Positions 1 to 64,000 of a stretch of 64,000 nucleotides of DNA are shown one piece after another. This stretch comes from Escherichia coli. Its GTDB lineage: Bacteria > Pseudomonadota > Gammaproteobacteria > Enterobacterales > Enterobacteriaceae. The notes beneath the pieces are model-generated. The model was not told the origin of the DNA, made no database searches, and worked only from the letters and a program-made list of their open reading frames with translations. The stretch lies in NCBI RefSeq assembly GCF_016903815.1, contig NZ_CP069973.1, one strand, 5' to 3'. How positions within the stretch are numbered: position 1 is the stretch's first letter; the number at the start of each line of letters is the position of its first letter. The position numbers were made by a program, and so were the translations under genes.

Positions 1-284
1 CAGATCATATCCATATGCTTGTGGAGATCCCGCCCAAAATGAGCGTATCCGGGTTTATGGGATATCTGAAAGGGAAAAGCAGTCTGATGCTTTACGAGCA
101 GTTTGGTGATTTGAAATTCAAATACAGGAACAGGGAGTTCTGGTGCAGAGGGTACTACGTCGATACAGTGGGTAAGAACACGGCGAAGATACAGGATTAC
201 ATAAAGCACCAGCTTGAAGAGGATAAAATGGGAGAGCAGTTATCGATTCCCTATCCGGGCAGCCCGTTTACGGGCCGTAAGTAA
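1..284 (+). CDS. tnpA: IS200/IS605-family (Y1/HUH) transposase TnpA, C-terminal fragment; gene runs off the window start
   Basis: ORF 15..284 translation (…YLKGKSSLMLYEQFGDLKFKYRNREFWCRGYYVDTVGKNTAKIQDYIKHQLEED…) matches the conserved C-terminal half of IS200 TnpA as recalled; stop codon at 282..284. Confidence 0.8.
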   Translation, partial: DHIHMLVEIPPKMSVSGFMGYLKGKSSLMLYEQFGDLKFKYRNREFWCRGYYVDTVGKNTAKIQDYIKHQLEEDKMGEQLSIPYPGSPFTGRK

Positions 285-400
285 CGAAGTTGGATGCAAA
301 TGTCAGATCGTGTGCGCCTGTTAGGGCGCGGCTGGTAAGAGAGCCTTATAGGCGCATTTGAAAAACCTCCGGCTATGCCGGAGGATATTTATTTCTTACT
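1..400 (+). mobile_element. IS200-like insertion sequence, right-hand part; right boundary approximate
   Basis: tnpA fragment followed by hairpins at 314..329 (gcgcc-tgttag-ggcgc) and 366..384 (cctccggc-tat-gccggagg) then a T-rich tract; IS200-family ends carry subterminal hairpins. Exact terminus not determinable without a reference copy. Confidence 0.5.
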
Positions 401-553
401 AAAAACGACACTTAACAAGTACCAGGTATAAAATATGCCTTATGGCCGAGCGGAAGTGTTTTCCGTATCCATAAATACAAAAGTATTTTGTATGCGTGGT
501 TTTAAATTTATTGATGGTGAATATTAATATTTTTTCTAGGGACAACTAAAAGA

Positions 554-943
554 ATGGAATCATACTCGCAAAACAGCAATAAATTAGATTTTCAGCACGA
601 GGCCAGGATATTAAACGGTATATGGCTCATTACCGCTTTGGGTATGGTGGCAACCGCAGGGCTGGTCCTGGTGATCATCATGAATGCCGCATTAATGAGT
701 GAACGACCCGTTTGGGTAATAAGTTGCTTAATGATAGTGTTATGGTCAGGCATTATCTCGCATGGACGAAATAAGCTCCTTGAACTGGCAGGAAAATGCC
801 ATAGCGAAGAGTTGTGGAGTCCGGTTCGTTGCGCTTTTACAGGTGCATTAACACTCTATTACTATTTTATCGGCTTCTTTGGGATACTTGCCGCTATAGC
901 TATAACGCTTGTCTGGCAAAGGCATACGCGTTTTTTTCATTAG
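554..943 (+). CDS. hypothetical small membrane protein (129 aa, about 3 predicted TM helices); AT-rich, probably accessory
   Basis: Intact ORF with hydrophobic stretches (LITALGMVATAGLVLVIIM, VISCLMIVLWSGII, LTLYYYFIGFFGILAAIAITLVW); AT-rich upstream region 421..553; no recognised homolog. Confidence 0.45.
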   Translation: MESYSQNSNKLDFQHEARILNGIWLITALGMVATAGLVLVIIMNAALMSERPVWVISCLMIVLWSGIISHGRNKLLELAGKCHSEELWSPVRCAFTGALTLYYYFIGFFGILAAIAITLVWQRHTRFFH

Positions 944-978
944 TCGTAAATGCACATACTAAAGAACTTAACTAAACT

Positions 979-1935
979 TCACATCGCCGCTTCATTTTTC
1001 GCTCGTAGCTTCTTCGCCTGGCTTTCCAGTAGCAGGTAACAGATCAGCGCCAGCAGCAGCGGGATAAAGTAATACAGGACGCGATAAGCGAGCAGGGCGG
1101 CGATAATGCTCCCTTTCGAGGTATGCTCCCCAGCCAGTAGCGCGATAAATACCGCTTCCAGCACACCAATCCCCGCCGGAATATGCACGATGACGCCAGC
1201 AATACTACTAACCAGTAACACGCCCAGTACAAAGAAATAGTTCACGCTTTGACCAAGTAACAGCCAGATAATCGCCCCCATTACCATCCAGTTAACGCTG
1301 GAAATCAGCATCTGGGCGAGGGCAAATTTCCATGAAGGCAGCACCAGCTTTTGTCCTTTGATGGTCATATGGCGGTGCTTCGCGAAAGCGCAAAACCACA
1401 AATAAACCGCGATAATCATCAATAAGCCAATGCCGAGAATACGCAGCGTGGTTTGATCGACATACCAGTGATCCGGCAACTCCACCACGCCTGCGGTAAA
1501 GATAATCCCTGCCAGTAAAATATAGCCCAGCCAGTTGGTGGTAATACTGAGCGAGAAAATCCGCGTAATAGTGCTGCCCGGTAACCCTAGCCGGGAGTAC
1601 AAACGATAGCGCATACCAATGCCGCCGACCCAGGTACTGAGCGTCAGGTTGAAGGCGTAGCAGATAAACGACACCAGCATCACCTGGCGCTTCGCCAGTT
1701 TGTGACCGCAGTAAAAGCGGGCGAGCAGATCATAGCAGCCGTAAATCAGATAACTGACGACCACCAGCCCGACCGCACTGAGCAACGCAACGCGATTGTA
1801 GTCGCGGATGACCTTCCAGACCTCTTCCCAGTCCACCTTTTTGGCGTAGACCACCAGCAACACTATCACCGCGATAAAAAACAGCCAGGTGAGGATCTTC
1901 TTTGCTAAGCGCCAGCGTGGGTGTGATTTACTCAT
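979..1935 (-). CDS. ybhN: inner membrane protein YbhN (UPF0104 family)
   Basis: 318-aa polytopic membrane ORF directly upstream of and overlapping clsB, as in K-12. Confidence 0.85.
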   Translation of the reverse strand: MSKSHPRWRLAKKILTWLFFIAVIVLLVVYAKKVDWEEVWKVIRDYNRVALLSAVGLVVVSYLIYGCYDLLARFYCGHKLAKRQVMLVSFICYAFNLTLSTWVGGIGMRYRLYSRLGLPGSTITRIFSLSITTNWLGYILLAGIIFTAGVVELPDHWYVDQTTLRILGIGLLMIIAVYLWFCAFAKHRHMTIKGQKLVLPSWKFALAQMLISSVNWMVMGAIIWLLLGQSVNYFFVLGVLLVSSIAGVIVHIPAGIGVLEAVFIALLAGEHTSKGSIIAALLAYRVLYYFIPLLLALICYLLLESQAKKLRAKNEAAM

Positions 1936-3176
1936 CAGGGTTTTACCCCCGTGTTTTCAGTTTCTACCCGATCCTGCGTTTCCATTGTCGGCTGAGCGGG
2001 CGGGTCAACCTGCGCCAGACGTGGTGTGTGTGCCGGAAGCCAGCCGACCAGCGCCGGGAAGTGGCGTAAAAAGTGGAAGGCCAGCACGCTTTTGGTCAGA
2101 TTCCACCAGGTGCGTTTCGGCAGCATGGTTTCATCCACCTGCTGGCAGTCTGCGGCGATAATGCCGTTCAGATTATCGCGCAGCGTCTGGTTAAAATGAC
2201 GATCGTGGATGATGACATTTGCTTCGAGATTCAGTGACAAACTGAGCGGATCGAGATTACTGGACCCTACCGTCGCCCAGTGATCGTCCATCAACGCCAC
2301 TTTGCCGTGGAGCGGGCGGCGGCGATACTCAAAAACCTGAACGCCGCCTTTAACCAGATAGTTATACAGCAAGCGCGCGCCGACTCTGACAATCGGCATA
2401 TCCGGTTCGCCCTGAATGATCAGTTTGATCCGCACCCCGCGCCGTGCCGCTTTACGCAAGGCGTGTAAAAATCGATAGCCGGGGAAGAAGTAGGCGTTGG
2501 CGATAATCACTTCCCGCCGTGCCTGAGTGAGCATTTTCAGATAGTGACGTTCAATATCATCGCGATGTTCTTCGTTATCGCGCCAGACCAGCAATACCTG
2601 CGCTTCTCCCGGCTGGCGGTTCTCTTCCGCTTTGTGATGACGTCGCCACCAGCGTCGTGCCGCGCTCTGTCCTGGCAGGTTTTCCAGTTCAAATTGCAGA
2701 ATATCTTCGACAATCGGCCCTTCAAGGCGCACCGCGTAATCCTGTTTAGCCTCTGGACCGTAGCTGGACATATGCTCGGCGGAGTAATTCAGCCCGCCAA
2801 TAAAGGCGATATGCGCGTCGATCACCACAATTTTGCGATGCATCCGGCGAAACACATTGGTGCGCATACCAAAAAGGCGAGGGCGGGGATCGTAGTAGCG
2901 GAACACCACGCCAGCGGCCGTCAGTTCATTGACAAACTCATCGCTGAGATCCGGCGAACCGTAGCCATCAAGTAAGACTTCCGCTTTTACCCCGCGTTGC
3001 GCTGCTGCCAGTAGTGCCGCATGCAGTTGTTTGCCGACGTCATCCTCAAACCAGATAAACGTTTCAAGAATGATGCGTTCTTGTGCCTCGCCAATCGCCT
3101 TAAACACCGCGGGATAATATTGCTCGCCGTTTTCCAGCAACTGGATCTTATTGCCTTCGCGCCAGCTACATTTCAT
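1935..3176 (-). CDS. clsB: cardiolipin synthase B (phospholipase D superfamily)
   Basis: 413 aa with two HKD motifs visible (HRKIVVID…; [20 protein letters not shown]). Confidence 0.9.
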
Positions 3177-3934
3177 AAATGAATCTCCGCACTTAAAGGG
3201 GCATGATCAGAAAGGTGTCGCCATGTCCGCAGCGGCAACGCGGTTGGCGCGCTGGCGCTGGCATTTTTGACGTAGATCCTGTCCAGTCGTAGTAGAGGAA
3301 ATTGCACCGGAAACGTGCGCGCCGGGCGTCCGTGGGCGCGGGTAAAAATCTCATCCAGTCCGGCCTGCACTTTTAACGGATGATTAGCTTTTTGCCGCCA
3401 GTCATTGAAATCACCCGCCACCAATACCGGTTCGCCGTCCGGTAGCTCATTCACCCATTCGGCGAGCATCGCAAGCTGCGCCTGACGGTGCGCCTCACGC
3501 AGGCCCAAATGTACGCACATTACATGAATCGCTTTTCCGGTCATCGGCGGCACAATGCGGCAGTAGAGCACGCCGCGCTTTTCCGCACCATCGACCGAAA
3601 CATCGCGGTTTTCATAATGTTCAATGGGATAGCGCGACAGTACGGCGTTACCGTGATGCCCTTCCGGGTATACGGCATTGCGACCGTAGGCAAAATCGCT
3701 CCACATAGTGTCGGCGAGAAACTCGTAGTGCGAGGTATCGGGCCAGTTTTCCACATGCAGCGGATGAACTTCGTGCGCGCCCATCACTTCCTGCAGGCAA
3801 ACAATATCGGCGCTGACGGTACGCACGGCGTCGCGAAGTTCCGGCAAAATGAAGCGTCGGTTAAACGCGGTAAAGCCTTTGTGAATGTTGATGGTGAGCA
3901 CCTTGAACGAAAATTGTTGTGTTTGATCGGGCAT
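3173..3934 (-). CDS. ybhP: endonuclease/exonuclease/phosphatase family protein YbhP
   Basis: 253 aa, overlaps clsB start by 4 nt; matches K-12 synteny. Confidence 0.85.
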
Positions 3935-4066
3935 AATTTTCCTGTCTTTGCCTCTTATCTCATTGAAATAGTGTAGTCGGCGTCACAAAAAGGTGCGGTC
4001 TTACGGAATTTTCCGTAAAGTTCGGTACTCTGAGTAAGTAGAGATAAATTCTTCAGGAGAGAAGCC

Positions 4067-4477
4067 ATGAAGTGGCAACAACGTGTTCGTGTCGCAACGG
4101 GTCTAAGTTGCTGGCAGATTATGTTGCATTTACTGGTAGTGGCGCTGCTGGTGGTGGGCTGGATGAGTAAGACTCTGGTTCACGTCGGCGTGGGATTATG
4201 CGCACTGTATTGTGTCACGGTAGTGATGATGCTGGTGTTTCAGCGCCACCCCGAGCAACGCTGGCGTGAGGTGGCAGACGTGCTGGAAGAGCTGACTACG
4301 ACCTGGTATTTTGGCGCAGCGCTGATTGTGCTGTGGCTGTTGTCCCGCGTACTGGAAAACAACTTTTTGCTGGCGATTGCAGGGCTGGCAATCCTTGCCG
4401 GCCCGGCGGTGGTGTCTTTGCTGGCGAAAGATAAGAAGTTACATCACCTTACGTCTAAACATCGCGTACGCCGCTGA
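4067..4477 (+). CDS. ybhQ: inner membrane protein YbhQ
   Basis: 136-aa hydrophobic ORF divergent from ybhP; 3' end overlaps ybhR 3' end. Confidence 0.8.
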
Positions 4478-5545
4478 CCCTGTTGTGGCCGTTATCACCA
4501 GTAGCGGCCACAAACTATTCCACACAATATCCAGACTCGCATCCTTCAAATAAATCTGCTTGGTAATGTCCGTAAAGTGGCGAATAGGGTTAATCCACGT
4601 CAGGTTTTGCAGCCATACTGGCATGTTTTCCACCGGAGAAACGTAACCGGAAAGGAGAATGGCGGGCATCATAAAGACAAACACGCCGATAAACGCCTGT
4701 TGTTGTGTTGAACAGAGTGATGAAATCAACAGACCGAATCCCACCAGCGATAAACCGTAAATCACCATCGTAAAGTAGAACAGCGCCAGCGATCCGGCGA
4801 AGGGGATTTGATACGCCCAGATACCAATCGCCAGCACAATGGTGGCCTGGAAGGTGGCGACAATTAATGCCGGTACGGCTTTGCCGATGAATATCTGCCA
4901 GGTGGTGAGCGGCGAAACCAGTAACTGATCGAGCGTACCTTGTTCACGTTCGCGGGCAACAGAAAGTGAAGTGACGATCATCACGCCAATAGTGGTGATC
5001 ATGGCGATCAGCGACGGCACCACAAACCATTTGTAGTCGAGATTCGGGTTATACCAGTTGCGTACCACCAGCTCGCTGTTGTTGGGTTTCGGTTTTCCTT
5101 CCAGCAGCTCCTGCTGATAATTTTTGACGATCTGTTGCAGGTAGTTGGCGGCAATTTGCGCACTGTTGGAGTTACGCCCGTCGAGGATCAACTGCAACGG
5201 CGCGGTCTGGAAGGTATCCAGTTTGCGCGAGAAGTCAGCCGGGAAACGCACAAGTAGTAACGCCTTTTGTGTGTCGATGGTCGGGCGGATCTCCTGCGGG
5301 CTTTTCAGCAGCAGCACATGGGTAAAGGCGCTGGCGCGGGCAAAACGTTGAGTAAGTTCTACCGAGTGCTCGCCGTTATCTTCATCGTAGATGGCGATGG
5401 TGGCGTTGGTCACTTCCAGCGTGGCGGCGAACGGGAACAGGATCACCTGAATCAGCACGGGTAAAATCAGAATTGCGCGGGTTTGCGGTTCGCGCAGCAG
5501 CGACTGCAACTCTTTGCGGATTAACGTCCATAAGCGATGAAACAT
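4439..5545 (-). CDS. ybhR: ABC-2 type exporter permease YbhR
   Basis: 368-aa membrane protein, last gene of the ybhG-ybhF-ybhS-ybhR operon. Confidence 0.9.
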
Positions 5546-5555
5546 GCTCTTCTCC

Positions 5556-6681
5556 CTAATCCAGCCGACGTTTGGTTTTCAGCCACGTCAGGCCGATAAA
5601 CATCACCGCCGAAGCGATCAAAAACAGCACGTTCACCACCAGTACCACCGGAATATTCCCGGCGAGGAACAGGCTTTGCAGGGTGCTGACGAAATAACGT
5701 GCGGGAATAATGTACGTCACCGCGCGGATCACCTCGGGCATACTGTCGATCTGAAAAATAAAGCCGGAAAGCATAATCGACGGCAGAAAAGCCGCGTTCA
5801 GAGCGACCTGAGCGGCATTGAACTGGTTGCGGGTAATCGTGGAAATCAGTAGCCCCATCCCCAGGGTACTGAGTAAAAACAGGCTGGAGATAAAAAACAG
5901 AATCAGCAGTGACCCACGATACGGCACGCCGAGAATAAACACTGACACCAGCATACACAGCAGCATCGCCAGCATCCCGAGAAAGTAATAAGGGATCAGC
6001 TTACACAGCAGCAGTTCCGTGCGGGTAATCTCTGTAGAGAGCAGAGCCTCCATGGTGCCGCGTTCCCATTCTCGCGCTACCACCAGCGAGGTGAGAATCG
6101 CGCCGATGACCGTCATGATGATGGTCACCGCACCGGGGATAATAAAGTGCTGGCTAATCGCCGCCGGGTTAAACCAGTAGCGGGTTTGTACATCAATAAG
6201 CGGTTCAAAAGTCTGCCCGTTGTCCTCCGCTCGCTGCATTTGCCAGATCTGCCAGATCCCTTCGACATACCCCTGCACAAAGTTAGCGGTATTCGGCTCA
6301 CTGCCGTCGGTGATCACCTGAATCGGTGCGGTGGCGTTGGCGCGCTCCATTTGTTCGGCGAAATCCACCGGAATAACCACCAGACCGCGAATTTTCCCCG
6401 CCTGCATTTTGGCGATCAGTTCCTGACGGTTATCGCTGATGGTGGCGTCGATGTAGGGCGAACCGGTCATAGTGTGGGTGAAATCCAGCGCCGCTTCGCT
6501 ACGCTGTTCCAGCAATATCCCGACCCGCAGCTTGCTGGAGTCGAGGTTAATGCCGTAACCAAAAATAAACAGCAGTAGCAGTGGGATCACTACCGCAATC
6601 AGCCAGCTACTCGGATCGCGAACGATCTGCCGTGTCTCTTTGACGCACAGCGCCCGCACGCGACGCCAGGACAGGATCGGA

Positions 6682-6689
<8 letters not shown>
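5556..6689 (-). CDS. ybhS: ABC-2 type exporter permease YbhS
   Basis: ORF 5556..6695; start chosen at MSNPILSW (377 aa) to match K-12 length. Confidence 0.88.
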
Positions 6690-10080
<3,391 letters not shown>

Positions 10081-10308
10081 CGCACAGTCCATTCTTAATC
10101 AAATGATTGATTAAGATTATGACTCCATATGGGAGTTGTCCAGTATGACCAGGAATTTTAGCAACGCCAGTCACAGGGATAATTTATGCGCTGCGTCACA
10201 AAAACTGCTACACTCCGCTCCCTCATGACATTGTGGTTTTTGTCATTTTCCTTTTCAGTATCTCCCTGAAAACTACACCGGTAACGGTCGGGGCGGTTCG
10301 GAGTAGTT

Positions 10309-11673
10309 ATGTCTTTCGATTCTTTGGGTTTAAGCCCTGATATCCTGCGCGCCGTTGCCGAGCAGGGTTACCGTGAACCCACCCCTATTCAGCAGCAGGC
10401 GATCCCTGCGGTGCTGGAAGGCCGCGACCTGATGGCTAGCGCCCAGACTGGCACCGGCAAAACAGCGGGCTTTACGCTGCCGCTGTTGCAACACCTGATC
10501 ACTCGCCAGCCGCACGCCAAAGGGCGTCGTCCGGTACGTGCGCTCATTCTTACCCCGACCCGTGAACTGGCGGCGCAGATTGGCGAAAACGTCCGTGATT
10601 ACAGCAAATACCTGAACATTCGTTCGCTGGTGGTGTTTGGCGGTGTCAGCATTAACCCGCAGATGATGAAGTTGCGCGGCGGCGTTGATGTGCTGGTTGC
10701 AACGCCGGGACGTCTGCTGGACCTGGAACATCAGAATGCGGTGAAGCTGGATCAGGTTGAAATCCTCGTCCTCGATGAAGCTGACCGCATGCTCGACATG
10801 GGCTTTATCCACGATATCCGTCGCGTGTTAACAAAACTACCTGCGAAGCGCCAGAACCTGTTGTTCTCCGCGACCTTCTCTGACGATATTAAAGCTCTGG
10901 CGGAAAAACTGTTGCACAACCCGCTGGAAATCGAAGTGGCACGCCGCAATACCGCGTCTGATCAGGTGACCCAGCATGTTCACTTTGTTGATAAGAAACG
11001 CAAACGCGAATTGTTGTCGCACATGATTGGGAAAGGGAACTGGCAGCAGGTGCTGGTGTTTACCCGTACCAAACATGGCGCTAACCATCTGGCTGAACAG
11101 CTCAATAAAGATGGCATCCGCAGTGCGGCGATCCACGGCAATAAATCGCAAGGTGCGCGTACCCGTGCGTTGGCTGATTTTAAATCGGGCGATATTCGTG
11201 TACTAGTGGCAACTGACATCGCTGCGCGCGGTCTGGATATCGAAGAGTTGCCGCACGTGGTCAACTATGAACTGCCAAACGTACCGGAAGATTATGTTCA
11301 CCGTATCGGGCGTACCGGTCGTGCGGCTGCTACCGGTGAAGCGTTGTCGCTGGTGTGTGTTGATGAACACAAACTGCTGCGTGATATCGAAAAACTGCTG
11401 AAAAAAGAGATCCCGCGCATTGCGATTCCGGGCTATGAGCCGGACCCGTCAATCAAAGCCGAACCAATCCAGAACGGTCGCCAGCAACGTGGCGGCGGCG
11501 GTCGTGGGCAAGGTGGTGGTCGCGGTCAACAGCAACCACGCCGCGCTGAAGGTGGCGCAAAATCTGCGAGCGCGAAGCCTGCAGAAAAACCATCTCGTCG
11601 TCTTGGCGATGCCAAACCGGCAGGCGAACAACAACGCCGCCGCCGTCCGCGTAAACCTGCCGCTGCGCAGTAA
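10309..11673 (+). CDS. rhlE: ATP-dependent DEAD-box RNA helicase RhlE
   Basis: 454 aa with Q-motif, Walker A (AQTGTGKT), DEAD box ([13 protein letters not shown]) and Arg/Gly-rich C-terminal tail. Confidence 0.93.
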
Positions 11674-11679
11674 TCTTTT

Positions 11680-11700
11680 ATGCCGGGCGATGCCCGGCAT
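11680..11700 (+). terminator. GC-rich hairpin just after rhlE stop (weak or no U-tract)
   Basis: atgccgggc-ga-tgcccggcat palindrome immediately 3' of rhlE; no strong T-run follows. Confidence 0.35.
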
Positions 11701-11760
11701 CTTCGCAACAAGTCTCTTTCTACCGCAATTTTATCCTGGGCAATTTACGATCAAGGTGCT

Positions 11761-11779
11761 GCAATTTATTATTAATTGC
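11761..11779 (+). promoter_or_regulatory. inverted repeat GCAATT-N7-AATTGC in the toxin-antitoxin promoter region (candidate autoregulation operator)
   Basis: Palindrome gcaatttattattaattgc read in sequence about 50 bp upstream of the antitoxin start; AT-rich promoter-like context. Confidence 0.35.
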
Positions 11780-11829
11780 TCTATCTTTAATTATAAATTG
11801 CATGCTGTATACAAAGAGGTTAGCGCATT

Positions 11830-12270
11830 ATGGCACCAGAAACGATCGATCACTCAACCTTACATAAACTGGTTGAATCTGGCGTAGTGGATGCAGCACA
11901 CGTTATTGGCACCCAGGGAGGCTGGTCGTTGACCGTGAAATACGGCCACACTGAACGGCCTCTTGCAGCACAACGCAGTCGGCAAATCCGCCTGTTCAAA
12001 CGGCTGGAAACGGTTGTCAACTACCTGAAAGATGTTGGTATTGCCCGGTTTGAAGTCGACGCCTCTAATTACGACCCGGACGGTCAGAAGAAAACGACCC
12101 GACCAGACAGGGCTGAGGCATTAAAACGAGCTCATGAAGCTGCCGCGTATGATGCCTGGTTTCGAGAGCAGGTGCAGGCCGCCATTGACGATCCACGCCC
12201 GGCACTCTCTCATGAAGAGGCCAAAAGTCTATTTGCTGCCCGTAAAAAAGCCTTGCTGAAGGGGGATTAA
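11830..12270 (+). CDS. putative antitoxin, 146 aa: uncharacterised N-terminal domain fused to a PaaA2/ParD-like C-terminal ParE-neutralising segment
   Basis: C-terminal AYDAWFREQVQAAIDDPRPALSHEEAKSLFAARKKALLK resembles PaaA2-type antitoxins (…DPRPAIPHDEV… as recalled); stop overlaps the toxin start (taATG); SD-like aagagg upstream. Confidence 0.6.
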   Translation: MAPETIDHSTLHKLVESGVVDAAHVIGTQGGWSLTVKYGHTERPLAAQRSRQIRLFKRLETVVNYLKDVGIARFEVDASNYDPDGQKKTTRPDRAEALKRAHEAAAYDAWFREQVQAAIDDPRPALSHEEAKSLFAARKKALLKGD

Positions 12271-12551
12271 TGCGTCTGGAATGGAAGCCAATGTCCCTGT
12301 CTGACAGGGAGCAAATCATGGAATACATCAGTAAAGATAATCCGCTAGCGGCAATAGCCCTTGATAATCAATTTGAAGCCATTGCGGAACAGGCCTGTGA
12401 ACGCCCGGAGATGTACCGGGCCGGACGAGTCGCTGGTACACATGAAGCCGTTGTCAGGCCGCATTATGTGCTTGTCTATCAAGTGGAGGGCGATACGCTC
12501 TCGGTACTGCGTGTTTTACATACCGCTCTGCAATGGCCGCCAGCGGAATAA
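12270..12551 (+). CDS. parE: ParE/RelE-superfamily toxin (type II toxin-antitoxin system)
   Basis: 93 aa; …YVLVYQVEGDTLSVLRVLHTA… is the typical ParE C-terminal signature; translationally coupled to the upstream antitoxin. Confidence 0.75.
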   Translation: MRLEWKPMSLSDREQIMEYISKDNPLAAIALDNQFEAIAEQACERPEMYRAGRVAGTHEAVVRPHYVLVYQVEGDTLSVLRVLHTALQWPPAE

Positions 12552-12687
12552 GCTGATGTACAATGTCTTTTGCTGCACAATGATGTTTCTTCTGCCGCGA
12601 GAAAACTTCACATCCGGAAAACGTTATTGCGAGCCGCTTTCCAGAAACAGAAAAACCATTACCCCTGAAAACCGAAAAATGCCACAA

Positions 12688-12707
12688 TATTGGCTGTTTA
12701 TACAGTA
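12688..12707 (+). promoter_or_regulatory. LexA (SOS) box of the dinG promoter
   Basis: tattggctgtttatacagta (CTGT…ACAG type) 15 bp upstream of the dinG ATG; dinG is a known LexA-regulated gene. Confidence 0.6.
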
Positions 12708-12721
12708 TTTCAGGTTTTCTC

Positions 12722-28628: not shown

Positions 28629-29516
28629 TTAATTAATGTCTAATTCTTTTATTTTGCTCTCTTTGCGTACTGTCAGCGTAGACCCCATTGAAGCGGCGAT
28701 GATAGCGCCGAGCGCCAGCAGCTGTATGGGTGTCAGTGTTTCTCCGAGGAAAATCATCCCGGAAACGGCAGCCAGCGCCGGTTCCATGCTCATCAGCGTA
28801 CCAAATGTCCGTGTTGGCAAACGGGTGAGGGCAATCATTTCCAGCGAATAAGGCAGAGCGGTCGAGAGAATAGCGACCGCCAGACCCAATGGAATAACCG
28901 ACCAGTGCCAGAGTGCTTCACCAGCCTGAAGCGCTCCAATTGGCACGAAAATTAACGCTGCAATCAACGAACCAATTGCCACCGTCGCAGGGCCATGTTC
29001 TGCTCCTGCGCGTTGCCCACTTAAAATGTAAATAGCCCAACAAGCCCCGGCCCCCAGAGCCAGCGCACAGCCGGTTAAATCGACATGGGAAACGTCTTGC
29101 CCCAGCGGTAGCAGGAACCACAGACCAAGAACCGCCAGAACAACCCAGACGAAATCTACCGGGCGACGAGAAGAGAACAGCGCCACCGCCAGTGGTCCGG
29201 TGAACTCCAGCGCCACCGCAATACCCAGCGGTACCGTCTGAATAGAAAGATAAAAAAGATAATTCATCCCCCCCAGCGAAACGCCGTAAAACAACAGCGG
29301 TAACCGTTGCTCTTTGGCAAAGCGCAGTCGCCATGGCTTAAAGAACGCGATGAGGATCAGCGTTCCTAATGCCAGACGCAGCGCAGTGACACCCGGTGCG
29401 CCCACCAGAGGAAAAAGTGACTTAGCTAACGAGGCTCCACCCTGAATAGACGCCATGGCAACGAGCAATATGACTATTGGTAACCAGACCGGCATTTTAC
29501 GTAATGAACCAGGCAT
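28629..29516 (-). CDS. rhtA: threonine/homoserine exporter RhtA (EamA/DMT family)
   Basis: ORF 28629..29528; start placed at MPGSLRKMPVWLPIV (295 aa). Confidence 0.9.
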   Translation of the reverse strand: MPGSLRKMPVWLPIVILLVAMASIQGGASLAKSLFPLVGAPGVTALRLALGTLILIAFFKPWRLRFAKEQRLPLLFYGVSLGGMNYLFYLSIQTVPLGIAVALEFTGPLAVALFSSRRPVDFVWVVLAVLGLWFLLPLGQDVSHVDLTGCALALGAGACWAIYILSGQRAGAEHGPATVAIGSLIAALIFVPIGALQAGEALWHWSVIPLGLAVAILSTALPYSLEMIALTRLPTRTFGTLMSMEPALAAVSGMIFLGETLTPIQLLALGAIIAASMGSTLTVRKESKIKELDIN

Positions 29517-29868
29517 CCTTTCTCCCACAAATATCTAGACTTAAGTAAAGCGTGGAGTGTACTGGATATACCCAATGCTGGTTGAGCATTTGTTGAAAAA
29601 ATTTTCCCCCGTTTTGACTAAAATGCGCCAGGATTGATGGAATCATTAGTCTGGTGATTAGGAATAATCTGGATGAATGACAGGGAAAACATGCGTAATA
29701 CTTACGCAGTTCTCTGAAAAAGTGATTTAAATTTAGATGGATAGCGGTGTATGGAAACGTTCTGTTACATGAAATGGCCCGTTAGACATCACAAATCGCG
29801 AAGAGTTTCCCATTAATTTTTGATATATTTAAAACTTAGGACTTATTTGAATCACATTTGAGGTGGTT

Positions 29869-30384
29869 ATGAAAAAAATTGCATGTCTTTCAGCACTGGC
29901 CGCAGTTCTGGCTTTCACCGCAGGTACTTCCGTAGCTGCGACTTCTACCGTAACTGGCGGTTACGCACAGAGCGACGCTCAGGGCCAAATGAACAAAATG
30001 GGCGGTTTCAACCTGAAATACCGCTATGAAGAAGACAACAGCCCGCTGGGTGTGATCGGTTCTTTCACTTACACCGAGAAAAGCCGTACTGCAAGCTCTG
30101 GTGACTACAACAAAAACCAGTACTACGGCATCACTGCTGGTCCGGCTTACCGCATTAACGACTGGGCAAGCATCTACGGTGTAGTGGGTGTGGGTTATGG
30201 TAAATTCCAGACCACTGAATACCCGACCTACAAACACGACACCAGCGACTACGGTTTCTCCTACGGTGCTGGTCTGCAGTTCAACCCGATGGAAAACGTT
30301 GCTCTGGACTTCTCTTACGAGCAGAGCCGTATTCGTAGCGTTGACGTAGGCACCTGGATTGCCGGTGTTGGTTACCGCTTCTAA
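29869..30384 (+). CDS. ompX: outer membrane protein X
   Basis: 171 aa beginning MKKIACLSALAAVLAFTAGTSVA, ending …AGVGYRF; matches OmpX. Confidence 0.95.
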   Translation: MKKIACLSALAAVLAFTAGTSVAATSTVTGGYAQSDAQGQMNKMGGFNLKYRYEEDNSPLGVIGSFTYTEKSRTASSGDYNKNQYYGITAGPAYRINDWASIYGVVGVGYGKFQTTEYPTYKHDTSDYGFSYGAGLQFNPMENVALDFSYEQSRIRSVDVGTWIAGVGYRF

Positions 30385-30400
30385 TCACTTCGTTGATATA

Positions 30401-30436
30401 AAAAATCCGCCTCTCGGGGCGGATTTTTGTTTTTAA
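30401..30436. terminator. bidirectional rho-independent terminator between ompX and opgE
   Basis: aaaaatccgcc-tctcgg-ggcggattttt hairpin with flanking A and T runs. Confidence 0.75.
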
Positions 30437-32016
30437 GGTTTCGGGTCGAAAATATCGGTTCCGAGATGGTTGTAATCCACCTTCTGTAACTGGAAGTTGG
30501 TGATGTATATCGGCCCGGCTTTCTTCTCAGATATAAACGGGTATTTGATGTTAATTTCCTTCGCTTTAATTCCCGTCCACTGGGAGAAAAAGCCTAAGAA
30601 GTCATTGGCAGAGCGGCGGGCTTTAATCACCCGATGCGCTTTATCGTCGCTCGAAATGACCATAAAAGGCACCTGGAAATTTTGCTGATATTTATCATCA
30701 TGGGCAAGGTATTGCACGTCTTTGCCGCGCTCTTTAAAAGCCAGACCGTGGTCAGAAAAGTAAACCAGCGAGAAGCTGCTGCCGCTGTTGCGTAACTGAT
30801 CGTACAGCTTGCGCAGTAAATCGTCTGTTTGCGTCATGGTATAGAGATAGCACGACGTTTCTTTCGATTGCACAAAGGTTTCGTATTTGCCTTGTGTTCG
30901 GTCGCAGGCCTGCGGATGTGAGCCCATCAGATGTAAAACAATCAGCTGCGGTTGCGAGTGCTCTTGCGCCAGCACTTGAGCGGTCATATCCAGTAACGCT
31001 TCGTCTTTCGTGTTTTTATCTGCTTCAAAATTACCTTCTTTCAGGAAGTACACTTCATCTGCACGTTTGGCGATGCTGGCGATGGCGGTATCGTATTCGC
31101 CGATTTGGCCCTGGTTGGAAAACCACCAGGTCTGGAAGCCCGCGCGATTTGCCAGGGTGACAAAGTTATCCTGAAACTGTGGTTTGCCATCGACTACGCG
31201 ATTGAGCGTTAAGCCAAGCGATTTCTGCGTGGAGCCACTGGCGGCAATGTAGTCAGCAAATATCAAACCGTTAACGCTGCTGGCAAACGGGGTATTGTCC
31301 CAGTGACCGCCAAAGGCACCGAGGGCATCGCGACGCGCGCTTTCACCGATCACCACCACATAGGTCTGATACTTCGGCTTAACGGCAGTGACCGTCCAGG
31401 TATCTTTCATTCCGGACAGTTTTGCCATCCGTTCTTGCTCTTCAATCACCTCGTTATTATTGACGATGACATCCTTAGCAAAACGAAATACCGGATAGCC
31501 AGTATCTTTCAGTTTAAATACGCCACCCCAGGCCAGGTTTTGCACGGGAGCAACAAAAAATGTCGCCACACTGAATACCAGACACAGGCTGTCGAAGGTA
31601 TTCCAGCGCGCTTTTTCATTCTCTTTTTTTCGCCTGATTGCTATTACGCCGAGCGCAAAAATAAATAAGCCGACCAGGTAGCTGTACCACGGAAAAATCG
31701 TCAGGATTTCGGTCGACTCTTCCATATTGGTGGAGTGCAATGCCAGCAATGTATTGAAATTAGGCGCGCCGTAGGCCTGAGCAAAAGGGAAATAACAAGC
31801 CGCCACCAGCGAACTGACACCGACCAGAACTTTTTGTACGCGAGGCAATGTTCGCCATAGCAAAAGCAACATAGCCGTAAACGCAGCGGTGTAGAGCAAA
31901 CTGAAGGGATAACCTAAGCCGAGGTTAATTAATAGCGACTGTAAAAAGTAGAACGCAGTCCACGGGCTAAATACCCGGCTACGGGTAACAAGCGATTCTT
32001 TGAGGGTTAAATTCAT
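30433..32016 (-). CDS. opgE: phosphoethanolamine transferase OpgE (YbiP)
   Basis: 527 aa; N-terminal TM helices plus sulfatase-like periplasmic domain. Confidence 0.88.
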   Translation of the reverse strand: MNLTLKESLVTRSRVFSPWTAFYFLQSLLINLGLGYPFSLLYTAAFTAMLLLLWRTLPRVQKVLVGVSSLVAACYFPFAQAYGAPNFNTLLALHSTNMEESTEILTIFPWYSYLVGLFIFALGVIAIRRKKENEKARWNTFDSLCLVFSVATFFVAPVQNLAWGGVFKLKDTGYPVFRFAKDVIVNNNEVIEEQERMAKLSGMKDTWTVTAVKPKYQTYVVVIGESARRDALGAFGGHWDNTPFASSVNGLIFADYIAASGSTQKSLGLTLNRVVDGKPQFQDNFVTLANRAGFQTWWFSNQGQIGEYDTAIASIAKRADEVYFLKEGNFEADKNTKDEALLDMTAQVLAQEHSQPQLIVLHLMGSHPQACDRTQGKYETFVQSKETSCYLYTMTQTDDLLRKLYDQLRNSGSSFSLVYFSDHGLAFKERGKDVQYLAHDDKYQQNFQVPFMVISSDDKAHRVIKARRSANDFLGFFSQWTGIKAKEINIKYPFISEKKAGPIYITNFQLQKVDYNHLGTDIFDPKP

Positions 32017-32287
32017 ATGCCACTATCGTAACAAACGCCATGTGCTTACCCTGGCGTCAAGGGTCAATACCTGCAAGAGTGCGTGAAGAGGGGAAAGGGG
32101 TCCGCATCCGCGAGCCGCAATATACGCAGGGCTGCAAGAAGATAGAGCGAGCCGCCGTTCAGGTCAACTACTGACGAACAAATCTTTTGCGAAGGAGATT
32201 GCAAATCCGACAAAAAGTGGGGTTTTTCAGACCAAAACGCGTTGTGCCTGCATAAAAGCAGGAGTGAAGCGGCGTACCGCGACGCCG

Positions 32288-32416
32288 CTATTTATCGGAA
32301 GGTTTATCTTGCTGCGGTTTGTTGTTGACCATATCGCACAACATAGAGAGCAGCATTAACCGTACTTTAAAGGGAGAATGACTAAACACGCGCATACACC
32401 TCTTGAACTCATTCAT
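32288..32416 (-). CDS. mntS: small protein MntS (42 aa; lies within the RybA transcript)
   Basis: Minus-strand translation from ATG at 32416 gives MNEFKRCMRVFSHSPFKVRLMLLSMLCDMVNNKPQQDKPSDK, stop at 32288..32290; absent from the supplied ORF track. Confidence 0.85.
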   Translation of the reverse strand: MNEFKRCMRVFSHSPFKVRLMLLSMLCDMVNNKPQQDKPSDK

Positions 32417-32473
32417 AAGACCTCCTGACTTGCTAATCCCGTCGATCCTTGAGGGATGATTGCATTACATACA

Positions 32474-32505
32474 AATATAGCACAGGCTATATTATATAGC
32501 TATTA
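32474..32505. promoter_or_regulatory. MntR operator dyad(s) in the mntS promoter
   Basis: Perfect palindrome aatatagc-acag-gctatatt (32474..32493) followed by a second atatagctat element; resembles the MntR box (…ATAGC-N-GCTAT…). Confidence 0.5.
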
Positions 32506-32601
32506 CTAAAACGTTAATTTTTTGTACCTTCGCAACTCTGGTTTACAATGTGCGCACGAAATGAGAACGCTAGGTATGCGTCACCATAATGAGGAAGCAC
32601 A

Positions 32602-33069
32602 ATGAGTCGTCGCGCAGGTACGCCAACAGCAAAAAAAGTGACGCAGTTAGTGAACGTGGAAGAGCACGTTGAAGGGTTCCGCCAGGTCAGAGAGGCGCAT
32701 AGGCGCGAGCTTATTGATGATTACGTTGAGCTGATTTCTGACTTGATCAGGGAAGTGGGGGAAGCTCGTCAGGTAGACATGGCTGCTCGTTTGGGAGTTT
32801 CGCAACCGACGGTGGCTAAAATGCTTAAGCGACTGGCAACTATGGGGCTGATTGAAATGATCCCCTGGCGTGGCGTGTTTTTAACGGCAGAAGGAGAGAA
32901 GCTGGCGCAGGAAAGCCGCGAGCGACATCAGATAGTCGAAAATTTCTTGTTGGTGTTGGGCGTCAGTCCGGAAATTGCCCGTCGCGACGCGGAAGGCATG
33001 GAGCACCATGTTAGTGAAGAGACGCTGGATGCCTTTCGTTTGTTTACCCAGAAACACGGTGCCAAATGA
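32602..33069 (+). CDS. mntR: manganese-responsive transcriptional regulator MntR (DtxR family)
   Basis: 155 aa with N-terminal HTH and metal-binding region. Confidence 0.92.
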
Positions 33070-34184
33070 GCCTGCCTTTTTTACGCACGCTGCAAGGCGA
33101 TCCTTTTTTTCAGTTATTAATTCTTGTTGGCGTCGGATTAAGTTTTTTTGTTCCCTTTGCACCGAAATCCTGGCCTGCTGCTATCGACTGGCACACCATC
33201 ATCACCTTAAGCGGCCTGATGCTGCTGACTAAAGGTGTGGAGCTAAGCGGTTATTTTGATGTGCTGGGGCGCAAAATGGTGCGCCGCTTTGCTACGGAGC
33301 GTCGGCTGGCGATGTTTATGGTGCTGGCGGCGGCGCTGCTTTCTACCTTTCTGACCAACGATGTCGCGCTGTTTATTGTTGTTCCGCTGACTATCACGCT
33401 AAAAAGACTGTGTGAGATCCCGGTTAATCGGCTGATTATTTTTGAAGCGCTGGCAGTCAACGCTGGTTCGCTACTGACGCCAATTGGCAACCCGCAAAAT
33501 ATTCTTATCTGGGGACGTTCTGGTCTTTCGTTTGCCGGATTTATTGCCCAAATGGCACCACTGGCTGGCGCAATGATGCTGACGCTCCTGCTCCTGTGCT
33601 GGTGTTGTTTCCCTGGAAAGGCGCTGCAATACCATACGGGGGCGCAAACGCCGGAGTGGAAACCGCGGCTGGTGTGGAGTTGTCTGGGGCTGTATATCGT
33701 CTTTCTGACGGCGCTGGAGTTAAAACAAGAGCTGTGGGGACTGGTGATTGTGGCGGCGGGCTTTGCGCTGCTGGCACGTCGCGTGGTGTTGAGTGTGGAC
33801 TGGACGCTGCTGCTGGTGTTTATGGCGATGTTTATCGACGTCCATTTACTGATCCAGCTTCCAGCGTTGCAAGGCGTGTTGGGTAACGTGAGTCATTTAT
33901 CTGAACCCGGGTTATGGTTAACGGCAATCGGTTTATCGCAGGTGATCAGTAACGTGCCGAGTACCATATTGTTGCTGAACTATGTGCCGCCGTCGTTGCT
34001 GCTGGCATGGGCGGTAAACGTGGGGGGCTTTGGTTTATTACCCGGATCGCTGGCAAATTTGATTGCGTTACGGATGGCGAACGATCGCCGTATCTGGTGG
34101 CGTTTCCATCTCTATTCAATACCGATGCTGTTGTGGGCGGCGCTGGTGGGATACGTTTTGTTGGTTATGATCCCGGCCTGGTAG
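33066..34184 (+). CDS. ybiR: inner membrane transporter YbiR (ArsB/NhaD permease superfamily)
   Basis: 372-aa polytopic membrane protein overlapping the mntR stop. Confidence 0.85.
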
Positions 34185-34195
34185 GGTCTGGCAAA

Positions 34196-34230
34196 TAAAA
34201 AAGGCGGATGATGAGTCCGCCTTTGTTTTA
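34196..34230. terminator. bidirectional rho-independent terminator between ybiR and ldtB
   Basis: aaaaaggcgga-tgatgag-tccgcctttgtttt. Confidence 0.7.
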
Positions 34231-34241
34231 CGTTTTGACGA

Positions 34242-35162
34242 TTAATTCAGACGAACCGGCATCCCGGAACGATTTTTGATCGCTTCATCCAGAACAACCT
34301 GATCAACATCTGGCTGACCGGTCACTGTCTGCACGCTCTTCGTCAGGGTAATTGGCACAATTTCCTGACCTTCAAACTGGGCTTCGGTGGTAGACAGCGG
34401 ATTATGGACTTCAATATAACGGCTGCCGTCTGGCTCGGTGGTCGCTTTTACCGGCTCATCAATAAACTGTACGCGGGTACCGACCGGTACTTTCTCGAAC
34501 AGGAATTTGATGTCTTCGTTACGCAGACGCACACAACCATGACTTACACGCAGGCCGATACCGAAGTTGGCGTTGGTGCCATGGATAGCATACAGGCGAC
34601 CGATGTAGAGTGCATACAGCCCCATCGGGTTATCCGGACCAGCCGGAACGACCGCCGGAAGCGGTTCGCCCGCAGCGCGGTACTCTGCGTGCATTTTGGC
34701 GGTCGGCGTCCAGGTCGGGCCTGCTTTCTTACGCTCAACTTTGGTGGTCCAGTTGATAGGCGTGTCTTTGCCTAACTGACCAATGCCGATCGGCAGCACG
34801 ATAACGGTGTTGGTCCCTTTCGGATAGTAATACAGACGCATCTCTGCACTGTTAATGACGATGCCTTCATGAACGGTATCCGGCAGGATCAGCTGCTGCG
34901 GAATGTTCAGTACAGTACCGCCTTTCGGCAGGAAGGTATCCACACCCGGGTTCGCTTCCATCATATTGGAAAGCCCCATCTGGTACTCGGCGGCAAAATA
35001 CTCCAGCGGCTGAGTGTTACCTTCAGGAATGGTGATCACCTGATTCTGACCAACCAGGCGACTCCCGTCGGTTGGCAGAGGATAAGTTACCGCAGAGGCG
35101 GTACTGCAAAAGCCGACAACAGCGAAGGCCGCTGCGAATAATGTTTTCAATTTCATATTCAT
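34242..35162 (-). CDS. ldtB: L,D-transpeptidase LdtB (YbiS)
   Basis: 306 aa with signal peptide and YkuD catalytic motif (RVSHGCVRL). Confidence 0.92.
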
Positions 35163-35380
35163 GTTAAGCGAGATTTTGTGCCTGGCAGGCCATTGGGTTG
35201 AGAATATTAGAGTATTGGAAGCGCATTATAAGTTCATTCCAGCTCACAGTGAAATCAGATGTGTACGAAATCACATTTTTTGCCTTTGGCTTGAGTGTAG
35301 ACCTTAAGCGAGGAGCAGGATCTTCTTTCAGACTTATGGCATAATGCGCGGTTTGTCATATCTCTTTTCAGGATACGCCT

Positions 35381-36976
35381 GTGTTAGTTTCCAGTAACGT
35401 CACCATGCAGTTCGGCAGTAAGCCGTTGTTTGAAAACATTTCCGTCAAATTTGGCGGCGGCAACCGTTACGGCCTGATTGGCGCGAACGGTAGTGGTAAA
35501 TCCACCTTTATGAAGATCCTCGGCGGCGACTTAGAGCCGACGTTGGGTAACGTTTCCCTCGATCCCAACGAGCGCATTGGTAAGCTGCGTCAGGATCAGT
35601 TTGCCTTTGAAGAGTTCACTGTGCTGGATACGGTGATCATGGGGCATAAAGAGTTGTGGGAAGTGAAGCAGGAGCGTGACCGCATCTATGCTTTGCCGGA
35701 AATGAGTGAGGAAGACGGCTATAAAGTGGCCGATCTGGAAGTGAAATACGGCGAAATGGACGGTTACTCTGCGGAAGCTCGCGCCGGTGAACTGTTGCTT
35801 GGCGTGGGAATTCCAGTGGAACAGCACTACGGCCCGATGAGTGAAGTTGCTCCTGGCTGGAAGCTGCGTGTGCTGCTGGCGCAGGCGCTGTTTGCTGATC
35901 CGGACATTCTCCTGCTCGACGAACCGACCAACAACCTCGACATCGACACCATTCGCTGGCTGGAACAGGTGCTGAACGAGCGTGACAGCACCATGATCAT
36001 CATCTCGCACGACCGTCACTTTCTTAACATGGTTTGTACCCACATGGCGGATCTGGATTACGGCGAGCTGCGCGTTTATCCGGGCAACTACGATGAGTAC
36101 ATGACGGCGGCGACCCAGGCGCGTGAACGTCTGCTGGCTGATAACGCCAAGAAGAAGGCGCAGATTGCTGAGCTGCAATCTTTCGTTAGCCGCTTTAGTG
36201 CCAACGCCTCGAAATCTCGCCAGGCAACTTCGCGCGCGCGCCAGATTGATAAAATCAAACTGGAAGAGGTGAAAGCCTCCAGCCGTCAGAACCCGTTCAT
36301 CCGTTTTGAACAGGATAAGAAACTGTTCCGTAACGCGCTGGAAGTGGAAGGTCTGACCAAAGGGTTTGATAACGGTCCGCTGTTTAAAAATCTCAACCTG
36401 CTGCTGGAGGTCGGTGAAAAACTTGCGGTACTGGGTACCAACGGCGTCGGTAAATCAACGCTGCTGAAAACGCTGGTGGGCGCTCTGCAACCGGACAGCG
36501 GCACCGTAAAATGGTCTGAAAACGCACGCATTGGTTACTACGCCCAGGACCATGAATATGAGTTCGAAAATGATCTGACCGTGTTCGAATGGATGAGCCA
36601 GTGGAAGCAGGAAGGCGATGACGAGCAGGCGGTACGCAGCATTCTCGGTCGTTTGCTGTTCAGCCAGGACGACATCAAAAAGCCAGCGAAAGTGCTTTCC
36701 GGTGGAGAAAAAGGGCGGATGCTGTTTGGTAAGTTAATGATGCAGAAGCCGAACATTCTGATCATGGACGAACCGACCAACCACCTGGATATGGAATCCA
36801 TTGAGTCGCTGAACATGGCGCTGGAACTGTATCAGGGCACGCTGATCTTTGTTTCTCACGACCGTGAGTTTGTAAGCTCCCTGGCGACCCGCATTCTGGA
36901 AATCACCCCGGAACGCGTGATCGACTTTAGCGGTAATTACGAAGATTATCTGCGTAGTAAAGGGATCGATGGTTAA
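35381..36976 (+). CDS. ybiT: ABC-F family ATPase YbiT (two nucleotide-binding domains, no membrane domain)
   Basis: 531 aa with two Walker A motifs ([18 protein letters not shown]) and two signature motifs. Confidence 0.92.
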
Positions 36977-37155
36977 TTCCCCGCCGTCTTTCATGCGGCA
37001 GATGCATTGGCTTCACCTGTTCACCCCGGTCACTTACTTATTTAAGCTCCCGGGGTTTACAGGTTTGCTGCCTTCCTGCAGCGTGAAATACTGAGGTAAA
37101 GGATTCGATGGCTGGACCGGGTAAGGCGCAGTCGCCTCCCGGCCCCGGTAATGAT

Positions 37156-39531
37156 TTAACGCATCCATTCACTCCCTTCAACACCATTGACCAGCAGCGT
37201 GCGTTTTTCTTCCACTGGTAATGACACTTTCAGTGCACTCCATGCAGGTCGATAATCCCCGCGCGCGTTGACTTTCAGGTTGATGGTCGCCCCATCGCAA
37301 ACCATTTCCCATTCCACCCAAAGCGCATTACCAGTTTGGTAGCCCCAGCTTTCGCCATCGTCTTCAAACAGCAGGCCGGACGTTGTGCCCACACCTTTCA
37401 GCGGGAACAGTTTCAGTTCGCGGGTATCGTCTTGTTCTGCGCTCACATAGGTGATGCGTTTGCTGAGCGGTAGACCAGCCCCGGCACGCACCATCAGCGG
37501 CAGTTTCTCCAGCGGTGCGTCGAGGGTGATCCACTGACCGCCACTGAACCATTCGCCGTTGTAGAAATCGTACCAGCCAGTTTCGTTATCTGGCAGCCAT
37601 ACACGGCGCTGGCGCTCGCCTTGCTCTACGACGCTGGCAACCAAAATATCGCGACCAAGCAGGAAGTCATCACACTCTTCAAAAGTCTGAACGTCGTGCT
37701 CGTGGTCAAGGAAAGTCGGACGTAGCATTGGTTCATCATCGGCGTATGCCTGCCACATCAGGGTATAAAAGTAGGGCAGCAGGCGATAGCGCAACTCAAT
37801 AGCGCTGCGGATCGCCGGAGTGACGCCCGGATACATCCACGGTTCGTTTACGGTATGGTCATCGTTCCACGAGTGAATCGTAAAGCGCGGATGCATCACG
37901 CCGTTTTGTACCCAGCGTACAAACAGTTCCGGGTCCGGCTTATCACCGGAGAAACCGCCGACGTCGTGACCGAGGTTATACAGCCCGGAGAGGCTCATCC
38001 CCAGACCCATGCGGGTGTTGTAGCGCAGAGTGTCCCAGCTAGTGCGGTTATCGCCGCTCCAGGTCTGCACATAGCGCTGCATTCCCGCGCAGCCGGAGCG
38101 GGAGATCAAGTACGGACGTTTTTCCGGAGCGAAACGTTGCTGGGCTTCCATCGAGGCTCGCATCATCAGCAGTGGCATCACCGGGCGAATATGTTTGATC
38201 GCGATCGTCTGACCAAAGCCGTGACAGCGTGCTTCACCGTCCCATACTTCGAATTCGTTGTTGTCGTTCCAGGTGGAGTCGATACCCATCTCCAGAAGCT
38301 GTGTGGTCACGCCTTCCTGCCACCACTGGATGGTCTGCGGATTAGTAAAGTCGAGGTTAGAACCTTCGTCATCCCAGAAGCTGGAACGTTCTGGTTCATC
38401 TGTTTCTGAATCACGGATGAACAGTCCTCTTTCTGCCACTTCGTTATAGCGTGGGTGATCCTGCAACAGGCACGGCTTGATATTGGCGGCCAAGTGCAAA
38501 CCAGCATTGTGAAATGCCTGGCTCATCACTTTCGGCTGCGGCACTTTGTCGTAATTCCAGTTGAACACATAGCGCTTGCCGTTAATTGAGGTATAACCGG
38601 AAGAGAGCTGGAACGAATCGCAGGGAATCGCATGTTCTTCACACAGGCGGATAAAGTTCATCAACTGATTTTGTGCGTCCGGCGCATCGGTGTAGTGCAT
38701 AGTTGAACCGCTGTAGCCCAGGCTCCATTTCGGTCCGAACAGGGTTTTGCCGGTCAGGCGTACGAAGGCTTTGGTGATATCAAGTACGCGTTCGCCGGTA
38801 AACAGGTAGTAGTCGATATCACCCGCTTCCGCCTGCCAGCGGCGATAGGCGGTGTGGTAGTTGTCGATCTCGTTGCCCAGATCCAGCCAGCAGCTGCTGA
38901 GGTTGTCATAAAACAGGCCGAAGCTAACGTCATCGCGGCGGGTGATGGTGAATGGAATGTGTTTGTACAACGGGTCAGTACTCACGGCGTTGTAGCCCAT
39001 CGCGTCGAGGTTACGCATCTCGTAACGTTTACCGTTGCGTTGCAGGTCGCCGGCTTTATCTCCGAGGCCATAAAAGCGTTCATCTTTACGACGGCTCTGA
39101 TAGTGCGCCACGCCGTCGCCGTGGGCATTCAGCAGATAAGCGCTGGTCGGGCGGTCATTCACCAACGGCAGCCATTCGCCTTCGTTGTTACGATAGTGCC
39201 ACTCCAGCCACAGCGGCTGGTGAACGGTGGCACGCAGTGACTCGGTGGCGATAACCACGGTGTCGTCGTGCTGGATCAATGTCCACGCGGGCAGGCTAAA
39301 GCCGCTGAGATCTTCGCGGCTGCGCCCTTCCCATGGCACATCCTGCGCCGGAGCAATGCTCCAGGTGCGATCCAGCGCCAGCTCGCCTTTGCGTTTTAAC
39401 AGCACGCGGAACAGATTTTCTTCCAGCACGTACAGGCACAGGATATGCTGGCCATCGACCAGCAGTTCAACGTGGTGGGCAGACTGTTTGTGCAGGGTCC
39501 AGTTTTTCAGCGTTTTCATGTTTACATCCAC
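37156..39531 (-). CDS. glycoside hydrolase family 31 enzyme (alpha-glycosidase), substrate unknown
   Basis: 791 aa; GH31 nucleophile region (GIDSTWNDNNEF, like WiDMNE) and acid/base region (GHDVGGF, like GADICGF); translationally coupled to the upstream MFS gene; not in K-12 between ybiT and ybiU as recalled. Confidence 0.75.
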   Translation of the reverse strand: MDVNMKTLKNWTLHKQSAHHVELLVDGQHILCLYVLEENLFRVLLKRKGELALDRTWSIAPAQDVPWEGRSREDLSGFSLPAWTLIQHDDTVVIATESLRATVHQPLWLEWHYRNNEGEWLPLVNDRPTSAYLLNAHGDGVAHYQSRRKDERFYGLGDKAGDLQRNGKRYEMRNLDAMGYNAVSTDPLYKHIPFTITRRDDVSFGLFYDNLSSCWLDLGNEIDNYHTAYRRWQAEAGDIDYYLFTGERVLDITKAFVRLTGKTLFGPKWSLGYSGSTMHYTDAPDAQNQLMNFIRLCEEHAIPCDSFQLSSGYTSINGKRYVFNWNYDKVPQPKVMSQAFHNAGLHLAANIKPCLLQDHPRYNEVAERGLFIRDSETDEPERSSFWDDEGSNLDFTNPQTIQWWQEGVTTQLLEMGIDSTWNDNNEFEVWDGEARCHGFGQTIAIKHIRPVMPLLMMRASMEAQQRFAPEKRPYLISRSGCAGMQRYVQTWSGDNRTSWDTLRYNTRMGLGMSLSGLYNLGHDVGGFSGDKPDPELFVRWVQNGVMHPRFTIHSWNDDHTVNEPWMYPGVTPAIRSAIELRYRLLPYFYTLMWQAYADDEPMLRPTFLDHEHDVQTFEECDDFLLGRDILVASVVEQGERQRRVWLPDNETGWYDFYNGEWFSGGQWITLDAPLEKLPLMVRAGAGLPLSKRITYVSAEQDDTRELKLFPLKGVGTTSGLLFEDDGESWGYQTGNALWVEWEMVCDGATINLKVNARGDYRPAWSALKVSLPVEEKRTLLVNGVEGSEWMR

Positions 39532-39533
39532 TC

Positions 39534-40841
39534 TCAGGCGCGTTTTGCGCGACGTTCAGCAATAAAGGTGACCAGGAAGAAAGCACCAATCAGGTCAAAG
39601 AAGCCCATGGCGATAAACAGGGGGTTAAAGCCGATTTTGTCAGCGGTAACCCCGATAATCAGGGAGAACAGGAAACTTGCGATCCACGCGGCAGAACCGC
39701 GCATGCCGTTAACAGTGGCCATCTGACCTTTGTCGAAGGATTCCACCACCAGTGCGCTCAGCATGCAGGAGATGATCTGGTGACCGAAGCCGCCGATGGA
39801 AATAAGGACGATGGCGATATACGGGTTATTGGTAAAGGCCATCACCGCCAGCGAAACCATCAGGAATGCGCCACTGACCGATGATGCGACAACGGAGTTC
39901 ACACGACTCAGCCCAAACAGGCGGGTGTAAAGTTTGGTCAGATAGCCGCTGGCAATACTGCCAAGATCAGCGGCGAGGAACGGCAACCAGGCGAATAATG
40001 CGATCTGCTTCAGGTCCATGCCATAGGTTTTGGACAGGTATAGCGGAACCCAGAAACTCATCACCGCCCACGCCGGTTCTGCCATAAAGGCCGGGATAGC
40101 GATACCGTAAAAGCGTTTATTTTTGCCTACGGTTTTCAGTGCGGTCAGAAAGGGTAACTTGACAGGGGGCGCTTCGTTATCCTGGCGGATAAAGTCCAGC
40201 TCGGCTTTGCTGAGGTTAGGATGCTTATCCGGGTTGTGATAGAACGCCCACCACAGCACCACCCACAGCATCGCCAGGATGCCAGTGAACATAAATGCAC
40301 CCTGCCAGCCGAATGAAGCGTGGGCAAAATAGATAATCGGTGGGGCCAGCATGGCACCGATGGAAAAACCGACGCCTGCCCAGCCTGCGGCGATCGGGCG
40401 TTCTGATTTTGGAAACCATTCACCGATGGTTTTGGCGTTTGCTGGGGTTGCCGCGGCTTCCGCACCGCCCATAAAGAAGCGCAACAGCGCCAGATGTACC
40501 CAGTTTCCCGCCCCCGCATGCATCAGACAGGCCAGCGCCCACAGTCCCGCGCAGATCATAAAGCCCAGTTTGAGGCCAATGACGTCAATCAGCCATCCAC
40601 ACAACGGTTGGAATAGGGTATAGGCGAGCTGGAAAGCACCTACAATCCAGGAATATTGTTCGGTGGTAATCCCCAGGTTGCTTTTCAGTTCGGGGGCGAG
40701 AATACCCAGCGAGTTACGCGTGATGTAGTTGACAGTAACACCGAGCAAAAAAAGGACCAGTATCCACCAACGCAGATTTTTGACGATATGGCGCGGTTTA
40801 CTGGCAGTCATATCGTTATTGATACCCTGACTCATATGCAC
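39534..40841 (-). CDS. MFS transporter, anion:cation symporter (ACS) family, ExuT/GudP-like
   Basis: 435 aa, about 12 TM helices; clear similarity to hexuronate transporter ExuT as recalled (…NYITRNSLGILAPEL…EQYSWIVGAF…GFGHQ…); annotated start is GTG at 40841 with an ATG two codons downstream. Confidence 0.75.
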   Translation of the reverse strand: MHMSQGINNDMTASKPRHIVKNLRWWILVLFLLGVTVNYITRNSLGILAPELKSNLGITTEQYSWIVGAFQLAYTLFQPLCGWLIDVIGLKLGFMICAGLWALACLMHAGAGNWVHLALLRFFMGGAEAAATPANAKTIGEWFPKSERPIAAGWAGVGFSIGAMLAPPIIYFAHASFGWQGAFMFTGILAMLWVVLWWAFYHNPDKHPNLSKAELDFIRQDNEAPPVKLPFLTALKTVGKNKRFYGIAIPAFMAEPAWAVMSFWVPLYLSKTYGMDLKQIALFAWLPFLAADLGSIASGYLTKLYTRLFGLSRVNSVVASSVSGAFLMVSLAVMAFTNNPYIAIVLISIGGFGHQIISCMLSALVVESFDKGQMATVNGMRGSAAWIASFLFSLIIGVTADKIGFNPLFIAMGFFDLIGAFFLVTFIAERRAKRA

Positions 40842-40863
40842 TCCACAGAATGGTATAGGGTTT

Positions 40864-40894
40864 GTGTGGCAACGTCAGAATGGAGTTGTCACAC
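40864..40894. promoter_or_regulatory. imperfect inverted repeat gtgtgGcaac-N11-gttgtCacac in the divergent MFS/LacI promoter region (candidate operator)
   Basis: 9 of 10 bp arm complementarity read in sequence, 23 bp upstream of the MFS start. Confidence 0.3.
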
Positions 40895-41129
40895 CACTTT
40901 TAACTTTTTGATAAATAAAGTCTTTATTGTTCGTTTTTCCATTATTTTTGTATGGAAGTTGTTCTACCAATTCACAGTAAGAGACCCTAAAAGCGAAAGA
41001 AAGCGGGTTTTGTGCACGTTTTTCCATGAGTGACTGATATACATTACTGAAATGGATTTAATGCCAGACAGAATGGGCTTTTTTGCTCATGAAAATTCTG
41101 TCATTTCCGAATTAGAGGCAGATCACAAA

Positions 41130-42233
41130 ATGGACAAGAAGCTGAAAATCGCCGATATCGCCGCACGTACCGGGCTATCGCCGAGTACGGTTTCGCGGGT
41201 GCTGGCTGGCAAAGCGAATACCAGTGCACGCGCTCGCGAACAGGTGCTGGCCTGCGCGCGTGAGTTGGGCGTGATGGATGGCATGGCAGCAGGTCGTATG
41301 TTGCTGAACAACCTGATTATTTTCGCGCCGCAACGCGCTTTTGACCAACGATCTGATATCTTTTATTACCGTGTGATCCAGAGCATCAGCAAAGCGTTAT
41401 CGCCGCATGAAGTGCGGCTGCGTTACTGCGCGCTGGAGGAGTTTGACAGCGATCCCGCGCTATTTCTCTCGCGGATGAATGAAGCAGATACGCAGGCGGC
41501 GATCCTGCTGGGGATTGACGATCCGCACATCCATGATCTGGCCGCCGATCTCGCTAAGCCTTGTGTGCTGATCAACTGCCGTGATGAACGAATGCGCCTC
41601 CCGGCGATTGCGCCGGACCATCGGTTAATTGGCGCGTTCGCCGCCCGCTATCTGTTTGAAATGGGTCACCGGGAGGTGATGAATGTGATGTGCCTGCGCC
41701 GCTACACTATGGAGCAGCGGTTTGCAGGGATTAAAGAATCATGGCGTCAGCATAATCTGGCCTTTCACCATGACCGTCATTTGCTGAATATCAGCAGTTT
41801 TAGCGCTAAAGAAGCGGAAGAAAAGGTCGGAGCGTGGCTGGATGCCGCCAATGGCAAGACGTTGCCGACGGCGTTTCTGGTCGGCGGGGATTTTATGGCG
41901 GCGGGAACGGTAAATGCGCTACATCGTCGTGGTCTGCGCGTACCACAGGATGTCTCGGTGATGAGTATCGACGGCTTTAACCTTGCGGCAATCGAGGATG
42001 TTCCCCTGACGGCTGTGCATGTGCCACGCGATGAGCTAGGCAATGAAGCGGTGCAAATGTTGCAACAGCGGCTGATTCGCCCGGATGCTCCGGTGGGCTC
42101 GCTGCTGCTGCACGGACGATTGGCGGTGCGGGAGTCAGTGCGGCGGGTTCGCCCAGGAAAAGGGAACACCGCCGTGGAACGGGAAGGGCTGTACGACACT
42201 CAGCTGTCGATTCCCAACGCTCGCTTACCGTGA
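41130..42233 (+). CDS. LacI/GalR-family transcriptional regulator
   Basis: ORF 41052..42233; start placed at MDKKLKIADIAARTGLSPSTVSRVLAG (canonical LacI HTH), 367 aa; periplasmic-binding-protein-like effector domain; 3' end overlaps the ybiU 3' end. Confidence 0.8.
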   Translation: MDKKLKIADIAARTGLSPSTVSRVLAGKANTSARAREQVLACARELGVMDGMAAGRMLLNNLIIFAPQRAFDQRSDIFYYRVIQSISKALSPHEVRLRYCALEEFDSDPALFLSRMNEADTQAAILLGIDDPHIHDLAADLAKPCVLINCRDERMRLPAIAPDHRLIGAFAARYLFEMGHREVMNVMCLRRYTMEQRFAGIKESWRQHNLAFHHDRHLLNISSFSAKEAEEKVGAWLDAANGKTLPTAFLVGGDFMAAGTVNALHRRGLRVPQDVSVMSIDGFNLAAIEDVPLTAVHVPRDELGNEAVQMLQQRLIRPDAPVGSLLLHGRLAVRESVRRVRPGKGNTAVEREGLYDTQLSIPNARLP

Positions 42234-43465
42234 ATGTTGAGGTCGGCAAGCGTAAAGCGTCCTTCCCAGTTTGTTTCATAGTCCTCGCGCGGGAAGTCGC
42301 CCGGCGATGCGCCTTTTTCCAGTGCGGCCTTCACCTTGTGCGCGTAGGCAAGATTTTTCTCGCACATCGGTGCCGCAGGAATGTACATCACGTTGCCCCA
42401 GCCCTGTTGATTTTCAACGGGGGCAACGGAATGGATGACGTCGCAGTGCCACCAGACGGAGTCTCCGGCTTCGAGTTTTGGAATGCTGGTTAACGCCTCA
42501 ATCAACAGTGGATGCCATTGCTCTGATACCGGCAATACTCTTCCGGGCGCTACGCCGCACAGTTCATCCTCCGGCACATCATCAAGCAGCGGACGTAACA
42601 GTACGTACGCCATGGCTTCAGGAATGGGCACGACGTGCAGCAGCCCCTGACCAGGCAGCATATCAGAGAGCGCTGTCCAGCCCTGGAATGTCCGAAACAC
42701 GGAACATTTGGTGGTGTTGTCCACCGTGTACTCTTCAACTTCCGTACGATGTGCCGCATGCCAGGGATCGTATTTCGCCAGATTGCCATTAAAGACGTTG
42801 GCGAAAACGTGCTGATACGCTGGAAGCAGCCAGCGTTCCAGCGCCCCGGAGTCGGTATGCGCTCCAAGACCTTTGGAGGTCGTTCCGGGCGGACGGCGGC
42901 GGATACGGTCAGGGTAGATGACGCTCACATCCGGGTTAAACCATTGCTTTCCATCACTTTCAAATGTCCACAGACGATTGAGAAACGACTGCACATTCGC
43001 CATTTCTTCACTCTGGCGGGCCTGCATTTGCGCCTGCGACCAGTAGATGGGGTAAATCTCGGGACGTGAAGCGCTGAGCGTCCCGAAGAAATTATCGCCG
43101 GGGCCTTTGTAGACCTCGTCAAAGCGGTTGCGGTCCAGATAGTCCAGCATCGACTGATCCCAGCCTAGCGCTTGTTCGCGGGGGAAATGGCCTTTTATCA
43201 CCGCACAACCGCGACGTTTAATCTGTTCGCGCTGCTCTGCAGTAACATGACCTGCTTTGATATCGGCATAAGACAGCACCGGCCAGACGGCATCGCCCTG
43301 TGCTTTGAGTGCGTTGATTTCAGCCACTCGCGTGGCAATGTCATCGCTTAGCTGATTAAAGATCTGCTGGACGTCGCCAAGCTGCGCCCGCAGCGCGTGC
43401 TTCATCTGACGGATAGCTGCTTTGTGATCGGCAGGCAATGTGTCGCTGGTAAAAGTAGAAGCCAT
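42200..43465 (-). CDS. ybiU: DUF1479-family protein YbiU
   Basis: ORF 42200..43471; start placed at the ATG giving MASTFTSDTLPADHK (421 aa). Confidence 0.85.
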   Translation of the reverse strand: MASTFTSDTLPADHKAAIRQMKHALRAQLGDVQQIFNQLSDDIATRVAEINALKAQGDAVWPVLSYADIKAGHVTAEQREQIKRRGCAVIKGHFPREQALGWDQSMLDYLDRNRFDEVYKGPGDNFFGTLSASRPEIYPIYWSQAQMQARQSEEMANVQSFLNRLWTFESDGKQWFNPDVSVIYPDRIRRRPPGTTSKGLGAHTDSGALERWLLPAYQHVFANVFNGNLAKYDPWHAAHRTEVEEYTVDNTTKCSVFRTFQGWTALSDMLPGQGLLHVVPIPEAMAYVLLRPLLDDVPEDELCGVAPGRVLPVSEQWHPLLIEALTSIPKLEAGDSVWWHCDVIHSVAPVENQQGWGNVMYIPAAPMCEKNLAYAHKVKAALEKGASPGDFPREDYETNWEGRFTLADLNIHGKRALGIDS

Positions 43466-43481
43466 AACCACCTCGCATTAA

Positions 43482-43494
43482 CTTTCATTCGAAA
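43482..43494 (-). promoter_or_regulatory. conserved 13-mer TTTCGAATGAAAG, copy A (ybiU 5' region)
   Basis: Exact 13-mer on the minus strand, 16 nt upstream of the ybiU ATG; identical copies at 44503..44515 and 47951..47963. Confidence 0.4.
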
Positions 43495-43583
43495 CTATAA
43501 TGATTTGCATGTGACAATATAAGTTATAAATAAGTTAATGCAAGTTTAATGATTTGATGTGATGTACAGGATGTAAAAAGAAG

Positions 43584-43608
43584 GGAAAACCGGAGCGCAT
43601 GGCTCCGG
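43584..43608 (-). terminator. rho-independent terminator after ybiV
   Basis: Minus-strand ccggagccatgcgctccgg hairpin followed by ttttccc. Confidence 0.6.
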
Positions 43609-43616
43609 TAGAGAGG

Positions 43617-44432
43617 TCAGCTGTTAAAAGGGGATGTGTTATCCAGCACAGCCTGAATCACGTTCAGCGCGCCTTCATGATTATTATCATCGGTAGCGTA
43701 ACGGGCGATTTGTTTAATGTTTTCCGCAGCATTGCCCATCGCAAAGGAATAACGCGCCATTTTCAGCATCTCCGCATCGTTACCGCTGTCGCCAATCGCT
43801 ACCACATTTTGCGGCGACAGATCCCAGCGTTTCAGTAACCGCGAAATACCATTCGCTTTATGCAGGCCAGGAATAATCAGGTCGATAAAGCCAAAACCAC
43901 TGGTGACGGGTTTCATAATGCCATCCAGCGCTATGTGCAGTTTGTCGATCACTAACGGGATTTGTTCATCCGGCAGGTTGAGCGAAAACTTGAACAGTAC
44001 GTCGTCAATCTCCTGATAATCTTTTACAGGTTTCAGGCGATGGTAGTGTTTTGCCATCAGTGCGACAAATGCTTCAGGGGCATTTTCGCTGACATATGCA
44101 CTTTGCAGACCGCAGGCGACAAAATTGAGTTGCTTATCTTTTAGCAACTCGCCAATCACAATCCGCGATTCATGTCGGGTCAGTTCGCCGTGGAACAACT
44201 GCTTGCCATGTTCGTAAACCAGTGCGCCGTTTTCCGCGACAAAAGAGATCTCATCCTTTAGCTCAGGAAAGAACGAAATAAGCTGGTAATACTGATTACC
44301 GCTAGCGACAACGAACTCAATGCCGCGCTTTTTCAGTTCCTGATATTGCGCCATAAAACGTGGTTGGTTGTACGTTTTGGCGTCGTTAAGAAAAGTACCG
44401 TCCATGTCTGTGACGATAACTTTTACGCTCAT
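43617..44432 (-). CDS. ybiV: HAD-superfamily (Cof-type) sugar phosphatase YbiV
   Basis: 271 aa with N-terminal DxDGT motif ([13 protein letters not shown]). Confidence 0.9.
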
Positions 44433-44502
44433 AGGTGTGCTCCTGGCTCGAAAATGAAACCGTAACAGTGTAATAACAATGTGACGCAGAGCACAAATTA
44501 TA

Positions 44503-44515
44503 TTTCGAATGAAAG
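44503..44515 (+). promoter_or_regulatory. conserved 13-mer TTTCGAATGAAAG, copy B (ybiV upstream / ybiW downstream)
   Basis: Exact 13-mer about 70 bp upstream of the ybiV start; preceded by attata, as copy A is by ttatag. Confidence 0.4.
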
Positions 44516-44577
44516 CGAGGCTGAAATTGATGATGTGAATGATTTGGCCCGGCGACGCCGCCGCCGGGCTGAGGGGA

Positions 44578-47010
44578 TTACAGCATATGTTCAGTACGGG
44601 CGATGATATCGTCCTGTGCGTCTGGAGAGAGCGCGGTGAAGAAGGCGGAATAGCCCGCGACGCGCACTACCAGATCGCGATACTGATCGGGATGTTTTTT
44701 CGCCTCCAGCAGCGTTTCGCGGGAAACGATGTTGTACTGAATATGCCAGCCTTTATGCACCTCGAAGAAGGTGCGCAGCAGGATCATCAGTTTCTGCTTG
44801 TCAGATTCGTTCTCCAGTGTTGCTGGATTCAGTTTCTGGTTGAGCAACACGCCGCCGAGAATCGCTGCCGTAGGCAGTTTACCCACCGAGCCAATGACCG
44901 CAGTAGGGCCAAGATGATCAGTACCGGAAGCCGGGCTTGCGCCTTCTGCCAGCGGGGTGTGGGCTTTACGCCCGTCCGGTGTTGCCATAGTCTGCGCGCC
45001 AAACGGTACGTTAGCGGAGATAGACGACGTACCCGCGTAATAGTTGCCGCCAACCGGACCACGACCGTAGCGTGGGTTATGGTACTGTTTCAGTTCGTCG
45101 ATATAGGTCTGATAAGCGCGAGCCAGCAGCGTATCGACGGTATCATCGTCGTTGCCGTACTTCGGCGCACCGTTAATCAGCCGCTGACGCAGTTGCTCAT
45201 GAGTCAGGCCATCGAAGTCATCCGCCAGTGCGGCAGCCAGCTGTTGCTGACCAATCGCGCCCTGTTCAAACACCAGTTTCCTCACTGCCGCCAGGCTGTT
45301 GCCGAGGTTGGCAATGCCGACCTGCAGGCCAGAAACCCAGTCATATTTCGCGCCGCCTTGCTTGATACTTTTTGCTCGCTCAATACAGTCATCCACCAGC
45401 GCCGAGCAGAGAATATCGTGCACATTCTCCTCCAGCATGGTGTCAACGACATATTCGATTTCGATTGATTTGCGGGTGTAGTAACGGATTTGCGTGTCCC
45501 ACGCGTCCATTACTTCATCGAAATTGTTAAAGTTCCCTGCCGACAACGCTTTTTCTTGTGGCAGGAACACTTTGCCGCTGGTGGCATCACGACCGCCTTC
45601 CAGCGCCGCCAGCATCACACGGGCGAAGTTGATAAAGCTCATGCCGGTACAGCGATAGCCCCATTTGCCACCGACGGCGGTTTCGATACAACCAATCGCT
45701 GCATAGTCGTAAGCGTCCTGCGGTTCAATACCGAGTTTAATAAATTCCGGGATCACGATTTCGTCGTTGTTGAACGCCGGCATCCCGAAGCCGCAACGGA
45801 TCACCTGTACGCAGGCGTCGAGGAAATCGTTGCTCATTCCTGCATGGTAACGCACGCTGAGGTTAGGCTGAGTGGAACGCAGGCGACCGCAGGATTCGAG
45901 GATCGCGTAAGAGAGTGGATTCACCGCGTCCATTGGTTGACCATCAACCAGATTTTGTCCGCCAATGGTGACGTTCTGATACAGCGGACTTCCCGCAGAG
46001 GCTTTCGAGTGCGAGCCGGAGCGGATTTTGTTCACTTCCAGCAGTTTCAACCAGCAGCTATGCAGCATCTCGATGGCGTGTTCACGATCCAGCGTCTGGT
46101 TGAGTTCAACGTCGCGACGATAATACGGGTACAGATACTGGTCCATACGACCAAAAGATACTGAGTGACCGTTAGATTCGATCTGCAAAATCAACTGGAT
46201 GAAGTAACACAGTTGCAGCGCCTGCCAGAAAGTCTGCGGCGGCTGGTGGGCGATAAGATCGCAGTTTTCTGCCATCGCCAGCAGTTCATCGCGACGGCTT
46301 TCGCGGGTTTCGGTCGCGGCCATTTCACGCGCCAGGGCAGCGAAACGTTCAATGTGTTCACTGACTGCCACCAGCACGATATCAATCGCTTTCAGGAACT
46401 GCTCGCCATGTAAATCTTCCAGCACCGTCAGGTTGATGCGCGAGCGACGTTCCGCTACTTTCTCGCGCAGACCATCAAGACCTTTTTCCAGCAGTAGCGG
46501 GAAATTCACCGCCAGGTGCGCATCGCCGGAGGTCATATTGCCTTCCGCTTTAATGATTCCGGTCGCCAGCAGACCTTTTTGCTCATCGGTAAACATGCCG
46601 TAGCAGCGATCCTGTACCGTCTGACCGCGCCACCAAGGGCACACTTCATGCAGAACACGTTTGTTCTCTTCGCTCACCGCAAAGCCAGCACCGGGACGAT
46701 CTGCCAGATCATCAATCTCTTTTTCGATCCAGGAGACGGTATATTCCGGGAAGATCGGCGCGGCGCGAACTTCGCTTGCCTGGTTGCCAATGATCAACTC
46801 ATCGTGCTTGATCCAGATGGTGCGATTCGCCAGGTGATGCGCCAGCGCCAGCGCGCGACGTACCGGGATCGGCTTATCGAGATGTTGTTGATACATCTCA
46901 GTATAGTGCTGCGCGCGCTCGGTACAGACCGGCGGTTTCACAATATGCACCAGCGCATTTTTGTGCGCTTTAATGCGATCGCTGAGCGTGTCCAGTTTCA
47001 GTGTGGTCAT
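44578..47010 (-). CDS. ybiW: glycyl radical enzyme YbiW (PflF), pyruvate formate-lyase-like; substrate not established
   Basis: 810 aa; C-terminal glycyl-radical motif RVAGYSA present. Confidence 0.92.
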
Positions 47011-47015
47011 GGTTG

Positions 47016-47915
47016 TTATCCTCGTAAGGTCGCGGTTAACCCTTTCTGGCAGGCATACTGCTGGGCAAAGTCGAGCAGTTCTGGCGCATCAAGCGGTTGT
47101 TCCGGGGCGTCATAGGGCAGATTAAGTAAGTGATATTTGTTGATGCCCAGCGTGTGGTAGGGCAGGAAATGAATTTCGCTAACGTGCAGCTCGTCGGCGG
47201 CAAAATCGGTAATGGCTTTTACAGAGGTTTCGTCGGCATTAAAGCCCTGAATCAGCGGCACGCGGATAATGATTTTTTTGCCCGCTGCGGCGAGTTTTTT
47301 CAGGTTATCCAGCACTCTGGCGGCGTTACCGTCGGTCCACTGTTTAAACGGCGCGTCGGCAACGTGTTTTAAATCGGCAAGAAACAGATCGATATAGGGC
47401 AGAGAAGGGGCGATATATTTCCACGGCACATGCAGACAAGTTTCTACCGCAGTATGAATGCCGGCCTCGTGGCTGGCTTGCAGCAGCGCCGTCGCCATTT
47501 CCGGCTGCATGAATGGTTCACCGCCGGAAAGCGTTAAGCCGCCGCCGCTGCGATCGTAAAACGGTTTATCCCGCAAAACGGTCGCCATGATCTCCTCAAC
47601 GCTTTTCACTTCACCACACACGGTTAACGCCTGTGTCGGACAGCAGTCGGTTAACGCCGTCAGATGCTCCGGGGTTAACTTTTCCCGATGAATAAGCAAA
47701 CCATTCAGCGCGCGCTCAATCACGTCCGGCGCGGTCTTAGCGCACAGCTCACAGCCTTCCAGGCACAGACGTGGGTCATACAGCAGATCCTGCGTGCGGG
47801 CGCGGCTTTCCGGGTTCTGACACCAGCGGCAGCCCAGCGAACAGCCTTTAAGAAATACGACCGTGCGGATACCGGGGCCATCATGGGTCGAGTAGCGTTG
47901 AATATTGAAAATCAT
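47016..47915 (-). CDS. ybiY: glycyl-radical-enzyme activating enzyme YbiY (PflE), radical SAM
   Basis: ORF 47016..47942; start placed at [15 protein letters not shown] (299 aa) with SD gagagg; CxxxCxxC cluster motif (GCSLGCRWC). Confidence 0.88.
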
Positions 47916-47950
47916 AGTTGCCTCTCTGTTTCGTTCAAACATTAAAATAC

Positions 47951-47963
47951 TTTCGAATGAAAG
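47951..47963 (+). promoter_or_regulatory. conserved 13-mer TTTCGAATGAAAG, copy C (divergent ybiY / fsaA promoter region)
   Basis: Exact 13-mer 36 nt upstream of the ybiY ATG and 83 nt upstream of the fsaA ATG. Confidence 0.4.
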
Positions 47964-48045
47964 TTAGATTGATGTGCGTCAACTGTTCAGAGAGTTTTCC
48001 CGTGATAGTCTACATTCAGACAAAAAGTACATTTTGAGGATGGTT

Positions 48046-48708
48046 ATGGAACTGTATCTGGATACTTCAGACGTTGTTGCGGTGAAGGCGCTGTCACGTA
48101 TTTTTCCGCTGGCGGGTGTGACCACTAACCCAAGCATTATCGCAGCGGGTAAAAAACCGCTGGAGGTTGTGCTTCCGCAACTTCACGAGGCGATGGACGG
48201 TCAGGGGCGTCTGTTTGCCCAGGTAATGGCTACCACTGCTGAAGGGATGGTGAATGACGCACGTAAATTGCGTTCTATTATTGCGGATATCGTGGTGAAA
48301 GTTCCGGTGACCGCTGAGGGGCTGGCAGCGATTAAGATGTTAAAAGCGGAAGGGATTCCGACGCTGGGAACCGCGGTATATGGCGCAGCACAAGGGCTAC
48401 TGTCGGCGCTGGCAGGTGCGGAATATGTTGCGCCTTACGTTAATCGTATTGATGCTCAGGGCGGTAGCGGTATTCAGACTGTGACCGACTTACACCAGTT
48501 ATTGAAAATGCATGCGCCGCAGGCGAAAGTGTTAGCCGCGAGTTTTAAAACCCCGCGTCAGGCGCTGGACTGCTTACTGGCAGGGTGTGAATCAATTACT
48601 CTGCCGCTGGATGTGGCACAACAGATGATTAGCTATCCGGCGGTTGATGCCGCTGTGGCGAAGTTTGAGCAGGACTGGCAGGGAGCGTTTGGCAGAACGT
48701 CGATTTAA
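48046..48708 (+). CDS. fsaA: fructose-6-phosphate aldolase 1
   Basis: ORF 47974..48708; start placed at [16 protein letters not shown] (220 aa); transaldolase-like fold. Confidence 0.92.
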
Positions 48709-48783
48709 CCGGACGTTCTGCATCCTCATAAATTGCTGATGACGTGGCGGAGTGCCGCGTCTTATCTGGCCTGGAGGTGGCAG

Positions 48784-49533
48784 TTACTGCCCGCACACCT
48801 CACACCCCGGATTGCGCATCAGTTTCATTTCGCGAAACTGACAGGTCATCGCATCGTACATCACGATTTTCCCGCTGGCTGGTTTGCCATAACCTGCCAG
48901 CAGTTTGATTGCTTCCATTGCCTGCAACGAACCAATTACGCCGATTAACGGTGCCATCACGCCTGCTTCTACGCAGGTTAACGCGTTCTCGCCAAACAAA
49001 CGGCTGAGGCAGCGATAGCAAGGCTCGCCGTCCTGATAAGTGAAGACCGTGATTTGACCTTCCATACGAATTGCCGCGCCGGAAACCAGCGGCACCTTCG
49101 CGGCAAAACAGCCTGCGTTCAGTTGATTACGTACCGCAACGTTATCCGTACAGTCGAGCACCAGATCGTGTTTTGCAATCATCGCAGCAAGTTCAGCGTC
49201 ATCAAGCAGCGCATTGACTGGCGTAATCGCGATATGTGGGTTGATCCGCGTCAGGGCGTCACGGGCGGATTCCACCTTCGGTTGCCCGACCGTGGCATCG
49301 CTGTGCAGCGTCTGGCGTTGCAGATTCGAGAGCGAAACCGTGTCGAAGTCGAGCAGCGTCAGGTTGCCGACACCGGCGCTTGCCAGATACTGCGAAGCTG
49401 CACAGCCGAGTCCACCGAGGCCGACGATCAGCACACGAGAATCTTTTAGCGCCTCCTGACCGTCAAAATCAAAACCGCGCAGAATGATTTGCCGGTTGTA
49501 GCGCAGCATCTCCTGATCGCTGAGTTCCGCCAT
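48784..49533 (-). CDS. moeB: molybdopterin-synthase adenylyltransferase MoeB
   Basis: 249 aa with ThiF/MoeB nucleotide-binding motif (GLGGLGC) and C-terminal Cys pairs. Confidence 0.93.
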   Translation of the reverse strand: MAELSDQEMLRYNRQIILRGFDFDGQEALKDSRVLIVGLGGLGCAASQYLASAGVGNLTLLDFDTVSLSNLQRQTLHSDATVGQPKVESARDALTRINPHIAITPVNALLDDAELAAMIAKHDLVLDCTDNVAVRNQLNAGCFAAKVPLVSGAAIRMEGQITVFTYQDGEPCYRCLSRLFGENALTCVEAGVMAPLIGVIGSLQAMEAIKLLAGYGKPASGKIVMYDAMTCQFREMKLMRNPGCEVCGQ

Positions 49534-50768
49534 TACAGGCCTCCGAACAACGCGTTAAACGGTTCTACTTCCACCCATTCGCCCGCTTCAACATTGCCGC
49601 GATCGCGCTCCAGCACGATAAAGCAGTTACCGAGGCTAAAGGAGCTAAATATATGTGAACCCTGATGTCCGGTGGTCGTCACTTCCAGTTCGCCATCGGC
49701 GTTGCGTTGCAGCACGCCGCGCTGGAAATCAAGGCGTCCTGGCGATTTCTTCAGAGGCGATGCCGTGCGCACACGCTGGCGCGCGGGCAGGCCGCTGGCG
49801 GTATTGCCGCTTAGTTTTGCCAGCAAAGGCTGTACCAGTTGATAGAAGGTCAGCGTCGCTGAAACCGGGTTGCCCGGCAGGCCGCAGAACCAGCTATTAG
49901 AAAGTTTTCCGAACGCGAACGGTTTACCTGGTTTAATCGCCAGCTTCCAGAAGGCGATCTCCCCCAGCTCTTCAAGAATGGTTTTGGTGTAATCCGCTTC
50001 ACCCACTGAAACACCGCCGGAACTGATCACCACATCCGCCTGGCTGTCGGCTTCAATAAAAGCGGCGCGCAGGGCATGGGGATCGTCGCGGATAATCCCT
50101 AAGTTGATTACCTCGCATCCCAGCTGTTCTAACATCAGGTGTACGGCGAGACGGTTGGTATCGTAGATTTGGCCGTCGCCCAGCGGCTGGCCTGGCAACT
50201 GGAGTTCATCACCGGTAGAAAACAGCGCTACACGCACTTTACGAATCACCGGAACTTCGGCAATCCCCAGTGAAGCAATTACTGGCAGCTCTGCGGTAGT
50301 CAGGCGTGTTCCCGCCGGGAAAACAACCGCACCCGCAGAGATATCTTCACCGCGACGGCGAATATTTTGCCCGCTACGCACTTCAGCAGTAAAACGCACG
50401 CCATTGTCCGTTTGTTCAGTCTGTTCCTGCATGACCACCGCTTCGCAGCCTTCTGGCACCGGCGCACCGGTCATAATACGAATGCAGGTACCCGCAGGCC
50501 ATTCACCATGGTACGGCTGACCGGCAAAGGATTTACCGGCAACGGGCAGCGGTTGCCCGGAGGCAATATCGGCTAAACGCACCGCGTAGCCGTCCATAGC
50601 GGAGTTATCAAACCCCGGGACATCAAGCGGCGAAACGACATCGCTCGCCAGAATACGACCAAAACACTGTACCAGTGGCAGCGTTTCCTGGGCGGTCAGT
50701 GGGGTGACGCGAGAAAGCATCTCATTAAGCGCGGTGTCGAGCGACATCAATCCGGTGGTAAATTCCAT
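49533..50768 (-). CDS. moeA: molybdopterin molybdenumtransferase MoeA
   Basis: 411 aa; moeA-moeB operon arrangement with overlapping stop and start. Confidence 0.93.
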
Positions 50769-50971
50769 GAAAACACTCCTGCGGAGGCAAAATCGAATTT
50801 GCCTATTATGTCAGAAAAACGCCACAGACTGTATGCCACCTCGGGCGTAGCGCTGGCTCCTGCCTTTACATGCCATATCCATCTTTCTATATTCAAAAAT
50901 TGAATGAGTAATTCATAAAAATTCTGATATTTATAGCAAAAGTGGCGAGCCACCCTTAATGGATGAATACT

Positions 50972-51937
50972 ATGGGCAAAGCAGTCATTGCAATTCATGG
51001 CGGCGCAGGTGCAATTAGCCGCGCGCAGATGAGTCTGCAACAGGAATTACGCTACATCGAGGCGCTGTCTGCCATTGTTGAAACCGGGCAGAAAATGCTG
51101 GAAGCGGGCGAAAGTGCGCTGGATGTGGTGACGGAAGCGGTGCGTCTGCTGGAAGAGTGTCCACTGTTTAACGCCGGAATTGGCGCTGTCTTTACGCGTG
51201 ATGAAACCCATGAACTGGACGCCTGTGTGATGGATGGTAACACCCTGAAAGCCGGTGCGGTGGCGGGCGTTAGTCATCTGCGTAATCCGGTTCTTGCCGC
51301 CCGGCTGGTGATGGAGCAAAGCCCGCATGTGATGATGATTGGCGAAGGGGCAGAAAATTTTGCGTTTGCTCATGGCATGGAGCGCGTCTCACCGGAGATT
51401 TTCTCCACGCCTTTGCGTTATGAACAACTAATGGCAGCGCGTGAGGAAGGGGCAACAGTCCTCGACCATAGCGGTGCGCAACTGGATGAAAAACAGAAAA
51501 TGGGCACCGTGGGGGCCGTGGCGTTGGATTTAGACGGCAATCTGGCGGCAGCCACGTCCACGGGCGGAATGACCAATAAATTACCCGGACGAGTTGGCGA
51601 TAGTCCCTTAGTGGGTGCCGGATGCTACGCCAATAACGCCAGTGTGGCGGTTTCTTGTACCGGCACGGGCGAAGTCTTCATCCGCGCGCTGGCGGCATAT
51701 GACATCGCCGCGTTAATGGATTACGGCGGATTAAGTCTCGCGGAAGCCTGCGAGCGGGTAGTAATGGAAAAACTCCCTGCGCTTGGCGGTAGCGGTGGCT
51801 TAATCGCTATCGACCATGAAGGGAATGTCGCGCTACCGTTTAACACCGAAGGAATGTATCGCGCCTGGGGCTACGCAGGCGATACGCCAACCACCGGTAT
51901 CTACCGTGAAAAAGGGGACACCGTTGCCACACAGTGA
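50972..51937 (+). CDS. iaaA: isoaspartyl peptidase / L-asparaginase IaaA (Ntn hydrolase)
   Basis: ORF 50963..51937; start placed at [13 protein letters not shown] (321 aa); Thr nucleophile region GTVGAVALD. Confidence 0.92.
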
Positions 51938-53795
51938 TGAACTTGATGCCGGTGATGTGCTGGCGGTTGAAAATCTGAATATTGCCTTTATGCAGGACCA
52001 GCAGAAAATAGCTGTGGTCCGCAATCTCTCTTTTAGCCTGCAACGCGGTGAGACGCTGGCAATTGTTGGCGAATCCGGCTCTGGTAAGTCAGTGACTGCG
52101 CTGGCATTGATGCGCTTGTTGGAACAGGCGGGCGGTTTAGTGCAGTGCGATCAAATGCTGTTGCGGCGGCGCAGTCGTGAAGTGATTGAACTTAGCGAGC
52201 AGAGCGCTGCACAAATGCGCCATGTGCGCGGTGCGGATATGGCGATGATATTTCAGGAGCCGATGACATCGCTGAACCCGGTATTTACTGTGGGTGAACA
52301 GATTGCTGAATCTATTCGTCTGCATCAAAACGCCAGTCGTGAAGAAGCAATGGTCGAGGCGAAGCGGATGCTGGATCAGGTACGCATTCCGGAGGCACAA
52401 ACCATCCTTTCACGTTATCCGCATCAACTCTCTGGCGGGATGCGCCAGCGAGTGATGATTGCGATGGCGCTGTCATGCCACCCGGCGGTGCTGATTGCCG
52501 ATGAGCCAACCACCGCGCTGGATGTCACTATTCAGGCGCAGATCCTGCAATTAATCAAAGTATTGCAAAAAGAGATGTCGATGGGCGTTATCTTTATCAC
52601 TCACGATATGGGCGTGGTGGCAGAGATTGCCGATCGGGTACTGGTGATGTATCAGGGCGAGGCGGTGGAAACGGGTAGCGTCGAACAGATTTTTCATGCA
52701 CCGCAACATCCTTACACCCGTGCGCTGTTAGCTGCTGTTCCGCAACTTGGTGCGATGAAAGGGTTAGATTATCCCCGACGTTTCCCATTGATATCGCTTG
52801 AACATCCAGCGAAACAGGAACCACCCATCGAGCAGAAAACGGTGGTGGATGGCGAACCTGTTTTACGGGTGCGTAATCTGGTCACCCGTTTCCCTTTGCG
52901 CAGCGGTTTGTTGAATCGCGTAACGCGGGAAGTGCATGCCGTTGAGAAAGTCAGTTTTGATCTCTGGCCTGGCGAAACGCTATCGCTGGTGGGCGAGTCT
53001 GGCAGCGGTAAATCCACTACCGGGCGGGCGTTGCTGCGCCTGGTCGAATCGCAGGGCGGCGAAATTATCTTTAACGGTCAGCGAATCGATACCTTGTCAC
53101 CCGGCAAACTTCAGGCATTGCGCCGGGATATTCAGTTTATTTTTCAGGACCCTTACGCTTCGCTGGACCCACGTCAGACCATCGGTGATTCGATTATCGA
53201 ACCGCTGCGCGTACACGGTTTATTGACAGGTAAAGAAGCGGCTGCACGCGTTGCGTGGTTGCTGGAGCGCGTGGGCCTGTTACCTGAACATGCCTGGCGT
53301 TACCCGCATGAGTTTTCCGGCGGTCAGCGCCAGCGCATCTGCATTGCTCGCGCGTTGGCATTGAATCCAAAAGTGATCATTGCCGACGAAGCCGTTTCGG
53401 CGCTGGATGTTTCTATTCGCGGGCAGATTATCAACTTGTTGCTCGATCTCCAGCGTGATTTCGGCATTGCGTATCTGTTTATCTCCCACGATATGGCCGT
53501 GGTAGAGCGGATTAGTCATCGTGTGGCGGTGATGTATCTCGGACAAATTGTTGAAATTGGTCCACGGCGCGCGGTCTTCGAAAACCCGCAGCATCTTTAT
53601 ACGCGTAAATTACTGGCGGCAGTTCCGGTCGCTGAACCGTCCCGACAACGACCGCAGCGTGTACTGCTGTCGGACGATCTTCCCAGCAATATTCATCTGC
53701 GTGGCGAAGAGGTGGCAGCCGTCTCGTTGCAATGCGTCGGGCCGGGGCATTACGTCGCACAACCACAATCAGAATACGCATTCATGCGTAGATAA
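51924..53795 (+). CDS. gsiA: glutathione ABC importer ATP-binding protein GsiA (two nucleotide-binding domains)
   Basis: ORF 51816..53795; start placed at the TTG giving (M)PHSDELDAG… (623 aa), overlapping the iaaA 3' end; two Walker A motifs (GESGSGKS twice). Confidence 0.85.
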
Positions 53796-53814
53796 CATTC
53801 AGGCGGAGAATAAA

Positions 53815-55353
53815 ATGGCAAGAGCTGTACACCGTAGTGGGTTAGTGGCGCTGGGCATTGCGACAGCGTTGATGGCATCTTGTGCATTCGCTGCCAAAGA
53901 TGTGGTGGTGGCGGTAGGATCGAACTTCACCACGCTCGATCCGTATGACGCAAATGACACGTTATCTCAGGCCGTAGCGAAATCGTTTTACCAGGGGCTG
54001 TTCGGTCTCGATAAAGAGATGAAACTGAAAAACGTGCTGGCGGAGAGTTATACCGTTTCCGATGACGGCCTTACTTACACCGTGAAATTGCGGGAAGGAA
54101 TTAAATTCCAGGATGGCACCGACTTCAACGCAGCGGCGGTAAAAGCGAATCTGGACCGGGCCAGCGATCCGGCGAATCATCTTAAACGCTACAACCTGTA
54201 TAAGAATATTGCCAAAACGGAAGCGATCGATCCAACAACGGTAAAGATTACCCTCAAACAGCCGTTCTCAGCGTTTATTAATATTCTTGCCCATCCGGCG
54301 ACCGCGATGATTTCGCCGGCAGCGCTGGAAAAATATGGCAAGGAGATTGGTTTTCATCCGGTGGGAACCGGGCCGTATGAACTGGATACCTGGAATCAGA
54401 CCGATTTTGTGAAGGTGAAAAAATTCGCGGGTTACTGGCAGCCAGGATTGCCCAAACTGGACAGCATAACCTGGCGTCCGGTGGCGGATAACAATACCCG
54501 CGCGGCAATGCTGCAAACCGGTGAAGCGCAGTTTGCTTTCCCCATTCCCTACGAGCAGGCCGCACTGCTGGAGAAAAACAAAAATATCGAGTTGATGGCC
54601 AGTCCGTCAATTATGCAGCGTTATATCAGTATGAACGTGACGCAAAAGCCGTTCGATAACCCGAAGGTCCGTGAGGCGCTGAATTACGCCATTAACCGCC
54701 CGGCGCTGGTGAAAGTAGCCTTCGCGGGCTATGCAACGCCAGCTACTGGTGTGGTACCGCCGAGTATCGCCTACGCGCAAAGTTATAAACCGTGGCCTTA
54801 CGATCCAGTGAAAGCGCGCGAATTACTGAAAGAGGCGGGATATCCCAACGGTTTCAGTACCACGCTGTGGTCGTCACATAACCACAGCACCGCGCAGAAA
54901 GTGCTGCAATTTACCCAGCAGCAGTTAGCGCAGGTCGGGATTAAAGCCCAGGTGACTGCGATGGATGCCGGACATCGGGCGGCAGAAGTTGAAGGTAAAG
55001 GGCAAAAAGAGAGCGGAGTGAGGATGTTCTACACTGGCTGGTCGGCTTCAACCGGCGAAGCTGACTGGGCACTATCGCCGCTGTTTGCATCGCAAAACTG
55101 GCCACCGACGCTGTTTAATACCGCGTTTTACAGCAATAAACAGGTGGATGACTTCCTGGCTCAGGCACTGAAAACTAATGATCCGGCGGAAAAGACCCGT
55201 TTATATAAGGCGGCGCAGGATATCATCTGGCAAGAGTCGCCGTGGATCCCGCTGGTGGTAGAAAAACTGGTGTCGGCACACAGTAAAAACCTGACCGGTT
55301 TTTGGATCATGCCAGACACCGGTTTCAGCTTTGAAGACGCGGATTTGCAATAA
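53815..55353 (+). CDS. gsiB: glutathione-binding periplasmic protein GsiB
   Basis: ORF 53548..55353; start placed at [26 protein letters not shown] (512 aa) with signal peptide. Confidence 0.92.
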
Positions 55354-55370
55354 GCAACGCAGGGAGTGGA

Positions 55371-56291
55371 ATGCTTAATTACGTTATCAAACGCTTACTG
55401 GGGTTGATTCCAACGCTGTTTATCGTCTCGGTGCTGGTGTTTTTATTTGTCCATATGCTGCCCGGCGATCCGGCGCGATTGATTGCCGGGCCCGAAGCTG
55501 ATGCGCAGGTTATAGAACTGGTGCGTCAGCAGCTGGGGTTGGATCAGCCGCTGTATCACCAGTTCTGGCACTATATCAGCAATGCTGTGCAGGGGGATTT
55601 TGGCCTGTCGATGGTGTCGCGTCGTCCGGTTGCCGATGAGATTGCCAGCCGCTTTATGCCAACGCTGTGGCTGACCATAACCAGTATGGTCTGGGCGGTG
55701 ATATTTGGTATGGCGGCGGGAATTATCGCCGCCGTCTGGCGTAATCGTTGGCCGGATCGATTGAGTATGACCATTGCGGTGTCGGGGATCTCGTTTCCGG
55801 CATTTGCGCTGGGGATGCTTTTAATTCAGGTATTCTCCGTTGAACTGGGCTGGCTGCCTACCGTGGGAGCAGACAGTTGGCAGCACTACATTTTACCCTC
55901 CCTGACGCTCGGCGCGGCAGTGGCAGCCGTGATGGCGCGCTTTACCCGCGCGTCGTTTGTCGATGTTTTAAGCGAAGATTATATGCGTACCGCGAGGGCG
56001 AAAGGGGTGAGCGAAACCTGGGTTGTCCTCAAACACGGGCTACGTAACGCGATGATCCCGGTAGTGACCATGATGGGCTTACAGTTTGGCTTCTTGCTCG
56101 GTGGTTCCATCGTGGTGGAGAAGGTTTTCAACTGGCCCGGACTTGGACGCTTACTCGTTGACTCCGTAGAAATGCGCGATTACCCGGTGATTCAGGCGGA
56201 AATTCTGCTTTTCTCGCTGGAATTTATTCTTATCAACTTAGTGGTGGATGTGCTTTACGCCGCCATTAACCCGGCTATCAGGTACAAGTAA
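55371..56291 (+). CDS. gsiC: glutathione ABC importer permease GsiC
   Basis: 306-aa DppB/OppB-type permease. Confidence 0.93.
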
Positions 56292-56293
56292 GG

Positions 56294-57205
56294 ATGCGAC
56301 TATTTAACTGGCGACGTCAGGCGGCGTTAAACGCCATGCCACTGGTCAAACCTGACCAGGTACGTACACCGTGGCATGAATTCTGGCGACGATTTCGCCG
56401 TCAGCATATGGCGATGACCGCCGCATTATTCGTTATTTTATTGATTGTAGTGGCCATTTTTGCACGCTGGATCGCTCCCTATGACGCCGAAAATTATTTC
56501 GATTATGACAATCTGAATAACGGACCTTCTTTGCAGCACTGGTTTGGCGTCGATTCACTGGGGCGCGACATTTTCAGCCGTGTCCTGGTTGGTGCGCAAA
56601 TCTCACTGGCGGCGGGTGTGTTTGCCGTGTTTATCGGTGCGGCGATCGGGACGTTGCTGGGCTTGCTTGCTGGATATTATGAAGGCTGGTGGGATCGGCT
56701 AATCATGCGCATTTGCGATGTGCTGTTTGCCTTCCCGGGTATTTTACTGGCGATCGCTGTTGTTGCGGTGTTGGGAAGCGGCATTGCTAACGTGATTATC
56801 GCTGTCGCCATTTTTTCCATCCCCGCGTTTGCCCGCCTGGTGCGCGGCAACACGCTGGTGTTGAAACAGCAAACCTTTATTGAGTCAGCACGCAGTATTG
56901 GTGCCAGCGATATGACCATTTTATTGCGTCATATCTTGCCTGGGACCGTCTCTTCTATCGTGGTGTTTTTCACCATGCGCATCGGCACCTCGATTATCTC
57001 TGCCGCCAGCCTGTCATTTCTCGGCCTCGGTGCGCAGCCGCCGACACCAGAGTGGGGAGCAATGCTCAATGAGGCACGAGCGGATATGGTTATCGCGCCG
57101 CATGTCGCTGTTTTTCCGGCCCTGGCTATTTTTCTGACCGTACTGGCGTTCAATTTGTTGGGCGATGGTTTACGCGATGCGCTGGATCCGAAAATTAAAG
57201 GATAG
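56294..57205 (+). CDS. gsiD: glutathione ABC importer permease GsiD
   Basis: 303-aa DppC/OppC-type permease. Confidence 0.93.
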
Positions 57206-57382
57206 TTACGTTTGAATATTGCTTGAAAGGGTAATCACCTCACAGGAAATTATTGCCCTAAGCAAGTGTTGTAACTTTCTGCTGATTTTGTAGAATCGGG
57301 TAATTTGGTTAAAAAGCCGCAGCAAGGGACAATTTTTGCAGCGGCACAGCGTTCAGATAGTTATTTTGTTAAATGTATTAAC

Positions 57383-59731
57383 ATGCTGAGTTTATACGAA
57401 AAGATAAAGATAAGGCTGATAATTTTATTTTTATTGGCAGCACTGTCATTTATTGGTCTTTTTTTCATCATTAACTATCAACTGGTATCGGAGCGCGCGG
57501 TAAAACGTGCCGATAGCCGCTTTGAACTTATTCAGAAAAACGTTGGCTATTTCTTTAAAGATATTGAACGTTCGGCCCTGACATTAAAGGACTCACTGTA
57601 TTTATTAAAAAATACAGAGGAGATTCAACGCGCCGTGATTCTTAAAATGGAAATGATGCCATTTTTAGACTCGGTGGGACTGGTACTTGATGATAATAAA
57701 TATTATCTTTTTTCGCGGAGGGCGAATGATAAAATCGTTGTTTATCATCAGGAACAAGTAAATGGACCGCTTGTCGACGAGTCAGGGCGGGTAATTTTTG
57801 CCGATTTTAACCCATCGAAACGACCGTGGTCGGTGGCTTCAGATGACTCTAACAACAGCTGGAATCCGGCATACAATTGCTTTGATCGTCCGGGTAAAAA
57901 ATGTATCTCTTTTACACTACACATCAACGGCAAAGATCATGATTTGTTAGCGGTGGATAAAATTCATGTCGATTTAAACTGGCGATATCTGAACGAGTAT
58001 CTTGATCAAATCAGCGCTAATGATGAAGTTCTATTTTTAAAACAAGGCCATGAGATCATTGCCAAGAATCAACTCGCTCGTGAAAAACTAATTATTTATA
58101 ATAGCGAAGGTAATTATAATATTATTGATTCTGTCGATACTGAATATATCGAAAAAACTTCAGCGGTGCCAAACAACGCATTATTCGAAATCTATTTTTA
58201 TTATCCTGGTGGTAATTTATTGAACGCATCAGATAAACTTTTTTATCTGCCGTTTGCTTTCATTATTATCGTATTGCTGGTGGTTTATTTAATGACCACT
58301 CGTGTGTTCCGTCGGCAATTTTCTGAAATGACAGAGCTGGTTAATACGCTGGCGTTTTTGCCTGACTCAACGGATCAAATCGAGGCTCTGAAAATTCGCG
58401 AAGGCGATGCGAAAGAGATTATCAGCATCAAAAATTCGATCGCGGAAATGAAAGATGCCGAAATTGAACGGTCAAATAAATTGCTCTCACTGATCTCTTA
58501 CGATCAGGAAAGCGGTTTTATTAAAAATATGGCGATTATTGAGTCCAACAATAATCAGTATCTGGCTGTGGGGATCATCAAACTGTGTGGTCTGGAAGCC
58601 GTGGAAGCGGTGTTTGGTGTTGATGAACGCAATAAAATCGTCAGGAAATTGTGTCAGCGAATTGCCGAGAAATATGCGCAATGCTGCGATATCGTGACAT
58701 TCAATGCCGATCTCTATTTACTTCTGTGCCGGGAAAATGTACAGACATTTACCCGTAAAATAGCGATGATAAACGATTTTGACAGCAGCTTTGGCTACCG
58801 CAATCTGCGCATCCATAAGTCTGCCATTTGTGAACCTTTGCAGGGAGAAAACGCCTGGAGTTACGCAGAAAAACTGAAACTGGCGATTTCCAGTATCCGT
58901 GACCATATGTTCTCAGAGTTTATTTTCTGTGATGACGCGAAACTCAACGAAATAGAAGAGAATATCTGGATTGCGCGTAATATTCGCCATGCAATGGAAA
59001 TTGGCGAACTATTCCTCGTCTATCAACCGATCGTTGATATTAACACCCGCGCCATTCTGGGCGCGGAGGCGTTGTGCCGTTGGGTGTCTGCGGAGCGGGG
59101 GATCATTTCACCGCTAAAGTTCATTACCATTGCTGAAGATATCGGGTTTATCAATGAGCTGGGTTATCAGATTATTAAAACGGCAATGGGTGAATTCAGA
59201 CATTTTAGTCAGCGTGCGTCGCTGAAGGATGATTTCTTACTGCATATTAATGTTTCGCCCTGGCAGTTAAACGAACCACACTTTCATGAGCGTTTTACCA
59301 CCATCATGAAAGAAAATGGCCTGAAGGAGAACAGCCTCTGTGTTGAGATCACTGAAACCGTGATCGAGCGAATTAATGAACATTTTTATCTCAATATTGA
59401 ACAACTGCGTAAACAAGGGGTACAGATATCGATTGATGACTTTGGCACCGGTTTGTCAAACCTGAAACGTTTTTATGAAATTAATCCAGATAGCATAAAA
59501 GTGGACTCACAATTTACCGGCGATATTTTCGGTACTGCGGGAAAAATTGTGCGCATTATTTTCGATCTGGCACGCTATAACCGGATCCCGGTGATTGCGG
59601 AAGGCGTAGAGAGCGAAGACGTTGCGCGCGAATTAATCAAATTAGGATGTGTTCAGGCTCAGGGGTATCTGTACCAGAAACCCATGCCATTCTCCGCCTG
59701 GGATAAAAGTGGAAAATTAGTAAAAGAGTAG
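57383..59731 (+). CDS. pdeI: c-di-GMP phosphodiesterase PdeI (YliE), membrane-anchored with periplasmic sensor and EAL domain
   Basis: ORF 57305..59731; start placed at [12 protein letters not shown] (782 aa); EAL motif (GAEALCRW) in the C-terminal domain. Confidence 0.88.
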
Positions 59732-59738
59732 TTTACGT

Positions 59739-61067
59739 ATGTCCAGAATCAATAAGTTCGTACTTACAGTCAGTCTGCTGATTTTTATCATGATTTCAGC
59801 AGTTGCCTGCGGGATCTACACTCAAATGGTAAAGGAACGGGTGTATGGCCTGAAACAGTCCGTTATTGATACTGCTTTTGCGGTGGCAAATATTGCTGAA
59901 TATCGGCGTAGCGTGGCAATTGATCTCATCAACACGCTAAACCCCACGGAGGAACAGCTGTTGGTTGGTTTGCGCACAGCTTACGCCGACTCGGTTTCAC
60001 CCTCTTATTTGTACGATGTCGGTCCTTATCTGATTTCCAGTGACGAATGTATTCAGGTAAAGGAGTTCGAGAAAAATTATTGTGCAGATATTATGCAGAT
60101 TGTGAAGTATCGACATGTCAAAAATACAGGGTTTATCTCTTTTGACGGTAAAACCTTCGTCTATTACCTCTATCCGGTAACTCATAATCGTAGTCTGATA
60201 TTTTTGCTTGGTCTGGAGCGTTTTTCTTTACTGTCAAAATCGCTGGCGATGGATAGCGAGAACCTGATGTTCTCTCTGTTTAAGAACGGTAAACCGGTGA
60301 CCGGTGATGAATTTAATGCTAAAAACGCCATCTTCACCGTTTCGGAAGCGATGGAGCACTTCGCCTATTTGCCGACCGGATTGTACGTATTTGCGTATAA
60401 AAAAGATGTTTATTTGCGGGTCTGTACATTGATTATTTTCTTTGCCGCATTGGTGGCAGTGATTTCGGGTGTCAGTTGCCTCTATCTGGTACGCAGAGTG
60501 ATTAATCGTGGTATTGTGGAGAAAGAAGCCATCATTAATAACCATTTTGAACGCGTACTGGATGGCGGGCTTTTCTTTTCGGCTGCCGATGTCAAAAAAC
60601 TCTACAGTCTGTATAACTCGGCGTTCCTGGATGACCTGACCAAAGCAATGGGCAGAAAATCCTTTGACGAAGATTTAAAAGCGCTGCCGGAAAAAGGCGG
60701 TTATTTGTGCCTGTTTGACGTCGATAAATTCAAAAACATCAACGACACTTTCGGTCATTTGCTGGGCGATGAAGTGTTGATGAAAGTGGTGAAAATCCTT
60801 AAATCACAGATCCCCGTAGATAAAGGTAAAGTCTACCGCTTCGGCGGTGACGAATTTGCGGTGATTTATACGGGTGGAACGCTGGAAGAGTTGCTATCGA
60901 TTCTAAAAGAAATTGTTCATTTCCAGGTGGGAAGCATTAATTTAAGCACCAGTATCGGTGTAGCGCATTCAAATGAATGTACTACCGTCGAACGCTTGAA
61001 AATGCTGGCGGATGAGCGGCTGTATAAGAGTAAGAAAAACGGCAGGGCGCAGATTAGCTGGCAGTAG
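59739..61067 (+). CDS. dgcI: diguanylate cyclase DgcI (YliF), GGDEF domain
   Basis: 442 aa with N-terminal TM/periplasmic region and GGDEF motif ([10 protein letters not shown]). Confidence 0.9.
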
Positions 61068-61081
61068 AATTAGAATAGTGT

Positions 61082-61107
61082 TAGTACCCCTTAATCAAGG
61101 GGTACTA
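61082..61107. terminator. perfect 11-bp-stem hairpin between dgcI and the toxin-antitoxin cassette (likely bidirectional terminator, possibly the cassette junction)
   Basis: tagtacccctt-aatc-aaggggtacta read in sequence. Confidence 0.5.
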
Positions 61108-61136
61108 ATGAATGTGGTAAATCATTTGCAAACATT

Positions 61137-61466
61137 TTACTTTGCAAAAACTTCCGGCCCTTTTATTGCCAATGTATTCAAAATACGTAATGCCGGGCCG
61201 CTCGGTTTTATTTCATTACGTTCCCATTTCGAGACACTTTCTTTTGACATTCCCATTGTATGTGCCAGCACGGATTGTGACATGCCGTATCGGGTGCGGA
61301 TGGCTTTGATCTCTTCACCCGTCATTGATTTGACTTTGGCTATACGGGCGCTGACTTCACGAGCTTTGACCATGACGGCAATGGCATCAACTTCACTATC
61401 AGACATCAGGCCCAGTGCATTCAGTTCCTTTGCATCTTCCAGCATCATTTGTAATTTATCGCTCAT
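61137..61466 (-). CDS. higA: HTH (XRE-family) antitoxin, HigA-like
   Basis: 109 aa; HTH segment …GMSQSVLAHTMGMSKESVSKWE…; located downstream of and overlapping the toxin gene by 11 nt. Confidence 0.65.
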   Translation of the reverse strand: MSDKLQMMLEDAKELNALGLMSDSEVDAIAVMVKAREVSARIAKVKSMTGEEIKAIRTRYGMSQSVLAHTMGMSKESVSKWERNEIKPSGPALRILNTLAIKGPEVFAK

Positions 61467-61842
61467 TTTTCACCTCAATCAAAAAGCCAGTTTCGATCAA
61501 ATCCTCTATTTGCTTATTGCTAAAGGCCAGAAATGCATTTGCCATTTTTTTGTAGGCCGCCAGTTCATCATCTTCGATTTCTTTGGTTCCTTTACTGCTT
61601 AGACCACTCTTGGACCAACCATCATAAAAAAACACATGATTTGCTGATTTAAAAAAGATAATTGTTCTGGCTCCACCACTCTTTCCTTGTTGGAGGGGTA
61701 AACGTTTTTTGATGACACCGCTACCTAAATCAGCCTCCCATATGCCCTGCATCACTTCTTCAGCGGCAGCCATGAGAACTTTATCGTGAATACCAAGTTT
61801 TTTCGTGCTTTGGCTGAATCGTCTTGCCTTATACACACCCAT
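61456..61842 (-). CDS. higB: putative RelE/ParE-superfamily toxin, HigB-like (toxin-first operon)
   Basis: 128 aa; toxin-then-HTH-antitoxin order is typical of HigBA-type modules; contains …GKSGGARTIIFFK…HVFFYDGWSKS…; family assignment is by gene context and recall, not alignment. Confidence 0.55.
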   Translation of the reverse strand: MGVYKARRFSQSTKKLGIHDKVLMAAAEEVMQGIWEADLGSGVIKKRLPLQQGKSGGARTIIFFKSANHVFFYDGWSKSGLSSKGTKEIEDDELAAYKKMANAFLAFSNKQIEDLIETGFLIEVKNER

Positions 61843-61857
61843 ACATCCATCCTTGTG

Positions 61858-61883
61858 GTAATGTTTACTATAGTAACCATTAC
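61858..61883. promoter_or_regulatory. 26-bp near-perfect palindrome (24 of 26) immediately upstream of the toxin SD; candidate toxin-antitoxin operator
   Basis: gtaatgtttactatagtaaccattac, 16 bp upstream of the toxin ATG. Confidence 0.4.
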
Positions 61884-62067
61884 GCTTATTTCAAGTAATT
61901 GCGATCAAAACTTTAATTTGGTGTGAAAAAGTGAGAGTTGCCTCGAGTACGATTCATTTTTCTCGATTTATGCGTCAGGGGATTTTGTGCGTAAGGGTAG
62001 GACATCGGGAAGGGTAGCAGAGGCAGATCGAAGAACAATATCCTTGTTAGATCTGCCTTAAGATTAA

Positions 62068-63393
62068 TTAAACCCGGCTACCCCACAAATCGTACTCATC
62101 GGCGTGCTCGACTTTCACACGCAGGATATCACCCGGCTTAACGTTGGTTTCACCATTGAGATAAACCGCTCCGTCGATTTCCGGTGCATCTGCCATGCTG
62201 CGACCAATCGCGCCTTCTTCGTCCACTTCGTCGATAATCACCAGAATTTCACGGCCCACTTTCTCTTGCAGGCGCTCGGCGGAAATCTGCTGCTGCAGCT
62301 GCATGAAACGGTTCCAGCGTTCTTCTTTCACTTCTTCCGGAACCTGGTCAGGCAGGGCATTGGCGTCTGCACCTTCAACCGGGCTGTATTTAAAGCAGCC
62401 AACGCGATCCAGACGCGCTTCTTTCAGGAAGTCGAGTAGCATCTGGAAATCTTCTTCTGTCTCGCCAGGGAAGCCGACAATAAAGGTTGAGCGTAGGGTC
62501 AGTTCCGGGCAGATTTCGCGCCACTGTTTGATGCGCGCGAGTTGGCGATCTACAGAACCCGGACGCTTCATCAGTTTGAGAATGCGCGGGCTGGCGTGCT
62601 GCAACGGAATGTCCAGATACGGCAGGATTTTGCCTTCTGCCATCAGTGGGATGACGTCGTCCACATGCGGATAAGGGTAAACGTAGTGCAGACGTGTCCA
62701 GATCCCCAGTTTCGATAACTGTTCGCACAGGCTGACCATGCTGGTTTTTACCGGCTCGCCGTTGTGGAAGCCAGTACGATGTTTAACATCGACGCCATAG
62801 GCGGAAGTATCCTGCGAGATCACCAGAATCTCTTTAACGCCCGCATCAACCAGACGTTTCGCTTCACTTAACACTTCGCCAATCGGACGGCTCACCAGGT
62901 CGCCGCGCATAGACGGAATAATGCAGAAGGTGCAGCGGTGATTACAGCCTTCAGAAATTTTCAGATAGGCATAATGACGCGGCGTCAGTTTCACGCCTTG
63001 TTCTGGCACCAGGCTCAGGAATGGGTTGTGTTTCGGTTTTGGCACGTAGTGATGAACGTGCTCCAGAACCTGCTCATAGCTATGAGGCCCGGTGATTTCC
63101 AGCACTTTCGGGTGGACTTCGCGGATCTGATCTTCTTTTGCCCCCAGACAACCGGTCACAATTACCTTGCCGTTTTCATTCAACGCTTCACCAATGGCTT
63201 CCAGTGATTCTTGTACCGCGCTGTCAATAAAGCCGCAGGTGTTGACGATCACCATGTCCGCATCGTCATAGCTCGGTACCACGTCATAACCTTCAGTGCG
63301 TAGTTCGGTGAGAATACGCTCTGAATCGACAAGGTTTTTCGGACAGCCAAGGGAAACAAAGCCGATTTTCGGCTGGGGAGTTACTTTGCTCAT
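62068..63393 (-). CDS. rimO: ribosomal protein S12 methylthiotransferase RimO (radical SAM MTTase)
   Basis: 441 aa with N-terminal MTTase Cys triad and radical-SAM CxxxCxxC (CNHRCTFC). Confidence 0.93.
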
Positions 63394-63605
63394 AGCTTAA
63401 AAAATATTCAGTTACAGGAAAGGTCAGGGCAGGGATTCTACAGAGTTCTGGATAAAATTTGTATCGCAATCTCATTCGCTGGCGGAGGCGAAGGAAATGT
63501 AAATTTTGTTAATTCGGCGTGAAGAATTGATCCTGGACAGCATTTTGCTCAAAAAATAGCCATACTATTTAATTGCAATAAGGCTGGAAAGAGGAGGATC
63601 GAAGT

Positions 63606-63989
63606 ATGTTCGTTGACAGACAGCGAATCGATCTGCTGAACCGGTTGATCGACGCACGCGTTGACCTCGCCGCATACGTGCAACTGAGGAAGGCAAAAGG
63701 ATACATGTCCGTCAGCGAAAGCAATCATCTACGAGATAACTTTTTTAAACTGAATCGCGAACTGCACGATAAATCGCTGCGGTTGAATCTTCATCTGGAT
63801 CAGGAAGAGTGGAGTGCTCTTCATCATGCTGAAGAAGCATTAGCGACAGCCGCAGTATGTTTGATGAGTGGGCACCATGATTGCCCGACTGTTATTACCG
63901 TCAACGCCGATAAGCTTGAAAATTGTCTGATGAGCTTAACGCTGAGTATCCAGAGCCTGCAGAAGCACGCCATGCTTGAGAAGGCCTGA
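63606..63989 (+). CDS. bssR: biofilm regulator BssR (YliH)
   Basis: 127 aa, divergent from rimO, as in K-12. Confidence 0.85.
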   Translation: MFVDRQRIDLLNRLIDARVDLAAYVQLRKAKGYMSVSESNHLRDNFFKLNRELHDKSLRLNLHLDQEEWSALHHAEEALATAAVCLMSGHHDCPTVITVNADKLENCLMSLTLSIQSLQKHAMLEKA

Positions 63990-64000
63990 AAACTAAGGGG

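Follow-up and report, generated by a model that had tools for sequence, protein, structure and literature searches.

An IS200C insertion beside a 324-bp deletion allele of ybhM at a conserved locus of ST405-type Escherichia coli

Insertion sequences of the IS200 group are moved as single-stranded DNA by a Y1 HUH transposase, via subterminal hairpins. The published IS200 has a length of 707 bp, a bidirectional terminator hairpin at its left end (nt 12–34) and a stem-loop in the 5'UTR (PMC4513863). IS200C is a catalogued element of this group, within the IS200/IS605 family, and PGAP uses its ISfinder name in genome annotation. The chromosomal side of the comparison is provided by E. coli K-12, in which the genes are arranged in the order moaABCDE - ybhL - ybhM - ybhN - clsB - ybhP. 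There ybhM (b0787) codes for a Bax1-I/YccA inner-membrane protein of 237 amino acids that matches the Bax1-I profile (PF01027) over positions 3–205 of 207, with 75 bits. A constitutive sigma-70 promoter, ACGACA-16-TATAAA, has been assigned to ybhM by genomic SELEX, together with an H-NS mark (Shimada et al. 2014, PMC3946193). Our search of the literature on ybhM found no paper describing a deletion allele, and a PDB sequence search with the full-length YbhM gave no match at E ≤ 0.01.

We have analyzed the beginning of a window of 64,000 nucleotides from E. coli (RefSeq assembly GCF_016903815.1, contig NZ_CP069973.1), in which the sequence-only reading had placed an IS200 remnant and an orphan membrane-protein gene, possibly marking a strain-specific island. 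With a probability of about 0.88, what is found here are two unrelated and ordinary events at adjoining positions of a conserved core-genome locus of ST405-type E. coli, i.e., the insertion of IS200C and a deletion within ybhM. The first 1000 bases of the window were 100% identical to at least 30 RefSeq E. coli chromosomes (megablast against 5426 complete E. coli genomes) and had a best match of at least 99% in 243 records. The arrangement IS200C-ybhM-ybhN, counted when at least 80% of this 1000-base query was covered, was present in 96 of the 5426 genomes. One of the strains with a 100% match, WCHEC96200 (NZ_CP022229.3), has been described as ST405, phylogroup D (PMC5762679). Strain 7/2 showed no difference from the window over the 5000 bases compared (window 1–1000 corresponds to L001:4001–5000), and its gene order is moaABCDE - ybhL - tnpA(IS200C) - 129-aa ORF - ybhN - clsB - ybhP - ybhQ. 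The comparison of this order with that of K-12 indicates that the locus is core genome with two local differences. From the end of the element onwards, bases 395–978 keep the order of the K-12 sequence, with about 95% identity, and clsB follows ybhN, both on the minus strand. The proposed island is replaced by core-genome synteny from base 395 on. The statement that neither feature fits the K-12 neighborhood of ybhN, where ybhM would be expected, holds in so far as the locus does differ from K-12; however, the ORF itself is ybhM. The coordinates of the features are collected in Table 1.

Table 1. Features at the start of the window, with the strand and the evidence for each of them.
Feature	Position in the window	Strand	Evidence
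IS200C, 3' part (nt 319–712)	1..394	+	Identity to strain 7/2, filled and empty site, other copies
tnpA, C-terminal 93 codons and stop	3..284	+	Pfam PF01797, translation, PGAP annotation
IS200C right end	308..394	+	Imperfect subterminal hairpin 308–361, perfect 8-bp hairpin, ATATTTATTT tail
ybhL-ybhM intergenic spacer, native	395..553	+	Colinear with K-12, GC content
ybhM allele, 129 aa, in-frame 324-bp deletion	554..943	+	DNA alignment and BLASTP against K-12 ybhM, Pfam, hydropathy
Deletion junction, single CAGG	657..660	+	K-12 has two CAGG 324 bp apart (L003:3897–3900 and 4221–4224)
ybhN, conserved downstream neighbor	979..1935	-	ORF list, annotation of matching loci

The 129-aa ORF had been described as an orphan with no recognizable homolog, a description that cannot be kept, since apart from the deletion it is colinear with K-12 ybhM. 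Both have the same start and the same stop, with about 95% nucleotide identity over the 390 bp retained and one gap of exactly 324 bp, and codons 37–144 of the 237 (108 codons) are missing from the allele of the window. The BLAST comparison of the ORF that had been proposed as a check also returned ybhM: residues 31–129 correspond to residues 139–237 of K-12 YbhM (92% identity over 99 residues), and residues 1–37 to the first 37 of K-12 with one substitution (L31M). The three transmembrane helices that had been predicted are there, as three hydrophobic segments in the Kyte-Doolittle profile (residues about 19–45, 51–71 and 97–123). According to the hydropathy profile, the first half of TM1 now continues directly into the second half of TM5; TM2–TM4 are gone and TM6–TM7 are kept. 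The match of the ORF to the Bax1-I profile covers positions 129–205 of 207 only, with 34.5 bits for a cutoff of 34.1, and the product does not have the complete seven-helix domain. Judged by its sequence, the ORF is no intact member of the Bax1-I family but the allele or remnant of one. RefSeq lists this 129-aa product as WP_001522650.1, under the name ‘hypothetical protein’ in some records and ‘Bax inhibitor 1 family protein’ in others. In K-12 the two breakpoints read GCAACCG-CAGG-ACTAGCCTGG and ACGTTGA-CAGG-GTTGGCCCTGG, i.e., they have a 4-bp CAGG microhomology in common, with further but imperfect similarity on the 3' side. The 324 bp may have been lost in frame between the two CAGG copies by replication slippage or by microhomology-mediated recombination.

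On the other side of the spacer, the transposase had been recognized correctly. The ORF 15..284 (+) gives the C-terminal 89 aa of an IS200-type TnpA from an internal ATG, although no stop interrupts the frame from base 3 onwards, and matches Y1_Tnp (PF01797) with E=4e-21 over positions 51–121 of 121. The HUH motif DHIHMLV (at 9–17) and the region of the catalytic Tyr, RGYYVDTVG, can both be read in the translation. The word remnant does not apply: the source genomes have the whole element, of which nt 319 is the first base of the window. The 318 nt of IS200C that precede lie upstream, and it is the window edge alone that cuts it. When the locus is extended upstream in strain 7/2, as the sequence-only reading had advised, a complete IS200C of 712 bp with its left end is found (L001:3683–4394), containing an intact tnpA of 152 aa whose product is WP_000526135.1 (PGAP name ‘IS200/IS605-like element IS200C family transposase’). 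It has a single ORF and subterminal hairpins, without terminal inverted repeats. The left-end hairpin is formed by AACCCCCAGC/GCTGGGGGTT. The hairpins noticed after tnpA are also real features of the right end: the imperfect one is followed by a perfect 8-bp stem at 366–384 and then by ATATTTATTT (385–394), and the minimum free energy of bases 280–400 was −47.1 kcal/mol (z = −4.3), with none of 200 shuffled sequences folding as well. In a terminator scan, the right-end hairpin plus ATATTTATTT was scored as terminator-like on either strand. An Rfam scan of window 1–1200 at E ≤ 1 gave no match; the art200/5'UTR region of IS200 lies upstream of the window.

The ends of the element are defined by its other copies. 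With the whole element plus flanks as query, matches were found at 15,295 places in 5008 genomes, and the homology ended at the same two ends. Five copies at unrelated sites have a left end that reads (T)GTGCACAGAAAACCCCCAGC... and a right end that reads ...CCTCCGGCTATGCCGGAGGATATTTATT(T), with flanks that differ from one another, and the right end is common to six copies up to ...ATATTTATT(T), where the similarity stops. Owing to the T's on either side of the insertion, the position of these ends has a margin of up to 3 nt. There are about 20 copies of IS200C per ST405 genome. On sequence grounds the element is the known IS200C, and the same copies at this site are already annotated in RefSeq. 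A shortened ybhM next to a characterized element with defined ends is precisely the outcome that the sequence-only reading had named as speaking against itself.

The comparison of filled and empty sites gives a clean gain of 712 bp between GGGATTTTTTT and CTTACT, without target duplication and with a run of T's as the sole ambiguity. The empty site is the same in K-12 and in two carriers of the deletion allele that have no IS (118UI and Ecol_545). The insertion point lies where the T-tract of the intrinsic ybhL terminator ends, and IS200C is co-oriented with ybhL. The complete element of ~712 bp thus occupies a site between ybhL and ybhM. Upstream of it, the terminator of ybhL has kept its hairpin and all 7 T's. 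Downstream, the ybhM promoter starts 11 bp past the right end and is also intact, with ACGACA-16-TATAAA kept at 405–432 as in K-12; a consensus scan finds the same ACGACA −35 hexamer. The native spacer was rightly seen as an AT-rich stretch, with 31.4% GC at 395–553 vs. 51.7% for the window, and differs from the ybhL-ybhM spacer of K-12 by a handful of substitutions. Since the terminator of ybhL and the promoter of ybhM are both intact and the element carries a terminator at its left end, we infer that the insertion has been nearly neutral for its two neighbors, with little predicted effect on ybhL or ybhM.

The position behind a terminator is not peculiar to this copy. All six IS200C copies examined are located directly 3' of a GC-rich host hairpin followed by a T-run (dG −11.6 to −17.4 kcal/mol), as seen in the 40 nt 5' of their left ends (L001:3643–3682, L014:47–86, L015:48–87, L016:66–105, L017:66–105 and L018:46–85). 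These hairpins follow the co-oriented genes ybhL, uspE, carB, uhpT, pqqU and one unnamed hypothetical gene. Terminators have been reported to be enriched upstream of IS200/IS605 elements (preprint, bioRxiv 10.1101/2025.07.22.666184). In line with that report, the six copies suggest that IS200C targets intrinsic terminators.

The ybhM deletion allele is an ordinary within-species polymorphism. The comparison of the ybhM-ybhN junction among E. coli genomes, another of the checks that had been proposed, identified the 60-bp sequence spanning the deletion in 464 of 5426 complete genomes (8.6%), nearly all at 100%, 98.3% or 95% identity. The query was kept at 60 bp and E ≤ 1e-10, where half-matches fall below the threshold; longer queries could not tell short from long alleles, as pieces within 500 bp were joined. 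The segment that this allele lacks was found in 4809 of the 5426 genomes; JJ1886, a B2 strain, has it at 91.5% identity. The ybhM region as a whole was matched in 5404 genomes, and the difference from the 4809 with the 324-bp segment plus the 464 with the junction leaves about 130 genomes that lack the segment in some other way (other deletions or disruptions, e.g., H69 and H70). In six junction carriers outside the IS group ybhL is found directly before the short ORF, with no IS. These six, together with the 464 genomes with the junction vs. only 96 with the IS, indicate that the deletion preceded the IS insertion and had no connection with it; IS200C arrived later, confined to a subset of the deletion-carrying genomes. 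The substitution L31M (A at nt 91) was found in all seven deletion alleles compared and in none of five full-length alleles, and its presence along with an identical junction points to a single origin of the deletion. We also considered the deletion as a marker of the whole of phylogroup D, and discarded it because in E. coli 042, taken as a reference for phylogroup D, ybhM is of full length and is interrupted by an internal stop.

With these data, two other accounts of the ORF lose nearly all of their ground. That it might be an orphan gene, or cargo that came with IS200 and marks an island specific to the strain, could be argued from its position adjoining the IS, from its low GC (44% in the ORF and 31% upstream) and from the label ‘hypothetical protein’ that PGAP gives to it in many genomes. 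However, the element ends at position 394 of the window, an end found in six independent copies, none of which reaches the ORF, while the sequence that follows is colinear with K-12. Besides, most of the 464 carriers of the ORF have no IS there at all, and the GC content is equally low in the full-length ybhM and the spacer of K-12. We regard this account as practically discarded; of the two origins that had been offered for the ORF, cargo or fragment of a larger disrupted gene, it is the fragment that stands, in the form of a shortened ybhM. The opposite polarity, by which the short ybhM would be ancestral and the 237-aa form of K-12 would have arisen by insertion or duplication of 324 bp, is just as improbable. 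The long form spans the whole Bax1-I profile and the short form only its last third, which argues that the long form is intact and that the short one is derived. Moreover, the long form is the one found in 4809 of the 5426 genomes, divergent lineages at 91% identity among them, and the short alleles share one derived substitution and one junction.

A further question is whether the shortened protein still does something. Among the alleles compared (window 554–943 and its counterparts L004–L009:1427–1816), the ORF was intact in six of the seven deletion carriers sampled, with Q14* in O158:H23 (L008) as the exception. One could suppose that the 129-aa product is a functional and selected three-helix derivative of the Bax1-I family, for instance one that modulates FtsH or proteins of the YbhL/YccA type, or that a protein made of the TM1/5 hybrid plus TM6–TM7 is expressed, is kept by selection and has its own role, e.g., as a small modulator of proteins of the Bax1-I/YccA type or as their dominant-negative partner. 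The exact loss of 108 codons keeps the reading frame, the number of helix equivalents removed is even and the topology of TM6–TM7 could persist, the promoter is conserved, and the allele has reached 464 genomes in at least three sequence classes. Some pairs of deletion alleles also have a pairwise pN/pS as low as 0.03–0.06. We have not taken this value as evidence of selection, because the synonymous differences are grouped towards the 3' end, in a block that other allele classes also have and that looks imported by recombination, so that these ratios would mostly reflect variation that already existed. The preserved frame also carries little weight, as one in three random deletions stays in frame. 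Within the deletion clade there are about five non-synonymous to five synonymous changes, and the amino-acid changes that followed the deletion are all clustered in residues 36–44, in the TM1/TM5 hybrid helix: G36E, A38V (in the allele of the window), V40M and N44D. A nonsense allele exists, and the full-length gene has itself been damaged in other lineages (it is annotated as a pseudogene with an internal stop in strain 042, and the matches to ybhM are partial or absent in other genomes), which argues that it is dispensable. The confounded pN/pS, the share of non-synonymous changes (about one half), the nonsense allele and the damage to ybhM elsewhere favor decay over a maintained mini-protein. 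The product is probably not a working channel but a crippled leftover of a paralogue that is dispensable and is being lost; both functional proposals, the selected derivative and the expressed hybrid partner, appear unlikely.

Other variants were found at the same locus. E. coli 20KM2228 has a third Bax1-I paralogue between ybhL and ybhM (L013:694–1398, 234 aa, PF01027 E=2e-12), and the ybhM of strains with this third paralogue has a different N-terminus, MNSRSANNITND... The presence of this additional gene in some strains makes the locus a variable tandem array of Bax1-I genes. In strain 042 (L020:9350–12045) an insert of ~2 kb separates ybhM from ybhN and contains four small genes, coding for a DUF3969 protein, a hypothetical protein, a SUKH-4 family immunity protein and another hypothetical protein; it looks like an orphan immunity-gene islet.

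Both components of the locus, IS200C and ybhM, are already known. What the analysis provides is the removal of a false lead to an orphan gene and an island, and a correction to annotation, as the label ‘hypothetical protein’ of WP_001522650.1 and its relatives should read truncated ybhM allele. It also gives two lineage markers, one being the junction of the 324-bp deletion in ybhM (464/5426) and the other IS200C behind the terminator of ybhL (96 genomes, ST405 strains among them), and adds a small amount of support for the landing of IS200-group elements directly behind intrinsic terminators.

Compared with the systems described, the anatomy of this copy of IS200C agrees with that of the published IS200 (PMC4513863). 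The copy in the window does not differ substantively from the catalogued IS200C, and only its insertion site, the ybhL terminator, is lineage-specific (96 of 5426 genomes). YbhM is in the same Pfam family as YbhL and YccA, the canonical Bax1-I paralogues of E. coli, and ybhL lies directly upstream; however, YbhL reaches 212 bits against the family profile vs. 75 for the full-length YbhM, which indicates that YbhM is already a divergent paralogue and a weak member of the family at its full length. In the translations, the C-terminal ‘LYLDFINLF’ of YbhL corresponds to ‘LYYYFIGFF’ in YbhM, so that an acidic residue at this position, which we take to be conserved in the Bax1-I family, is absent from YbhM. 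With respect to the ybhM of K-12, the allele of the window occupies the same locus, with the same promoter region, start and stop, but codes for three hydrophobic helices instead of seven, without TM2–TM4 and without parts of TM1 and TM5.

Follow-up and report, generated by a model that had tools for sequence, protein, structure and literature searches.

The 64-kb stretch of Escherichia coli DNA analysed here (the window) raises two questions: what stands in the gap between rhlE and dinG, where K-12 carries ybiA on the minus strand, and what the N-terminal domain of the antitoxin encoded there might do.

A two-gene cassette between rhlE and dinG

Comparison of the window with K-12 by blastn places the borders of the difference at 11701/11702 and 12622/12623: 706 bp of K-12, comprising REP sequences and ybiA, are swapped for a 921-bp cassette, flanked by the terminator of rhlE and the promoter of dinG. 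YbiA-like sequence was absent from the 64-kb window in tblastn searches (best E 1.9), in agreement with the initial annotation, which had seen a toxin-antitoxin pair at the ybiA site of K-12. The cassette and its genes are as follows:

11702..12622, no strand assigned: two-gene cassette, 921 bp; blastn homology to K-12 stops at 11701 and restarts at 12623
11815..11819, plus strand: Shine-Dalgarno-like AGAGG, read from the sequence, 10 nt ahead of the antitoxin ATG
11830..12270, plus strand: antitoxin gene, 146 aa; WP_001522657.1, annotated in RefSeq as either 'antitoxin PaaA2 family protein' or 'hypothetical protein'
12270..12551, plus strand: ParE-family toxin gene, 93 aa; WP_001522659.1

The two genes meet in a TAATG overlap at 12268-12272, where the last base of the antitoxin TAA (12268-12270) is the first base of the toxin ATG (12270-12272); the ORF coordinates agree with the coupled plus-strand pair of 146 and 93 aa described earlier. 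The same antitoxin-then-toxin order with tight spacing is also seen in 54 related loci. No third ORF is present in the 921-bp cassette, whose neighbours are rhlE and dinG. A search of the anti-phage defence catalogue PADLOC gave zero matches for either antitoxin or toxin, both proteins matched only families of unknown function in PHROGs, and no known RNA was found within the cassette using Rfam. Judged from its sequence, the locus is most likely an intact type II toxin-antitoxin module, with two genes rather than three.

The cassette was found in 324 of 5426 complete E. coli genomes (~6%), chromosomal and single-copy every time, with both ORFs intact and 100% identical across many of them. It is probably a long-standing alternative to ybiA in the rhlE-dinG gap, probably spread among lineages via homologous recombination of its flanks.

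A ParE2-like toxin

The toxin matches the Pfam ParE_toxin family (PF05016, E 1.3e-13), and the solved structure most like it is that of ParE2 from E. coli O157 (5cw7_B; 29% identity, E 1.7e-6), with which it aligns end to end, whereas a BLASTP alignment with RelE covers 13 residues only. Neither the toxin nor its family has the RelE residues K54, R61, R81 and Y87 or the C-terminal helix of RelE; the C-terminus of the toxin reads H-x3-Q-W-P, as in ParE2, and H-x3-Q-W/F-P across the family. The fold predicted by AF2 is an alpha-hairpin with a three-stranded sheet (pLDDT >92). The earlier description as a canonical ParE toxin is thus upheld by the PF05016 match, the similarity to ParE2 and the missing RelE catalytic residues, and by sequence criteria the toxin belongs with the ParE subfamily and not with the RelE mRNA interferases. 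By analogy with ParE toxins, it would probably poison DNA gyrase and so set off the SOS response; for O157 ParE2 itself the target is given only as 'likely' topoisomerases and is not firmly established (PMC8630535). Some RefSeq records and genomes label the toxin RelE/StbE.

A two-domain antitoxin

Three elements can be delineated in the antitoxin:

11830..12069, plus strand: ParC-like alpha/beta domain, residues 1-80, a putative DNA-binding and dimerisation module
12100..12111, plus strand: RPDR motif, residues 91-94, invariant in alignments A2 and A3
12109..12267, plus strand: putative ParE-neutralising segment, residues 94-146, with helices 94-120 and 128-145 and PaaA2 homology

At the C-terminal end, residues 104-130 match Pfam PaaA2 (PF21217, E 4.2e-10) and residues 83-139 align with the PaaA2 of 3zbe/5cw7 (E 2e-4); these matches bear out the proposal that the antitoxin is composite, with a PaaA2-like C-terminus and a separate N-domain. 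Upon co-folding with the toxin (AF2, paired alignment), residues 111-140 gain in confidence, their pLDDT going from 78-88 to 95-96. By homology with PaaA2, the two-helix segment (about 94-145) probably blocks the toxin by folding up against it. The RPDR motif, which follows a linker modelled with low confidence and sits where the long helix 94-120 begins, is also retained in standalone ParC-like proteins without a toxin partner.

The N-domain corresponds to Pfam "ParC-like" (PF28031), and residues 1-95 had zero Pfam-A matches in the copy scanned directly. It is predicted with confidence by AF2 (pLDDT 95-98) as a folded alpha/beta domain of alpha-beta3-alpha-beta layout (helix 8-17, strands 20-28, 31-38 and 41-46, helix 59-69, strand 75-77). 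The Pfam scan and fold comparison gave no RHH, HTH, AbrB or Phd match, which rules out the RHH/ParD architecture. Among solved folds, eL38 and the periplasmic domain of FtsH come nearest, both as weak neighbours (Z <=7.7, Foldseek E >=4e-3). The pI of the domain is only 8.2, and R49 and R54, joined by R51 in closer homologues, are nearly invariant basic residues between strand 3 and helix 2. Our literature search found no experimental work on the two-domain antitoxin or its N-domain.

Distribution and selection

The antitoxin had been called unusually long, which holds relative to O157 PaaA2 only: the two-domain architecture (145-150 aa) is that of a widespread, already catalogued family (ParC-like plus PaaA2), with hundreds of protein clusters (>900) on chromosomes and plasmids of Gamma-, Beta- and some Alphaproteobacteria. 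The fusion is thus conserved and common. The ParC-like domain as such occurs in 416 clusters at 50% identity, and a PaaA2-like tail is attached in about half of the best 150. Of 85 loci examined, which included those from a scan with the closer alignment A2, most have a ParE homologue directly 3' of the antitoxin, including all the closest full-length homologues, in many genera. The ParC-like domain is also borne by hundreds of plasmids (401 records; Xanthomonas, Rhizobium, Aeromonas), labelled hypothetical only, and on pXAC64 an N-domain of the same type is paired with an M48 metalloprotease.

Compared with the copies in Salmonella, Klebsiella and Erwinia, pN is about 0.14 vs a pS of about 0.7, and compared with the E. 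whittamii copy at the same genomic site dN/dS is about 0.04; these values point to purifying selection on both halves of the antitoxin and on the toxin. The >900 clusters of the same architecture together with this selection rule out a frameshift or fusion artefact as the origin of the 146-aa ORF. Thus, neither a common ParD/RHH-type N-terminal region nor two genes joined by a frameshift was found, the two outcomes that would have undercut the initial annotation. Degraded copies do exist elsewhere, the toxin being truncated in one Xenorhabdus locus (L007) and split in another locus (L032).

A conserved palindrome in the putative promoter region

The region upstream of the antitoxin is rich in repeats:

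11725..11801, no strand assigned: five GCAATT(T) half-sites, putative operator region; direct at 11725, 11740 and 11761, inverted at 11774-11779 and 11795/6-11801
11744..11772, plus strand: best sigma-70-like promoter candidate (TTTACG, 17 nt, TATTAT), a consensus match only and of uncertain assignment
11760..11802, no strand assigned: larger inverted repeat TGCAATTTATTATTAA / TTAATTATAAATTGCA, with 16-nt arms, an 11-nt gap and 94% complementarity
11761..11779, no strand assigned: core palindrome GCAATTTATTATTAATTGC (GCAAT-N9-ATTGC), putative antitoxin operator; sole exact match in 64 kb

The core palindrome is the one noticed earlier as GCAATT-N7-AATTGC. Five copies of GCAATT within 77 bp compare with 0.04 expected from the window rate (Poisson P about 1e-9), and the third half-site, TATAAATTGCA, is kept in enterobacterial homologues. 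The candidate -10 hexamer sits in the middle of the palindrome, and several weak -35/-10 candidates overlap the repeats.

The comparative conservation of the palindrome is the new point of this analysis: GCAAT-N9-ATTGC is matched at >=9/10 positions in 34 of 61 non-redundant homologous upstream regions, vs 0.25 in shuffled controls, and lies in those loci 48-79 nt 5' of the start codon. The enrichment is confined to spacing 9 and to a constant distance from the start codon, the surrounding DNA being otherwise unrelated. Some 27 of the 61 loci fall under 9/10 matches, and an Achromobacter locus (L068) has GCAAT-N4-ATTGC, with a spacing other than 9. The palindrome was not found 5' of the standalone ParC-like genes of a small E. 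coli plasmid and pXAC64. In many homologues its left half, TTGCAA, is -35-like; promoter elements could explain part of the conservation.

The downstream region and dinG

12552..12622, plus strand: end of the cassette 3' of the toxin gene, in which an intrinsic terminator was not recognised; folding z-score -0.63
12688-12707: TATTGGCTGTTTATACAGTA, dinG operator, 136 nt past the toxin stop

We take TATTGGCTGTTTATACAGTA at 12688-12707 to be the dinG LexA box, and the 136 nt counted in the sequence are close to the distance of 137 bp given earlier. The stretch from the toxin to dinG yielded no terminator, so read-through from the cassette into dinG is possible; the point is moot in the lineage of the window, because dinG is a frameshifted pseudogene there. 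In other strains, for example CFSAN061763, dinG is intact.

Proposed mechanism and its alternatives

We propose that the cassette is probably a self-repressing module of the ParE/PaaA2 class, in which the ParC-like domain is a putative DNA binder and the PaaA2-like tail the toxin blocker, a reading drawn from sequence and predicted structure. Residues 1-80, probably with the basic RPDR-ALKR stretch, most likely dimerise, and the dimer would bind the 19-bp GCAAT-N9-ATTGC and the nearby GCAATT half-sites overlapping the promoter; the comparative conservation of these sites suggests that the operon would in this way repress itself. The regulatory job of the O157 PaaR2 would then be done by the antitoxin's own module. 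Conservation of the palindrome across genera lends indirect support to a fused DNA-binding or regulatory role of the N-domain, which is the best explanation on offer.

An alternative, which we regard as unlikely, accepts the ParE module and gives the ParC-like domain a role other than DNA binding: it might oligomerise, govern antitoxin stability or recognition by a protease, or make contact with a factor of the partition machinery or the host, and the palindrome would be read by the basic RPDR-ALKR helix, by the complex of toxin and antitoxin as a whole or by a regulator of the host. It draws on the dissimilarity of the fold to known DNA-binding domains, the NCBIfam kinship to an IncP-6 'auxiliary partition protein' (PMC4785139), the missing palindrome at standalone ParC-like genes and the company of an M48 metalloprotease on pXAC64. 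A host-specific factor is, however, unlikely, as the palindrome accompanies the cassette in unrelated genomes and hosts. That the cassette encodes no other protein and the nearly invariant R49, R54 and R51 also count against this alternative. Canonical type II antitoxins, moreover, have the operator-binding domain at the N-terminus and bind the operator through it.

The remaining alternatives concern the toxin and the state of the locus. That the toxin is a ribosome-dependent mRNA interferase of RelE/StbE type, not a gyrase poison of ParE type, appears very unlikely: its NCBIfam TIGR02385 (RelE_StbE) score of 38.5 bits lies above the cut-off of 27.9, several RefSeq genomes use that name, and ParE and RelE share one common fold, but the full-length alignment with ParE2 as against 13 residues with RelE, the loss of the RelE catalytic residues and C-terminal helix, the ParE2-like end and the PaaA2-type partner all speak for ParE. 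Still more improbable is a cassette that is an inactive remnant in the gap, neither toxic nor regulated. The window toxin does carry T/L at positions that are usually A/(R,Q) in the C-terminal H-A-x-Q-W-P motif of its homologues, and degraded copies such as L007 and L032 show that such decay occurs elsewhere; yet the ORFs are intact and identical across many genomes, dN/dS is far <1 for both genes, even against the same-site E. whittamii copy, and the promoter palindrome is perfect.

Returning to the self-repressing module, a broader and tentative extension, which we hold to be possible, is that ParC-like is an unrecognised sequence-specific DNA-binding fold, distantly eL38-like, that acts as a dimer on GCAAT-N9-ATTGC and serves as a portable head. 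Its users might then include ParE antitoxins, IncP-6 ParC, integrase-linked standalone forms and the partner of the M48 metalloprotease on Xanthomonas plasmids. On the same tentative footing, the 63-aa O157 PaaA2 might be a truncated descendant that lost the head, with regulation passed to the prophage repressor PaaR2.

If true, this would add a class of antitoxin operator binding beside RHH, HTH, AbrB/SpoVT and Phd/YefM, and would give the "ParC-like" domain its first testable function. The model disordered protein PaaA2 would probably descend from a full-length antitoxin of this two-domain kind, which would explain the separate regulator of the O157 system, and the truncation would settle the question on its evolution posed in PMC8630535. 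YbiA is an ADP-ribose hydrolase of the NADAR type, and the ~6% minority of E. coli has exchanged this enzyme for a probable gyrase poison directly 5' of the SOS gene dinG. The gains are incremental and not conceptual: the toxin-antitoxin logic follows the usual pattern, and databases already list the proteins.

Comparison with known systems

The closest comparison is paaR2-paaA2-parE2 of the O157:H7 prophage CP-933P (3ZBE, 5CW7, 5CZE), which shares the antitoxin-then-toxin order and provides in ParE2 the closest solved relative of the toxin. O157 PaaA2 is homologous to residues 83-139 of the antitoxin, with about 35% identity over the DPRPA core; however, it is an intrinsically disordered protein of about 63 aa, whereas the window antitoxin has 146 aa and a folded ParC-like N-domain of 80 aa. 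The O157 system is regulated by a third gene, the CI-like paaR2, in the prophage immunity region, and PaaA2 is without a DNA-binding domain, the possible loss of an ancestral one having been raised as a question (PMC8630535). The three-gene system is prophage-borne, whereas that of the window has two genes, lies in a chromosomal intergenic gap and lacks a PaaR-like gene.

The canonical ParD-ParE systems (RK2, Caulobacter, Vibrio cholerae ParD2-ParE2) share the ParE toxin and, probably, a two-part antitoxin logic, in which an N-terminal operator-binding domain, a C-terminal toxin-wrapping segment and a palindromic operator in the own promoter go together; the operator and the domain that would bind it are putative in the window. 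Their N-domain is ribbon-helix-helix (or of Phd/YefM type), whereas that of the window is alpha-beta3-alpha-beta.

IncP-6 ParC (NCBIfam NF041544; PF28031), whose likeness is known from NCBIfam and Pfam profiles only, has a homologous domain of ~80 aa (model positions 2-78/80, E 3.5e-8); at 33 bits, far under the 95-bit cut-off of NF041544, the antitoxin shares the domain without being a member of the family. The function of IncP-6 ParC is given only as 'auxiliary' (PMC4785139). Whereas that protein is partition-associated, no par genes (parA/parB) flank the antitoxin gene, be it that of the window or those of the chromosomal homologues examined, and the window protein instead combines the domain with a toxin-binding tail and a toxin partner.

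A composite antitoxin and a ParE toxin in the rhlE-dinG gap

The gap between rhlE and dinG is occupied by a 921-bp cassette with two overlapping ORFs:

Features of the rhlE-dinG region (window coordinates)
10309..11673, rhlE, the gene 5' of the cassette
11702..12622, cassette
11830..12270, plus strand, antitoxin ORF, 146 aa
12270..12551, plus strand, toxin ORF, 93 aa
12722, start of dinG, the gene 3' of the cassette

An AGAGG lies 10 nt 5' of the antitoxin ATG, and the translationally coupled ORFs meet in a TAATG overlap, wherein the last base of the antitoxin stop is the first base of the toxin ATG. In the alignment with K-12, homology ends at 11701, right after the rhlE terminator hairpin, and restarts at 12623, 99 bp 5' of the dinG start; the 921 bp stand in place of 706 bp of K-12 (L002 1795-2500) with REP sequences and minus-strand ybiA. 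The ORFs and their overlap agree with the initial annotation, which had recognized a ParE toxin with a composite antitoxin where K-12 has ybiA and had seen no YbiA-like ORF; indeed, no YbiA counterpart was found anywhere in the 64-kb window. Recent papers describe the product of the gene lost in cassette-bearing strains as a member of the NADAR enzyme family that reverses guanine ADP-ribosylation (PMC11125620, PMC11543638). E. coli SF-088 (L092 1-2500) has neither ybiA nor the cassette; there, a recombinase gene together with phage tail genes adjoins the dinG promoter. The gap 5' of dinG is therefore variable among strains, and at least three different occupants have been seen.

Of 5426 complete E. 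coli genomes, 324 (6%) carry the cassette, always chromosomal, in single copy and at the same site. These copies form two groups of alleles: identity is 99% or more in 236 genomes and 95-99% in 88. Escherichia whittamii carries it at the same rhlE-dinG site (L010 1-5438 against window 9329-14768), where it is as diverged from the window (93.9% identity) as the rhlE (93.6%) and dinG (94.3%) flanks. Thus, it is an old, segregating alternative allele to ybiA and not a recent insertion. A 100%-identical cassette also adjoins dinG alleles differing by 2.4%, which suggests exchange by homologous recombination.

Domain architecture of the toxin and antitoxin

In Pfam the toxin falls under ParE_toxin (E 1.3e-13), and among solved structures it comes closest to ParE2 of E. 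coli O157 (5cw7_B; E 1.7e-6, 29% identity over 86 columns). AF2 predicts the ParE alpha-hairpin and, after it, a three-stranded sheet (pLDDT >92). All this is as expected of the canonical ParE toxin initially proposed. Some RefSeq records name it a RelE/StbE mRNA interferase because it exceeds the broad TIGR02385 cut-off. A RelE-type activity is nevertheless unlikely, since BLASTP aligns just 13 residues with E. coli RelE, the family lacks RelE K54, R61, R81 and Y87 as well as the RelE C-terminal helix, and its C-terminal end reads H-x3-Q-(W/F)-P, as in ParE2. On these sequence features we file it as ParE-type.

The antitoxin is bipartite. Its C-terminal part is of the PaaA2 type, with residues 104-130 matching Pfam PaaA2 (E 4.2e-10) and residues 83-139 aligning with the PaaA2 chain of 3ZBE/5CW7 (E 2e-4). 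Residues 1-95 have no match in the scanned copy of Pfam-A; in NCBIfam, residues 6-83 match the 80-residue "ParC family partition-associated protein" model (E 3.5e-8) at 33 bits, far under its 95-bit cut-off, and homologues carry the precomputed Pfam labels PF28031 "ParC-like" and PF21217. The AF2 model (mean pLDDT 88.9, 48-sequence alignment) has the following parts:

Predicted structure of the antitoxin (AF2)
Compact N-domain, pLDDT 95-98: helix 8-17; strands 20-28, 31-38 and 41-46; helix 59-69; strand 75-77
Lower-confidence linker, in which residues 91-94 are an invariant RPDR motif
Two long helices: residues 94-120 and 128-145

R49 and R54 of the N-domain (also R51 in closer homologues) are invariant or nearly so. 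A separate N-terminal domain, as initially suspected, is hence both confidently folded and conserved. In a co-fold with the toxin (AF2, paired 32-sequence alignment) the pLDDT of residues 111-140 rises from 78-88 to 95-96. The main points of the earlier interpretation, i.e. ParE type, PaaA2 tail and distinct N-domain, therefore stand.

Spread of the family and selection

Searches with the full antitoxin recovered at least 900 clusters at E ≤ 0.001, which rules out rarity of the two-domain form; nearly all of the top 120 measure 143-161 aa and have both Pfam labels, and these 120 come from Salmonella, Xenorhabdus, Photorhabdus, Serratia, Propionivibrio, Luteibacter and metagenomes. A one-genome-per-species scan yielded 78 loci in Gamma- and Betaproteobacteria and in one Rhizobiales and one Caulobacter genome, with a ParE homologue directly downstream in most of them and in all the closest full-length homologues. 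Both antitoxin halves and the toxin show pN ~0.14 versus pS ~0.7 against the Salmonella, Klebsiella-plasmid and Erwinia copies, and dN/dS is ~0.04 against the Escherichia whittamii copy, indicating purifying selection on all three. With both ORFs intact and selected, the cassette is unlikely to be a decayed remnant. An artefactual antitoxin ORF is likewise ruled out by the same length and Pfam pair in homologues and by selection on both halves. The two-domain family is already catalogued in databases; we found no experimental study of it in the literature searched.

The N-domain by itself retrieved 416 clusters (representatives at 50% identity); about half of the best 150 have the PaaA2-like tail, and others are 80-120 aa, stopping soon after the RPDR-ALKR motif. 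It occurs on 401 plasmids, annotated as hypothetical in every case, including a Klebsiella IncFIA plasmid where the complete pair adjoins an IS6 transposase. P0131, a 171-aa metagenomic representative, joins the ParC-like domain and RPDR in one ORF to the C-terminal half of a ParE toxin, and is probably a deletion fusing antitoxin with toxin. About 200 Xanthomonas plasmids carry the ParC-like domain; on X. citri pXAC64 (L088 1805-2856) the gene for a protein of 149 aa with this N-domain shares 4 nt with the beginning of the gene for a 201-aa M48-family metalloprotease, possibly a protease-coupled module with the same N-domain and a different partner. Standalone proteins of ~110-116 aa ending in RPDRxEALKRTRT... 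are encoded in Achromobacter animicus (L068 2339-4434) and Pseudomonas sp. S30 (L071 1024-4438), both with a ~530-aa ORF directly 3' that, judged by sequence alone, is methylase-like; in the latter, an ORF just upstream reads as an integrase, again by sequence alone. Upstream of the Achromobacter gene the half-sites are unchanged but differently spaced (GCAAT-N4-ATTGC). A standalone ParC-like gene of 89 aa occurs on small, non-mobilisable E. coli and Aeromonas plasmids; on the 5.7-kb E. coli plasmid p2-S1-IND-01-A (L089 2998-3267) an unrelated RelE/ParE and DUF6290 pair adjoins it on the opposite strand, and the GCAAT palindrome is absent upstream.

A conserved palindrome in the candidate promoter

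The promoter palindrome noted at the outset, GCAATT-N7-AATTGC, is present at 11761-11779 and belongs to a group of five GCAATT(T) half-sites in 77 bp, within 128 bp upstream of the antitoxin, where the motif frequency in the window predicts 0.04 copies:

Half-sites upstream of the antitoxin
11725, 11740 and 11761, direct
11774-11779 and 11795/6-11801, inverted

They form the core palindrome GCAATTTATTATTAATTGC, whose exact sequence occurs once in the 64 kb, and a larger 16-nt inverted repeat. GCAAT-N9-ATTGC recurs at 9 or more of 10 matches upstream of 34 of 61 homologues (non-redundant regions from unrelated genomic contexts), versus 0.25 in shuffled controls; the enrichment is confined to spacing 9 and the motif lies 48-79 nt 5' of the start codon.

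Palindromes upstream of homologues
Rhodoferax: TTGCAATTTATTGTTAATTGCG
Serratia inhibens: GTGCAATTAATAGTTAATTGCA
Pseudomonas: TTGCAAACTATTATTGATTGCG and TCGCAATCAACTATAGATTGCA
Rhizobiales: TTGCAAATTATAATTGATTGCA

The best sigma-70-like candidate in the window has its -10 hexamer at the palindrome centre. The left half-site of many homologues also reads as a -35-like TTGCAA, with TA(G/T)(C/A)AT after the right one. Being constrained, mobile with the unit and overlapping the candidate core promoter, the palindrome looks like a putative autoregulatory operator.

Possible downstream effects on dinG

At 12688-12707, 136 nt beyond the toxin stop and as close as initially claimed, lies TATTGGCTGTTTATACAGTA, which we take to be the non-canonical dinG LexA box. 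We detected no intrinsic terminator from the toxin stop to dinG, so that read-through from the cassette would be physically possible, unlike in K-12, where ybiA is oriented away from dinG. However, little transcription would be expected from a toxin-antitoxin promoter under repression. The window dinG (12722-14873) has a 1-bp insertion near 13801-13803 (an extra G versus the intact allele), giving two overlapping ORFs, 12722..13813 and 13728..14873. RefSeq lists the strain 7/2 copy among pseudogenes ('frameshifted'), and a 4.6-kb stretch including the frameshift is 100% identical in 15 or more complete genomes; the sequences thus indicate a lineage trait, with the SOS helicase a pseudogene in the strains sharing this stretch.

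Mechanistic interpretation and comparison with O157 PaaA2

The cassette is a standard ParE toxin-antitoxin module with a non-canonical N-terminal antitoxin domain and a well-conserved putative operator. The tail is predicted to fold onto the toxin in the way PaaA2 folds onto ParE2, in keeping with the co-fold confidence. The N-domain, probably aided by the basic RPDR-ALKR stretch next to it, would dimerise and bind the palindrome, leading to self-repression of the operon. Degradation of the antitoxin would free the toxin, which may then poison gyrase and induce SOS.

The main rival accepts the toxin-antitoxin identity and denies that the N-domain is the DNA binder. In favour of this view, the N-domain fold has no likeness among DNA binders known so far; the IncP-6 plasmid protein ParC, after which the domain is named, is described only as an "auxiliary partition protein" (PMC4785139); the palindrome is missing from standalone ParC-like genes; and the pXAC64 copy precedes a metalloprotease and not a toxin. 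Against this, the cassette encodes no other reader of the palindrome, yet the palindrome travels with it across hosts at the level of phyla.

The O157 paaR2-paaA2-parE2 operon differs in just this point. PaaA2 lacks a DNA-binding domain, control of the operon falls to a third, CI-like protein, and the authors of that work raise the question of whether PaaA2 descends from a form that had such a domain (PMC8630535). Whereas the regulator is a separate protein in O157, the candidate regulatory domain here lies within the antitoxin itself, and by its sequence architecture the long form is a good candidate for the ancestral architecture of PaaA2.

Follow-up and report, generated by a model that had tools for sequence, protein, structure and literature searches.

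Gene content and boundaries of the module

The window, a 64,000-nt stretch of Escherichia coli contig NZ_CP069973.1, carries three genes between ybiT (ABC-F ATPase; 35381..36976, + strand) and ybiU (DUF1479; 42200..43465, - strand), both of which flank the module and lie outside it. The minus strand encodes a glycosidase of family GH31 (37156..39519; 787 aa from the RefSeq start ATG 39519) and an ACS-family MFS transporter (39534..40835; 433 aa), and a LacI-family repressor gene is divergent from them (41130..42233, + strand; 367 aa from ATG 41130, a start conserved across genera). This agrees with the inventory given in the preliminary description, which had listed an ExuT-like ACS transporter, a GH31 enzyme and a divergent LacI-type gene; RefSeq labels the trio only as 'glycoside hydrolase family 31 protein', 'MFS transporter' and 'LacI family regulator'. 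Longer frames are available for all three genes: the GH31 reading frame reaches GTG 39531 (37156-39531, - strand, 791 aa, in the ORF list), the transporter frame as called spans 39534-40841 (- strand), with a conserved GGAG-N7-ATG start at 40835, and the LacI-type frame opens at 41052, with the RefSeq start at 41073. Only 14 nt separate the transporter stop codon from the GH31 ATG, which argues that the two genes form one operon. The convergent ybiT/GH31 spacer (36977..37155) has strong predicted RNA structure (z = -5.2), and no U-tract terminator was called in it. As noted earlier, the 3' ends of the LacI-type gene and ybiU overlap by 34 bp (42200-42233) and the GC content is host-like (module, 0.46-0.60; upstream flank, 0.47-0.55).

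Distribution and history

Among the 5426 complete E. coli genomes, between 575 (at least 80% coverage) and 577 carry the module, or about one in ten, and all copies are chromosomal, with 98.2-100% identity. In K-12-type genomes ybiT is followed directly by ybiU, as the preliminary description had stated, with a spacer of ~250 bp containing REP-like palindromes in place of the module. Homology between these genomes and the window ends at the ybiT stop codon, placing the left junction at ~36969-36976, at the edge of the convergent spacer, and restarts 7 nt inside the ybiU 3' end (~42207). The ybiU gene itself is missing from some E. coli. The order ybiU / LacI / MFS-GH31 / ybiT is common to more than 40 Enterobacteriaceae species, and the extended order ybiY-W-V-U / LacI / MFS-GH31 / ybiT recurs in Klebsiella, Enterobacter, Citrobacter, Kluyvera, Kosakonia and Salmonella diarizonae, among others. 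This shared arrangement indicates that the module has long resided in the Enterobacteriaceae moeB-ybiT region and has been lost by most E. coli lineages, and the earlier suggestion of an ancestral module lost in K-12 therefore holds.

The same distribution bears on the neighbouring glycyl-radical-enzyme (GRE) genes, with which the preliminary description had proposed a single anaerobic pathway, the module feeding an anionic glycoside into ybiU-ybiV-ybiW-ybiY-fsaA. Physical adjacency in Enterobacteriaceae and the overlapping LacI and ybiU 3' ends speak for such a pathway, but co-occurrence does not extend beyond adjacency in this one family: Buttiauxella, Cedecea, Serratia, Hafnia, Erwinia and Pantoea have the module without the GRE cluster, and ~89% of E. 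coli have the cluster without the module. Nor is the GRE an orphan, as it had been called, since the account of Ma et al. 2024 given in PMC12441222 assigns YbiW/YbiY the cleavage of 1,5-anhydroglucitol-6-phosphate, with entry of the substrate through a PTS and FsaA taking the product. In other lineages the GH31 gene instead travels with genes of the oxygen-independent Ashwell pathway. The single-pathway model is thus already largely refuted and we give it scarcely any credence; the module is functionally independent of ybiUVWY-fsaA.

The GH31 enzyme

The GH31 protein contains Pfam domains PF13802, PF01055, PF21365 and PF17137, and its catalytic pair, nucleophile D419 and acid/base D490, aligns with D405/D472 of YihQ and D416/D482 of YicI; R474 and H549 are conserved alongside. 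Its best PDB match is glucosidase II (E 8.7e-80 over residues 147-737), and its closest solved structures, glucosidase II and FjDex31A, are alpha-glucosidases. The best NCBIfam match is the MalA alpha-glucosidase at 305 bits, below the cut-off of 800. The enzyme departs from these relatives in a set of signature residues, S306, N346-x-K348, N420 and M274. In the alignment, Asp443, Asp482 and Trp415 of glucosidase II correspond to S306, K348 and M274, so that two acidic ligands of the -1 subsite are exchanged for Ser and Lys; in C. thermophilum glucosidase II, Asp443 hydrogen-bonds the -1 glucose directly and the contact of Asp482 is water-mediated (PMC4742823). N346-x-K348, N420 and a residue other than Asp at 306 occur together, in perfect correlation, in 103 of 115 cluster representatives, and none of the 11 canonical alpha-glucosidases compared has this set. 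The N-x-K motif resembles the carboxylate clamp of GH2 beta-glucuronidases, in which it binds the C5 carboxylate of glucuronic acid (PMC7933434), and alignment to glucosidase II would place N346 and K348 near the sugar C6. The protein is not a sulfoquinovosidase, nor is it a canonical alpha-glucosidase; its subfamily is large and uncharacterised and is not one of the characterised neutral clades. The protein is predicted to be a cytoplasmic alpha-glucuronidase.

An analogy with sulfoquinovosidases, raised in the preliminary description, would make the substrate a sulfonated sugar, in keeping with GH31 membership, an anion-type transporter and the alignment of R316 with YihQ R301. However, R316 is conserved in glucosidase II too, the match to YihQ is much poorer (E 1.6e-31), W304 and Y508 of YihQ are both Phe in the module enzyme, and no sulfoglycolysis genes lie near the module, so that the chance of this analogy being right is negligible. 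Asn346 raises another alternative, in that the lyases of GH31 carry Asn (N459) at a position that is Ile in the glycosidases (reviewed in PMC12441222). N346, the subfamily's replacement for the Ile that lines the -1 subsite of hydrolases, is the putative counterpart of N459, and the module adjoins the 1,5-anhydroglucitol-6-phosphate cluster; the protein could then be a lyase, comparable to alpha-1,4-glucan lyase, yielding a 1,5-anhydro-ketose for the anhydroglucitol genes. We regard this as very improbable, because E422 of the WNDNNE motif is kept, the operon partner uxaC found in other lineages needs free glucuronate and not an anhydro-ketose, and the module's distribution does not follow that of the GRE cluster.

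The transporter

The MFS protein is 43% identical to K-12 ExuT over 414 aa (E 3e-120), scores 268.7 bits against TIGR00893 (cut-off 395) and keeps equivalents of DgoT R47, R126 and E133 (Arg/Arg/Glu). Its gene adjoins the GH31 gene in 79 of 80 species loci, and the pairing persists at 45-48% identity. The protein is an ExuT paralogue predicted to act as an H+ symporter for an anionic glycoside. Membership of the ACS family is no proof of an anionic substrate, since ExuT is described in PMC6989600 as able to carry glucose once activated.

Regulatory sites

The regulatory region that separates the LacI-type gene from the divergent MFS-GH31 operon (40836..41129) contains blocks conserved in the cross-genus alignment. 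A 16-bp LacI-type palindrome, ATGAAAATTCTGTCAT (41089..41104), precedes the conserved LacI start by ~25 nt; its cross-genus consensus is ATGAAAAAATTTTCAT, from which the E. coli site deviates at two positions, with columns at least 90% conserved across 21 genera. This palindrome is probably an operator for LacI autoregulation, and its location inside the RefSeq-annotated LacI N-terminus favours the later start at ATG 41130. A second, weaker LacI-type half-palindrome (41012..41027) has five mismatches to the consensus in E. coli and includes a TGA-AA...TGCA-AA block conserved across genera. LacI orthologues show Pfam LacI and Peripla_BP domains, and NCBIfam returned only sub-threshold LacI-family matches (RbsR, CytR, PurR) for the E. 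coli protein.

A UxuR-type box, TTGGTAGAACAA (40959..40970, - strand), lies 135 nt upstream of the MFS start with one mismatch to TTGGTNNACCAA, which falls in the conserved ACC; perfect boxes occupy the orthologous position in Serratia, Hafnia, Atlantibacter and Enterobacillus. The motif was validated on the K-12 gntP-uxuA and uxuR spacers (3 matches against 0.29 expected), and UxuR binding to the gntP-uxuA spacer has been shown experimentally (PMC5934670). Alone, the single E. coli box is not significant (3 matches in the window against 2.2 expected), but across loci TTGGTNNACCAA at no more than one mismatch gave 38 matches in 39 kb upstream of MFS genes and 12 in the other 1.6 Mb of these same loci, an upstream enrichment of ~130-fold. 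Most Enterobacter, Klebsiella and Citrobacter loci have no UxuR-type box at this threshold, and absent or imperfect boxes suggest that UxuR control may have eroded in loci in which the LacI repressor assumed its role. A candidate sigma-70-like promoter for MFS-GH31 (40941..40970, - strand; -35 TTGGTA, 18-nt spacer, -10 AATAAT) overlaps the box with its -35 hexamer; it is a consensus match only, of a kind not above chance in the region.

Glucuronate genes in other lineages

Comparison of other lineages recurrently placed the enzyme among glucuronate genes. Nine Erwinia and Pantoea loci lack the LacI gene, and MFS-GH31 is divergent from uxuA-(uxuB)-uxaC-uxuR; their neighbours score above the NCBIfam cut-offs as UxuR (451, cut-off 442), glucuronate isomerase (668), fructuronate reductase (803) and mannonate dehydratase (683), and a pair of UxuR-type boxes is separated by 105-106 bp, as in the K-12 gntP-uxuA spacer. 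Independent lineages with GH31 identities of 43-65% provide further cases. Among them, six metagenome loci, from other gammaproteobacteria, have the arrangement uxuA<-uxuR<-...<-dctP / dctQ-dctM-GH31-uxuB-uxaC(-kdgK), with UxuR-type boxes in the dctP/dctQ spacer (perfect AAATTGGTTGACCAATTT in two of the six). In the only one of these whose gap was examined (L133), a GUS-like GH2 gene lies between uxuR and dctP and its product carries an N-x-K motif (FNLKG). Further GH31 operons are eda-kdgK-uxaC-manD-GH31, manD-kdgK-eda-dctQ-dctM-GH31-dctP and ExuT-like MFS-GH31-porin. In 26 of 54 loci with GH31 below 70% identity and at least 3 kb of flanking sequence, a uronate catabolic gene, TRAP system or ExuT-like MFS lies within 6 kb. 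Eleven of the 54 lie beside CUT1-type sugar ABC transporters and 17 have none of the reference genes nearby, suggesting that members of the subfamily may not all act on a single substrate. For the module, the anionic glycoside first proposed is borne out by this independent context, which strongly supports a narrower, glucuronate-containing substrate.

Proposed function

We propose that the module is an alpha-glucuronide uptake and hydrolysis system with glucuronic acid most likely in the -1 subsite, and assign this reading, which is drawn from sequence and gene context, a probability of roughly 0.6. The ExuT-paralogous symporter would import an anionic glycoside, which the cytoplasmic GH31 would cleave with retention (D419 nucleophile, D490 acid/base), releasing D-glucuronate into the core pathway UxaC -> UxuB -> UxuA -> KdgK -> Eda. 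Replacement of Asp443/Asp482 by S306/K348 would make room for the C5 carboxylate, to be clamped by N346-x-K348; transport direction, -1 sugar and aglycone are all predicted. In E. coli the divergent LacI-type repressor would keep transcription off, presumably until the glycoside acts as inducer, and UxuR probably represses the module too.

Two other readings keep a neutral sugar in the -1 subsite. In the first, the enzyme is an alpha-glucosidase, alpha-galactosidase or alpha-xylosidase and glucuronic acid is the leaving group, as in an alpha-glucosyl-glucuronate disaccharide or an aldobiouronic-type fragment derived from a bacterial or plant polysaccharide, with the transporter recognising the carboxylate of the reducing-end sugar. 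All of the context evidence needs only free glucuronate as a product, the closest structures are those of alpha-glucosidases, the operons show no special-aglycone catabolic gene, which fits glucose as the second product, and the GUS-like GH2 could point to a mixed-linkage oligosaccharide. However, the defining substitutions (S306, K348, M274, N346, N420) are at the -1 rather than the +1 subsite and remove exactly the acidic ligands on the O4/O6 side of glucose, and we consider this reading unlikely. Distinctly less probable is a conventional system for neutral alpha-glucosides (nigerose, kojibiose or isomalto-type) whose glucuronate association is coincidental or secondary: orthologues are named 'alpha-glucosidase' in sources, MalA is the best, if sub-threshold, NCBIfam match and some subfamily members sit with CUT1 transporters, but uxu/uxaC/manD/kdgK/eda genes with TRAP or ExuT-type transporters and UxuR boxes recur in at least four operon architectures, and the canonical -1 ligands are missing. 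Searchable literature names no GH31 alpha-glucuronidase; if the alpha-glucuronide reading is true, the activity would be new to the family.

Comparison with known systems

The enzyme shares its nucleophile, acid/base and Arg and His ligands with the ER glucosidase II alpha subunit (PDB 5f0e, 5dkx), but is bacterial and cytoplasmic, lacks a beta subunit and has Asn420 in place of the Met of WNDMNE. YihQ with YihO/YihP, from E. coli sulfoglycolysis, likewise combines a GH31 acting on an anionic, C6-modified, gluco-configured sugar with a dedicated transporter, whereas YihQ is only 23% identical, keeps the beta3 Asp lost here and works with another transporter family and other pathway genes. The E. 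coli YicI/YicJ alpha-xyloside system also pairs a transporter gene with a GH31 gene in a two-gene operon, its substrate being a small alpha-glycoside; YicI, again 23% identical, differs in having D306-C307-F308 and INPY where the module enzyme has S306-S307-G308 and NIKP, and YicJ is a GPH transporter. The alpha-glucuronidases of GH67, GH115 and GH4, used for aldouronates in Geobacillus, Paenibacillus, Bacteroides and Thermotoga, share the link to uxaC/uxuAB and the predicted reaction, in which a small acidic glycoside is taken up and its alpha-linked glucuronic acid is set free inside the cell, but their folds and mechanisms are unrelated, GH67 and GH115 being inverting and GH4 NAD-dependent. 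ExuT of the exu regulon resembles the module transporter along its full length, including the TM1 T-R motif, yet the latter is a paralogue rather than an orthologue, always paired with GH31 and not with uxaCA, and its likely substrate is a glycoside instead of a free hexuronate.

A close parallel is E. coli uidABC (gusABC), in which a glucuronide transporter and a cytoplasmic TIM-barrel glycosidase free glucuronate for UxaC-UxuBA. The uid operon is controlled by a local repressor and UxuR. In some module relatives a porin gene follows that of the enzyme, as with uidC, and both enzymes have an N-x-K motif, in uid at the sugar carboxylate (PMC7933434). The components differ throughout: the module has a retaining GH31 alpha-glycosidase with a predicted alpha anomer, an ACS/ExuT-type MFS and a LacI-type regulator, and uid a GH2 beta-glucuronidase, the GPH-type UidB and the TetR-type UidR. 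We therefore read the module as a putative alpha counterpart of uidABC.

Gene content and history of the locus

The three-gene module that the preliminary description placed between ybiT and ybiU is real, with a GH31 ORF of 791 aa (37156-39531, minus strand), an MFS ORF of 435 aa (39534-40841, minus strand) and a divergent LacI-type ORF of 393 aa (41052-42233, plus strand) in the six-frame ORF list, flanked on the left by ybiT (35381-36976, plus strand) and on the right by ybiU (42200-43471, minus strand). The 34-bp overlap reported for the 3' ends of the LacI-type gene and ybiU is exact, and the host-like GC content of the module is borne out by composition. The MFS stop codon and the GH31 ATG are separated by 14 nt. 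RefSeq annotation, in genomes identical to the window, is generic, naming a 'glycoside hydrolase family 31 protein' of 787 aa, an 'MFS transporter' of 433 aa and a 'LacI family DNA-binding transcriptional regulator'. ybiT and GH31 converge on a 179-nt spacer (36977-37155) with an unusually stable RNA fold (-78.6 kcal/mol, z = -5.2), which has a GC-rich hairpin at its start and no U-tract and might be a REP-like element or terminate transcription in both directions.

Of 5426 complete E. coli genomes, 575-577 carry the module, exclusively on the chromosome, with copies that fall into identity classes of 100, 99.6, 99.1 and 98.3%. In K-12-type genomes ybiT is followed directly by ybiU, as had been claimed; homology of K-12 to the window breaks off at the stop codon of ybiT and is restored 7 nt into the 3' end of ybiU, the module being replaced by a spacer of ~250 bp with REP-like palindromes (compared locus L002:3075-3314). 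YbiT ends in ...SKGIDG (531 aa) in module carriers and in ...SKGIE (530 aa) in K-12-type genomes, which places the left breakpoint within the last ybiT codons (window 36969-36976). Several strains have the K-12-type ybiT-ybiU spacer interrupted by IS621 (IS110-family), and ybiU (42200-43465) is itself variably present, as in E. coli strain 317, where ybiV directly follows ybiT (compare locus L003); three states are therefore seen at the locus in E. coli, namely module with ybiU, ybiU only and neither. In strain IH5 the GH31/MFS junction region is present as three partial copies of ~1 kb, and a phage capsid-cement gene adjoins one or more of them.

A species scan, in which reference proteins were mapped onto the loci of one genome per species, yielded 80 loci, with the MFS and GH31 genes adjacent in 79. 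The order ybiY-ybiW-ybiV-ybiU / LacI / MFS-GH31 / ybiT is shared by Klebsiella, Raoultella, Enterobacter, Leclercia, Citrobacter, Kluyvera, Kosakonia, Pluralibacter, Phytobacter, Trabulsiella, Pseudocitrobacter and Salmonella enterica subsp. diarizonae, and is also seen on a Klebsiella contig. Compared with their E. coli counterparts, the proteins of these genera are 85-91% identical for GH31, 82-95% for YbiU and 88-97% for YbiW. This conserved order, with a GH31 divergence in the range of its flanks, indicates that the module is an old resident lost by most E. coli, in support of the suggestion that it was ancestral and lost in K-12. Recent foreign import into E. coli was rejected, given the host-like GC content, the solely chromosomal occurrence, the conserved locus and a divergence of 0-1.8% within E. 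coli. Recombination among Enterobacteriaceae may nevertheless have occurred here: the nearest match to the E. coli LacI-type gene is in Kluyvera (89-90%) and that to ybiU in Citrobacter, a disagreement that makes recombination between genera at the locus possible. The LacI-type regulators fall into one group 81-90% identical to that of E. coli (Kluyvera, Salmonella diarizonae, Pseudocitrobacter and one Citrobacter amalonaticus) and another at 73-77% (Enterobacter, Klebsiella and most Citrobacter), groups at odds with the ybiU and ybiW similarities and again hinting at recombination.

Active site of the GH31 enzyme

In support of GH31 membership, the protein cluster carries Pfam domains PF13802, PF01055, PF21365 and PF17137, and 68 GH31 chains in the PDB match at E<=1e-10. 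Among solved structures the enzyme most resembles ER glucosidase II (E 8.7e-80) and Flavobacterium entry 6jr6, a deposition labelled as a candidate GH31 alpha-glycosidase and presumably the dextranase FjDex31A, with YicI (E 2.8e-36) and YihQ (E 1.6e-31) as distant structural matches. D419 and D490 correspond in the alignment to the nucleophile and the acid/base residue in YihQ (D405/D472) and YicI (D416/D482) and are kept in 115/115 and 112/115 cluster representatives, respectively; R474 and H549 are also conserved.

On its glucose-binding side the -1 subsite has been remodelled. In CtGII, the glucosidase II of C. thermophilum, Asp443 binds the hydroxyls of the -1 glucose directly and Asp482 through water, while Trp415 stacks (PMC4742823). 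Equivalents deduced from the HMMER alignment and residue spacing are S306 for Asp443 on beta3, K348 for Asp482 on beta4 and M274 for Trp415; N346 takes the place of a pocket-lining Ile of glucosidase II and N420 that of the Met after the nucleophile, turning WiDMNE into W-N-D-N-N-E. A canonical alpha-glucosidase of the glucosidase II/MalA/GAA type, the kind to which the closest structure belongs, was rejected on the replacement of these -1 ligands and of the WiDMNE motif, and the NCBIfam MalA model gives the protein 305 bits (cut-off 800). N346-x-K348, N420 and a residue other than Asp at 306 occur together in 103 of the 115 cluster representatives, whereas the canonical alpha-glucosidases in the alignment (n=11) have I/M-x-D/N/E, M/L and Asp. 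A subfamily alignment of 36 sequences shows no variation at M274, S307, G308, R316, N346, K348, N420 or E422.

Loss of two acidic ligands and gain of a lysine on the O4/O6 side fit the need of a C5 carboxylate, and we infer that N346-x-K348 may lie near the carboxylate of the -1 sugar. The arrangement recalls the N-K motif with which GH2 beta-glucuronidases bind the carboxylate of glucuronic acid (PMC7933434). That glucuronic acid occupies the -1 subsite is slightly better than an even bet.

Two other GH31 activities bear on this assignment. A sulfoquinovosidase, with which the preliminary description had drawn an analogy, would need the sulfonate triad R301/W304/Y508 of YihQ, which aligns with R316/F319/F523; the shared arginine is likewise present in glucosidase II, neither W304 nor Y508 is kept, the protein is 23% identical to YihQ, and no sulfoglycolysis genes (yihS, T, U, V or equivalents) were found in the window neighbourhood or the 80 species loci, on which grounds this activity was rejected. 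In GH31 alpha-1,4-glucan lyases, Asn replaces the -1 Ile of hydrolases (PMC12441222), and the water-activating residues of the hydrolases are lost; in the alignment with glucosidase II, N346 stands at the Ile position, and E422 of the nucleophile motif is retained.

Transporter and glucuronate gene context

The label 'ExuT-like' given to the transporter was correct. Over its whole length the protein shares 43% identity with the K-12 hexuronate transporter ExuT (E 3e-120), and it matches DgoT in the PDB (E 1.1e-38) with the equivalents of R47, R126 and E133 conserved and Thr at the position of D46, as in ExuT. This full-length homology and the conserved charged residues of TM1 and TM4 place it in the ExuT clade of the ACS family, its score against the NCBIfam ACS subfamily model TIGR00893 being 268.7 bits, under the trusted cut-off of 395. 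The TRAP and ACS families of transporters are both oriented towards carboxylates.

Gene neighbourhoods outside the ybiT-ybiU locus connect the enzyme with glucuronate catabolism. In nine Erwinia and Pantoea loci the LacI gene is missing and MFS-GH31 is divergent from uxuA-(uxuB)-uxaC-uxuR; in Pantoea dispersa the Uxu operon regulator, glucuronate isomerase, fructuronate reductase and mannonate dehydratase all score above curated NCBIfam cut-offs. More distant relatives were collected as representatives at 40-53% identity and by a metagenome scan with the subfamily alignment. Six gammaproteobacterial TRAP-type loci (GH31 identity 53-65%) have the arrangement uxuA<-uxuR<-...<-dctP / dctQ-dctM-GH31-uxuB-uxaC. 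In L133, the one metagenome locus of this type whose uxuR-dctP gap was examined, kdgK follows uxaC, and a 596-aa GH2 protein encoded between uxuR and dctP (L133:5214-7004, minus strand) has a beta-glucuronidase as its best match and carries the GUS hallmarks NENP, SETG, YYGWY and FNLKG, the last a form of the GUS N-x-K motif, so that putative beta- and alpha-glucuronide enzymes share one UxuR-controlled locus. Further architectures are eda-kdgK-uxaC-manD-GH31, uxuB-uxaC / manD-kdgK-eda-dctQ-dctM-GH31-dctP (glucuronate isomerase, ManD and Eda above NCBIfam cut-offs) and ExuT-like MFS-GH31-porin.

Across 54 loci with GH31 identity <70% and at least 3 kb of flank, a uronate-pathway gene lies within 6 kb of GH31 in 14, a TRAP system in 9 and an ExuT-like MFS gene in 13, with any of the three in 26; a CUT1 ABC sugar transporter is present in 11 and none of the reference genes in 17. 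The contigs of five distant representatives (P0121, P0122, P0124, P0125 and P0127) were short or uninformative for context. A subfamily member of 43-44% identity in locus L093 (2680-4782) adjoins AP_endonuc_2 (sugar isomerase/epimerase-like) and DUF993 genes, not uronate genes, suggesting that the subfamily may include other specificities.

Four operon designs concur in pointing to free glucuronate as a product of the GH31 enzyme. The earlier interpretation is supported in part: its anionic glycoside holds, narrowed by gene context to glucuronate, and its sulfoquinovose analogy fails. We consider a glucuronate glycoside the likely substrate of the module, with good confidence, and put at about 0.6 the probability of the main reading, that it would be an alpha-glucuronide uptake and hydrolysis system.

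UxuR-type boxes and a candidate LacI-type operator

Cross-genus alignment of the regulatory spacer revealed the palindrome TTGGTNNACCAA. In K-12 two copies lie at a distance of 106 bp within the gntP-uxuA spacer and a third is upstream of uxuR (3 hits vs 0.29 expected), and the gntP-uxuA spacer is bound by UxuR (PMC5934670). The box is absent from the K-12 uxaC-exuT spacer at <=1 mismatch, which marks the motif as UxuR-type rather than a general ExuR/UxuR box. Of the occurrences of the box in the species loci (n=80), 38 fall within the 39 kb upstream of MFS genes and 12 within the other 1.6 Mb. Erwiniaceae have two UxuR-type boxes at a spacing of 105-106 bp, the TRAP-type loci have such boxes in the dctP/dctQ spacer (perfect AAATTGGTTGACCAATTT in 2/6), and Serratia, Hafnia, Atlantibacter and Enterobacillus have a single perfect box beside the LacI-type gene. 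In E. coli, Kluyvera and Pseudocitrobacter a one-mismatch box occupies the orthologous position (window 40959-40970); the E. coli copy overlaps the -35 element of a promoter-like site and is not significant alone.

The regulator belongs to the LacI/GalR family, with a PF00356 HTH and a periplasmic-binding-protein-like domain (Pfam on orthologues) and a candidate operator palindrome, its NCBIfam LacI-family matches being sub-threshold. That palindrome, a conserved 16-bp even one with the cross-genus consensus ATGAAAAAATTTTCAT, lies upstream of ATG 41130, which (as CAT in the alignment) is invariant across 21 genera. The E. coli copy (41089-41104) is of the ATGAAATTCTGTCAT type, in full ATGAAAATTCTGTCAT, and is built like a LacI-family operator, though with an A/T centre in place of the usual CG; a second, weaker related block is found at 41012-41027. 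As the palindrome falls inside the RefSeq-annotated N-terminus (RefSeq start 41073), the true start of the LacI-type gene is probably 41130. An inverted-repeat finder returned nothing at its thresholds from the E. coli spacer, and the putative operators emerged solely via the cross-genus alignment. Two layers of control may be envisaged, the first a local LacI-type repressor relieved by the glycoside and the second a UxuR input, possibly decaying.

Independence from the glycyl-radical cluster

The preliminary description had tentatively joined the module to the neighbouring ybiU-ybiV-ybiW-ybiY-fsaA cluster in a single catabolic route. The two are neighbours in many genera, and each also occurs without the other. 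Buttiauxella has the order gsiA-iaaA-moeA-moeB / LacI / MFS-GH31 / ybiT without ybiUVWY, and in Cedecea, Mangrovibacter and others, with LacI / MFS-GH31 / ybiT, ybiUVWY was not detected in the examined flank. The Serratia module sits between a protease gene and xseA. Conversely, ~89% of E. coli have the glycyl-radical-enzyme genes without the module, and ybiU is missing from some E. coli.

The cluster, called orphan in the earlier account, also has a published ring-cleavage function, which concerns the glycyl-radical enzyme YbiW and its activase YbiY (ybiW and ybiY, window 44578-47942). According to Ma et al. (JACS 2024), whose work is summarised in PMC12441222, YbiW and PflD cleave 1,5-anhydroglucitol-6-phosphate and 1,5-anhydromannitol-6-phosphate to 1-deoxyfructose-6-phosphate, the substrates enter via a PTS and FsaA takes the YbiW product; this scheme assigns no part to YbiU (DUF1479) or YbiV. 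A functional link between module and cluster was rejected on the independent distribution and this published function; the record is corrected accordingly, the enzyme being no longer orphan and unrelated to the module.

Proposed function and comparison with known systems

The module belongs to GH31, the ACS/ExuT clade and the LacI family, and lies outside the sulfoquinovosidases, the canonical alpha-glucosidases and the YbiW pathway. We give even odds to the broader proposal that the enzyme would be the first family-31 alpha-glucuronidase, type member of a vast subfamily (~100 of 115 full-length 50%-identity representatives drawn from the 150 best matches), with a convergent clamp and as the alpha branch of the UxuR regulon. 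The literature searched, a scope outside which the GH31 subfamily paper and the 2011 UxuR/ExuR regulon paper fall, offers no description of the operon or of a GH31 alpha-glucuronidase.

If the proposal is correct, a new alpha-glucuronidase activity would be added to the much-studied GH31, a function given to thousands of unannotated 'alpha-glucosidase / TIM-barrel domain' proteins, and the subfamily recognised by a simple signature of S or G in place of the beta3 Asp, N-x-K-P in beta4 and WNDNNE. Alpha-glucuronides would enter the hexuronate pathway in gut and plant-associated Enterobacterales; carriers make up ~10% of complete E. coli and most sampled Klebsiella, Enterobacter and Citrobacter species. 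This may bear on how fragments of plant xylan, head groups of glycolipids or microbial polysaccharides are used in the gut.

Glucuronoxylan-derived aldobiouronic acid is a plausible natural substrate. Enterobacter asburiae JDR-1 is said (in work attributed to Bi et al. in 2009) to ferment 4-O-methylglucuronoxylose from xylan, and the module is present in an E. asburiae genome (L015). An alpha-glucuronide system could explain such fermentation by JDR-1-like enterobacteria and its absence in K-12-derived strains, and makes the module a candidate for E. coli biocatalysts using the acid-stable aldouronates of hemicellulose hydrolysates.

With respect to known systems, the N-x-K carboxylate clamp would have arisen convergently with that of the GH2 beta-glucuronidases, and GH31 with an ExuT-type, TRAP or ABC transporter would make up, across Proteobacteria, a branch of the UxuR regulon devoted to alpha-glucuronides. 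The module would then supply the alpha counterpart that the gus/uid operon has so far lacked, working like uidABC, from which it differs in enzyme family, in transporter family and, by prediction, in the anomer.

What the first reader, a model, noticed from the sequence alone, without database searches (positions are those of the whole stretch)
40842..41129. Divergent promoter region of the accessory module carries an operator-like dyad
gtgtgGcaac-N11-gttgtCacac (40864..40894) lies between the LacI-type regulator and the MFS-GH31 operon, the expected place for autoregulation and operon control. It does not match a CRP site well. It could define the regulator's specificity.
Basis: seen in the sequence. 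Interest (0 to 1): 0.3.

Follow-up and report, generated by a model that had tools for sequence, protein, structure and literature searches.

The report
Half of an ExuR repressor site
The reported dyad is real but no better than chance as a dyad: its right arm sits inside a conserved binding site of the type used by the hexuronate repressor ExuR, its left arm is a poorly conserved neighbour, and the LacI-type regulator's own likely operators lie about 130 and 210 bp away.

Summary
GTGTGGCAAC-N11-GTTGTCACAC is at 40864-40894, with 9 of 10 positions complementary. It lies between an MFS-GH31 operon and a LacI-family gene in an E. coli accessory module found in 576 of 5426 complete genomes. A dyad this good appears in 20% of shuffled copies of the spacer, so symmetry alone means little.

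In 79 orthologous spacers only the right arm is conserved. It lies inside GGAGTTGTCACACCACTTT (40882-40900), which has the TKGT-N3-ACMA core of ExuR (GntR/FadR) operators. A matrix built only from canonical hexuronate-gene ExuR sites ranks this box first (18.2 bits) in the 64-kb window. A second box, 40955-40973, ranks second (14.25 bits).

A published regulon table already lists ExuR sites at the same two positions for the orthologous module in Enterobacter 638 and Citrobacter koseri, and ExuR sites for it in Klebsiella, Pectobacterium and Serratia.

The left arm is the variable spot within Escherichia. It scores 1.2 bits as a box. It is at most a weak extra half-site.

The regulator is RegPrecise "LfaR". 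Its likely operators are two TG-N10-CA palindromes at 41089-41104 and 41012-41027. They keep fixed distances from its start codon in all 83 orthologues examined.

Verdict: an operator is present, but for a different regulator and in a different register. This is ordinary, and largely predicted already.

The parts
40864..40873 (.). Only the inner GGCAAC is kept within the Escherichia/Kluyvera/Pseudocitrobacter clade. At best it is a weak extra ExuR-type half-site, part of a degenerate box at 40858-40876.
   Evidence: As a full box it scores 1.2 bits in the window and -6.6 to -10.9 bits in the relatives. Position 40867 takes all four bases across the clade while its partner A40891 never changes.
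40885..40894 (.). It equals the left half-site, the centre and the first two bases of the right half-site of ExuR-type box A.
40882..40900 (.). ExuR-type box A, GGAGTTGTCACACCACTTT (core TTGT-CAC-ACCA, centre 40891), 56 bp upstream of the MFS ATG.
   Evidence: It is the top hit (18.2 bits) of the canonical-site ExuR matrix in the 64-kb window. It matches the consensus search. It reaches at least 8 bits in 40 of 79 orthologous spacers. Published ExuR sites sit at this position in the Enterobacter 638 and C. koseri orthologues.
40955..40973 (.). ExuR-type box D, GAAGTTGTTCTACCAATTC (core TTGT-TCT-ACCA, centre 40964). It lies 166 bp upstream of the regulator's ATG and 73 bp from box A.
   Evidence: Second-best matrix hit, 14.25 bits. 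Present in 65 of 79 spacers. The box centre is 166-167 bp upstream of the regulator's ATG in C. koseri, Serratia and Pectobacterium. Published as an ExuR site for orthologues.
40974..40979 (-). Inferred -10 hexamer TACTGT of the MFS-GH31 promoter (pattern TAnnnT). It implies a transcription start near 40967, so box D would cover about -6 to +13.
   Evidence: T, A and T at these positions are at least 90% conserved in 79 spacers, and the pattern is also seen in Serratia and Pectobacterium. This is inference only; no transcription start data exist.
40901..40913 (-). Match to the IHF consensus WATCAAnnnnTTR (TATCAAAAAGTTA on the minus strand), lying between boxes A and D.
   Evidence: Seen in the sequence. 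The core TTTGAT is conserved. The consensus is from my own knowledge, and the match is not tested further.
41012..41027 (.). Palindrome F, GTGCACGTTTTTCCAT (family pattern RTGCAA-N4-TTYTCAT). Candidate operator of the LacI-family regulator; it also resembles a CRP site (TGTGC-N6-TTCCA).
   Evidence: TG and CA are invariant in 83 of 83 orthologues. The centre is 110-111 bp upstream of the regulator's ATG in 82 of 83.
41089..41104 (.). Palindrome G, ATGAAAATTCTGTCAT (family pattern RTGAAAA-NN-TTTTCAT). Candidate autoregulatory operator of the LacI-family regulator.
   Evidence: The centre is exactly 33 bp upstream of the ATG in 83 of 83 orthologues, including Yersinia, Serratia and Pectobacterium.
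41130..42233 (+). LacI-family regulator gene, the orthologue of RegPrecise LfaR. The conserved start is MDKKLKI.
39534..40835 (-). MFS transporter of the anion:cation symporter type (D-galactonate transporter subfamily).
37156..39519 (-). GH31 glycoside hydrolase, alpha-glucosidase-like.

Best explanation
The control region carries two operators of the ExuR type. ExuR is the GntR/FadR-family repressor of hexuronate catabolism and is encoded elsewhere in the chromosome. Box D (40955-40973) lies directly downstream of the conserved -10-like element of the MFS-GH31 promoter. Box A (40882-40900) lies 73 bp further downstream, in the leader.

Any neighbouring sequence that resembles its other half therefore makes a longer-range dyad with it. 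The left arm is such a neighbour. It reads TTGT-GTG-GCAA, with the invariant A of ACMA replaced by G. It is either a decayed second box or a weak extra half-site, and it is specific to the Escherichia/Kluyvera/Pseudocitrobacter lineage.

Inferred mechanism: without hexuronates, ExuR dimers occupy D and A and block transcription of the operon. Glucuronate or galacturonate relieves this. The module's own LacI-family regulator (LfaR) acts through the two TG-N10-CA palindromes F and G near its own gene.

Shown: sequence matches, matrix ranks, conservation, and the published predictions for orthologues. Inferred: ExuR occupancy, the promoter position, and the assignment of F and G to LfaR.
For: (a) ExuR sites have TKGT/ACMA boxes 3 nt apart (PMC4494728). 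Box A is TTGT-CAC-ACCA and box D is TTGT-TCT-ACCA.

(b) The K-12 sites at exuT (AAAGTTGTATGACAAGTTA), uxaCA (AAAGTTATCACACCAATTT) and exuR (AAAGTGGTATAACAAATAT) were found independently in K-12 DNA. They agree with the published table.

(c) A matrix was built from 21 canonical sites, with all module sites left out. It ranks box A first (18.2 bits) and box D second (14.25 bits) among about 64,000 positions. The next hit scores 11.8, and the training sites score 10.7-25.2.

(d) The consensus search finds only these two sites, against 0.17 expected.

(e) The published table lists ExuR sites for Ent638_1313-1312/1314, CKO_02295/02296-97, KPN_00852-54, ECA1966-68 and Spro_3598-3600. The single-gene members of these sets (Ent638_1314, CKO_02295, KPN_00854, ECA1966, Spro_3600) are listed as LfaR, the orthologue of this regulator. 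C. koseri DNA confirms the same gene order and the listed box. The Enterobacter box D sequence occurs verbatim in six of my orthologous loci.

(f) Box D is present in 65 of 79 spacers and box A in 40 of 79.

(g) Within Escherichia, boxes A, D, F and G are invariant. The outer left arm carries substitutions and a 2-bp deletion.

(h) Tandem strong-plus-weak ExuR boxes 22 bp apart also occur upstream of uxaB in K-12. This is close to the 23-24 bp between the degenerate box and box A.
Against: No binding or expression data exist for this module in any species. The published ExuR sites for orthologues are themselves computational predictions.

Box A falls below 8 bits in 39 of 79 spacers. In the Enterobacter-type spacers (for example TCAGGTGTCACACGGATTT) it is below or only just above that threshold, so its importance may vary between lineages.

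The inner left arm GGCAAC is invariant within Escherichia and nearly so in Kluyvera and Pseudocitrobacter. This leaves room for a real, if minor, role that I cannot specify.

The transcription start is inferred from a conserved TAnnnT only. The generic sigma-70 scan instead proposes TTGGTA-18-AATAAT (40970..40941). Box D overlaps the promoter under either reading.
Confidence: 0.8

Rival explanations
1. The 31-bp dyad is the operator of the module's LacI-family regulator, with each arm bound by one subunit, and it controls the operon and the regulator's own gene.
For: The position is suitable: the dyad centre is 44 bp upstream of the MFS ATG, inside the 30-140 bp range typical of LacI-family sites. 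Arm complementarity is 9/10. The inner CAAC...GTTG is kept in ten close relatives.
Against: LacI-family motifs are contiguous palindromes of 16-22 nt, nearly always with a central CG. This dyad is 31 bp with an 11-nt unconserved gap and no central CG.

The left arm is absent in most orthologues and variable within Escherichia.

The right arm is fully explained by an ExuR box.

Palindromes F and G have the family's TGnAA...TTnCA layout and keep fixed distances from the regulator's gene in 83 of 83 orthologues.

The dyad is not statistically unusual.
Confidence: 0.04
2. Composite ExuR operator. The left arm is a functional third half-site, or a weak second box 24 bp from box A. It recruits a further ExuR dimer or subunit cooperatively, so the dyad reflects a real tandem arrangement.
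For: GntR-family palindromic sites are often accompanied by weaker adjacent half-sites (PMC4494728).

The same three-arm layout (ACAACT-N8-AGTTGT-N3-ACAAGT) occurs at box D in about 50 other species. There the extra arm belongs to a third box scoring 8-17 bits.

uxaB in K-12 has boxes 22 bp apart.

The inner GGCAAC is conserved in the clade.
Against: The putative second box scores 1.2 bits in the window and is negative in all relatives. Its half-site scores -2.2 to +1.7 bits, roughly the top few per cent of background.

The invariant A of ACMA is replaced by G.

The outer part varies freely without compensation.
Confidence: 0.13
3. RNA hairpin. The dyad folds in the 5' leader of the MFS-GH31 mRNA and affects stability, translation or termination.
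For: If transcription starts near 40967 or 40934, both arms are transcribed. The isolated 43-nt segment folds into the hairpin at -10.8 kcal/mol. In some other clades a short inverted repeat of different sequence abuts box A.
Against: 23 of 200 shuffles fold at least as well as the hairpin (z -1.34).

In the 142-nt leader the minimum-energy fold does not use it, and the z-score is -0.67.

On the mRNA strand the imperfect position is a C-A mismatch rather than a wobble pair.

Left-arm changes are not compensated.

There is no T-run or terminator-like site and no Rfam match.

The Enterobacter-type spacers lack the left arm entirely.
Confidence: 0.03

Closest known systems
ExuR operators of the E. 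coli exu regulon (exuT, uxaCA, uxaB, exuR); GntR family, FadR subfamily
   Same: The 17-19-bp A/T-flanked palindrome has the same TKGT-N3-ACMA core. Box A differs from the uxaCA operator AAAGTTATCACACCAATTT at 4 of 19 positions. The Enterobacter-clade version of box D has arms identical to the exuT operator. Scores fall within the range of canonical sites. Two boxes per control region, as in the uxaC-exuT spacer.
   Different: The boxes lie in an accessory module (ACS-type MFS, GH31, LacI-family regulator) that K-12 lacks, and that carries its own second regulator. ExuR binding has not been tested here. The role of the module in hexuronate metabolism is unknown.
RegPrecise-derived ExuR sites listed for the orthologous module (Ent638_1312-1314, CKO_02295-02297, KPN_00852-00854, ECA1966-1968, Spro_3598-3600; table S1 of PMC4494728)
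   Same: Same genes and same divergent layout. For Enterobacter 638 and C. koseri the listed boxes sit at the same two positions as here, boxes D and A.
   Different: Those are other species. The E. coli accessory copy is not in the part of the table I read. In the E. coli lineage the box flanking D has decayed, and the weak extra arm sits beside box A instead.
LacI/GalR-family operators, and the RegPrecise LfaR regulog (regulog 4996)
   Same: The regulator is the LfaR orthologue. Palindromes G and F have the family's 16-bp even layout, with TG and CA 10 bp apart as in TGnAAnCGnTTnCA. [quoted passage not shown] Autoregulation is typical of local LacI-family factors.
   Different: G and F lack the central CG (AT-rich centre), a minority condition: 78 of 1251 even palindromes in PMC4052901. 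I could not retrieve the RegPrecise LfaR motif to confirm that it equals G and F.
CytR operators (half-sites with flexible spacing; recalled from memory, not verified here)
   Same: Inverted GCAAC/GTTG-like half-sites separated by about 10-13 bp, and a regulator whose second-best NCBIfam hit is CytR.
   Different: The score is far below the CytR cut-off (95 against 436 bits). No flanking CRP pair is present. The left arm is not conserved. The right arm is explained by ExuR.

Membership tests
   The dyad spans 31 bp with an 11-nt unconserved gap. Family description in PMC4052901.
   The centre of the dyad is A40879 within GTCAGAATGGA.
   The left arm is found at 7-9/10 only in about ten close relatives, and it is variable within Escherichia.
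   The dyad centre 40879 is 44 bp from the MFS ATG at 40835.
   Needs EMSA or footprinting.
ExuR (GntR/FadR-subfamily) operator | A/T-flanked palindrome with a TKGT and an ACMA box separated by 3 nt | tested here: met
   Box A is TTGT-CAC-ACCA and box D is TTGT-TCT-ACCA. Definition in PMC4494728.
ExuR (GntR/FadR-subfamily) operator | Score within the range of canonical exu-regulon sites and above genomic background | tested here: met
   18.2 and 14.25 bits against a training range of 10.7-25.2. These are ranks 1 and 2 in 64 kb; the 99.99th percentile of background is 9.6.
ExuR (GntR/FadR-subfamily) operator | Conserved at orthologous loci | tested here: met
   Box D in 65 of 79 spacers and box A in 40 of 79, with boxes also in Serratia, Pectobacterium and Yersinia. 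Published for orthologues.
ExuR (GntR/FadR-subfamily) operator | Position compatible with repression (overlapping or downstream of the promoter) | tested here: inconclusive
   Box D abuts a conserved TAnnnT and overlaps the only sigma-70-like hit. No transcription start data.
ExuR (GntR/FadR-subfamily) operator | ExuR binding and induction by hexuronates | not testable with these tools
   No experimental data found for this module.
CRP site | TGTGA-N6-TCACA | tested here: not met
In the dyad, TGTGG and TCACA are 19 bp apart.
Structured RNA leader or intrinsic terminator | Stability beyond shuffles, covariation, a T-run or a known family | tested here: not met
   z-scores of -1.34 and -0.67. 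No terminator-like site. No Rfam match below E = 0.08. Left-arm changes are uncompensated.

The most novel reading that the evidence does not exclude
The module is a two-key switch: the host's ExuR and the module's own LfaR must both be relieved. This would imply that the ACS-type transporter and the alpha-glucosidase-like GH31 import and split an as yet unknown alpha-glycoside that releases a hexuronate. In the E. coli/Kluyvera lineage the auxiliary ExuR half-site would have moved from beside box D to beside box A, creating the dyad and rewiring cooperative ExuR binding to the leader.
Probability: 0.2. Interest if true: 0.45.

Novelty: new member of a known kind. Interest (0 to 1): 0.15.

Why it matters
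The finding corrects an easy mis-assignment. A dyad next to a LacI-type gene is not necessarily that regulator's operator. Here it would have sent an EMSA experiment to the wrong protein and the wrong boundaries.

It also ties an E. coli accessory sugar module, present in about 11% of complete genomes, to the core hexuronate regulon. That gives a concrete hint about its unknown substrate, which may contain or yield a uronate. It also gives defined targets for testing dual repression by ExuR and LfaR.

The regulatory logic itself is conventional and was already predicted in silico for orthologues, so the general interest is low.

Tried and rejected
(1) CRP site at the dyad: the spacing is wrong.

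(2) CytR-like flexible half-sites: this rests on memory only. The left arm is not conserved and the regulator is not CytR.

(3) Block A as a -35 (GTGACA) or -10 (TGTGAC/TATAAC) element on the minus strand. The spacing to candidate partner hexamers is inconsistent between clades, 17-19 against 29-31 bp. I dropped this in favour of the ExuR box.

(4) A 20-bp palindrome ACAACT-N8-AGTTGT as an operator in its own right. It resolves into the facing half-sites of two neighbouring ExuR boxes.

(5) RNA hairpin or riboswitch.

(6) Single-sequence statistics for palindrome G. ATGAAANNNNTTTCAT with up to 2 mismatches gives 5 hits against 4 expected in the window. Support for G and F therefore rests on conservation only.

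(7) Literature. The 2011 J Bacteriol hexuronate-regulon paper is not held. A search for the exuT operator string found nothing. A search for 'LfaR' returned only unrelated uses among the ten papers listed.

(8) The generic sigma-70 scan gives one hit, no more than in shuffles.

Full report
**Setting.** The window is E. coli. The three genes around the finding form an accessory module inserted between ybiT and ybiU:
- a GH31 hydrolase, 37156-39519, minus strand;
- an MFS transporter of the anion:cation symporter type, 39534-40835, minus strand;
- a LacI-family regulator, 41130-42233, plus strand.

The whole module is present in 576 of 5426 complete E. coli genomes. An alignment of 24 orthologues places the regulator's start at MDKKLKI (41130). 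The annotation pipeline's start at 41073 is not supported by this alignment. The divergent spacer is therefore 40836-41129, 294 bp.

- 20% of 2000 dinucleotide-preserving shuffles of the spacer contain a dyad at least this good with a gap of 0-20;
- the 64-kb window holds 124 such dyads.

**Related loci.** A scan of one genome per species returned 80 loci from Enterobacteriaceae. All loci that extend far enough show the same GH31-MFS / regulator layout, with spacers of 255-312 bp. In the alignment of 79 spacers the right arm falls in a conserved block, AGTTGTCACACC. The left-arm columns are poorly conserved.

In the Enterobacter, Leclercia and Citrobacter group the best complement instead lies 56-80 bp away on the other side.

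Within Escherichia, four alleles differ mainly in the outer left arm: GTGTGG, GTGCGG, or GGGCGG with a 2-bp deletion. The right arm and the other blocks are identical.

**What the right arm is.** The conserved block and a second block 73 bp away are direct repeats (family D4). Both read TTGT-N3-ACCA. PMC4494728 describes FadR-subfamily GntR sites as A/T-rich palindromes with TKGT and ACMA boxes, separated by 3 nt for ExuR and 2 nt for UxuR.

In K-12 DNA I found three such sites:
- AAAGTTGTATGACAAGTTA before exuT;
- AAAGTTATCACACCAATTT before uxaC;
- AAAGTGGTATAACAAATAT before exuR.

The same three are listed as ExuR sites in the paper's supplementary table.

I built a symmetric matrix from 21 distinct canonical sites of that table, leaving out every site attached to this module. 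Scored over the whole window, the best position is 40882-40900, GGAGTTGTCACACCACTTT (18.2 bits). The second is 40955-40973, GAAGTTGTTCTACCAATTC (14.25 bits). The third, elsewhere, scores 11.8, and the training sites score 10.7-25.2.

A plain consensus search (AAGTTGTNNNACAACTT, up to 2 mismatches) finds exactly these two places, against 0.17 expected. I chose that consensus after noticing the resemblance. The matrix result is the independent test.

**This is already in the literature, for orthologues.** The same table lists ExuR sites for:
- Ent638_1313-1312 and Ent638_1314 (GAAGTTGTGTGACAAGTTC and TAATCTGTGTGACAACCGA);
- CKO_02295 and CKO_02296-02297;
- KPN_00852-00854;
- ECA1966-1968;
- Spro_3598-3600.

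The supplement of PMC4052901 names CKO_02295, Ent638_1314, KPN_00854, ECA1966, Spro_3600 and y3231 as 'LfaR'. LfaR is a LacI-family regulog with an unknown effector: 6 genomes, 23 sites. Their sequences are plainly orthologues of the regulator here.

I checked the link on DNA. A C. koseri contig carries GH31-MFS / regulator between ybiT-like and ybiU-like genes. Its spacer contains TAAGTTGTGTGACAAGTTC exactly, and a near-identical copy of the second listed site. The Enterobacter box sequence occurs verbatim in six of my loci.

At a threshold of 8 bits, box D is present in 65 of 79 spacers and box A in 40 of 79. A third box next to D is present in about 25.

**Why a dyad appears.** The ExuR motif is a palindrome. 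The right half of one box and the left half of the next are therefore reverse complements of each other.

In most genera a box, or a half-box, sits 23 bp from D, which gives ACAACT-N8-AGTTGT.

As a full box it reads GGGTTTGTGTGGCAACGTC and scores 1.2 bits in the window. In the relatives the corresponding sequence scores -6.6 to -10.9 bits. As a half-site it scores -2.2 to +1.7 bits. The left arm is thus a degenerate box or a weak auxiliary half-site.

Such weaker accessory half-sites are described for GntR-family sites. K-12 uxaB also has a strong and a weak box 22 bp apart. So a minor cooperative role is possible but unproven.

**Where the LacI-type regulator probably binds.** The most conserved elements of the spacer are two 16-bp palindromes:
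- G: ATGAAAATTCTGTCAT at 41089-41104; family pattern RTGAAAA-NN-TTTTCAT.
- F: GTGCACGTTTTTCCAT at 41012-41027; family pattern RTGCAA-N4-TTYTCAT.

I examined 83 orthologous spacers, including Yersinia pestis, Pectobacterium and Serratia fetched by exact protein look-up. The centre of G is 33 bp upstream of the regulator's ATG in all 83. The centre of F is 110-111 bp upstream in 82. TG and CA, 10 bp apart, are invariant in both.

This is the layout of LacI-family operators (TGnAA...TTnCA) without the central CG. PMC4052901 reports that minority state for 78 of 1251 even palindromes, and it reports autoregulation for more than three quarters of local regulators. The 23 LfaR sites in 6 genomes would fit two sites counted for each of two divergent transcription units. 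That is my reading; I could not retrieve the motif.

Single-sequence statistics do not support G. The case for G and F is conservation.

**How it most likely works.** A minus-strand TAnnnT (TACTGT, 40979-40974) directly upstream of box D is at least 90% conserved, also in Serratia and Pectobacterium. If it is the -10 element, transcription starts near 40967. Box D then covers about -6 to +13, box A about +68 to +86, and the left arm +95 to +104. The only sigma-70-like hit of the generic scan (TTGGTA-18-AATAAT, 40970..40941) also overlaps box D.

I therefore infer the following:
- ExuR at D blocks initiation.
- Box A, seven helical turns away with an IHF-consensus match between them (40901-40913), assists by roadblock or looping.
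- LfaR adds substrate-specific control from F and G.

None of this has been tested experimentally.

**Rivals.**
- The dyad as a LacI-type operator fails the family's architecture and the conservation test.
- An RNA hairpin is not supported. The isolated hairpin folds at -10.8 kcal/mol, and 23 of 200 shuffles fold as well. The full leader does not use it. Left-arm changes are uncompensated. There is no terminator and no Rfam match.
- A functional composite ExuR site that includes the left arm remains possible at low probability.

**Verdict.** The feature is a new instance, in the E. coli accessory copy, of an ExuR site already predicted for the lfaR module in other species. Interest is low. The useful by-products are correct boundaries for binding experiments and a link between this unstudied GH31/MFS module and hexuronate metabolism.

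Noticed in passing
window 41073-41129 (regulator start): RefSeq annotation of strain 7/2 starts the LacI-family gene at 41073, 19 codons upstream. The 24-orthologue alignment and another E. coli record (strain B1) point to the start at 41130. The longer call would place palindrome G inside the coding sequence.
   Followed up: partly
window 41113-41132: GGCAGATCACAAAATGG, from the ribosome-binding region to the start codon, is almost invariant at the DNA level in all 83 orthologues, including a GATC. In many species an in-frame ATGGAG six codons upstream gives M-E-x-D-H-K-M. The reason for this much conservation is unexplained.
   Followed up: no
window 41011-41026: Palindrome F also reads as a CRP-like site: TGTGC-N6-TTCCA here, and TGTGC-N6-TCTCA in most species (8 of 10 core matches). 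About 24 of 83 species have TATGC instead. Whether CRP, LfaR or both use it is open.
   Followed up: partly
window 40901-40913, minus strand: TATCAAAAAGTTA fits the IHF consensus WATCAAnnnnTTR and lies between the two ExuR-type boxes. Similar matches occur in Kluyvera, Salmonella diarizonae and Cedecea.
   Followed up: no
window 40845-40853, 40875-40883, 41068-41076, 41125-41133: Four copies of ACAGAATGG-like 9-mers lie in the spacer, and GACAGAAT / ATTCTGTC forms an 8-bp inverted pair (41067-41074 and 41095-41102) overlapping palindrome G. These are specific to E. coli and not conserved elsewhere.
   Followed up: no
window 37156-40835: The transporter belongs to the anion:cation symporter (D-galactonate transporter) group, and the region carries ExuR-type boxes. 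Yet the GH31 enzyme's nearest solved relatives are alpha-glucosidase II and bacterial GH31 alpha-glycosidases. The substrate may be an acidic, uronate-containing or uronate-yielding alpha-glycoside. No characterised example was found.
   Followed up: partly
window 42200-42233: The 3' ends of the regulator gene (ends 42233, plus strand) and ybiU (42200-43471, minus strand) overlap convergently by 34 bp. The module sits at the same ybiT/ybiU position in C. koseri (L086).
   Followed up: no
L071-L074, L077-L079 (Cedecea, Siccibacter, Atlantibacter, Dryocola): In these distant genera the promoter-distal ExuR box is a strong TAATTGGTATAACAAC-type site (15-19 bits) close to the MFS start, with a different sequence from box A. 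The number of boxes is kept but their sequence and exact position turn over.
   Followed up: partly

Follow-up and report, generated by a model that had tools for sequence, protein, structure and literature searches.

We propose that ybiU, ybiV, ybiW, ybiY and fsaA constitute a core-genome E. coli regulon for the anaerobic use of 1,5-anhydro-D-glucitol (AG) that is repressed by YciT, and that the neighbouring GH31-MFS-LacI module is independent of it, a reading to which we give a probability of about 0.88. The window, meaning the whole 64-kb stretch of DNA analysed, is E. coli chromosome with 100% DNA identity to strain 7/2 (NZ_CP023820.1). The five genes at 42200-48708 have no internal stops, all have the lengths of their K-12 counterparts and their products are 97.7-99.5% identical to those of K-12, bearing out the intact cluster described in the initial annotation. 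Its family assignments also hold: the HAD phosphatase (YbiV), the FSA-type aldolase (FsaA), the DUF1479 protein (YbiU) and the two radical enzymes were called with TIGR00099, NF009296, PF07350, TIGR01774 and TIGR02494, all above curated cut-offs, and both the RVAGYSA motif of YbiW and the CxxxCxxC motif of YbiY are present in the translations (Table 1). Genes, order, spacing, operator copies and all catalytic motifs are identical to those of the K-12 ybiU-fsaA cluster, with few conservative substitutions, including four in YbiW (E184K, H474R, K577R and D769E) and seven in YbiY. What differs is the lower-coordinate side of ybiU, at its 3' end, where a 5.2-kb GH31 module takes the place of the 240-bp REP-filled spacer of K-12, altering the last residues of YbiU (M419I, V421S) and those of YbiT.

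Table 1. Positions in the window of the ybi cluster, the neighbouring module and their sequence elements
Feature	Position	Strand	Description
GH31 glycosidase (neighbour)	37156-39519	-	cytoplasmic; PF01055, PF13802, PF21365
MFS transporter (neighbour)	39534-40835	-	ACS-family, DgoT-like; co-oriented with GH31 gene
MFS/LacI spacer element	40951-40976		TTGGT-N2-ACCAA; alignment of 19 genera
LacI-family regulator (neighbour)	41073-42233	+	divergent from MFS-GH31 pair
ybiU	42200-43465	-	DUF1479/Gig2-like; PF07350 515 bits; 416/421 residues as in K-12
13-mer copy 1	43482-43494	+	CTTTCATTCGAAA, exact copy; 17 nt upstream of ybiU start codon
Terminator-like hairpin and T-run	43589-43609	-	after ybiV; 8-pair stem, 6 GC
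ybiV	43617-44432	-	Cof-type HAD-IIB sugar phosphatase; TIGR00099 221 bits (cut-off 137); 269/271 as in K-12
13-mer copy 2	44503-44515		ybiW-ybiV spacer; 71-83 nt upstream of ybiV start codon
ybiW	44578-47010	-	glycyl radical enzyme; TIGR01774 1407 bits (cut-off 678); 806/810 as in K-12
Glycyl radical motif RVAGYSA	44644-44664	-	YbiW residues 783-789; Gly786
Cys loop GCIE	45682-45693	-	YbiW residues 440-443; Cys441, Glu443
ybiY	47016-47915	-	radical-SAM activating enzyme; TIGR02494 369 bits (cut-off 174); 292/299 as in K-12
Radical-SAM cluster motif CSLGCRWC	47820-47843	-	YbiY residues 25-32
13-mer copy 3	47951-47963		divergent ybiY/fsaA region; 36-48 nt upstream of ybiY, 83-95 nt upstream of fsaA
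fsaA	48046-48708	+	NF009296 452 bits (cut-off 306); 217/220 as in K-12

A conserved 13-mer and repression by YciT

The initial annotation described a 13-mer shared by the cluster and the GH31 module. The repeat itself is real, with three exact copies of CTTTCATTCGAAA in the 64 kb against 0.01 expected, and it is the only significant 13-mer, but all three copies lie within the ybi cluster and it is not common to the GH31 module. In 44 other loci of Enterobacteriaceae it is near-invariant where these copies lie (the position of copy 1 is occupied in 42 related loci), and its core, TTTCGAATGAAA, carries about 2 bits per position over 97 distinct site contexts, with the three promoter positions the same throughout; the sites in the window are identical to those of K-12. 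The orientation of copy 2 differs between species, which indicates that the 13-mer acts as a DNA site and not as an RNA element.

The most likely role of the 13-mer is that of operator for YciT, a repressor of the DeoR type. In RNA-seq of a yciT deletion, the log2 fold changes were +7.74 for ybiY, +7.04 for ybiU, +3.53 for ybiW, +2.20 for ybiV and +1.78 for fsaA, and ChIP-exo yielded YciT peaks that were attributed to ybiV and ybiY (PMC8464067 supplements); YciT was also pulled down on ybiYp, a promoter that is active anaerobically (bioRxiv 10.1101/2025.05.13.653802). The published YciT targets in K-12 (ybiU, ybiV, ybiW, ybiY and fsaA) coincide exactly with the set of genes that the 13-mers flank; their repression is published, whereas the reading of the 13-mer as the operator is ours. 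Counting against this assignment, the published ChIP-exo peaks lie 100-150 bp from the 13-mers, and in K-12 no copy of the motif occurs near yciT itself. The published YciT site at ybiYp, about 100 bp off the ChIP-exo peak, fits the position of copy 3. Also in favour, on plasmids of Pantoea and Duffyella, yciT lies directly downstream of ybiU and two motif-like sites precede ybiU. The ybiYW, ybiV and ybiU units and the divergent fsaA each have one 13-mer, TTTCGAATGAAAG, which would serve as YciT operator. The terminator-like hairpin after ybiV suggests that the ybiV and ybiU transcription units are separated. That ybiUVWY and fsaA are one functional and regulatory unit is supported by the three conserved operator copies together with the derepression of all five genes upon deletion of yciT.

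In our model, YbiV and YbiU, which are co-repressed with the AG genes, occupy no assigned pathway step. YbiU, for which structures 2DBI and 2CSG have been solved, probably has a non-haem Fe(II) oxygenase fold, its HTD (residues 203-205) and H345 being conserved as far as Candida Gig2; YbiV carries DMDGT at residues 9-13. It is possible, though we hold the idea only tentatively, that ybiU-ybiV is an older YciT cassette that functions independently of the glycyl radical enzyme (GRE), for example in repair or detoxification, or by converting the same sugar phosphate with the help of O2, and that in Enterobacteriaceae it merely has its repressor in common with ybiYW-fsaA, giving one regulon and two biochemical routes. 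In support of this, plasmids of Pantoea vagans and P. ananatis carry a HAD hydrolase gene, ybiU and yciT without a GRE, a Duffyella plasmid has ybiU-yciT (a HAD gene is not listed there), and Siccibacter retains ybiU-ybiV and the 13-mer without ybiWY. The oxygenase-type HxD...H motif of YbiU is also a poor fit to a strictly anaerobic route, and transcription of ybiU, ybiV and ybiYW is organised in separate units. Against such a cassette, ybiU is missing from about 20% of E. coli genomes, and these (approximately 1,095) retain ybiV, ybiW, ybiY and fsaA; moreover, distant homologues sit in heterogeneous contexts.

The neighbouring GH31-MFS-LacI module

An earlier proposal joined the cluster and a GH31/anion-transporter module in a single anaerobic pathway. 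The GH31 gene is confirmed, but the anion transporter is ybiR, a separate gene further upstream, and the module (37156-42233) has instead an MFS transporter and a LacI-family regulator. The glycosidase contains the nucleophile motif WNDNNE and the acid/base motif WSGDN, and it has its four-domain architecture and catalytic motifs in common with ER glucosidase II (5F0E), Flavobacterium FjGH31 (6JR6), YicI and YihQ; named GH31 equivalogs, including MalA, YicI and YihQ-type models, all score far below cut-off. Where glucosidase II has the conserved strand D-V-I-W-L-D-I-E-H, the enzyme of the window has D-S-F-Q-L-S-S-G-Y, which is invariant in 79 orthologues. Unlike these comparators, the neighbouring gene has a sugar-acid-type transporter gene as its partner and, in Erwiniaceae, uxuA/uxaC as well. 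The transporter scores 269 bits with TIGR00893, under the cut-off of 395, and matches DgoT (6E9N) at E = 1e-38. In Serratia and Hafnia the MFS/LacI spacer element forms a perfect palindrome; its counterpart in the window, TTGTTCTACCAA, is imperfect. The regulator encoded in the module may use this element as its operator. The module is best read as an independent system for uptake and hydrolysis of a different, probably anionic, alpha-glycoside.

We regard it as very improbable that the module and ybiUVWY-fsaA belong to a single anaerobic pathway in which the GH31 enzyme supplies the anhydro-sugar of YbiW, whether by releasing it or, as a lyase, by generating it. The GH31 family does include alpha-glucan lyases that produce 1,5-anhydrofructose, and a joint pathway would be in keeping with the order ybiT-GH31-MFS-LacI-ybiU-ybiV-ybiW-ybiY, which is kept in at least 35 species (genera include Enterobacter, Citrobacter, Klebsiella, Kluyvera and Kosakonia), with the 34-bp overlap between the 3' ends of the LacI and ybiU genes, and with the uniform GC content over the junction; synteny within one bacterial family is, however, predicted by descent alone. 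Against it, the GH31 module holds zero copies of the 13-mer in the window and in 80 related loci, and comes with a regulator of its own and with another conserved palindrome. The two also occur separately: the module is present in 577 of 5,426 E. coli genomes and absent from the other 4,849, whereas the ybi cluster is kept in 5,425, so that 89% of genomes have the cluster without the module. Conversely, ybiT-GH31-MFS-LacI-moeB is found without ybiUVWY in 18 species, and eight Erwiniaceae loci join the same GH31-MFS pair to uxuA/uxaC (glucuronate catabolism) and a GntR regulator. The transporter belongs to the sugar-acid (DgoT) type, whereas AG is a neutral compound brought in by a PTS, and K-12, the strain in which AG catabolism was shown according to the relevant part of PMC12441222, has no GH31 module. 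The longest match between module and cluster is 15 nt long and falls within coding sequence on both sides (38065-38079 and 43926-43940); of 100 shuffles, 4 gave a match of that length or more, and the pair was absent from every other genome examined, K-12 included. As far as they go, sequence and published data essentially point to a function of YbiW that involves no GH31 gene, and to no co-regulation of cluster and module.

The radical enzyme pair and the proposed AG route

The description of YbiW as an orphan whose substrate is not firmly established is outdated. AG is a dietary sugar analogue, and conversion of 1,5-anhydroglucitol-6-phosphate (AG6P) to 1-deoxyfructose-6-phosphate by YbiW was reported in 2024 (Ma et al., JACS 2024 146:26187, as given in section 5.1 of the review PMC12441222), and structures 8ID7 and 8YJN ('Probable dehydratase YbiW') match the protein of the window at E = 0. 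The closest solved structures beyond these are glycerol and diol dehydratases. YbiW falls in the same TIGR01774 subfamily as the GRE eliminases (glycerol/diol dehydratases 1R8W and 5I2A, HypD and CutC), and the Gly-radical and GCxE Cys-loop architecture and the TIGR02494-type activase are common to them and to YbiW/YbiY, whose genes are separated by a 6-bp gap; in a profile search, no named GRE eliminase equivalog model reaches its cut-off with YbiW. The B12-independent glycerol/diol dehydratases dehydrate small diols, whereas the reaction of YbiW is the ring-opening C-O cleavage of a sugar phosphate. By its sequence, YbiW in the window is a predicted AG6P C-O lyase. That it acts instead as a formate-lyase on pyruvate or a 2-ketoacid ('formate C-acetyltransferase') with YbiY as its activase, as suggested by its labelling in databases (for example 'putative pyruvate formate lyase') and by PMC9055928, which counts it as one of four formate acetyltransferases of E. 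coli, is barely credible, since its GCIE loop resembles that of GRE eliminases in having one Cys in place of the Cys-Cys pair of pyruvate formate-lyase (PFL), TIGR01255, the PFL equivalog model, gives 162 bits where 994 are required, PFL structures reach only about 1e-43 against 4e-163 for glycerol dehydratase, and a different reaction is reported in the cited section of PMC12441222.

In the proposed route, a PTS would bring AG into the cell as AG6P, the mode of uptake given in that part of PMC12441222; the ybi cluster contains no dedicated AG transporter or PTS genes. Family knowledge and sequence features suggest that YbiY, the radical-SAM activase, would place a radical on Gly786 of YbiW and that this would pass to Cys441. 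YbiW would then cut the ring C-O bond of AG6P, yielding 1-deoxyfructose-6-phosphate, and FsaA is predicted to split this product into glyceraldehyde-3-phosphate and hydroxyacetone. The FsaA step draws on co-regulation, on the parallel pflDC/fsaB-gldA locus and on FsaA and GldA steps of the AG route that the abstract of Ma et al. is said to describe. It draws also on the use of hydroxyacetone as donor by FSA (PMC7767278).

The second locus for a GRE and its activase in K-12, pflDC, adjoins fsaB, gldA and a PTS. Unlike the ybi cluster, it has its own PTS components and gldA, and it holds no equivalents of ybiU or ybiV and no 13-mer. PflD and PflC, with FsaB, GldA and the Frw PTS (the 1,5-anhydromannitol-6-phosphate branch), follow a paralogous logic of GRE, activase and FSA-type aldolase: PflD (8YJO) matches YbiW at E = 2e-145, and the product of its branch is, according to the part of PMC12441222 that covers it, the same 1-deoxyfructose-6-phosphate.

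The ybi cluster and the fate of 1,5-anhydroglucitol

The genes ybiU, ybiV, ybiW, ybiY and fsaA form a known core-genome regulon for the anaerobic catabolism of 1,5-anhydroglucitol (AG), repressed by YciT. Of the 5,426 complete genomes of E. coli, 5,425 have a match to 42200-48708, and over this stretch the window is 100% identical to several human isolates, strain 7/2 among them. The initial annotation had described the five genes as present and intact, with a glycyl radical motif in YbiW and a CxxxCxxC motif in YbiY, and this description is borne out. All five genes have K-12 lengths and no internal stops, their products share 416/421 (YbiU), 269/271 (YbiV), 806/810 (YbiW), 292/299 (YbiY) and 217/220 (FsaA) residues with K-12, and every protein scores above its curated family cut-off (coordinates are in the table).

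YbiW carries the C-terminal glycyl radical motif RVxG[FWY] as RVAGYSA at residues 783-789 (PF01228, 112 bits) and a single cysteine in its mid-protein loop (GCIE, residues 440-443), as is typical of the GCxE loop of glycyl radical enzyme (GRE) eliminases. It scores 1407 bits against TIGR01774, the PFL2/glycerol-dehydratase subfamily (cut-off 678), and matches the PDB entries "Probable dehydratase YbiW" (8ID7 and 8YJN) at E = 0 and PflD (8YJO) at E = 2e-145. The older label of pyruvate formate-lyase can be dismissed, given 162 bits against TIGR01255 (cut-off 994) and one loop cysteine rather than a Cys-Cys pair. In YbiY, the CX3CX2C motif is CSLGCRWC at residues 25-32 (TIGR02494, 369 bits; cut-off 174), and there is an extra cysteine-rich insert, CLEGCELC...CC...C, of the kind typical of non-PFL activases. 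FsaA is a 220-residue protein of the TAL/FSA fold (NF009296, 452 bits, cut-off 306; TIGR00875, 283.5 bits, cut-off 246) with Lys85, the Schiff-base lysine.

Features of the ybi region and compared loci (window positions unless a locus is named)
Feature	Coordinates	Strand	Remark
GH31 gene	37156-39519		
DgoT-like MFS transporter gene	39534-40835		
LacI-family regulator gene	41073-42233		
ybiU	42200-43465	minus	annotated
ybiV	43617-44432	minus	annotated
ybiW	44578-47010	minus	annotated
ybiY	47016-47915	minus	annotated
fsaA	48046-48708	plus	annotated
13-mer, copy 1	43482-43494		17 nt upstream of ybiU
13-mer, copy 2	44503-44515		71-83 nt upstream of ybiV
13-mer, copy 3	47951-47963		between the divergent genes ybiY (36-48 nt away) and fsaA (83-95 nt away)
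E. coli state 1: REP-filled spacer and ybiU	6553-8100 of K-12 locus L002		K-12 type, majority
E. coli state 2: GH31-MFS-LacI and ybiU	36970-43620		577 genomes, window included
E. coli state 3: REP spacer only, ybiU and operator deleted	5777-5975 of ST131 locus L083		about 1,095 genomes
HAD/ybiU/yciT cassette, Pantoea vagans pPag3	6898-10062 of locus L096		compact

YbiW had been presented to us as an orphan enzyme, a description overtaken in 2024: according to PMC12441222, which summarises Ma et al. 2024, YbiW converts AG 6-phosphate (AG6P) to 1-deoxyfructose-6-phosphate, and the protein is represented by solved structures. The same source states that a PTS phosphorylates both AG and 1,5-anhydromannitol, that PflD cleaves 1,5-anhydromannitol 6-phosphate to the very product made by YbiW, and that anaerobic growth of E. 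coli on AG is possible (PMC12441222). K-12 has a paralogous GRE locus, frwCB-pflD-pflC-frwD, which adjoins ptsA-fsaB-gldA. Ma et al. 2024 reportedly assign the next step to FsaA or FsaB, which would split 1-deoxyfructose-6-phosphate into glyceraldehyde-3-phosphate and hydroxyacetone, and the reduction of hydroxyacetone to GldA. Independent support for the FsaA step comes from the documented use of hydroxyacetone as a donor by FSA (PMC7767278), from the divergent arrangement of fsaA and ybiY, and from the position of the K-12 pflD locus beside fsaB-gldA. Since YbiW is already de-orphaned, and since the proposed link to the neighbouring GH31 genes is unsupported by comparative data, the value of the finding lies mostly in closing this lead.

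A candidate YciT operator

A repeat search returned three exact copies of a 13-mer, CTTTCATTCGAAA / TTTCGAATGAAAG, against 0.01 expected in 64 kb; within the same 64 kb, at up to two mismatches, there is no match beyond these three ybi-promoter copies. K-12 has the same three, identical in sequence. We then compared 80 loci from other species, gathered with the GH31 protein as anchor and scanned at up to one mismatch. The 13-mer occurs in 44 of them, every one with ybi genes, and lies upstream of ybiU (42 times), ybiV (32 times) and ybiY (31 times) and nowhere else in the loci. Among the 36 loci without it, 33 have no detectable ybi gene; the sequences of three 13-mer-less loci (L003, L005 and L006) end a few hundred bases past the LacI gene, so that their ybi side is unseen. 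Recurrence at the same three promoter positions in 44 related loci, on top of the excess in the window, confirms the significance first ascribed to this repeat.

Over 97 distinct contexts, the information content of the 12-nt core is about 2 bits per position, and its flanks are variable. Relative to transcription, the three copies do not all point the same way, and the ybiV copy is reversed in some species, which argues for a DNA operator over an RNA signal; an RNA element is ruled out by this variability together with the lack of any Rfam hit in 36000-50000. A consensus promoter scan gave hits no more numerous than in shuffled sequence.

Published work connects these promoters with YciT, a DeoR-type repressor. 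In K-12, ChIP-exo peaks of YciT were assigned to ybiV and ybiY, and deletion of yciT raised expression of ybiY, ybiU, ybiW, ybiV and fsaA by log2 fold changes of +7.74, +7.04, +3.53, +2.20 and +1.78, respectively (PMC8464067 and supplements). Derepression of all five genes, along with the 13-mer at their promoters, upholds the earlier view of the cluster as one unit. A reporter study pulled down YciT on the ybiY promoter, which was active anaerobically, and located its site there at a distance of about 100 bp to the ChIP-exo peak (bioRxiv 10.1101/2025.05.13.653802). Converted from the older genome version, the peaks at K-12 858455-858488 and 862873-862900 (PMC8464067 supplement) correspond to about 43636-43669 and 48054-48081 in the window, the former in the 3'-terminal part of ybiV and the latter in the opening codons of fsaA. 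They lie 100-150 bp from the 13-mers, and the ybiY copy therefore fits the position found in the reporter study.

Plasmids of Pantoea vagans, P. ananatis and Duffyella (L096, L098 and L099) carry yciT directly downstream of a ybiU homologue, the two Pantoea megaplasmids with a divergent Cof-type HAD gene as well, and a GRE gene is absent from all three. Just ahead of ybiU, the P. vagans plasmid has a pair of motif-like sites, TTACGAATGAAG and an inverted TTACGAATGTAA. No copy of the 13-mer is present at the K-12 pflD/fsaB locus, and none at up to two mismatches near yciT in K-12, which speaks against autoregulation of YciT through this element. Weighing the published YciT data and the Erwiniaceae plasmid cassettes against the missing copies near K-12 yciT and pflD, we infer, with good support, that the 13-mer is the YciT operator. 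This precise and deeply conserved candidate site is one modest, concrete remainder of the analysis and would reconcile the two discordant published binding positions.

The GH31 module between ybiT and ybiU

On one side of the ybi cluster lies moeB; on the other are the genes for a LacI-family regulator, an MFS transporter and a GH31 enzyme (the GH31 module). Homology to K-12 ends at 36969 and picks up again at 42207; 5,237 bp carrying the module stand here in place of the 240-bp REP-filled spacer of K-12. The boundaries of the module fall in the last codons of ybiT and ybiU, such that YbiU ends in I-D-S here and in M-D-V in K-12, and YbiT has 531 instead of 530 residues. The LacI gene and ybiU are convergent and overlap by 34 bp (42200-42233). 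E. coli shows three states of this interval (table), of which the third, the ybiU-deleted REP-only structure, was seen in 7 of 7 genomes sampled from the approximately 1,095, ST131 included; these ybiU-less strains retain ybiV, ybiW, ybiY and fsaA. Elsewhere, Siccibacter has kept only ybiU and ybiV. In Citrobacter amalonaticus ku-bf3 (locus L020, 391-4246), genes for an autotransporter and a GT4 glycosyltransferase replace ybiV-ybiW-ybiY, with ybiU and the 13-mer kept.

A recent foreign insertion is not a tenable account of the module: its GC content is like that of its flanks, it occupies the same position in many genera, and its divergence is like that of the flanking core genes. The order ybiT-GH31-MFS-LacI-ybiU-ybiV-ybiW-ybiY is common in Enterobacter, Citrobacter, Klebsiella, Kluyvera, Kosakonia, Leclercia and Salmonella diarizonae. 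Given this shared arrangement and the uniform GC at the junction, the module is probably ancestral and was lost in most E. coli.

The initial annotation had proposed, as plausible, a single anaerobic pathway of the module and the ybi cluster, citing their vicinity and a shared 13-mer, and the comparative data do not support this. Co-occurrence fails, with the module in 577 of 5,426 E. coli genomes against the near-universal ybi cluster, with 18 species (Buttiauxella, Cedecea, Atlantibacter, Mangrovibacter and others) that have ybiT-GH31-MFS-LacI-moeB without adjacent ybiUVWY, and with eight Erwiniaceae loci in which the GH31-MFS pair sits beside uxuA. A shared regulatory element is likewise lacking: the 13-mer is absent from the module in the window at up to two mismatches and from the GH31/MFS/LacI parts of all 80 loci, and the MFS/LacI spacer holds a different palindrome. 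The only sequence common to both sets is a 15-mer in the GH31 and ybiV coding regions, no more than chance would produce and without conservation of the pair. Membership in the pathway of YbiW is contradicted by the separate distribution, the module's own palindrome and its sugar-acid-type transporter. That palindrome is a conserved TTGGT-N2-ACCAA element (40951-40976), perfect in Serratia and Hafnia, and within 40923-41027 a direct repeat, CGTTTTTCCAT, occurs at 40932-40942 and 41017-41027; the two are probably the operator and promoter signals of the module itself.

The GH31 protein (TIM-barrel domain PF01055, 297 bits) has the nucleophile motif WNDNNE and the acid/base motif WSGDN, in agreement with WxDxNE and WxGDN. 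An alpha-glucan lyase that would form anhydrofructose was also considered; the best solved relatives of the protein are hydrolases. It falls short of the specificity groups MalA alpha-glucosidase (305 vs 800 bits), YicI alpha-xylosidase (229 vs 606) and PRK10426/YihQ (138 vs 553). Where alpha-glucosidase II has the active-site strand DVIWLDIEH, the window enzyme has DSFQLSSGY, invariant in 79 orthologues. The MFS transporter is DgoT-like, of sugar-acid type. In all eight Erwiniaceae loci of Pantoea and Erwinia (L046, L050, L059, L063, L066, L067, L073 and L076), the GH31-MFS pair (37156-40835 in the window) is divergent beside uxuA and a GntR/FCD regulator, which replaces the LacI gene, and uxaC is also found in six of the eight. 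Judging by this neighbourhood and the DgoT-like transporter, the most likely role of the module is uptake and hydrolysis of an anionic alpha-glycoside related to glucuronate; a literature search on GH31 enzymes acting on glucuronides returned nothing relevant. A module for anionic glycosides is the opposite of the feeder expected for a neutral, PTS-borne anhydro-sugar. The enzyme may have a specificity so far undescribed in its family, and its altered sugar-binding strand, tied to a sugar-acid transporter and glucuronate genes, makes it another modest, concrete remainder.

YbiU and YbiV

That leaves YbiU and YbiV as the regulon's unexplained members. Solved structures of YbiU exist; a homologue search gave close relatives only, and nothing functional was found in the literature on YbiU, DUF1479 or Gig2. 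Its HxD...H motif is kept out to Candida Gig2, and of seven distant homologues, two lie in sugar operons, of the sugar ABC-transporter and oxidative sugar-acid kinds, and five in contexts that are uninformative or eukaryotic. In the yciT deletion, ybiU ranked among the two genes with the strongest derepression (PMC8464067 supplements). The GRE-less Pantoea cassettes suggest that ybiU and ybiV may be the ancestral YciT targets, and the company of these genes with yciT in the absence of a GRE points to a second, oxygen-compatible fate of the same metabolite.

YbiU could be the O2-dependent counterpart of YbiW, an Fe(II) hydroxylase that would act at C1 of AG or AG6P to give glucose or glucose-6-phosphate, with the YbiV phosphatase as a safety valve, an attractive reading that we regard as unlikely. 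What room there may be for it is provided by the conserved HxD...H motif, the strong repression by YciT, the ybiV-ybiU-yciT cassettes of Pantoea and the location of some distant homologues among genes of sugar catabolism. It is also compatible with a hydroxylase that a rhizobial C1-hydroxylase for 1,5-anhydromannitol still awaits identification (PMC12441222). If YbiU did act in this way, the YciT regulon would be a two-branch system, oxic and anoxic, for the salvage or detoxification of anhydro-sugars, comparable to the repair of AG6P in humans. AG6P is of clinical relevance, through the neutropenia of GSD Ib and G6PC3 deficiency. As a separate observation that echoes this theme of sugar-phosphate toxicity, ybiY-ybiW in Yersinia enterocolitica forms an insertion that separates sgrR from sgrS in the sugar-phosphate stress system (PMC2760817).

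Follow-up and report, generated by a model that had tools for sequence, protein, structure and literature searches.

Three exact copies of the 13-mer TTTCGAATGAAAG are present in the window of 64 kb of Escherichia coli DNA analysed here, all of them intergenic and located in the cluster formed by ybiU, ybiV, ybiY-ybiW and fsaA. We consider, with a probability of about 0.9, that this 13-mer is the core of the operator of YciT, a repressor that would keep the cluster off by the mechanism proposed below. In 2021, YciT, a regulator of the DeoR family, was described as binding and repressing these genes (Gao et al. 2021, NAR, PMC8464067), and the original prediction, which knew of no described regulator with this motif, is out of date on this point. 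The role of YciT as the shared regulator of the ybi/fsaA genes is thus already known and will not surprise a specialist, since it has been in the literature since 2021. The refinements brought here are the base-level placement of the three operators, the third site at ybiV, a weaker site named O2 and a conserved FNR-like box.

Distribution and architecture of the site

The three copies are found at positions 43482-43494 (site 1, minus strand), 44503-44515 (site 2, plus strand) and 47951-47963 (site 3, plus strand), separated by 1021 and 3448 bp. No further copy with up to two mismatches was detected in the whole 64 kb window. The chance expectation of the 13-mer is 0, with matches in 0 of 100 dinucleotide-preserving shuffles, and a chance origin, which had been called very unlikely from the sequence, is rejected. 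The same three exact copies are present in K-12 MG1655 (NC_000913.2) at 858301-858313, 859322-859334 and 862770-862782. The geometry first described is also correct, with 16 nt to the ATG of ybiU, 70 nt to the ATG of ybiV and a third copy in the divergent ybiY/fsaA spacer. The motif is indeed missing from the GH31/MFS/LacI region, even in the looser form TTTC-N4-GAAA. The flanks had been described as related; this holds for sites 1 and 3, which have 19 of 20 bases in common (ATA[G/C]TTTCGAATGAAAGTTA), but not for the 'tatag' flank of site 1, which is already missing in K-12.

The full site is an inverted repeat of 14-16 bp, (A)CTTTC-N4-GAAAG(T), of which the 13-mer is the core. The apparent asymmetry of the 13-mer results from the points at which the exact match ends. 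At the ybiV site, the TTTC and GAAA arms are fixed and the four central bases flip strand between genera, with the position unchanged; this behaviour argues for a symmetric protein-binding site and not for a directional promoter or leader element.

Phylogenetic footprinting, which had been suggested as a check of the motif, was done on 80 species-representative genomes containing ybiW (1.07 Mb of orthologous loci). The 134 exact 13-mers are without exception at the three orthologous positions, the rest of the 1.07 Mb containing none, while the spacer DNA flanking the operators is poorly conserved. In seven genera (Buttiauxella, Franconibacter, Serratia, Rouxiella, Brenneria, Mangrovibacter and the strain LSJC7), the gene of a YciT homologue (58-78% identity) immediately follows ybiW or neighbours ybiU. 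Upstream of ybiY, most of these genomes possess an operator of the type ACTTTC-N4-GAAAGT; Buttiauxella and Franconibacter have an exact one, Brenneria and the two Serratia genomes a degenerate one. Scored on the yciT genes located at the ybi locus, the operator co-occurs with yciT across genomes.

Probable operators and predicted promoters of the cluster

The operator of ybiU (O_ybiU, extended sequence AGTTTCGAATGAAAGT) covers positions 43481-43496 of the minus strand around the core of site 1. The 13-mer ends 16 nt before the ATG (position 43465) and reads in the direction of ybiU. Across 55 genomes the whole word shows a conservation of at least 95%, and 49 of these genomes have it without any change. 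Upstream, a sigma-70 promoter is predicted from the sequence at 43516-43543 (minus strand), with the -35 box TTGCAT (43543-43538), a spacer of 16 nt and the -10 box TATATT (43521-43516), which would place the start of transcription near 43510. The -35 box and most of the spacer are conserved at a level of at least 85-95% across the 55 genomes. The operator would then occupy approximately +17 to +29, immediately before the ribosome-binding site. A consensus scan detected a terminator-like hairpin after ybiV (43589-43609, minus strand; a stem of 8 pairs, 6 of them G-C, and then a T-rich tail), and ybiU therefore appears to be its own transcription unit.

The operator of ybiV (O_ybiV) is found in the ybiW-ybiV spacer at 44501-44516 (plus strand), and its core is site 2, 70 nt upstream of the ATG (44432) and reading opposite to ybiV. 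In 60 genomes the arms TTTC and GAAA are at least 95% conserved and the centre is ATTC, GAAT or ATAT. A candidate -10 box TATAAT (44497-44502, minus strand) directly follows the operator on the ybiV strand, and the block GAAATAAATTTGTGC at this place is conserved. Some 25 nt beyond it in the downstream direction there is another possible -10 box, which reads TACACT in E. coli and TAGAAT in the consensus. No auxiliary sites were seen in the sequence at a distance of about 22 bp from site 1 or site 2.

The divergent ybiY/fsaA region contains the main operator O1 (ACTTTCGAATGAAAGT, 47949-47964, plus strand), whose core is site 3. It is located 35 nt from the ATG of ybiY (47915) and 83 nt from the ATG of fsaA (48047), and reads against ybiY. 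O1 is exact in 61 of the 80 genomes and present with at most two mismatches in 79. The predicted -10 box of ybiY, TTTAAT (47941-47946, minus strand), corresponds to a predicted start at 47934; the block (A)TTTAAT is conserved at a level of at least 85-95% in the 80 genomes. Relative to the predicted promoters, O1 lies at -29 to -17 for ybiY and approximately at -67 to -55 for fsaA. A weaker operator-like site, O2 (TTTCGTTCAAAC, 47929-47940, plus strand), covers the predicted ybiY start (-6 to +6). Sites of the type TTCATAYGAAA are found at this position in most genera and are near-perfect in Siccibacter and Atlantibacter, which is consistent with O2 being also bound by YciT.

The divergent ybiY and fsaA promoters have in common an FNR-like box (TTGATgtgcGTCAA, 47969-47982) that matches TTGAT-N4-ATCAA at 9 of 10 positions. 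In the 80 genomes the two half-sites reach a conservation of at least 95%, unlike the 4-nt centre. The box is centred at -41.5 of the predicted ybiY start and its spacing to TTTAAT fits a class II promoter, suggesting an input of FNR at ybiY/fsaA. Operons of glycyl-radical enzymes such as pflB and nrdDG have class II FNR-activated promoters. The ybiY promoter resembles them by its box of the type TTGAT-N4-ATCAA at -41.5 of the predicted start and by its anaerobic expression, and differs from them by having a repressor operator placed between the FNR-like box and the -10 box, where it fills the spacer. In Reg-Seq experiments the ybiY promoter was active only anaerobically and displayed an activator footprint (10.1101/2025.05.13.653802). 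A search of the literature for a connection between FNR and ybiY yielded no paper.

YciT as the regulator

The deletion of yciT changes the expression of ybiY, ybiU, ybiW, ybiV and fsaA by log2 values of +7.7, +7.0, +3.5, +2.2 and +1.8, respectively, and these five genes are the top genes of the differential-expression list (PMC8464067, Dataset S6). ChIP-exo peaks of YciT are reported in the ybi cluster with signal/noise values of 24 and 45 (PMC8464067). YciT was also enriched by DNA-affinity mass spectrometry on a bait of the ybiY promoter, and the Reg-Seq site overlaps the polymerase footprint at about 100 bp from the ChIP-exo peak (10.1101/2025.05.13.653802). This distance is comparable to the 103-110 bp that separate the 13-mer at ybiY from the same peak. 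The position given for YciT by Reg-Seq, 'about -5' of a predicted start, fits either O1 or O2. The supplements of the Reg-Seq preprint make no mention of ybiY or of the motif, and no gel-shift or footprint for any one of the three 13-mer sites was found in the literature.

The YciT protein contains the Pfam domains HTH_DeoR (residues 4-59, 1.4e-15) and DeoRC (residues 69-227, 7.7e-47), and yciT is present in 5422 of 5426 complete E. coli genomes. A palindromic motif is reported for YciT in the 2021 study (PMC8464067). Among the 12 ChIP-exo peaks outside the ybi cluster that were read in K-12, 10 are centred on palindromes of the type TTTC-N4(5)-GAAA. The strongest YciT peak of the genome, at yfcV, contains ATACTTTCCGAATGAAAGTTAAAG, which is one base off the 13-mer and has the same flanks. 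The palindrome is also found at rdcA (TTTCATTTGAAAG), pdeR (TTTCAAACGAAAG) and dmsA (TTTCGAGTGAAAA), and at the centre of the peaks of sixA, yjiT, ompX, yhgE, yjjI and lrhA. The background of the palindrome is about 14 matches in 87 kb, mostly these same sites. Judged from these peak sequences, the palindrome of the 13-mer would be the YciT motif. Concerning self-regulation, no good site was found at yciT itself in K-12, where the nearest peak is that of the pdeR promoter, 2.5 kb away.

The two ChIP-exo peaks listed for the three sites of the cluster are assigned to ybiV and ybiY, and none is listed at the ybiV operator (PMC8464067). Their distances to sites 1 and 3 are 153 and 103 bp, respectively, and the DNA beneath them is free of the motif; the only palindrome there, CTGAAT-CAC-ATTCAG at the 3' end of ybiV, is unrelated to the YciT motif. 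An error of coordinate conversion was rejected as the cause, as the same conversion centres ten other peaks on the motif within a few bases, including the ompX peak, only 8 kb from ybiU. By analogy with DeoR, the three operators and O2 might act together as a single repression complex that loops the 4.5 kb cluster, with FNR as its gate. We regard this proposal as tentative and rather doubtful, but looping could explain both the displacement of 100-150 bp in this cluster only and the lack of a separate ybiV peak. If such a complex existed, expression would need anaerobiosis and the sugar phosphate of the pathway, and the database positions of the YciT sites in the cluster would need correction. 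YciT would then serve the radical 1,5-anhydroglucitol pathway as its dedicated sensor and would not be an osmolarity regulator, the role proposed in the original YciT paper (PMC8464067).

Alternative explanations

The displaced peaks, without motif underneath, could indicate that YciT acts only at the places of the ChIP-exo calls and that the 13-mer is the operator of another regulator, either an undescribed factor or the LacI-family protein encoded beside ybiU in the present strain as in many genera. The LacI-family candidate is opposed by K-12, which is without the LacI/MFS/GH31 island and yet keeps all three exact sites, and by the lack of the motif in the LacI/MFS promoter region. More generally, the palindrome is central in 10 of the 12 other YciT peaks that were read, the deletion of yciT alone suffices for a derepression of more than 100-fold, and DNA of the ybiY promoter pulled down YciT at about 100 bp from the ChIP-exo call; another regulator is thus very unlikely. 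The binding site for a shared regulator of the cluster, one of the two possibilities raised by the original prediction, is strongly supported, with the already described YciT as this regulator.

The other possibility raised, a directional promoter or leader element independent of any repressor (a cassette of the 13-mer with TATAAT, or a 5' leader RNA), finds some support in the -10-like hexamer that follows each copy within 0-1 nt on one strand (TATAAT at sites 1 and 2, TATTTT at site 3) and in the position of site 1 inside the predicted ybiU leader. The orientation of the sites relative to the genes is nevertheless not constant (with ybiU, against ybiV and ybiY), the TATAAT of site 1 is directed away from ybiU and has been lost in K-12, and the conserved feature is a pair of inverted arms whose centre flips at site 2, not a one-way word. 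Sense transcription would cover site 1 only. An RNA leader element was rejected because the ybiU leader shows no stable folding: its z-score is +1.29, and 183 of 200 shuffled sequences fold equally well. We judge such an element to be very unlikely indeed. The similarity of sites 1 and 3 over 20 bases, together with a near-copy having the same flanks in the unrelated sixA-yfcV spacer of K-12, might also suggest functionless remnants of a small dispersed repeat or of a recent local duplication. When 160 nt around each site were aligned, the likeness was confined to a block of 16-20 bp, which rejects an extended repeat or mobile element. The orthologous positions are moreover held from Escherichia to Rouxiella in spacers that have diverged, no exact copy occurs elsewhere in the 1.07 Mb of related DNA, and the near-copy at yfcV is itself the strongest YciT peak; the probability of this explanation is close to nil. 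The DNA covered in judging how widespread the 13-mer is consisted of the window, pieces of K-12 and the 1.07 Mb of orthologous loci, complemented by the list of ChIP-exo peaks from the whole genome.

Comparison with related systems

DeoR of E. coli has the domains HTH_DeoR and DeoRC, a palindromic operator of about 16 bp and a sugar-phosphate inducer. The three deo operators are spread over the regulated region, one of them overlapping the core promoter; they span about 0.9 kb and DeoR acts by looping with an octamer. YciT shares with DeoR the two domains, a palindrome of similar length, the three operators and the overlap of one of them with a core promoter. In contrast to the deo system, the YciT operators are 1.0 and 3.4 kb apart with their own promoter each, and their sequence is unrelated to the DeoR operator TGTTAGAA-TTCTAACA. 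AgaR, also of the DeoR family, recognizes T-rich half-sites of the TTTC type described as direct repeats; the YciT site has TTTC half-sites too, but as an inverted repeat with a 4-nt centre. GlpR binds tandem operators about two helical turns apart, comparable to O1 and O2 with their 22 bp from start to start. UlaR represses divergent catabolic promoters and is relieved by a phosphorylated sugar. The consensus sequences and repeat arrangements of AgaR, GlpR and UlaR differ from those of the YciT site.

The present results agree with the K-12 YciT regulon on the regulator, the targets (ybiU, ybiV, ybiW, ybiY and fsaA) and the repression (PMC8464067), as well as on the palindromic motif and the promoter-proximal ybiY site over the polymerase footprint (PMC8464067; 10.1101/2025.05.13.653802). 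They differ from it by the offset of 103-153 bp between operators and ChIP-exo coordinates and by the three sites for two peaks. The ybiV operator, O2, the FNR-like box, the cross-genus conservation and the synteny go beyond the accessible part of the published regulon.

Proposed mechanism and biological meaning

YciT, encoded elsewhere on the E. coli chromosome, would bind the inverted repeat, presumably as a dimer or a higher oligomer, and the three near-identical, probably high-affinity copies would provide one operator per promoter of the cluster. At ybiY, O1 would fill the spacer from the FNR-like box to the -10 box and the weaker O2 would cover the start site. The operator would abut TATAAT at ybiV and lie just before the ribosome-binding site at ybiU (about +17 to +29). 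For fsaA, the ybiY operator would sit upstream of the shared FNR-like box. Bound YciT may block the binding or the escape of RNA polymerase, with a tight repression of ybiU and ybiYW and a weaker one of ybiV and fsaA as the expected outcome.

By analogy with DeoR-family proteins, the release of YciT would probably be triggered by a sugar phosphate at the C-terminal sensor domain. The cluster, first described as orphan, is no longer so: according to PMC12441222, YbiW acts on 1,5-anhydroglucitol-6-phosphate (Ma et al. 2024, JACS, as cited there) and ybiYW-fsaA has recently been tied to the anaerobic breakdown of 1,5-anhydroglucitol by gut bacteria. From this reported pathway, the likely inducer would be 1,5-anhydroglucitol-6-phosphate or its product, 1-deoxyfructose-6-phosphate. 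The full expression of ybiYW would need both the inducer and anaerobiosis, the latter through FNR.

The practical gain is a correction at the level of curation, the ChIP-exo positions being 100-150 bp off the conserved operators and the ybiV operator being unlisted. The operator positions provide a base-level wiring diagram of the pathway, with a YciT operator at every promoter and a probable FNR box, and this map makes the question of the inducer directly testable.

Three copies of the 13-mer in the ybi cluster

An exact match search of the 64 kb window with the 13-mer TTTCGAATGAAAG detected exactly three copies, located at 43482-43494 on the minus strand (site 1, ybiU), at 44503-44515 on the plus strand (site 2, ybiV) and at 47951-47963 on the plus strand (site 3, between ybiY and fsaA). 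No further copy with up to two mismatches was found in the window and 100 dinucleotide-preserving shuffles gave no match; this recurrence is far above chance. The three exact copies announced by the original prediction are thus confirmed, and the distances that it gave to the genes are correct when checked against the coordinates of ybiU (42200-43465), ybiV (43617-44432) and ybiY (47016-47915), all on the minus strand as is ybiW (44578-47010), and of the divergent gene fsaA (48047-48708). Over this cluster, the DNA is 100% identical to that of E. coli strain 7/2. A terminator-like hairpin is present 3' of ybiV, so that ybiU is considered as a separate transcription unit.

The 13-mer contains the inverted arms TTTC and GAAA, separated by a centre of 4 nucleotides, and extends with its flanks to (A)CTTTC-N4-GAAAG(T). 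Sites 1 and 3 are alike in 19 of 20 bases (ATA[G/C]TTTCGAATGAAAGTTA), but the likeness ends there, and little is common to all three copies beyond the core. Site 1 is oriented in the direction of ybiU and lies at about +17 to +29, 3' of the conserved predicted promoter TTGCAT-16-TATATT. Sites 2 and 3 are oriented opposite to ybiV and ybiY, respectively. On the strand of the gene, TATAAT comes immediately after site 2; site 3 is separated by one base from the sequence TATTTTAAT that follows it. The three exact 13-mers are also found in K-12 MG1655, where the bases around site 1 are changed: the core is flanked by TATAG in the window strain vs AATGG in K-12. The ybiU operator itself varies within E. 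coli, the species-representative genome displaying TTTCGAACGAAAG (positions 9517-9529 of the DNA piece L008).

Conservation of the sites across genomes

A protein-guided scan with YbiW provided 80 species-representative genomes, ranging from Escherichia to Yersinia, for the footprinting across relatives proposed with the original prediction. The 1.07 Mb surrounding ybiW in these genomes contains 134 exact 13-mers, every one of them at one of the three orthologous positions. The ybiY/fsa site is exact in 61 of 80 genomes (79 with at most two mismatches) and the ybiU site in 49 of 55. The ybiV site is exact in 24 of 60 genomes; in 24 more the 13-mer is present, with one change, on the opposite strand, and ATAT is the centre in some other genomes.

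The original prediction had proposed two readings, a binding site for a shared regulator or a directional promoter or leader element. At the ybiV site the arms are conserved to at least 95% and the centre is free, as would be expected of a site recognized by a symmetric dimer, and this pattern speaks against a promoter or RNA element acting in one direction. The leader RNA of ybiU, where the 13-mer does follow the direction of the gene, folds no better than shuffled sequence. The directional element was consequently rejected and the shared regulator retained.

The genus Yersinia (L085-L087, around position 5034) has kept ybiY-ybiW. The operator and the FNR-like box described below are both absent at their usual place, and no homologue of ybiU, ybiV, fsa or yciT was found in the flanking DNA, which covers about 6 kb to either side of ybiW. 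The regulation of ybiY-ybiW is probably different in these bacteria.

The 13-mer as the probable core of the YciT binding site

The original prediction knew of no described regulator for this motif, but one is already published for these genes. YciT, a repressor of the DeoR family (domains HTH_DeoR and DeoRC) that 5422 of the 5426 complete E. coli genomes encode, was assayed by ChIP-exo by Gao et al. 2021 (PMC8464067), giving 49 sites and a motif that is presented there as palindromic. The authors attributed two of the peaks to ybiV and ybiY and concluded that ybiU, ybiV, ybiY and fsaA are repressed by YciT (PMC8464067). Among the expression changes that they tabulate for the yciT deletion, the first ranks are taken by ybiY, ybiU, ybiW, ybiV and fsaA, with log2 changes of +7.7, +7.0, +3.5, +2.2 and +1.8, respectively (PMC8464067).

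The identity of the 13-mer with the YciT motif was deduced from the DNA sequences under the peaks and not from the published logo. The peak coordinates were converted from NC_000913.2 to NC_000913.3 and the DNA was read under 12 peaks outside the cluster. The same palindrome is central, to within a few bases, in ten of them: yfcV (ATACTTTCCGAATGAAAGTTAAAG), rdcA (TTTCATTTGAAAG), pdeR (TTTCAAACGAAAG), dmsA (TTTCGAGTGAAAA), sixA (TTTCATCTGAAA), yjiT (TTTCATTTGAAA), ompX (TTTCGGGTCGAAA), yhgE (TTTCGTTCGGAAG), yjjI (ATTCATTTGAAAG) and lrhA (TTTCATCCGGAA). The sequence of the yfcV peak, the strongest in the genome, differs from the 13-mer by one base and has the same flanks as site 3. The background of TTTC-N4/5-GAAA is about 14 per 87 kb of DNA examined, mostly these very sites. 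The two broad prophage peaks, yffQ and yffS, have no such palindrome in the DNA beneath; they may represent another class of signal or an artefact.

The yfcV peak, in the sixA-yfcV spacer of K-12 (L004 684-713), adjoins a fimbrial gene that has no relation to the pathway, and a second site, TTTCATCTGAAA, is present upstream of sixA. The operator-like sequences ATTCATTTGAAAG and TTTCGAGTGAAAA lie upstream of two anaerobic genes, respectively yjjI, which encodes a glycyl-radical-type enzyme (yjjI-deoC spacer, L088 448-478), and dmsA (L089 410-439). The yffQ and yffS peaks of the CPZ-55 prophage (L091 480-525 and 2008-2053) have the string GATGGGAGGTGAA in common.

Within the cluster, the listed peaks are displaced from the operators. 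One falls in the 3' end of ybiV (43636-43669; L002 3233-3266), 153 bp from site 1, the other at the start of the fsaA open reading frame (48054-48081; L002 7651-7678), 103 bp from site 3. In K-12 (NC_000913.2), these peaks are listed at 858455-858488 and 862873-862900, whereas the three 13-mers occupy 858301-858313, 859322-859334 and 862770-862782. No YciT-like motif was found under either, and the published list contains no peak at the ybiV operator. With the conversion applied here, ten other peaks have the motif at their centre, among them that of ompX at a distance of only 8 kb, which excludes an error of mapping and places the displacement in the published list. The authors of a Reg-Seq preprint also remarked on the discrepancy at ybiY, where their YciT site, overlapping the polymerase footprint, is "about 100 bases" off the ChIP-exo position (10.1101/2025.05.13.653802). 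Looping between operators and an artefact of peak pairing are both possible causes.

Architecture of the promoters

The alignment of 80 ybiY/fsaA spacers reveals four blocks that are conserved and always follow one another in the same order: an FNR-like box TTGAY-N4-RTCAA (47969-47982), the main operator O1 containing the 13-mer (47951-47963), a predicted -10 element (A)TTTAAT and a weaker operator-like site O2 of the type TTCATAYGAAA (TTTCGTTCAAAC in E. coli, 47929-47940), which is near-perfect in Siccibacter and Atlantibacter. Taking TTTAAT as the -10 element, ybiY is predicted to start at 47934; relative to this start, O1 would extend from -29 to -17 and O2 from -6 to +6, and the centre of the box would be at -41.5. 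On the fsaA side, a weak extended -10 element lies about 42 bp from the box, with O1 at about -67 to -55. This geometry is consistent with the strong control of ybiYW and the weak control of fsaA by YciT.

The ybiYW promoter is active in anaerobic conditions only, its bait recovered YciT by DNA-affinity mass spectrometry, and the YciT site is preceded, at a distance of about 15 bp, by the footprint of an unnamed activator (10.1101/2025.05.13.653802). The predicted arrangement agrees with the anaerobic activity and with the position of this footprint. The box is a candidate site for FNR; a literature search detected no paper linking FNR to ybiY.

Two further elements were observed at the other promoters. 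In the predicted ybiU promoter, the spacer (43519-43537) contains two direct copies of ATAAGTTA (43519-43526 and 43530-43537), 11 bp apart, and is unusually conserved for such a spacer; given this conservation, a second factor may act there. Between the ybiV operator with its TATAAT and the start of ybiV, a CRP-like palindrome TGTGAcgcagaGCACA (44480-44495) has arms conserved to at least 95% in 60 genomes and a free centre, with a spacing that misfits standard class I and class II arrangements for both candidate ybiV promoters.

Genomic context of yciT and of the LacI island

In Buttiauxella, Franconibacter, two Serratia species, Rouxiella, Brenneria, Mangrovibacter and strain LSJC7, the gene for a YciT homologue (identity of 58-78%) directly follows ybiW or adjoins ybiU. 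Buttiauxella and Franconibacter both have AACTTTCATTCGAAAGTA as the operator 5' of ybiY. This operator is a close variant in LSJC7, Rouxiella and Mangrovibacter, and more degenerate in Brenneria and both Serratia genomes. The yciT homologue is probably cotranscribed with its targets in these genomes and would therefore regulate itself.

Beside ybiU, the window carries an island (37156-42233) encoding a GH31 hydrolase, an MFS transporter and a LacI-family regulator, which is missing in K-12. A homologous LacI-family gene occupies the same place in most of the Citrobacter, Enterobacter, Klebsiella, Kosakonia and Kluyvera genomes sampled, and the island was thus probably lost in K-12. As the original prediction had noted, the motif is absent from this region: no YciT-type site was found in the island. 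A functional tie of the island to anhydro-sugar metabolism is possible.

Proposed mechanism and significance

The sites and their conservation, the response of expression to YciT and the binding of YciT within the region are demonstrated, here or in the published work. On this ground, we propose that YciT occupies the inverted repeats of all these promoters, where it would exclude or trap RNA polymerase, with any cooperation between operators as a putative addition. By analogy with other DeoR-family regulators, YciT would probably be released by a sugar phosphate of the pathway; 1,5-anhydroglucitol-6-phosphate is the YbiW substrate attributed to Ma et al. 2024 in PMC12441222. FNR would provide the anaerobic input at ybiY/fsaA.

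Since its regulator was already described, the 13-mer represents known biology. The present analysis adds the exact positions of the operators, a third site that is unlisted, O2, the FNR-like box, and the conservation and synteny of this system across genera.

Follow-up and report, generated by a model that had tools for sequence, protein, structure and literature searches.

The iaaA–gsiA junction

The window analysed here, a stretch of 64,000 nt from the Escherichia coli contig NZ_CP069973.1, carries iaaA followed on the same strand by gsiA (all positions are those of the window). The gsiA start codon and its Shine-Dalgarno sequence are both contained in the 26 nt at the 3' end of iaaA, and the two coding sequences overlap. 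The features to which we refer are listed below in order of position.

50865–50893, + strand: promoter-like site TTTACA-17-TATATT upstream of iaaA, a pattern match from a consensus scan only
50972–51937, + strand: iaaA coding sequence, beta-aspartyl/isoaspartyl peptidase of 321 aa (RefSeq, NF007589)
51816–51923, + strand: upstream extension of the gsiA frame, 108 nt, an open frame which is not gsiA coding sequence
51880–51969, + strand: predicted long hairpin around the gsiA Shine-Dalgarno sequence and start (minimum free energy −39.1 kcal/mol), weak and predicted in Escherichia only
51911–51913, + strand: iaaA codon AAA (Lys), at the site of the iaaA stop codon TAA in most other genera
51912–51917, + strand: Shine-Dalgarno sequence AAGGGG of gsiA, within iaaA, 6 nt 5' of the TTG and following an A-run
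51924–51926, + strand: TTG start codon of gsiA (RefSeq CDS start, MG1655 annotation and codon homology across genera)
51924–51937, + strand: iaaA/gsiA overlap (TTGCCACACAGTGA), 14 nt by direct reading of the sequence
51924–53795, + strand: gsiA coding sequence, fused double ABC ATPase of 623 aa (NF007613, RefSeq WP_021523050.1)

The longest open reading frame in the gsiA frame given by the window ORF list runs from an ATG at 51816 to 53795 on the + strand (659 codons) and overlaps iaaA, as had been noted in the initial annotation, with the iaaA stop codon read from the sequence as TGA at 51935–51937. The TTG at 51924–51926 is in frame with this 659-aa ORF and is followed by CCA CAC AGT GAT GAA CTT GAT (PHSDELD), and the protein counted from it is 623 aa long. 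The same annotation had put this codon 14 nt before the iaaA stop, a figure which holds as the length of the overlap but not as the distance from the first base of the TTG to that of the stop codon, which is 11 nt. Other in-frame codons of the start type are found upstream (ATG 51816, ATG 51825 and GTG 51906) and downstream (GTG 51957 and ATG 51990, the latter being the first downstream ATG).

The identity of both genes is well established by family models. The long ORF scored 1367.7 bits against the NCBIfam GsiA equivalog model NF007613 (cutoff 1077), with model positions 1–623 aligned to residues 37–659 and residues 1–36 left uncovered, and this end-to-end alignment together with the sequence itself bears out the 623-aa GsiA beginning (M)PHSDELD that the initial annotation gave for the locus. 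Family models and PDB matches recognise tandem ABC nucleotide-binding domains, with the N-terminal half of the DppD/OppD type and the C-terminal half of the DppF/OppF type; our search for solved structures found none of GsiA itself and only those of the homologues Rv1281c, DppD/F and OppD/F. The protein encoded here presumably acts in the ATP-dependent import of glutathione, by analogy with published genetics and biochemistry from E. coli and Salmonella (PMC5485302). The gene order iaaA, gsiA, gsiB is given by the RefSeq features of a genome with an identical junction, and gsiB is also present in the window ORF list. IaaA scored 709.6 bits against NF007589 (cutoff 567), the model aligning to residues 4–324 of the longest ORF. 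This ORF starts at ATG 50963 (MNTMGKAV...), ATG 50972 (MGKAV...) is the start in RefSeq and in the family model, and a published IaaA N-terminal peptide (TRAINSPOTTER) favours ATG 50972 over 50963, which makes the iaaA start a second spot in the operon where ORF length misleads.

The junction is highly conserved within the species. A 701-nt junction query had matches of 95–100% identity, with features named iaaA and gsiA, in 5425 of 5426 complete E. coli genomes, the allele in the window being 98.3% identical to K-12-like genomes and 100% identical to strain 7/2, and the central 51 nt (51900–51950) are identical in 5132 of the 5426 genomes, another 290 having one or two base changes. We opened three RefSeq records (one 100% identical over the 701 nt, one K-12-like and a third in which gsiA is disrupted), and all three place the gsiA start at the equivalent of 51924 and iaaA at the equivalent of 50972–51937. 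The K-12 iaaA–gsiABCD locus (gsiA b0829, UniProtKB P75796, 623 aa; iaaA b0828, UniProtKB P37595, 321 aa) has the same start, overlap and protein lengths and shows no substantial difference from the window. The comparison with reference gsiA starts proposed in the initial annotation therefore returns the same TTG in K-12 and in the three RefSeq genomes. Both the TTG start and the overlap of 14 nt already belong to the standard RefSeq and K-12 annotation and are hence a known feature, and the earlier description of the start as a minor annotation point is correct: it is ordinary and carries little weight beyond annotation hygiene.

Two further observations concern variation in gsiA within E. coli. 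Residue 11 of GsiA (51954–51956) is Asp (GAT) in the window and in strain 7/2 and Asn (AAT) in K-12 and K-12-like genomes. In the record with the disrupted gene (NZ_CM172609.1, 3325–5419), from an extra-intestinal pathogenic (ExPEC) E. coli from mussels, gsiA consists of a 510-aa CDS and a partial pseudogene, a split that points to either a frameshift or an error in assembly.

Evidence for TTG 51924 as the gsiA start codon

We compared the junction across a set of orthologues from 80 Enterobacterales loci, one per species. Picking the start automatically by Shine-Dalgarno energy, the codon homologous to TTG 51924 was GTG, ATG or TTG in at least 50 of the 80 species, with 20, 18 and 12 species, respectively. 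The automatic pick went wrong in a few loci, and junctions were then read by eye, which added TTG at the homologous codon in two such loci (L009 and L031) beyond the twelve. TTG is used by Escherichia, Citrobacter, Raoultella, K. oxytoca and Trabulsiella, GTG by Enterobacter, Kosakonia, Phytobacter, Pluralibacter and K. pneumoniae, and ATG by Leclercia, Buttiauxella and Cedecea. Among the loci with an indel-free N-terminal alignment no other Leu or Val codon was found at this position, which was always ATG, GTG or TTG, and in the loci without NTG there the N-terminal length differs. Such interchange of ATG, GTG and TTG at a homologous codon is what an initiation codon would be expected to show. 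An in-frame stop codon 18 nt 5' of the start makes the homologous codon the first possible start in Enterobacter and several other genera. The motif PHS(D/E)EL directly after the start codon is conserved in the genus-level junction alignment, and in Escherichia and Citrobacter the changes within residues 2–8 (PHSDELD) are confined to synonymous third positions.

Patterns of nucleotide variation across 12 Escherichia and Citrobacter loci mark the same boundary. The 108-nt extension contains 36 variable sites, of which 29 are at iaaA third positions and hence gsiA-frame second positions, and the same iaaA-frame pattern is shown by 58 of 69 variable sites farther upstream in iaaA. The 14-nt overlap is unchanged in all 12 loci, and 3' of it the periodicity turns to the gsiA frame with 85 of 143 variable sites at third positions. 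The Shine-Dalgarno duplex with the 3' end of 16S rRNA predicted for TTG 51924 has an energy of −7.8 kcal/mol and a 6-nt spacer, whereas every alternative in-frame start has −3.0 kcal/mol or weaker, and other genera have AAGGAG, TAAGGAG or AGGAG in the same position. The gene has two marks of UUG-initiated genes, namely orthologues with AUG or GUG at the same codon and a Shine-Dalgarno sequence 5–9 nt upstream. Structure homology with DppD/OppD starts at residues 9–13 of the 623-aa GsiA, and the long form would therefore add 36 unmatched residues to the N-terminus.

Each of the alternative in-frame codons can be weighed against this evidence. A start at ATG 51816 or 51825 would produce a GsiA of 659 or 656 aa with an N-terminal extension of 33–36 residues, and ATG 51816 does offer an ATG and the longest ORF. 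However, the extension varies purely as iaaA coding sequence, lies outside the GsiA family model, and is interrupted by in-frame stops in many genera (at −60 in Enterobacter and others); ATG 51816 is absent from E. albertii and one Citrobacter-like locus, ATG 51825 is absent from several E. coli and Citrobacter loci, and neither codon has a Shine-Dalgarno sequence (−1.5 and −2.9 kcal/mol). A collection of 15 billion proteins had no exact copy of a 659-aa or 656-aa GsiA and contained the exact 623-aa protein on at least 1000 contigs. We exclude these two ATGs, whose use would be close to inconceivable. GTG 51906, located 18 nt 5' of the TTG and giving a protein of 629 aa, could be proposed as the start of the main or of a minor isoform, as it is in frame, occurs in the window and in K-12, and was called as the start in two old GenBank records (ESA75475.1 and ESD39780.1), which are the only source of the 629-aa form in the same collection. 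It is very unlikely to be used, since Citrobacter has GGG and E. albertii and other E. coli strains have GCG at this codon, its duplex is poor (−3.0 kcal/mol), and no alternative gsiA start was reported by INRI-seq, in which initiation is arrested by retapamulin in vitro on a pool of synthetic fragments covering −30 to +120 (PMC9825163), even though the gsiA oligo includes GTG 51906 (the MG1655 annotation used in that work starts gsiA at 867520 in the same sequence, and the oligo consists of 30 nt upstream followed by TTGCCACAC). Starts downstream, at GTG 51957 or ATG 51990, would leave the TTG-proximal codons untranslated, and although both are in-frame codons of the start type, they are very unlikely and to us a shade less credible still: PHSDELD is kept as amino acids in Escherichia and Citrobacter and the PHS motif is kept across genera, both codons are missing in several Citrobacter and Escherichia loci, their duplex energies are −3.0 and +0.4 kcal/mol, respectively, and a start at 51990 would remove the first beta-strand region aligning to DppD/OppD.

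Annotation, comparative genomics and Shine-Dalgarno strength all agree with the original placing of the gsiA start at a TTG within the 3' end of iaaA, and the comparative evidence gives the annotated TTG firm backing. The accompanying warning that the gene is easily mis-called from ORF length is true mostly in theory, as the protein collection has neither the 659-aa nor the 656-aa form, though the two records starting at GTG 51906 do exist. These records name the protein ‘putative phosphonate C-P lyase system protein PhnK’, and both the name and the start are outdated.

Origin of the overlap

The arrangement of the junction differs between genera. In most, iaaA ends ...GIYRE followed by TAA, and the gsiA Shine-Dalgarno sequence (TAAGGGGG or TAAGGAG) begins with this stop codon, with gsiA starting 9–13 nt later. 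The junction alignment reads ...CGTGAA-TAA-GGGGG in Enterobacter, Leclercia, Kosakonia, Klebsiella, Raoultella and others, and ...GAA-AAA-GGGGA/GGAGA in Escherichia and Citrobacter (the C. freundii group). The junctions of Enterobacter, Klebsiella, Leclercia and Salmonella resemble that of E. coli in having a homologous start, the Shine-Dalgarno sequence in the same position and the same GsiA N-terminus (PHS...), but differ in that the iaaA stop is the TAA of TAAGGRG with the gsiA start 9–13 nt on, the genes do not overlap, IaaA is shorter by 8 residues, and the gsiA start is usually GTG or ATG. The TAA state is also seen in a Salmonella LT2 deletion primer, which has GGGAATAAGGAGCCGCAG immediately upstream of gsiA (PMC5485302). 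Two other arrangements are found, with TGATG or TAATG (−1) in Buttiauxella-like genera and ATGA (−4) in Erwinia-like genera.

In the window, the AAA codon at 51911–51913 takes iaaA on for a further 8 codons (KGDTVATQ) to the TGA within gsiA codons 4–5 (AGT GAT). By parsimony, the 14-nt overlap appears to derive from the loss of the iaaA stop codon through a single T-to-A change (TAA to AAA) in the Escherichia/Citrobacter lineage, this direction being our reading of the alignment, and the overlap would then be a lineage-specific result of stop-codon loss, which is the commonest route to overlapping genes (Huber et al., PMC10666635). The change may have occurred more than once or been moved by recombination, since AAA is found in Citrobacter and Escherichia and TAA is retained in Salmonella.

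The corresponding C-terminal tail of IaaA, KGD(T/S/A)VATQ, is found in Escherichia and the C. freundii group (loci L004–L012) and is missing in most other genera (L013–L083). One locus labelled C. freundii (L052), with a GsiA that is only 74% identical, has a different IaaA extension with the same TGA end.

Probable translational coupling of iaaA and gsiA

We consider it likely that the junction is best explained as a whole by initiation of gsiA at UUG 51924 driven by ribosomes arriving from iaaA, with the overlap having arisen by stop-codon loss. Within this explanation, translational coupling of gsiA to iaaA is a plausible cause which we infer from published initiation and protein-level data together with the comparison of junctions. 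We take the two genes to be co-transcribed, and ribosomes finishing iaaA would drive initiation at the UUG by either of two routes: they might re-initiate a short distance upstream of the iaaA stop while held by the Shine-Dalgarno sequence, or they might keep the gsiA start region unfolded. Both routes would yield approximately one GsiA per IaaA despite a weak start codon and a poor stand-alone site. A consensus scan found no promoter-like site in the 3' part of iaaA and no convincing terminator between iaaA and gsiA, and as the genes overlap there is no intergenic space, which fits two co-directional genes on one transcript. The distance between the iaaA stop and the gsiA start is −14 to +19 nt in nearly all species with iaaA upstream, and this conserved tight spacing suggests that linked translation may be a long-standing trait of the junction.

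Published data on initiation are consistent with a start that works poorly in isolation. By INRI-seq none of the 5 replicates had any signal at the gsiA start (0 CPM), even with the transcript abundant in the pool at 151 CPM (PMC9825163 Tables S2–S4), a zero which is suggestive but weak, given that the method found ~70% of annotated starts and missed ~30%, iaaA included; the gsiB, gsiC and gsiD starts were all detected (PMC9825163). In vivo Ribo-RET at the gsiA start, given in the tables of the same paper, was also 0. Among the rows listed in the TRAINSPOTTER tables iaaA is present and gsiA was not found, and there is no gsiA entry in the Salmonella riboproteogenomics supplements or in the acid-stress Ribo-seq paper. 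As an observation on iaaA itself, INRI-seq placed a putative alternative start at +15 (MG1655 866582), an in-frame ATT seen in 3 replicates with a top peak of 10.8 CPM (PMC9825163 Table S3).

Protein levels were taken from absolute proteome data for K-12 (Mori et al., PMC8144880 Dataset EV9, 24 samples). Both proteins are scarce in absolute terms, with mass fractions of ~1.0e-4 for GsiA and ~5.5e-5 for IaaA (PMC8144880), and with masses of 69.2 and 33.4 kDa, respectively, these correspond to a GsiA/IaaA molar ratio with a median of 0.88 (range 0.65–0.98, r = 0.85 over the 24 K-12 samples). GsiB is ~2.7-fold above GsiA in the same proteome. An isolated site that is silent and protein produced at near 1:1 match the prediction of translational coupling and do not match that of ‘low-level’ initiation relative to iaaA, and in this respect the suggestion of coupled, low-level initiation made in the initial annotation has to be divided: coupling is plausible, and a low level relative to iaaA is not supported, the median ratio being 0.88. 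Taken together, stand-alone silence in vitro and near-equimolar protein in vivo hint at genuine coupling, although equimolar steady-state levels could also come from two independent weak initiation sites.

The main competing explanation keeps the TTG start but has free 30S subunits binding the Shine-Dalgarno sequence de novo, with the overlap a neutral by-product of stop-codon loss that plays no part in coupling. It draws on a decent Shine-Dalgarno sequence (−7.8 kcal/mol) preceded by an A-rich tract and a start region with an unpaired probability of ~0.5, and on experience with overlapping genes elsewhere, where stop-codon loss typically leads to longer overlaps without coupling and spacings of +9 to +12 nt, the ancestral layout here, may initiate independently (Huber et al., PMC10666635). 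The overlap length also has a bearing on the question, as efficient termination–reinitiation is associated with spacings of −8 to +10 nt and coupling in synthetic constructs drops steadily as the overlap grows from −4 to −25 nt (PMC10666635, PMC12548453), so that −14 nt falls outside the efficient range and is compatible with partial coupling. [quoted passage not shown] A stronger form of coupling, in which the gsiA start would be essentially non-functional alone and GsiA wholly dependent on backward re-initiation at the UUG after termination of iaaA, in the −14 geometry produced by a single TAA-to-AAA loss, is a tentative proposal to which we give slightly more credence than to independent initiation, while still doubting it. 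If it were true, the −14 overlap and the +10 spacing of Salmonella and Enterobacter would constitute a natural matched pair for the effect of overlap length on coupling in a native operon.

We favour translational coupling in its general form, and it can be set beside systems in which coupling is established. Like trpB–trpA, hyfH–hyfI and menD–menH, the iaaA–gsiA pair is co-directional, would share one transcript, has the downstream Shine-Dalgarno sequence within the upstream gene and the stop and start codons within one ribosome footprint, and has an output near 1:1. It differs from them in its −14 overlap, compared with the common −4, −1 and −8, and in its UUG start, and its coupling is putative. 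We know of no complex in which IaaA and GsiA are both subunits, unlike the classic coupled pairs. [quoted passage not shown] If coupling is true, it would match synthesis of the glutathione-importer ATPase to that of the peptidase encoded by iaaA, and the gene pair would offer a handy native test case at a longer than usual overlap.

RNA structure, frameshifting and the opposite strand

The hairpin predicted at 51880–51969 was considered as a conserved structure masking the gsiA start and rejected. Its z-score is marginal (z = −1.87, with 9 of 200 shuffled sequences folding as well), the start region has an ordinary unpaired probability, like that of the gsiB and iaaA sites, and no such fold was predicted for other genera, Citrobacter included. 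No Rfam family reached the gathering score in a scan of the window as a whole.

The A-run G AAA AAG at 51908–51914 has the look of a dnaX-type slippery heptamer and doubles as the A-rich tract and part of the Shine-Dalgarno sequence. An IaaA–GsiA fusion produced by frameshifting was rejected, as the heptamer is in the gsiA register and not that of iaaA, and other genera have a gsiA-frame stop just upstream. On the minus strand, 51936–51919 across the junction resembles a terminator, with a stem and T-run (CACTGTGTGGCAACGGTG and TCCCCTTTTT). This is probably a chance occurrence, with 7 such sites found and 4.1 ± 2.6 expected.
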